The translations under genes were made by a program, and so were the position numbers. A DNA stretch of 19,629 nt from Candidatus Hadarchaeota archaeon (lineage in GTDB: Archaea > Hadarchaeota > Hadarchaeia > Hadarchaeales > Hadarchaeaceae), in the NCBI GenBank assembly GCA_040755315.1, contig JBFMBF010000023.1, forward strand, positions 1 through 19,629, in the 5' to 3' direction. The notes under the pieces were generated by a model. That model was not told the origin of the DNA, searched no databases, and saw nothing but the letters and a program-made list of their open reading frames with translations. Shown in pieces: positions 1 through 19,629 of this stretch; position 1 is the stretch's first letter, and each line of letters opens with the position of its first letter.

Positions 1-583
1 CCAGGGCGGCACAGCGCGCTTCTACTCCCGGGCATACTTCTGGCTCAAGGGGACCGAGGACAACGGGCCGCTCGAGAACGTAACAATCTCGCTTCCCGAT
101 CCACACGTGGAAAACAAACTCCTAAGTGGTTTAGGTTACATCAAAGATGCCGCCCGGGTTCTTTCCGCCATTACGGATAATGGGATTGTAGTGGAATTTT
201 ACGCCGGGGCCGCGATACAGTTTGTCCCACCAAGGACTTTCGAACCCACAATGGAAATAGGACATGGAATGGCGTATCCTGGACCAAAGTTTTCTTTCCA
301 GGAAGTAGATTATCTTTACCCCGGCGAAATCCTCGAAATCCAGTTGTGGTGGGAGATTCCAGCAAGCATGGCTGGCAGGTTGACGTTGAAAGATGTATTG
401 TCACCAGCTGGGTATCCAACTAATGCGTTAGTCTATTCTCCAAAAACCATCAGCGGTGACATTTTCGCTGGTTTGTACAGACTCGGCGATGACAACGTGG
501 CACAAAAAGTGGAGGAGTTTTCTGCCAGGTTTGAAAATGTTTCATCAAACCAATTGGCTTGGTTGGGACTAATCCATATGTAA
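1..583 (+). CDS. Hypothetical protein, 5'-partial (probably starts upstream of the window)
   Basis: The frame of ORF 107..583 is open back to base 2 (QGGTARFYSRAYFWLKGTEDNGPLENVTISLPDPHVENK...), so GTG107 is probably internal. Beta-strand-like sequence, no recognised family. Confidence 0.6.
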   Translation, partial: QGGTARFYSRAYFWLKGTEDNGPLENVTISLPDPHVENKLLSGLGYIKDAARVLSAITDNGIVVEFYAGAAIQFVPPRTFEPTMEIGHGMAYPGPKFSFQEVDYLYPGEILEIQLWWEIPASMAGRLTLKDVLSPAGYPTNALVYSPKTISGDIFAGLYRLGDDNVAQKVEEFSARFENVSSNQLAWLGLIHM

Positions 584-753
584 TGGAAGCCACATTATTC
601 CTCCAAACCTACAAATTGCCGGATGATGGTTTTCAGCAGCTTTCTAATAGGTTCACTGTTTCCAAACGCTCGCCATAGCCTGAGCTAGCTCAGCAATTCA
701 ACAAATTTTCTCCTATTTAAACCCCCTCCACCCAAAGCTACGGCGGGAAGCAA

Positions 754-1023
754 TTGAAAACTCGGACAAAAAAGGGTGGCGGTTCTGGCATAGGTGCAGT
801 GGCGAAAAGATGCAACGTCGTGCCTCCAGGCGGGTTGCTGGCGGCGCTTGTGGTTATTGGTGGAATTTTTATCCTATGGGGCGCCCTCGCAGCTGCGGTG
901 TACCTGCCAATTGTAAACGCGGGGGCTGGAGGGGAAGCCACGCTCATATACGGCACCGCACTCACCCTCAGCGGGGTTTACCTGATTTACCTAGCGTGCA
1001 GAAGCGGTGGCGTTTTGATTTAG
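754..1023 (+). CDS. Small hypothetical membrane protein (2 TM)
   Basis: Two hydrophobic segments (LLAALVVIGGIFILWGALAAAVYLPIV; TLIYGTALTLSGVYLIYLAC). TATA-like TATTTAAA at ~714-721. TTG start is uncertain. Confidence 0.45.
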   Translation: MKTRTKKGGGSGIGAVAKRCNVVPPGGLLAALVVIGGIFILWGALAAAVYLPIVNAGAGGEATLIYGTALTLSGVYLIYLACRSGGVLI

Positions 1024-1069
1024 ATCATGGGGGGCCGTAATTGCTACGCGCCTTGGCCAAAACCCAGAC

Positions 1070-1489
1070 TTGGACATTGTTGTAAAGTTCAAAGACAAAT
1101 ACACAAAATCAGTTCCCAGAACGCCCAAACACATTCATTGGGTCATTGATTTGTTGATAAAAAAGGAGCACAGGAAACAGCTCACAATGGAGTTTATCAA
1201 GTATCTTTTGGAGATGTATGATAGGTTGGAACCGTTCAAAAACAAGGCGGGGCAACAAAAATGTGAAATTAAATTTACCAGCCCAAAAAATCTGGGGAAA
1301 TTCAAAGAACTTGATAACTACGGGCAATACTCCATTGAATTTATCGGCAATGTAATCGAGCTTTTGAGCATTGAGGAAAAAACGGGGTTCGAAGGTGCTT
1401 TCATGTTCAAGAGTGTTTTAACCGCATTGCTAGAAACAGAGGATATTTTTGCAATAGTGTCAGCGGCCACCCAAACGGGGCGTGGGTAA
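1070..1489 (+). CDS. AT-rich hypothetical protein, possibly N-terminally truncated
   Basis: 139-aa ORF with protein-like composition (RTPKHIHWVIDLLIK, GQYSIEF, EEKT, DIFAIVSAAT). The frame is open back to 1019 with no ATG/GTG. Visibly more AT-rich than the core genes. Confidence 0.6.
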   Translation: MDIVVKFKDKYTKSVPRTPKHIHWVIDLLIKKEHRKQLTMEFIKYLLEMYDRLEPFKNKAGQQKCEIKFTSPKNLGKFKELDNYGQYSIEFIGNVIELLSIEEKTGFEGAFMFKSVLTALLETEDIFAIVSAATQTGRG

Positions 1490-1547
1490 AAAGCGTATCT
1501 GAAATTTGTAGTGCCAAACAATCTTGTAAAACGCGTTGTGTCTTGCA

Positions 1548-2225
1548 CTACATTTTGCCCGCCAGCTTCGCCTCCCCCACCAGCACCAGCCCCAGCACCG
1601 CGTCTTCTTTTTTTGCAGCCTCGGTCGTGAAAAAAAGGCCCACGTACTGAGCATCACGGACGTGCATTTCCCTCTCTCCGGCGATCTCTCGGGCCCTCTC
1701 CAGCTCCGAATAACCTTTCAAAAGCAAAACACCGTTCGGGATGTCATCTACCTGCACCACCTTGGTCCCCGACGAACACTTGCCGCAACTACCAGATGCG
1801 CACTCGAGCGCCGGCCTCCCGCAGACCTCGCAGATGGCAGCTCCCCAGACCAGCCGTGAGACAGAGTTTCCCACCCTGAGAAGCTCCTCCTTGTCAATCG
1901 CCCGCTGTATCTTCAGCTTACAGCTCTTGAAGATGCTGATTTCCTTCCCCTTCCAAGTGAGCTTGGCAACGCCGAGCGATGGGCTGCACCTGAGCTCCGA
2001 GAAGCGCCTCCTGTGGATGTCAAGCAGATAACAGAGGGTCTTGGCGTCTATCCCCTCACCTTCCTCTTTCTTGAGCTCAATGTCCGCCATCAGCTTCCCC
2101 TTTTCTGAGGCGCACGGCTGCACGTAAACCACCGTATCCTTCCTGACCTTGACAAGCTCGGAAACTTCCATTCCTTTTGAAAGAACGCAACTGTCCTTGA
2201 ACTTCGGAACTGGGATTTCTTTCAC
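1548..2225 (-). CDS. Cys-rich putative Fe-S/metal-binding protein, last gene of the iscS-iscU operon
   Basis: GTG start directly abuts the iscU stop (2226-2228). QPC motif and Cys cluster CEVCGRPALECASGSCGKC (CxxC-x6-C-x4-CxxC). Confidence 0.75.
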   Translation of the reverse strand: MKEIPVPKFKDSCVLSKGMEVSELVKVRKDTVVYVQPCASEKGKLMADIELKKEEGEGIDAKTLCYLLDIHRRRFSELRCSPSLGVAKLTWKGKEISIFKSCKLKIQRAIDKEELLRVGNSVSRLVWGAAICEVCGRPALECASGSCGKCSSGTKVVQVDDIPNGVLLLKGYSELERAREIAGEREMHVRDAQYVGLFFTTEAAKKEDAVLGLVLVGEAKLAGKM

Positions 2226-3716
2226 TCAGGTCCCCTTTGATCCGGCCTGGATTTTCCTGTACTCTGCGAGCGCCTTCTTCAGGGTTTTGTATGCAAGAAC
2301 GGCGCAGTGCATCTTCAGCGCTGGTAGCCCCCCCAATGCCTCCGATATTTCTGTTATCTTCATTTTCTCAGCCTCCTCCACCGTCCTTCCCTTCACCAGC
2401 TCTGTGGTCATCGCGCCAGTGGCTATGTTTGCCGCGCAGTTATGAACAGCGAAGCCCCTAACAAGATAAGAATGAGGCTCATTGGTTACTTCAAAGTTGT
2501 ACACCTTTCCAATGTAATTTTTCTTTTCTACTCTTCTTATCGGCACGAGGAAATAACCTTTAGCTGGCACGACAATTTTGCGCTTTCTTTTGAGTTGAAA
2601 GGCAACGTTGTAATTTGTATTCGAACGAATTTTTCTCCCATCGATTATCGAAGCTGGTCTTTTGGACTTTTTGATATATGACAGAATTCCACCTCTTGCC
2701 AAAATTTCTTGGGTTTGAATTGCGAGTTCCTTGGACCTTGTATCAATCCTATATACCCAAGAATGAGTCTCCTTCATCCTGTAAACGCTTCCATCACCCT
2801 TAAGGTAGGTTTTTATCATTTCCCATTGCTTTTTGAAAGGTAACAGAAGCACTTCTTCCGCCAATTTTTTGCCGGTTGCGTATTTCCCACCAACGGAGAC
2901 AAAAAAACCGGCCCACTTTGTAGAGCAAATGTATACTTCTGCAACATTGCCACGTACCCTGCATTTTGGTTTTTTGTTTGTGACCCTTTCGAGTAAAGTT
3001 TTAACTTCAGAGATGTTCCCAGTCTCTTCTCTGTTAAAAGCAAAAGCTAAAATACGATCATTGGCTGTAGTGTAACCCTCCGAGATGTAAAACCCCAACA
3101 GTTTCATTATATCGGTGGTGTATTTTTTGGAATCTTCTGTCTTGCTGTTCGGAACGAAAATCAAATAATCGCCTTCCGCGAGATATTTTGCTTTAATAAA
3201 CTTCGGTTTCACCGACGGAAGTTCTTCTTTATCTACACGTAACCAAACACACTTGTTCCCTGATTTTCTGGACGAGTCTAGCCATTCTCTTTTTACGCAA
3301 AGCACGGGATGTTCGGGCGTTAACGAGAAGGAATTGAATGTCGAGACAAAAGGAACTATTTTAAGCAAGTTGCCATTGTAGTCTCTCGCGGAAGTTTCAG
3401 CTACAAAATTTCTTTTACCGTCTGAATCTATGGTCGCTTCCCCTACACCCAACGTGGAGATTCGTTTCCATTCTCCTGGATACACTAAAACATATTCATC
3501 CGGCGGCAAGCACCCATACGAAAGGAACTTCGCGTCAACGATTTTGTTGTTCTCGATCTTCAGAAACATCCGAAACATGTCACCACACTGGATATCGCCT
3601 TCGTCCGCCGTCACCGTCGGGTTTTCCATCTCCCCGATGTTTTTCGGGTTCTTGAACATCTCCATCACTTTTTCTGTGTACTTTAGCAGGCTCTTCTCTG
3701 TGTATTCTGCGGGCAT
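2226..3716 (-). CDS. iscU: Fe-S cluster scaffold IscU/NifU-N, intein-containing precursor (496 aa; 138 aa after splicing)
   Basis: YTEKVMEMFKNPKNIG, CGD, KFLSYG|CAA and LPALKMHC motifs give all three IscU Cys ligands once the intein is removed. Directly downstream of iscS. Confidence 0.95.
   Translation of the reverse strand: MPAEYTEKSLLKYTEKVMEMFKNPKNIGEMENPTVTADEGDIQCGDMFRMFLKIENNKIVDAKFLSYGCLPPDEYVLVYPGEWKRISTLGVGEATIDSDGKRNFVAETSARDYNGNLLKIVPFVSTFNSFSLTPEHPVLCVKREWLDSSRKSGNKCVWLRVDKEELPSVKPKFIKAKYLAEGDYLIFVPNSKTEDSKKYTTDIMKLLGFYISEGYTTANDRILAFAFNREETGNISEVKTLLERVTNKKPKCRVRGNVAEVYICSTKWAGFFVSVGGKYATGKKLAEEVLLLPFKKQWEMIKTYLKGDGSVYRMKETHSWVYRIDTRSKELAIQTQEILARGGILSYIKKSKRPASIIDGRKIRSNTNYNVAFQLKRKRKIVVPAKGYFLVPIRRVEKKNYIGKVYNFEVTNEPHSYLVRGFAVHNCAANIATGAMTTELVKGRTVEEAEKMKITEISEALGGLPALKMHCAVLAYKTLKKALAEYRKIQAGSKGT
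2439..3512 (-). mobile_element. Intein with LAGLIDADG homing endonuclease (358 aa) in iscU
   Basis: Block A CLPPD, block B LTPEHPV, endonuclease blocks LLGFYISEG and IKTYLKGDG, block F VYNFEV, terminal AVHN followed by Cys+1. DNA is clearly more AT-rich than the flanking exteins. Confidence 0.95.
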
Positions 3717-3720
3717 CCTT

Positions 3721-4893
3721 TCACAGCTCCTCCGCCTTCACCGGGCTGATCTTCCTCAGGTTTTCTATCACGCGCGGCACCACGTCTAGGGTGTAGTTAA
3801 TCTCATCCTCGGTGTTGTAACGGCTCAGCGTGAACCTTATGGCCCCGTGCGCGACTTCTGCCTTGACCCCTATCGCCGTCATCACGTGGCTGGGCTCAAG
3901 CTTCCTGGTGGAGCAGGCCGAGCCCGTCGTCACCGATATCCCGTTCAGGCTGAGGTGGAGCTGCACGGCCTCCCCCTCCACCCCCTTGAATGAGATGTTT
4001 ACATTTGCAGGGCTTCTCCTCTCGCCGCGCGGGCCGTGGAGCTGGATGTATTTCACCCGCTCCTCAAACCCTTTCATGAGCCTGTCGCGCAGCTTCCTCA
4101 TGTGCTCGACGTGGCGCTCGAAACCGTCGAATGCAAGCTCGGTGGCCTTCGCAAACCCGACTATCCCGGGGACGTTCTCGGTGCCGGGCTTCAGCGTGAA
4201 GAGCGAGATATAGCCGTGTGAGGTCGGCTGAATCGGTGTCTTTTCCCTGATGTATAACGCCCCGACCCCCTTCGGCCCGTGGATCTTGTGGGCGCTCAAG
4301 CTCAGCAAATCTATCCTGGCCTTTTCCACGTCCACCGGCACCCGCCCGTAGCCCGCGGCAGCGTTGACGTGAAACAGAATTCCACGGCCTCTCTCCTTCA
4401 GGATTTTCCCGATTTCTTCAACCGGCTGGACCGTCCCAATCTCGTCGTTGACGTTCGCCACGCTGACCAGGACAGTTTTGTCTGTTATCGCTTTCTCGAT
4501 GTCTTCAGGTTTCACAAAGCCCTCCTTATCTACAGGGAGGTAGTCAACCTTGAAGCCGTCTTTTTCCAAAACCTCGCACACTCGCAGCACGGAGGGGTTC
4601 TCAATTTTTGTTGTGATTACATGCTTGCCCCGCGACCGGCTTGCCAGCGCCGCCCCCCTTATTGCGATGTCGTTGGCCTCCGTGGCGCCGGATGTGAAGA
4701 CAATCTCTCCCGGTTTGGCACCGATTGTCCTGGAAATTATTTTCTGAGACCTCTCGACGGCATCCGCGGCCTCCTGTCCGGCGGAGTACAGCATGATCGG
4801 GTGCCCGAACTTCTCCGTGAAGTAGGGGAGCATCGCATCTACGACTTCCTTCGCGACCGGCGTGGTGGAGCCGTTGTCAAGATATGCCTTCAT
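3721..4893 (-). CDS. iscS: Cysteine desulfurase family protein (IscS/NifS group I) with atypical PLP pocket
   Basis: YLDNGSTTP, IVFTSGATEAN, SAHKIHGPKG (PLP Lys), PGTENVPGI, GSACST (catalytic Cys), AIRFTL. 4-nt gap to iscU. Confidence 0.92.
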   Translation of the reverse strand: MKAYLDNGSTTPVAKEVVDAMLPYFTEKFGHPIMLYSAGQEAADAVERSQKIISRTIGAKPGEIVFTSGATEANDIAIRGAALASRSRGKHVITTKIENPSVLRVCEVLEKDGFKVDYLPVDKEGFVKPEDIEKAITDKTVLVSVANVNDEIGTVQPVEEIGKILKERGRGILFHVNAAAGYGRVPVDVEKARIDLLSLSAHKIHGPKGVGALYIREKTPIQPTSHGYISLFTLKPGTENVPGIVGFAKATELAFDGFERHVEHMRKLRDRLMKGFEERVKYIQLHGPRGERRSPANVNISFKGVEGEAVQLHLSLNGISVTTGSACSTRKLEPSHVMTAIGVKAEVAHGAIRFTLSRYNTEDEINYTLDVVPRVIENLRKISPVKAEEL

Positions 4894-4996
4894 CCAATCA
4901 TACTAAAATGCGGCTTGGAATGTTTAAACTTGGAGGGTAGCGGATTTTGCTGGCGTACTGTATTTATGGAAAAGAATTTATTGATTTTGGAAACCT
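4894..4996. promoter_or_regulatory. Divergent promoter region between iscS and the lipoate operon
   Basis: TTTAAA at 4923-4928, about 30 nt upstream of the iscS start on the minus strand. TTTAT at 4963-4967, about 30 nt upstream of ATG4997. Both fit archaeal TATA spacing for leaderless or short-leader mRNAs. Confidence 0.5.
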
Positions 4997-5281
4997 ATGC
5001 AGTATGCTGAGTTCAAGGCCCCGAAGGGCGTGATCAAGGTGGAGCTGGAGCTGTCCGGGGAAAAAATATCCCGGGTCTCCATAAGCGGGGACTTTTTCAT
5101 GTACCCGGAGGACGCACTGGAAGAGCTTGAAAAATCGCTGTCGGGGGTTGCCGTCGAGAGGGGCGCGTTGATTGAAGCTGTCCAAGGTTTCTACCGCAGG
5201 ACTGGGGCTGAGACGCCGATGGTCGAGCCTGGTCACTGGGTCGAGGCAATCCTTCGCGCGGCTGGAGGTGGGCAGGGATGA
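4997..5281 (+). CDS. lplB: Lipoate-protein ligase C-terminal/accessory subunit (Lpl-C, LplB-like)
   Basis: KAPKGVIKVEL...ISGDFFMYPEDALEELEKSLSG is typical of the Lip_prot_lig_C domain. ATGA overlap with the next gene. Confidence 0.88.
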   Translation: MQYAEFKAPKGVIKVELELSGEKISRVSISGDFFMYPEDALEELEKSLSGVAVERGALIEAVQGFYRRTGAETPMVEPGHWVEAILRAAGGGQG

Positions 5282-6084
5282 GCGAAGCCGTTGTTATAAA
5301 TATAACAAGGGCACTGGAGGTCTCCCCGGACGAATGGCGGCTGCTCCCCCTCCGCATCGACGAGGCTTTTACGTCAATGGCGATCGACGAGGCCCTGCTC
5401 AGGCTCAACGCCGAGGGCAAGGCCCCGAACACCGTCAGATTCTGGCGCTGGCAGCCGTCCGCCGTCTCCATCGGCTGCTTCCAGAGCCTCGAGAAGGAGG
5501 TGGACCTCGGGGTGGCTAGAAAATATGGAGTCGACGTCGTCAGGAGAATCACAGGCGGCGGCGCAGTCTTCCACGACTACGGCGGCGAGCTGACTTACAG
5601 CGTCGTCTGCCGCCAGGGCGACGTCCCCGACGACATCATCGAGTCATACAAGATTATCTGCGGCGGCCTCGTGAACGGCTTCAAGCAGCTCGGGCTCAAG
5701 GCTGAGTTCAGGCCGGTCAACGACGTCCAGGTCGGCGGCAGGAAAATCTCGGGAAGCGCCCAGACCCGCAGGTGGGGCTCGGTCCTCCAGCACGGGACTG
5801 TCCTGATCTCGCCGGACGTGCGGAAGATGTTCGAGCTTCTGAAGGTGAGCCCGGAGAAAATCTCGGACAAGTTCATCGCCTCGGTTTTCGAACGCGTCAC
5901 AACCGTCGAGCGGGAGCTCGGCCGCAGGCCCAGCATGGGAGAGGTGCGGGAGGCGATGGCCAAAGGCTTTGAGGAATCGCTCGGCGTGGCACTTGCGGAA
6001 GACGACCTGACAAAAGAGGAGATTGCCCTAGCAGAAAAGCTCAGACCAGATTACGCTTCTGAAAAACAGCTGAAAAAGAGATAA
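5278..6084 (+). CDS. lplA: Lipoate-protein ligase catalytic subunit (Lpl-N, LplA family)
   Basis: MAIDEALL, VSIGCFQ, RRITGGGAVFHD, NDVQVGGRKISGSAQ and QHGT motifs of the BPL/LplA/LipB family. Confidence 0.92.
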   Translation: MSEAVVINITRALEVSPDEWRLLPLRIDEAFTSMAIDEALLRLNAEGKAPNTVRFWRWQPSAVSIGCFQSLEKEVDLGVARKYGVDVVRRITGGGAVFHDYGGELTYSVVCRQGDVPDDIIESYKIICGGLVNGFKQLGLKAEFRPVNDVQVGGRKISGSAQTRRWGSVLQHGTVLISPDVRKMFELLKVSPEKISDKFIASVFERVTTVERELGRRPSMGEVREAMAKGFEESLGVALAEDDLTKEEIALAEKLRPDYASEKQLKKR

Positions 6085-6117
6085 ACGGCGGCATGTTAAA
6101 ATTTCCACGGGCCAGAT

Positions 6118-7005
6118 ATGATGAACCACTACAACGGAAGATTACTTTCAGCCTGCTACCCTCACCCAAACTTCCCGACCATTTCAGTAACGGGCGGCTC
6201 CTGCGCCTTGAGCTGCAAGCACTGTAACAAGCGCTACCTCCATGGGATGATCTCCTGTACTTCTCCAGATGTCTTATTTACGACATGCACAAAGATGGCG
6301 TCGAAAGGGGCGCGGGGAATTTTGCTCAGCGGAGGGTACAACGCCGATGGTTTCGTGCCGTTCGAGCCATTTCTGGACGCCATCGCGAGAATCAAAAGCG
6401 AGACCGGACTTTTCATCAGCGCCCACACAGGAATCATCCCGGGCTGGCTTGCCAATGAGTTGGGCCGCGCCGGGGTTGACCAAGCGGACTTCGACATCAT
6501 CGGGGATGATGAAACAATCAAATTTGTGACGGGTCTGGACAAGAAGGTCGAGGACTACCGCCACTCGATCAGGGCGCTTGAAAAGACCCTGCCCCATATC
6601 GCCCCGCACATCTGTGTCGGTATCCACGGAGGGCAGCTCAAGGGAGAACTCAGGGCGCTTGAACTGGCTTCTGAGATAAATCCTTCCGTCCTTGTGCTTC
6701 TTTCTTTTGTACCCACTCCCGGCACCAATTTTGAGGGAATCAGGCCCGCCTCCGCCTCTGAGTTTGGAAAAATAGTGGCCGCCGCGAGCGCCGCCATGCC
6801 GGACTCCGAGATAGCTCTCGGATGCATGCGCCCGCGCCAAGGCAGGGGGGAGTTGGAGCTAGAGGCCCTTCGCGCCGGTGCCGACAGGATAGAGCTGCCG
6901 TCAGTTGTGACAATAAGGGCCGCAGAGAAGATGGGACTTCAGGTCCGGAGGCTGAACGCCTGTTGTTCAATCCCTCCCGAGCTGGCCGGTGATTTCATTG
7001 CCTGA
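6118..7005 (+). CDS. lipS1: Radical SAM lipoyl synthase subunit LipS1 (archaeal type)
   Basis: CALSCKHC radical SAM motif, GILLSGG, and C-terminal GCMRP and CC motifs characteristic of LipS1. Lies next to lplA and lipS2. Confidence 0.85.
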   Translation: MMNHYNGRLLSACYPHPNFPTISVTGGSCALSCKHCNKRYLHGMISCTSPDVLFTTCTKMASKGARGILLSGGYNADGFVPFEPFLDAIARIKSETGLFISAHTGIIPGWLANELGRAGVDQADFDIIGDDETIKFVTGLDKKVEDYRHSIRALEKTLPHIAPHICVGIHGGQLKGELRALELASEINPSVLVLLSFVPTPGTNFEGIRPASASEFGKIVAAASAAMPDSEIALGCMRPRQGRGELELEALRAGADRIELPSVVTIRAAEKMGLQVRRLNACCSIPPELAGDFIA

Positions 7006-7960
7006 GCATGTCAGGGTTGCTTTCGGTACTGGGGCGGTGCTGGGTCTGTGGGACGGCCGCATGGAAGTAAAGCCGACCACCGCACACCTCCTCACGTATC
7101 ACGACGGGCGCTGCACCGCCAATTGCAAGTTCTGCCCGCAGGCCAGTGGGAGTTCGGCTGATACCAACATGCTCTCCCGCGTCCTCTGGCCGCCATACCA
7201 GCTGGAAAAGGTATTTTCAGCTTTTGAAAAGAGCATGAATAGTTTCAGCAGGGTCTGCATCCAGGCGGTCAACTACCCGGGCGTCGCCGATGACATCTGC
7301 AGACTCGTTGAGAATGTGAAGAGCGCCTGCAACCTCCCGATTTCAGTGTCATGCCAGCCGATGACAAGAGATGACATGGCAAAGCTGGCCTCGCTCGGCG
7401 TCGACAGAATATGCGTTCCGCTCGACGCCGCGACTCCTGAGATATTCGAGAGAGTCAAGGGCGGGTACAGCTGGAAGACGCACATGGACTCTCTGAAGGC
7501 GGCACACGAGGTGTTCGGATTCCGTGTGACCACACACCTCATTGTGGGGCTGGGTGAGAGCGAACGCGAGATGGTGCAAACGATAGGGATGCTCGACAAG
7601 TCCGGGACCACCGTCGCCCTGTTTGCTTTCACTCCCATCAGGGGCACTTCTTTGTCTGAACTAGAAAGGCCCGACATCGGCAGCTACAGGAGAATCCAGC
7701 TCGCACGTTACCTGATATCAAAACAGATCGGCAGGGGAGAAGACATGGCTTTTGCTGGCGAAAAGCTCGTGGACTTTGGAGTTGAAAAAAACACTCTGGA
7801 AAAAGCCGTGAATTCGGGCGAGCCGTTCATGACATCCGGCTGCCCCGGATGCAACCGGCCATTTTACAACGAATCTCCGCGCGGCCCGATGTACAACTTC
7901 CCAAGAAGGCCGACCAAGAAAGAGATTGAAATCATCAAAAGTTCACTTGCCCAAGAGTAG
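6989..7960 (+). CDS. lipS2: Radical SAM lipoyl synthase subunit LipS2 (archaeal type)
   Basis: CTANCKFC motif, LSRVLWP, THLIVGLGE, and C-terminal TSGCPGCNRPFYNE characteristic of LipS2. Confidence 0.87.
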   Translation: MISLPEHVRVAFGTGAVLGLWDGRMEVKPTTAHLLTYHDGRCTANCKFCPQASGSSADTNMLSRVLWPPYQLEKVFSAFEKSMNSFSRVCIQAVNYPGVADDICRLVENVKSACNLPISVSCQPMTRDDMAKLASLGVDRICVPLDAATPEIFERVKGGYSWKTHMDSLKAAHEVFGFRVTTHLIVGLGESEREMVQTIGMLDKSGTTVALFAFTPIRGTSLSELERPDIGSYRRIQLARYLISKQIGRGEDMAFAGEKLVDFGVEKNTLEKAVNSGEPFMTSGCPGCNRPFYNESPRGPMYNFPRRPTKKEIEIIKSSLAQE

Positions 7961-7987
7961 CCGCCGGAGATTACCAAAAAAGCCGCT

Positions 7988-15385: not shown

Positions 15386-16824
15386 CGGAGCACAAGACCT
15401 GTCCTGCCTGCGGGAAACCAACTGGAGGGTATGTCCCTTGCCCGCACTGTGGCGCCGACCCGCGCTTCCGGGTCACGCTGAAGTTTGCGATGTGGCTCTG
15501 CCTTGCGGCGCTTGCGCTTGCGGCGGTCTTCTTTTACATGCACATTGCCACTTCTGAAATATCCCCGACGCCGATATCGAGCATCGACACCTGGATGGAC
15601 TACTCTTACGTGGTGGTCCAGGGAGTTGTCAGTTCCGGGCCGCAGTACGACGACACTTCGATGACATTTACCGTCTACGACGGTAGCGCCTTGGAAGAAA
15701 AAGACGCCACGATAACCGTGGAGGTCTACGACCCGGCATTCCACAATCTTATTGCGGAGAACAGGGTGCCCGCCGTGGGAGACAACATCCGGATATTTGG
15801 GCAGCTCCGTGCGCCCGCCTCCGGTGAAAAGGAGATAAACCCGTCAAATGCAAGTGAGATAACACTCACAAAGGCTCAAGCATCCGCTGCCACAATTTCC
15901 CAGATACTAAACACATTGGGGACCAGCCAGTCGTTGCTTTACAAGAGGCTGACTGTGGCGGGCAGCATAAGAGGCCTCAGGCCTCTGAGCTCCGCGAAGA
16001 TATACACGCTGGAGGACAACGGCAAAGAGGTTGAAGTTTACATCCACAATGGTCTGGGCACTTACATTGAAAAAAGACAGCTTGACTTGAAAGTTCTGGA
16101 CATGGTGAGTATCACGGCGGGACTTTCGCACTACAGCGGGACCCCGCAGTTTTCCATCGCAGACTTCGATGAAATTCAGGTGACCGGCTCCGAGAACCTG
16201 AGCAGAACTGCGCTGGAGAACATTGACAACAGCCTTGTCGACGAATACGTGAAGACCGGCGGGAAAGTGGTTTTCGTTGAACTGGTCGGCACAGGCTCCG
16301 ACCTTGAAATTGCTGAAAGGATCATTTGGCTTGAAAACAGCGCGACTAGAATCTCCGTGAACGAGGACCTTTTCCAAACTTTACCAACGGAAACTAGGAA
16401 CCTGGTCTCAAGGGGAGCGGAGCTTGAGCTGGTGGGCAAGGTGAAGAGGTATGGGTCGGGGCTCAGGATAGAGTGGGTCGGGCCGCAGACGCCGACCGTC
16501 ACTCAGGGCCAATTTGAACCTGCGCCAGTAGACAACTTTGCGAATGTAGCCTCTGTAGCTGCCGACAACCTGGTGACGGTGGCTGGGGCCGTCCAAAGCA
16601 CCAGTTCGATAATAAAGGGCTACCTGCCGGACGACGTGTTCTTAAACATCGGCGACAACTTCGGAAACACCGCGAAAGTGTACCTCCCGAACTTCATGTA
16701 CGAGAGGATGCTCAGCCCGCCAGGCGTCGGCGAAAATGTGAAGGTGGTCGGGAAAGTGATGACCATCTCGGGCTCTGTGGCGATCCAGCCCGGAGTGCTG
16801 GAGGATGTCCAGAAGGTGAGCTGA
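15382..16824 (+). CDS. Zn-ribbon / single TM / about four OB-fold-like domains membrane protein
   Basis: CPAC-x9-CPHC, TM FAMWLCLAALALAAVFFYM, and repeated units ending PAVGDNIRIFGQL, LDMVSITAGLSHYSGTPQF, GAELELVGKVKRY and GVGENVKVVGKV. ATGA overlap with the upstream gene. Confidence 0.8.
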   Translation: MTEHKTCPACGKPTGGYVPCPHCGADPRFRVTLKFAMWLCLAALALAAVFFYMHIATSEISPTPISSIDTWMDYSYVVVQGVVSSGPQYDDTSMTFTVYDGSALEEKDATITVEVYDPAFHNLIAENRVPAVGDNIRIFGQLRAPASGEKEINPSNASEITLTKAQASAATISQILNTLGTSQSLLYKRLTVAGSIRGLRPLSSAKIYTLEDNGKEVEVYIHNGLGTYIEKRQLDLKVLDMVSITAGLSHYSGTPQFSIADFDEIQVTGSENLSRTALENIDNSLVDEYVKTGGKVVFVELVGTGSDLEIAERIIWLENSATRISVNEDLFQTLPTETRNLVSRGAELELVGKVKRYGSGLRIEWVGPQTPTVTQGQFEPAPVDNFANVASVAADNLVTVAGAVQSTSSIIKGYLPDDVFLNIGDNFGNTAKVYLPNFMYERMLSPPGVGENVKVVGKVMTISGSVAIQPGVLEDVQKVS

Positions 16825-16825
16825 G

Positions 16826-18142
16826 ATGAATACGCTGATTTATCCAATTTACGGCCTGATAGGCGTCCTCGTCGGGACCATGCTTTCGATCCTCCCCGGC
16901 CTCCATGTGCTCAACTTTGCCGGGATAGGAATTTTCATTCACCTGGCCTTCCCGATGGACCCGCTCGGGCTTGCTCTGGTGTTCGCTGGGATGCTCGTCG
17001 CATATTCAATAGTAGGCACGATAACCTCGACCTTCATGGGGGCGCCCGACGACAGCACTGTCTACATGACTTTCCCAAACCAGAAGTACCTCATGTACGG
17101 CAGGGGCTACGAGGCTTCTGTCATCTCCGGGCTGGGTTCACTGGGGGCAGCTTTCATGCTTCTTGCGATTGCCCCACTCGCCAGCACGATTTTCCCGATT
17201 TTCCGCAAGATCACGACCCCCCACATGACTTGGGTGCTGATTGGCGTAGCTGTCTACCTGCTGCAGTCAGAATGGCCGAAGGACTGGGGGAGCAGGGCGA
17301 GGACAAGGCTTGGAAGACTGAAAGACGGTTGGGCCAGCCTGAGCGCCGGCTGGCTGGTGTTCTTCCTCTCCATGATGCTGGGGTTCATAATCCTCAACAC
17401 CCCGATAGTCGCGCCGGACAAGGCATTCCAAAATATCATGCCGGTGTTCGTCGGATTCTTCGCCGTTCCATGGGTTCTCACAAACTTGATTTCAAAGGCC
17501 AGCATCCCCCCTCAGACGGTCAAAAATGAATTCTACGTGAAAAAGATGGATCTGGTGAGGGGAACTTCCGCTGGATTCCTGGGAGGGATGTTCGCGGCTT
17601 ACGAGCCGATCATAACGGCTGGCACGGGCGGCGTCCTGGCCGGGCACGCCACCAGCACGCAGGGGGACATCCAGTTCATGGTCTCCGGGAGCGCGGGGAG
17701 ATTCGCTTATTATGTGGGATCGTTTTTCCTGCTGTGGGTGCCCTTGCTTCACCTGACCAGGAAGGGGATGGCGCTGGTCACCGGACTGGTCTTCCAGCCC
17801 AGGAGCGACTCGGAGTTCTGGCTTTTCATGGCAACGCTGGCAATCACGATAGTCGTCTCATTCCTAATCCTGCTCTTCGTTTCCCGGTACCTTGCAAAGC
17901 TTGTCTCCGGCTACAGCTTCACAAAAGTTTCGATTGTCGTGCTGGTAATCATCCTGGGGATGGTGTTCCTGTTCTCCGGCCTTGAGGGGCTCGTGATAAT
18001 GTCCATATGCACCGGGCTGGGTTTGACGGCGCCGATGTTCAGAACCAGGAGGCTGAACATGCTTATGGGATTCTTCTTCCCGATTTTCCTTAACATGGCC
18101 GGGATGAGGGCCGATGTACTGAAGGTCTTGGGGGTGTGGTGA
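16826..18142 (+). CDS. Tripartite tricarboxylate transporter TctA-family permease (archaeal type)
   Basis: Polytopic membrane protein with GTMLSILPGLH, STFMGAPDDST...P...GRGYEA and PVFVGFFAVP motifs typical of TctA. Confidence 0.85.
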   Translation: MNTLIYPIYGLIGVLVGTMLSILPGLHVLNFAGIGIFIHLAFPMDPLGLALVFAGMLVAYSIVGTITSTFMGAPDDSTVYMTFPNQKYLMYGRGYEASVISGLGSLGAAFMLLAIAPLASTIFPIFRKITTPHMTWVLIGVAVYLLQSEWPKDWGSRARTRLGRLKDGWASLSAGWLVFFLSMMLGFIILNTPIVAPDKAFQNIMPVFVGFFAVPWVLTNLISKASIPPQTVKNEFYVKKMDLVRGTSAGFLGGMFAAYEPIITAGTGGVLAGHATSTQGDIQFMVSGSAGRFAYYVGSFFLLWVPLLHLTRKGMALVTGLVFQPRSDSEFWLFMATLAITIVVSFLILLFVSRYLAKLVSGYSFTKVSIVVLVIILGMVFLFSGLEGLVIMSICTGLGLTAPMFRTRRLNMLMGFFFPIFLNMAGMRADVLKVLGVW

Positions 18143-19323
18143 TGAGAGGATTGACTCACTTTGTGATGGGGATAACGGTCGCGACATTCTTCAGGAGCCT
18201 GATGACTGGTGCCGTCATGCAGGACTCGCTACTGATACTGCTGGGGGGAATCTTCGGGCTTTTGCCGGACACTCTCGACTTCAAGTTCCTGGTCTACTGG
18301 GAAAAACAGGACGCCGTCATAGACCCGGAGCCGCAGGACATGAAGCCGCAGGAGATCGCGGCCAAGTTTGCCGAGGAGATAAACAAGGCCAACGAGCTGA
18401 AGCCGGGCGGGATGAGGCGCATACAGGCCCATACTGTAAAGCTGGGCCCTGACCTCTGGCAGTCGTACAGCATCAATTTCAACAAGGCCCAGCAACAGGT
18501 CGAGGTGAAAATCGGCCCCCATGTGACGATGTCAGGGATTCCTGCGTTCGGCACTGAGCCACCGGCGGACAGGGCCCTTGGAGTAGCAAAGTTCAATCCA
18601 AAGCTGATAGACACTTATGGCCGGCCGACCGAGGTGAAAGGGTTCAGCGGCCCGTCGTTCGGGTTCCTCAAGAGGAAGGACGGGGCGGTGGAGGTGGTTT
18701 TCATCCCGTTCCACAGGCGCTCCGGCCACAGCATGACGATGGGGGTAGTCCTCGCGCTACTCGGGTGGATCTTGACCGGAGTCTGGCAGGTCGGGGCGGC
18801 GATATTCATGGGGTGGACCATGCACATAGTGCTGGACTCCTTCGGGCACCTCGGCAACAACCTGTTCTGGCCCGTGACAAAGCAGAGGACAAGCGGGCTT
18901 TACCTGGTGAGCGCTTCCAACCCATACTGGAACGCGTTCACAATCTACTCGTGCATACTCATCATGCTCTGGAACATGAACCTGTACAACGCGTCGGTCA
19001 GCGCAAGCTACACGATCCCGGCCATAACTTCACTTGGCCTGGGCGCCTACCTGCTGCTGGGCATCTTTGCGCCATGGTCGATCATCGGGGTGGTTTACTA
19101 TTACCACATGCAGAAGACGAAGGGGTTCAAGCCGTTCGAGCTGTTCGCGCCGTCCACCGGCGGAGTAGGTCTGGTCGCGACGGAGGGGACGACCGTCCAG
19201 GAGCCCGAACATTACTACGAGGTCTCTGAAAAGCCGAGGCCGTCCATAATCTGGCGGGCGCTGGGCATCGGCATCCTCATCGCGATATTTGTGGTGCTTT
19301 TCGCCTACGGGCCCACCTGGTGA
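18142..19323 (+). CDS. Membrane-bound metal-dependent hydrolase (YdjM/DUF457-like) with large soluble insertion
   Basis: GLTH, LLPDTLD, HRRSGHS, MHIVLDSF and LFWP metal-ligand motifs. ATG18142 overlaps the tctA stop (TGATG). Confidence 0.85.
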   Translation: MRGLTHFVMGITVATFFRSLMTGAVMQDSLLILLGGIFGLLPDTLDFKFLVYWEKQDAVIDPEPQDMKPQEIAAKFAEEINKANELKPGGMRRIQAHTVKLGPDLWQSYSINFNKAQQQVEVKIGPHVTMSGIPAFGTEPPADRALGVAKFNPKLIDTYGRPTEVKGFSGPSFGFLKRKDGAVEVVFIPFHRRSGHSMTMGVVLALLGWILTGVWQVGAAIFMGWTMHIVLDSFGHLGNNLFWPVTKQRTSGLYLVSASNPYWNAFTIYSCILIMLWNMNLYNASVSASYTIPAITSLGLGAYLLLGIFAPWSIIGVVYYYHMQKTKGFKPFELFAPSTGGVGLVATEGTTVQEPEHYYEVSEKPRPSIIWRALGIGILIAIFVVLFAYGPTW

Positions 19324-19325
19324 AG

Positions 19326-19332
19326 TTTTTAA
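19326..19332 (+). promoter_or_regulatory. TATA box for tRNA-Trp
   Basis: TTTTTAA preceded by purine-rich GAAG, about 25-30 nt upstream of the mature tRNA 5' end. Confidence 0.55.
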
Positions 19333-19382
19333 CCTCTTGGACGGAATTTTGTCGGTGGGGTCGTGGTGTAGCTTGGTAGCAC

Positions 19383-19404
19383 ACCGGCACCATGTCGGGC
19401 TAAA
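19383..19404 (+). other. Non-canonical 22-nt tRNA intron at position 25/26
   Basis: BHB-like motif: central helix TAGC/GCTA, 3-nt bulges AC|A and AA|A, inner hairpin CCGGCA-CCA-TGTCGG. Removal restores the D-stem/anticodon-stem junction exactly. Confidence 0.88.
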
Positions 19405-19416
19405 AGCAGGCTCCAG

Positions 19417-19474
19417 TGGCCGTTTGTGGGTCTGCTGACGGAAGGATGATGACCCATTGGAGCGGTGCGAAGAG
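19417..19474 (+). ncRNA. Canonical 37/38 tRNA-Trp intron (58 nt) encoding a C/D-box-type 2'-O-methylation guide
   Basis: CTGA (19435-19438) and ATGATGA (19446-19452) boxes. Guide GTTTGTGGGTCTG is complementary to tRNA positions 35-47, and the +5 rule points to C39. CCATTGGAGC is complementary to the anticodon-loop/intron junction. Confidence 0.8.
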
Positions 19475-19564
19475 ACCTGCAAATCCGAGTTCAAATCTCG
19501 GCGACCCCACCACCATTGCTAAACTTCAAGTCCAGGAATTGAGAGCCAAAAATTCTCGAGCACC

Positions 19565-19570
19565 TTTTTT
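19565..19570 (+). terminator. Possible oligo-T terminator after tRNA-Trp
   Basis: T6 run about 50 nt downstream of the tRNA. Archaeal terminators are often oligo-T tracts. Confidence 0.3.
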
Positions 19571-19629
19571 AGCACTTCCTTTATTGCCCAACTTCCGATT
19601 GCAAAAAACCGTTCAATCTGCCCACGAAT

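Follow-up and report, generated by a model that had tools for sequence, protein, structure and literature searches.

Introduction

It is unsettled whether inteins are purely selfish elements or additionally regulate the proteins that carry them; among Fe-S proteins, SufB is the main example. The SufB precursor of M. tuberculosis is described with residues G252, C253, H610, N611, and C612 and an intein of 359 aa (PMC8891592, partial text), and, according to a review, an oxidant-induced disulfide between Cys1 and Cys+1 blocks its splicing (PMC8529194, partial text). In E. coli SufB, Cys254 is an essential persulfide acceptor and not a cluster ligand (PMC5571166, partial text). The intein of P. 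abyssi MoaA, a radical-SAM protein, also lies in an oxygen-labile Fe-S protein and has been proposed as a redox switch (PMC10663303, partial text). PorB, SufB, and radical-SAM proteins were given as intein hosts in a 2016 survey, the archaeal PorB in its supplement (PMC4760082, partial text). On the host side, the cluster ligands of E. coli IscU are C37, C63, and C106, with D39 or H105, and the MIS system is defined as a desulfurase paired with a scaffold, lacking chaperones and carriers, with membership decided by phylogeny (PMC13066941, partial text). In A. fulgidus an inactive IscS paralogue has been described (PMC8918507, partial text).

Here we analyse a stretch of 19,629 nucleotides (the window; contig JBFMBF010000023.1 of assembly GCA_040755315.1) from a Candidatus Hadarchaeota archaeon, in which the iscU gene is interrupted by an intein. 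IscU is apparently an undescribed host and site for an otherwise canonical homing intein.

Results and discussion

A class-1 intein splits IscU at its second ligand cysteine

The iscU precursor is encoded by one unbroken reading frame (Table 1). Its product matched the Pfam family NifU_N in two pieces (E 1.4e-33), with LAGLIDADG_3 (PF14528, Pfam) inside the insert (E 2.6e-9) and TIGR01443 (intein_Cterm) at 23.4 bits against a cut-off of 15.6, and the conserved FG/C (a slash marks the splice junction throughout) is where its alignment to A. fulgidus IscU (4eb5_C) is interrupted. Pfam Intein_splicing left the window protein unmatched, yet it is given for many homologues. The class-1 residues are complete (C1, T65/H68, H357/N358, and Cys+1), and the two LAGLIDADG motifs carry the acidic residues E145 and D240, as expected of an endonuclease-containing intein. 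The predicted structure of the intein (pLDDT 95) resembled best the homing-endonuclease inteins TliVMA, PI-SceI, and PI-PfuI (top E 9e-20); it matched HINT domains with Z scores of 17-27, placing it in the HINT fold, and its endonuclease part matched the fold of I-DmoI. The third-position GC content (GC3) of the intein is 0.41, versus 0.69-0.72 in the exteins and 0.77 in iscS.

The joined exteins show the features of an IscU/MisU scaffold, namely the NifU_N fold, the Cys/Asp/Cys/His-Cys ligands, and LPALK as an LPPxK-like motif; C44, D46, C427, H470, and C471 correspond to the E. coli ligand set. We confirm that the insert is a canonical class-1 LAGLIDADG intein at FLSYG/CAA of IscU. A first-pass annotation, made from the letters of the window, had described a 358-aa intein between KFLSYG and CAA, with the second of the three cluster-ligating cysteines as Cys+1 and about 2.6 times the length of its host, and all of this held: the borders at 2439-3512 are exact, the extein cysteines C44, C427 (= +1), and C471 line up with C37, C63, and C106 of E. 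coli, and the 358 aa compare with 68 + 70 = 138 aa of joined exteins (ratio 2.6).

Table 1. Features of the iscU locus, in positions of the window.
Feature	Position	Strand	Remarks
iscU precursor gene	2226..3716	-	MisU-type single-domain Fe-S scaffold, 496 aa
N-extein	3513..3716	-	68 aa, C-terminal end KFLSYG; holds Cys44 and Asp46
First ligand Cys44 (N-extein)	3585-3587	-
Asp46 (N-extein)	3579-3581	-
Intein	2439..3512	-	358 aa, CLPP...FAVHN, Cys1 to His357-Asn358; GC3 low (0.41)
Intein Cys1, block A nucleophile	3510..3512	-	In 208/208 parsed rows, a residue that the parser requires
Block B, T65-x-x-H68	3309..3320	-	T and H in 208/208 rows
LAGLIDADG homing-endonuclease domain (approximate)	2583..3128	-	Precursor residues 197-378; I-DmoI match range; PF14528
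First LAGLIDADG motif, LLGFYISEG	3075..3101	-	Acidic E145; E in 152/155 IscU rows
Second LAGLIDADG motif, MIKTYLKGDG	2790..2819	-	Acidic D240; D in 152/155 IscU rows
Block G, His-Asn	2439..2444	-
Cys+1	2436..2438	-	Second IscU ligand cysteine (E. coli Cys63 equivalent)
C-extein	2226..2438	-	70 aa, first residues CAAN; LPALK-MHC motif
His470, Cys471 (C-extein)	2304-2309	-
iscS/nifS-type cysteine desulfurase homologue	3721..4893	-	Several PLP-site residues deviate; ends 5 bases ahead of iscU start
Third gene, likely same operon	1548..2225	-	225 aa, cysteine-rich, without family; syntenic in G001, G002, G025, G031

Genomic setting

The order iscS - iscU - cysteine-rich gene also occurs in four relatives (G001, G002, G025, and G031). 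The window IscS (3721-4893) keeps the PLP lysine and the loop cysteine and reads IENPSV for IEHHSI, FHVNAAA for FHTDAAQ, and HGYISL for GGTQE, so that its PLP site is without the usual His, Asp, and Gln; the FHVN variant is shared by the same four relatives. This IscS may be non-catalytic, similar to the inactive A. fulgidus paralogue but through other changes. The 225-aa protein, with a CxxC...CxxxxCxxC cysteine pattern and no match in Pfam or NCBIfam, belongs to a hypothetical Atlas cluster of 72 members, mostly archaeal and, where known, mostly Hadarchaeota; it is a candidate for an extra MIS component or regulator. Divergent from iscS-iscU, the lipoate genes lplB, lplA, lipS1, and lipS2 (4997-7960, plus strand), which include two radical-SAM Fe-S enzymes, are syntenic in G002.

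The interrupted gene encodes the sole IscU found in the window genome (G000; 86.6% complete). SufB or SmsB was found neither in this genome nor in its genus (0/3 genomes), so that the window IscU is the only scaffold found, and the IscS-IscU pair without SufB/SmsB fits a two-gene MIS system. A second desulfurase, of class II (SufS-like), is encoded at G000:C6:3351-4499 despite no SufB being found in the genome. The nearest named homologue of the precursor (P0003) is labelled Hadesarchaea. G000 holds two further inteins, in hosts that we take to be TFIIB and a secretion ATPase; in the TFIIB-like gene (G000:C39 ~3500-5950, minus strand; L283) the intein apparently ends in Lys-Asp before Thr+1, not in His-Asn.

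IscU inteins form one lineage with SufB and PorB inteins

The first-pass annotation had proposed searching for other IscU proteins with an intein at this site and placing the intein in a phylogeny with those of SufB. A protein search gave 297 matches among 7996 scored candidates, and all 120 listed homologues (120/120) combine NifU_N with LAGLIDADG and are split at the same G/C. A scan of GTDB gave 316 relatives, the best 80 of which comprise 36 IscU, 38 SufB, and 6 PorB loci; 78 of these 80 have a Gly/Cys N-junction, and in the remaining two the frame is broken there. Among these 80 loci, the IscU hosts are archaeal (Nano-, Aenigm-, Woese-, Pace-, Iain-, and Micrarchaeota, Thermoplasmatales, and Methanobacteriota) as well as bacterial (Omnitrophota, Patescibacteria, Aerophobetes, Caldiserica, Armatimonadota, Planctomycetia, and Clostridia). 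The top matches of an index-free search across 1.84 billion representatives again had IscU, SufB, and PorB as hosts. With a lineage profile, for which several top matches belonged to the training set, all 28 matches of at least 231 bits had IscU, SufB, or PorB hosts, the best other host scoring 209. The nearest relatives of the window intein come from Nanoarchaeota and Patescibacteria-type genomes.

The parsed set comprised 208 rows, 155 of them IscU rows that include duplicates between loci and proteins; L088, L090, L093, L124, L126, and P0134 were left out, and trees were built on subsamples of 106, 53, 41, and 52 rows. At the second-cysteine IscU site, inteins are 354-366 aa long, and no endonuclease-less mini-intein was seen in the parsed rows. 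In 154/155 IscU rows the exteins retain all ligand residues. An internal cysteine, C88, is present in 142/155 IscU inteins and is not kept in those of PorB or SufB. In two IscU proteins (P0136 and L254), the same TFG/ site holds a divergent Ser1 intein; as this intein has no Cys1, it forms a natural control for a disulfide-based switch.

In two IQ-TREE runs (LG+G4; 53 and 41 rows, with 17 and 12 outside inteins), the IscU, SufB, and PorB inteins formed one clade (100/99), in which the SufB inteins are a subclade of their own (97/92, and 95/88 in the second run). The second run included P0434, an 846-aa SufB with G252, C253, H610, N611, and C612 that represents the cluster named M. tuberculosis intein-containing SufB. 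Its intein aligned with the window intein over the full length at 30% identity (E 1e-42) and scored 342 bits on the lineage profile. The window intein thus belongs by common descent to the SufB-type (M. tuberculosis) lineage, a link stronger than the first-pass annotation had guessed. It lies outside the SufB intein allele family, that of the SufB Cys254-equivalent site, as its host is a NifU_N protein.

The PorB inteins of this clade sit at SGIG/CGS, a site that aligns to Cys46 of S. tokodaii PorB, presumably a ligand. They were nested within the IscU inteins in one tree (96/96), and the second tree gave no resolution there. The DNA junction shared by the IscU, SufB, and PorB inteins is only about GGn/TGy. 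The lineage has likely jumped between the non-homologous genes iscU, sufB, and porB, each of which has an invariant Gly-Cys. As a weak control, drawn from 1038 crudely predicted proteins, 7 similar Gly/Cys motifs elsewhere in the window genome were all empty, the 7 proteins being named by their motifs. Among 23 viral loci, judged by their junction flanks, none carried the intein in IscU, and the best full-length viral match to the window intein (30%) is a SufB intein. A viral contig (L227:2296-4785) encodes SufB with an intein sister to the mycobacterial one (100/100), a possible phage vector of the SufB intein. Four further SufB proteins (P0229, P0197, L256, and L257) carry another intein lineage, starting with CF[VT].GT, at the same Cys254-equivalent, which is an independent invasion of that site.

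Inteins in IscU or NifU were absent from the literature searched by listings, outside which lie InBase and most subscription papers; the first-pass view that IscU is not recognised as a well-characterised intein host is borne out within that scope. One of the two supplement files of the 2016 survey is searchable, and in it "nifu" and "scaffold" each occur 0 times and "iscu" once, as part of a species name (PMC4760082, partial text).

A second lineage occupies the first ligand cysteine

A separate intein lineage sits at the first ligand cysteine of IscU, and some proteins hold both inteins. An extra mini-intein of 149-159 aa at GNP[VI]/CGD is present in 8/120 listed IscU homologues, and L070, L081, and L144-L146 are also doubly interrupted; the first-cysteine intein occurs alone in mini form in P0270, P0272-P0274, and P0276, and endonuclease-containing forms of ~372 aa exist too. 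The best 80 of 101 metagenome loci comprise 56 IscU, 16 PorB, and 8 other hosts, counts biased by a query built from IscU and PorB rows. First-cysteine IscU inteins and PorB inteins at WCPG/CGD form a separate clade (99/97), and the latter site aligns to Cys15 (CXGC) of S. tokodaii PorB, a stated cluster ligand (PMC5020499). In one tree, not in the other, the sister of this clade was a ferredoxin intein (99/92), located at the first cysteine of that 4Fe-4S protein. Three PorB proteins (L099, L104, and L203) have both lineages, at CPG/C and GIG/C, mirroring the doubly interrupted IscU.

Yet another lineage occupies CxxxCxx/C of a radical-SAM protein (P0149), and further intein lineages in similar genomes likewise sit at invariant functional cysteines. 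Since the inteins of PorB, of a ferredoxin, and of a radical-SAM protein also have a ligand cysteine as +1 residue, this choice of +1 nucleophile is recurrent and not unique to IscU. In L264, an intein lies within a CxxC active site (SYCVT/CDGP), the host being presumably a thioredoxin-reductase-like protein. No third-cysteine IscU intein occurred among the listed rows of the general IscU searches (58 weaker Omnitrophota rows lie outside them).

Empty alleles and patchy occurrence

The same-genus genome G002 has a syntenic, uninterrupted iscU of 138 aa (FLSFG/CAANIA) that shares 94% identity with the joined exteins and groups as their sister in an extein tree (99/93), and the iscU of G001 is empty too. 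The in-frame insertion is therefore missing from homologous alleles, as befits a class-1 intein, and the syntenic empty allele of G002 argues that the insert is not due to chance. IscU was found in 34/61 genomes, 31 of them of the window phylum, and is split in 2/31 (G000 and G031). The iscU of G025, considered as a split copy, was rejected, its partial match being due to an assembly gap and its junction being empty. With the window intein as query, 66 genomes of the phylum gave a close match in G000 and G031 only, the next best having 29% identity. Within one extein clade, three intein-bearing alleles are dispersed among 12 empty ones. Few genomes of other phyla carry the intein either. In the 201 genomes of Omnitrophota (the phylum of L080), NifU_N was found in 173, with splits in at least 3 genomes plus the seed among the rows listed, 58 weaker rows lying outside them. 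In 121 genomes of Aenigmatarchaeota (the phylum of L066), 3 of the 30 best loci reached a lineage-level score, 2 of them IscU (including the seed) and 1 SufB.

Selfish persistence or regulation of Fe-S supply

The intein probably self-splices via the second ligand cysteine, and it probably owes its persistence to selfish homing and not to selection as a switch. Following established intein chemistry, an N-to-S shift at Cys1 would be followed by transfer to Cys+1, cyclisation of Asn358, and an S-to-N shift, and the spliced exteins would form a normal 138-aa scaffold. The endonuclease would cut empty iscU alleles, with gene conversion thereafter, and retention would be favoured at this site because the invariant ligand cysteine of an essential scaffold would supply the +1 nucleophile, conserve the DNA target, and punish imprecise loss. 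Sensitivity to oxidants or zinc in vitro would be expected as a by-product of cysteine chemistry.

Selfish persistence is favoured by the patchy occurrence and foreign codon usage of the intein together with an intact endonuclease under purifying selection. Judged from its residues, the endonuclease looks active, with the acidic pair mostly kept and no mini form at the site; the G031 copy has N in place of the acidic D of the second motif. The endonuclease dN/dS values were 0.13/1.17 between G000 and G031 and 0.09/0.65 and 0.08/1.27 in two further IscU pairs (ratios of ~0.1, with dS unsaturated), and the exteins of the window and G002 (dN 0.03, dS 1.18) are likewise under purifying selection. 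Endonuclease activity decays after intein fixation (PMC8966425, partial text), and conservation despite this expected decay suggests ongoing homing. Between G000 and G031, synonymous divergence (pS) was lower in the intein (0.61) than in iscS (0.82) or the exteins (0.89), a comparison confounded by differing host GC3. In the native host of another intein, no unspliced precursor was detected (PMC11377839, partial text). Counting against a purely selfish element, all three known hosts of the lineage are occupied at Fe-S or Fe-S-sulfur sites although their common DNA junction is so short and the similar Gly/Cys motifs of the weak control are empty, the second lineage repeats the IscU/PorB pairing, the conservation of C88 is specific to IscU inteins, and endonuclease-less mini-inteins persist at the first cysteine.

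It is unlikely, in our judgement, that a response of splicing to Fe-S status accounts even in part for retention of the intein, the conditional switch that the first-pass annotation had suggested. In such a switch the exteins would be pre-folded, and the +1 nucleophile would be tied up by Zn or Fe bound to C44, D46, Cys+1, H470, and C471, by persulfidation, or by a disulfide between Cys1 and Cys+1, which would keep the scaffold in precursor form until conditions permit splicing. The lineage shared with the M. tuberculosis SufB intein speaks for it, as do the very tight zinc binding of IscU (PMC13066941, partial text), the status of the window IscU as only scaffold found, and the concentration of two lineages at Fe-S cysteines together with the conserved C88, whereas the absence of the intein from most relatives, and purifying selection on the endonuclease that selfish spread explains without host benefit, speak against it; moreover, the three hosts represent few independent events, and a cysteine at positions -6 to -1 occurs in 0/155 IscU rows. 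The exteins of the predicted precursor superpose on 4eb5_C (124 residues, rmsd 1.7 A, Z 22.5), and if this pre-folding is real, Cys+1 could be captured by zinc or iron before splicing takes place; however, AlphaFold2 tends to assemble split domains. It seems likewise doubtful that two independent intein lineages, one spanning IscU, SufB (including that of M. tuberculosis), and PorB and the other IscU, PorB, and possibly ferredoxin, are specialised on Fe-S cysteines and kept because metal, persulfide, or oxidation at the +1 ligand gates splicing. If this were true, a pre-folded IscU precursor would sense its own cofactor site, and doubly interrupted IscU and PorB would amount to two-step post-translational gates on Fe-S supply.

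That no cluster is formed before splicing is plausible, and the assembly of the exteins into the IscU fold in the predicted precursor may call such an incompetent precursor into question. The complete fold modelled from both exteins (pLDDT 91) would suit a precursor that already forms a metal- or cluster-binding scaffold, for which the order of splicing and loading would be immaterial and the intein cheap. Such a lack of any strict gate is nevertheless very improbable, given that no parsed row deviates at the splicing residues, as a need for splicing would predict, that IscS would likely be kept from docking by a 358-aa domain inserted at the ligand loop, and that SufB, as a precursor, reportedly does not bind its partners (PMC8529194, partial text). 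Hardly credible at all is an assembly error, or a gene that has lost its function and holds a dead insertion: the locus comes from a single metagenome-assembled contig and the neighbouring iscS deviates at PLP-site residues, but the frame is unbroken, the architecture is common to all listed homologues, the extein ligands are intact in nearly every IscU row, and both exteins and intein are under purifying selection.

The locus brings the SufB-intein lineage into a 138-aa soluble scaffold with a cluster ligand as +1 nucleophile, and thus provides a compact system in which to ask whether inteins of this kind control Fe-S supply. The 94%-identical empty alleles, the one- and two-intein versions, the D-to-N endonuclease variant, and the sister inteins in two unrelated Fe-S proteins form a natural set, with genes from harmless organisms, that allows intrinsic cysteine sensitivity and host-tuned regulation to be told apart. 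In addition, the list of intein hosts gains an abundant family, IscU, with two insertion sites; this family is missing from the searched part of the 2016 intein survey (PMC4760082, partial text).

Comparison with known systems

Like the MIS system (MisS-MisU, the A. fulgidus IscS-IscU of 4eb5), the window pairs a desulfurase with a single-domain scaffold and holds no chaperones, and the A. fulgidus IscU of 4eb5 is the best PDB match of the exteins. Unlike that scaffold, the window IscU is split by an intein and has GDIQC, not GNPVC, as first-cysteine motif, and its IscS, unlike a MIS-type desulfurase, misses the usual His, Asp, and Gln of the PLP site, with Lys and Cys present. TliVMA, PI-SceI, PI-PfuI, and PI-TkoII share the HINT and endonuclease architecture of the window intein (7qsu: E 9e-20, Z 26.6), at 11-22% identity and in ATPase, reductase, or polymerase genes. 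The redox trap of MoaA is a disulfide between an N-extein cysteine and Cys1; the window intein has no N-extein CxxC near Cys1, and IscU inteins are without such a cysteine. PorB/KorB, the beta subunit of 2-oxoacid:ferredoxin oxidoreductase, is an Fe-S client enzyme and not a scaffold as IscU is.

The closest described counterpart is the M. tuberculosis SufB intein, which has Gly-1, Cys1, the block B His, His-Asn, Cys+1, and a near-equal length in common with the window intein. Stress sensitivity is reported for the SufB intein. Both hosts are Fe-S assembly scaffolds, yet they are non-homologous, and the +1 residues differ in role: the SufB site aligns to E. coli SufB Cys254, so that its Cys+1 is the equivalent of a persulfide acceptor, whereas Cys+1 of the 138-aa window IscU is a direct cluster ligand.
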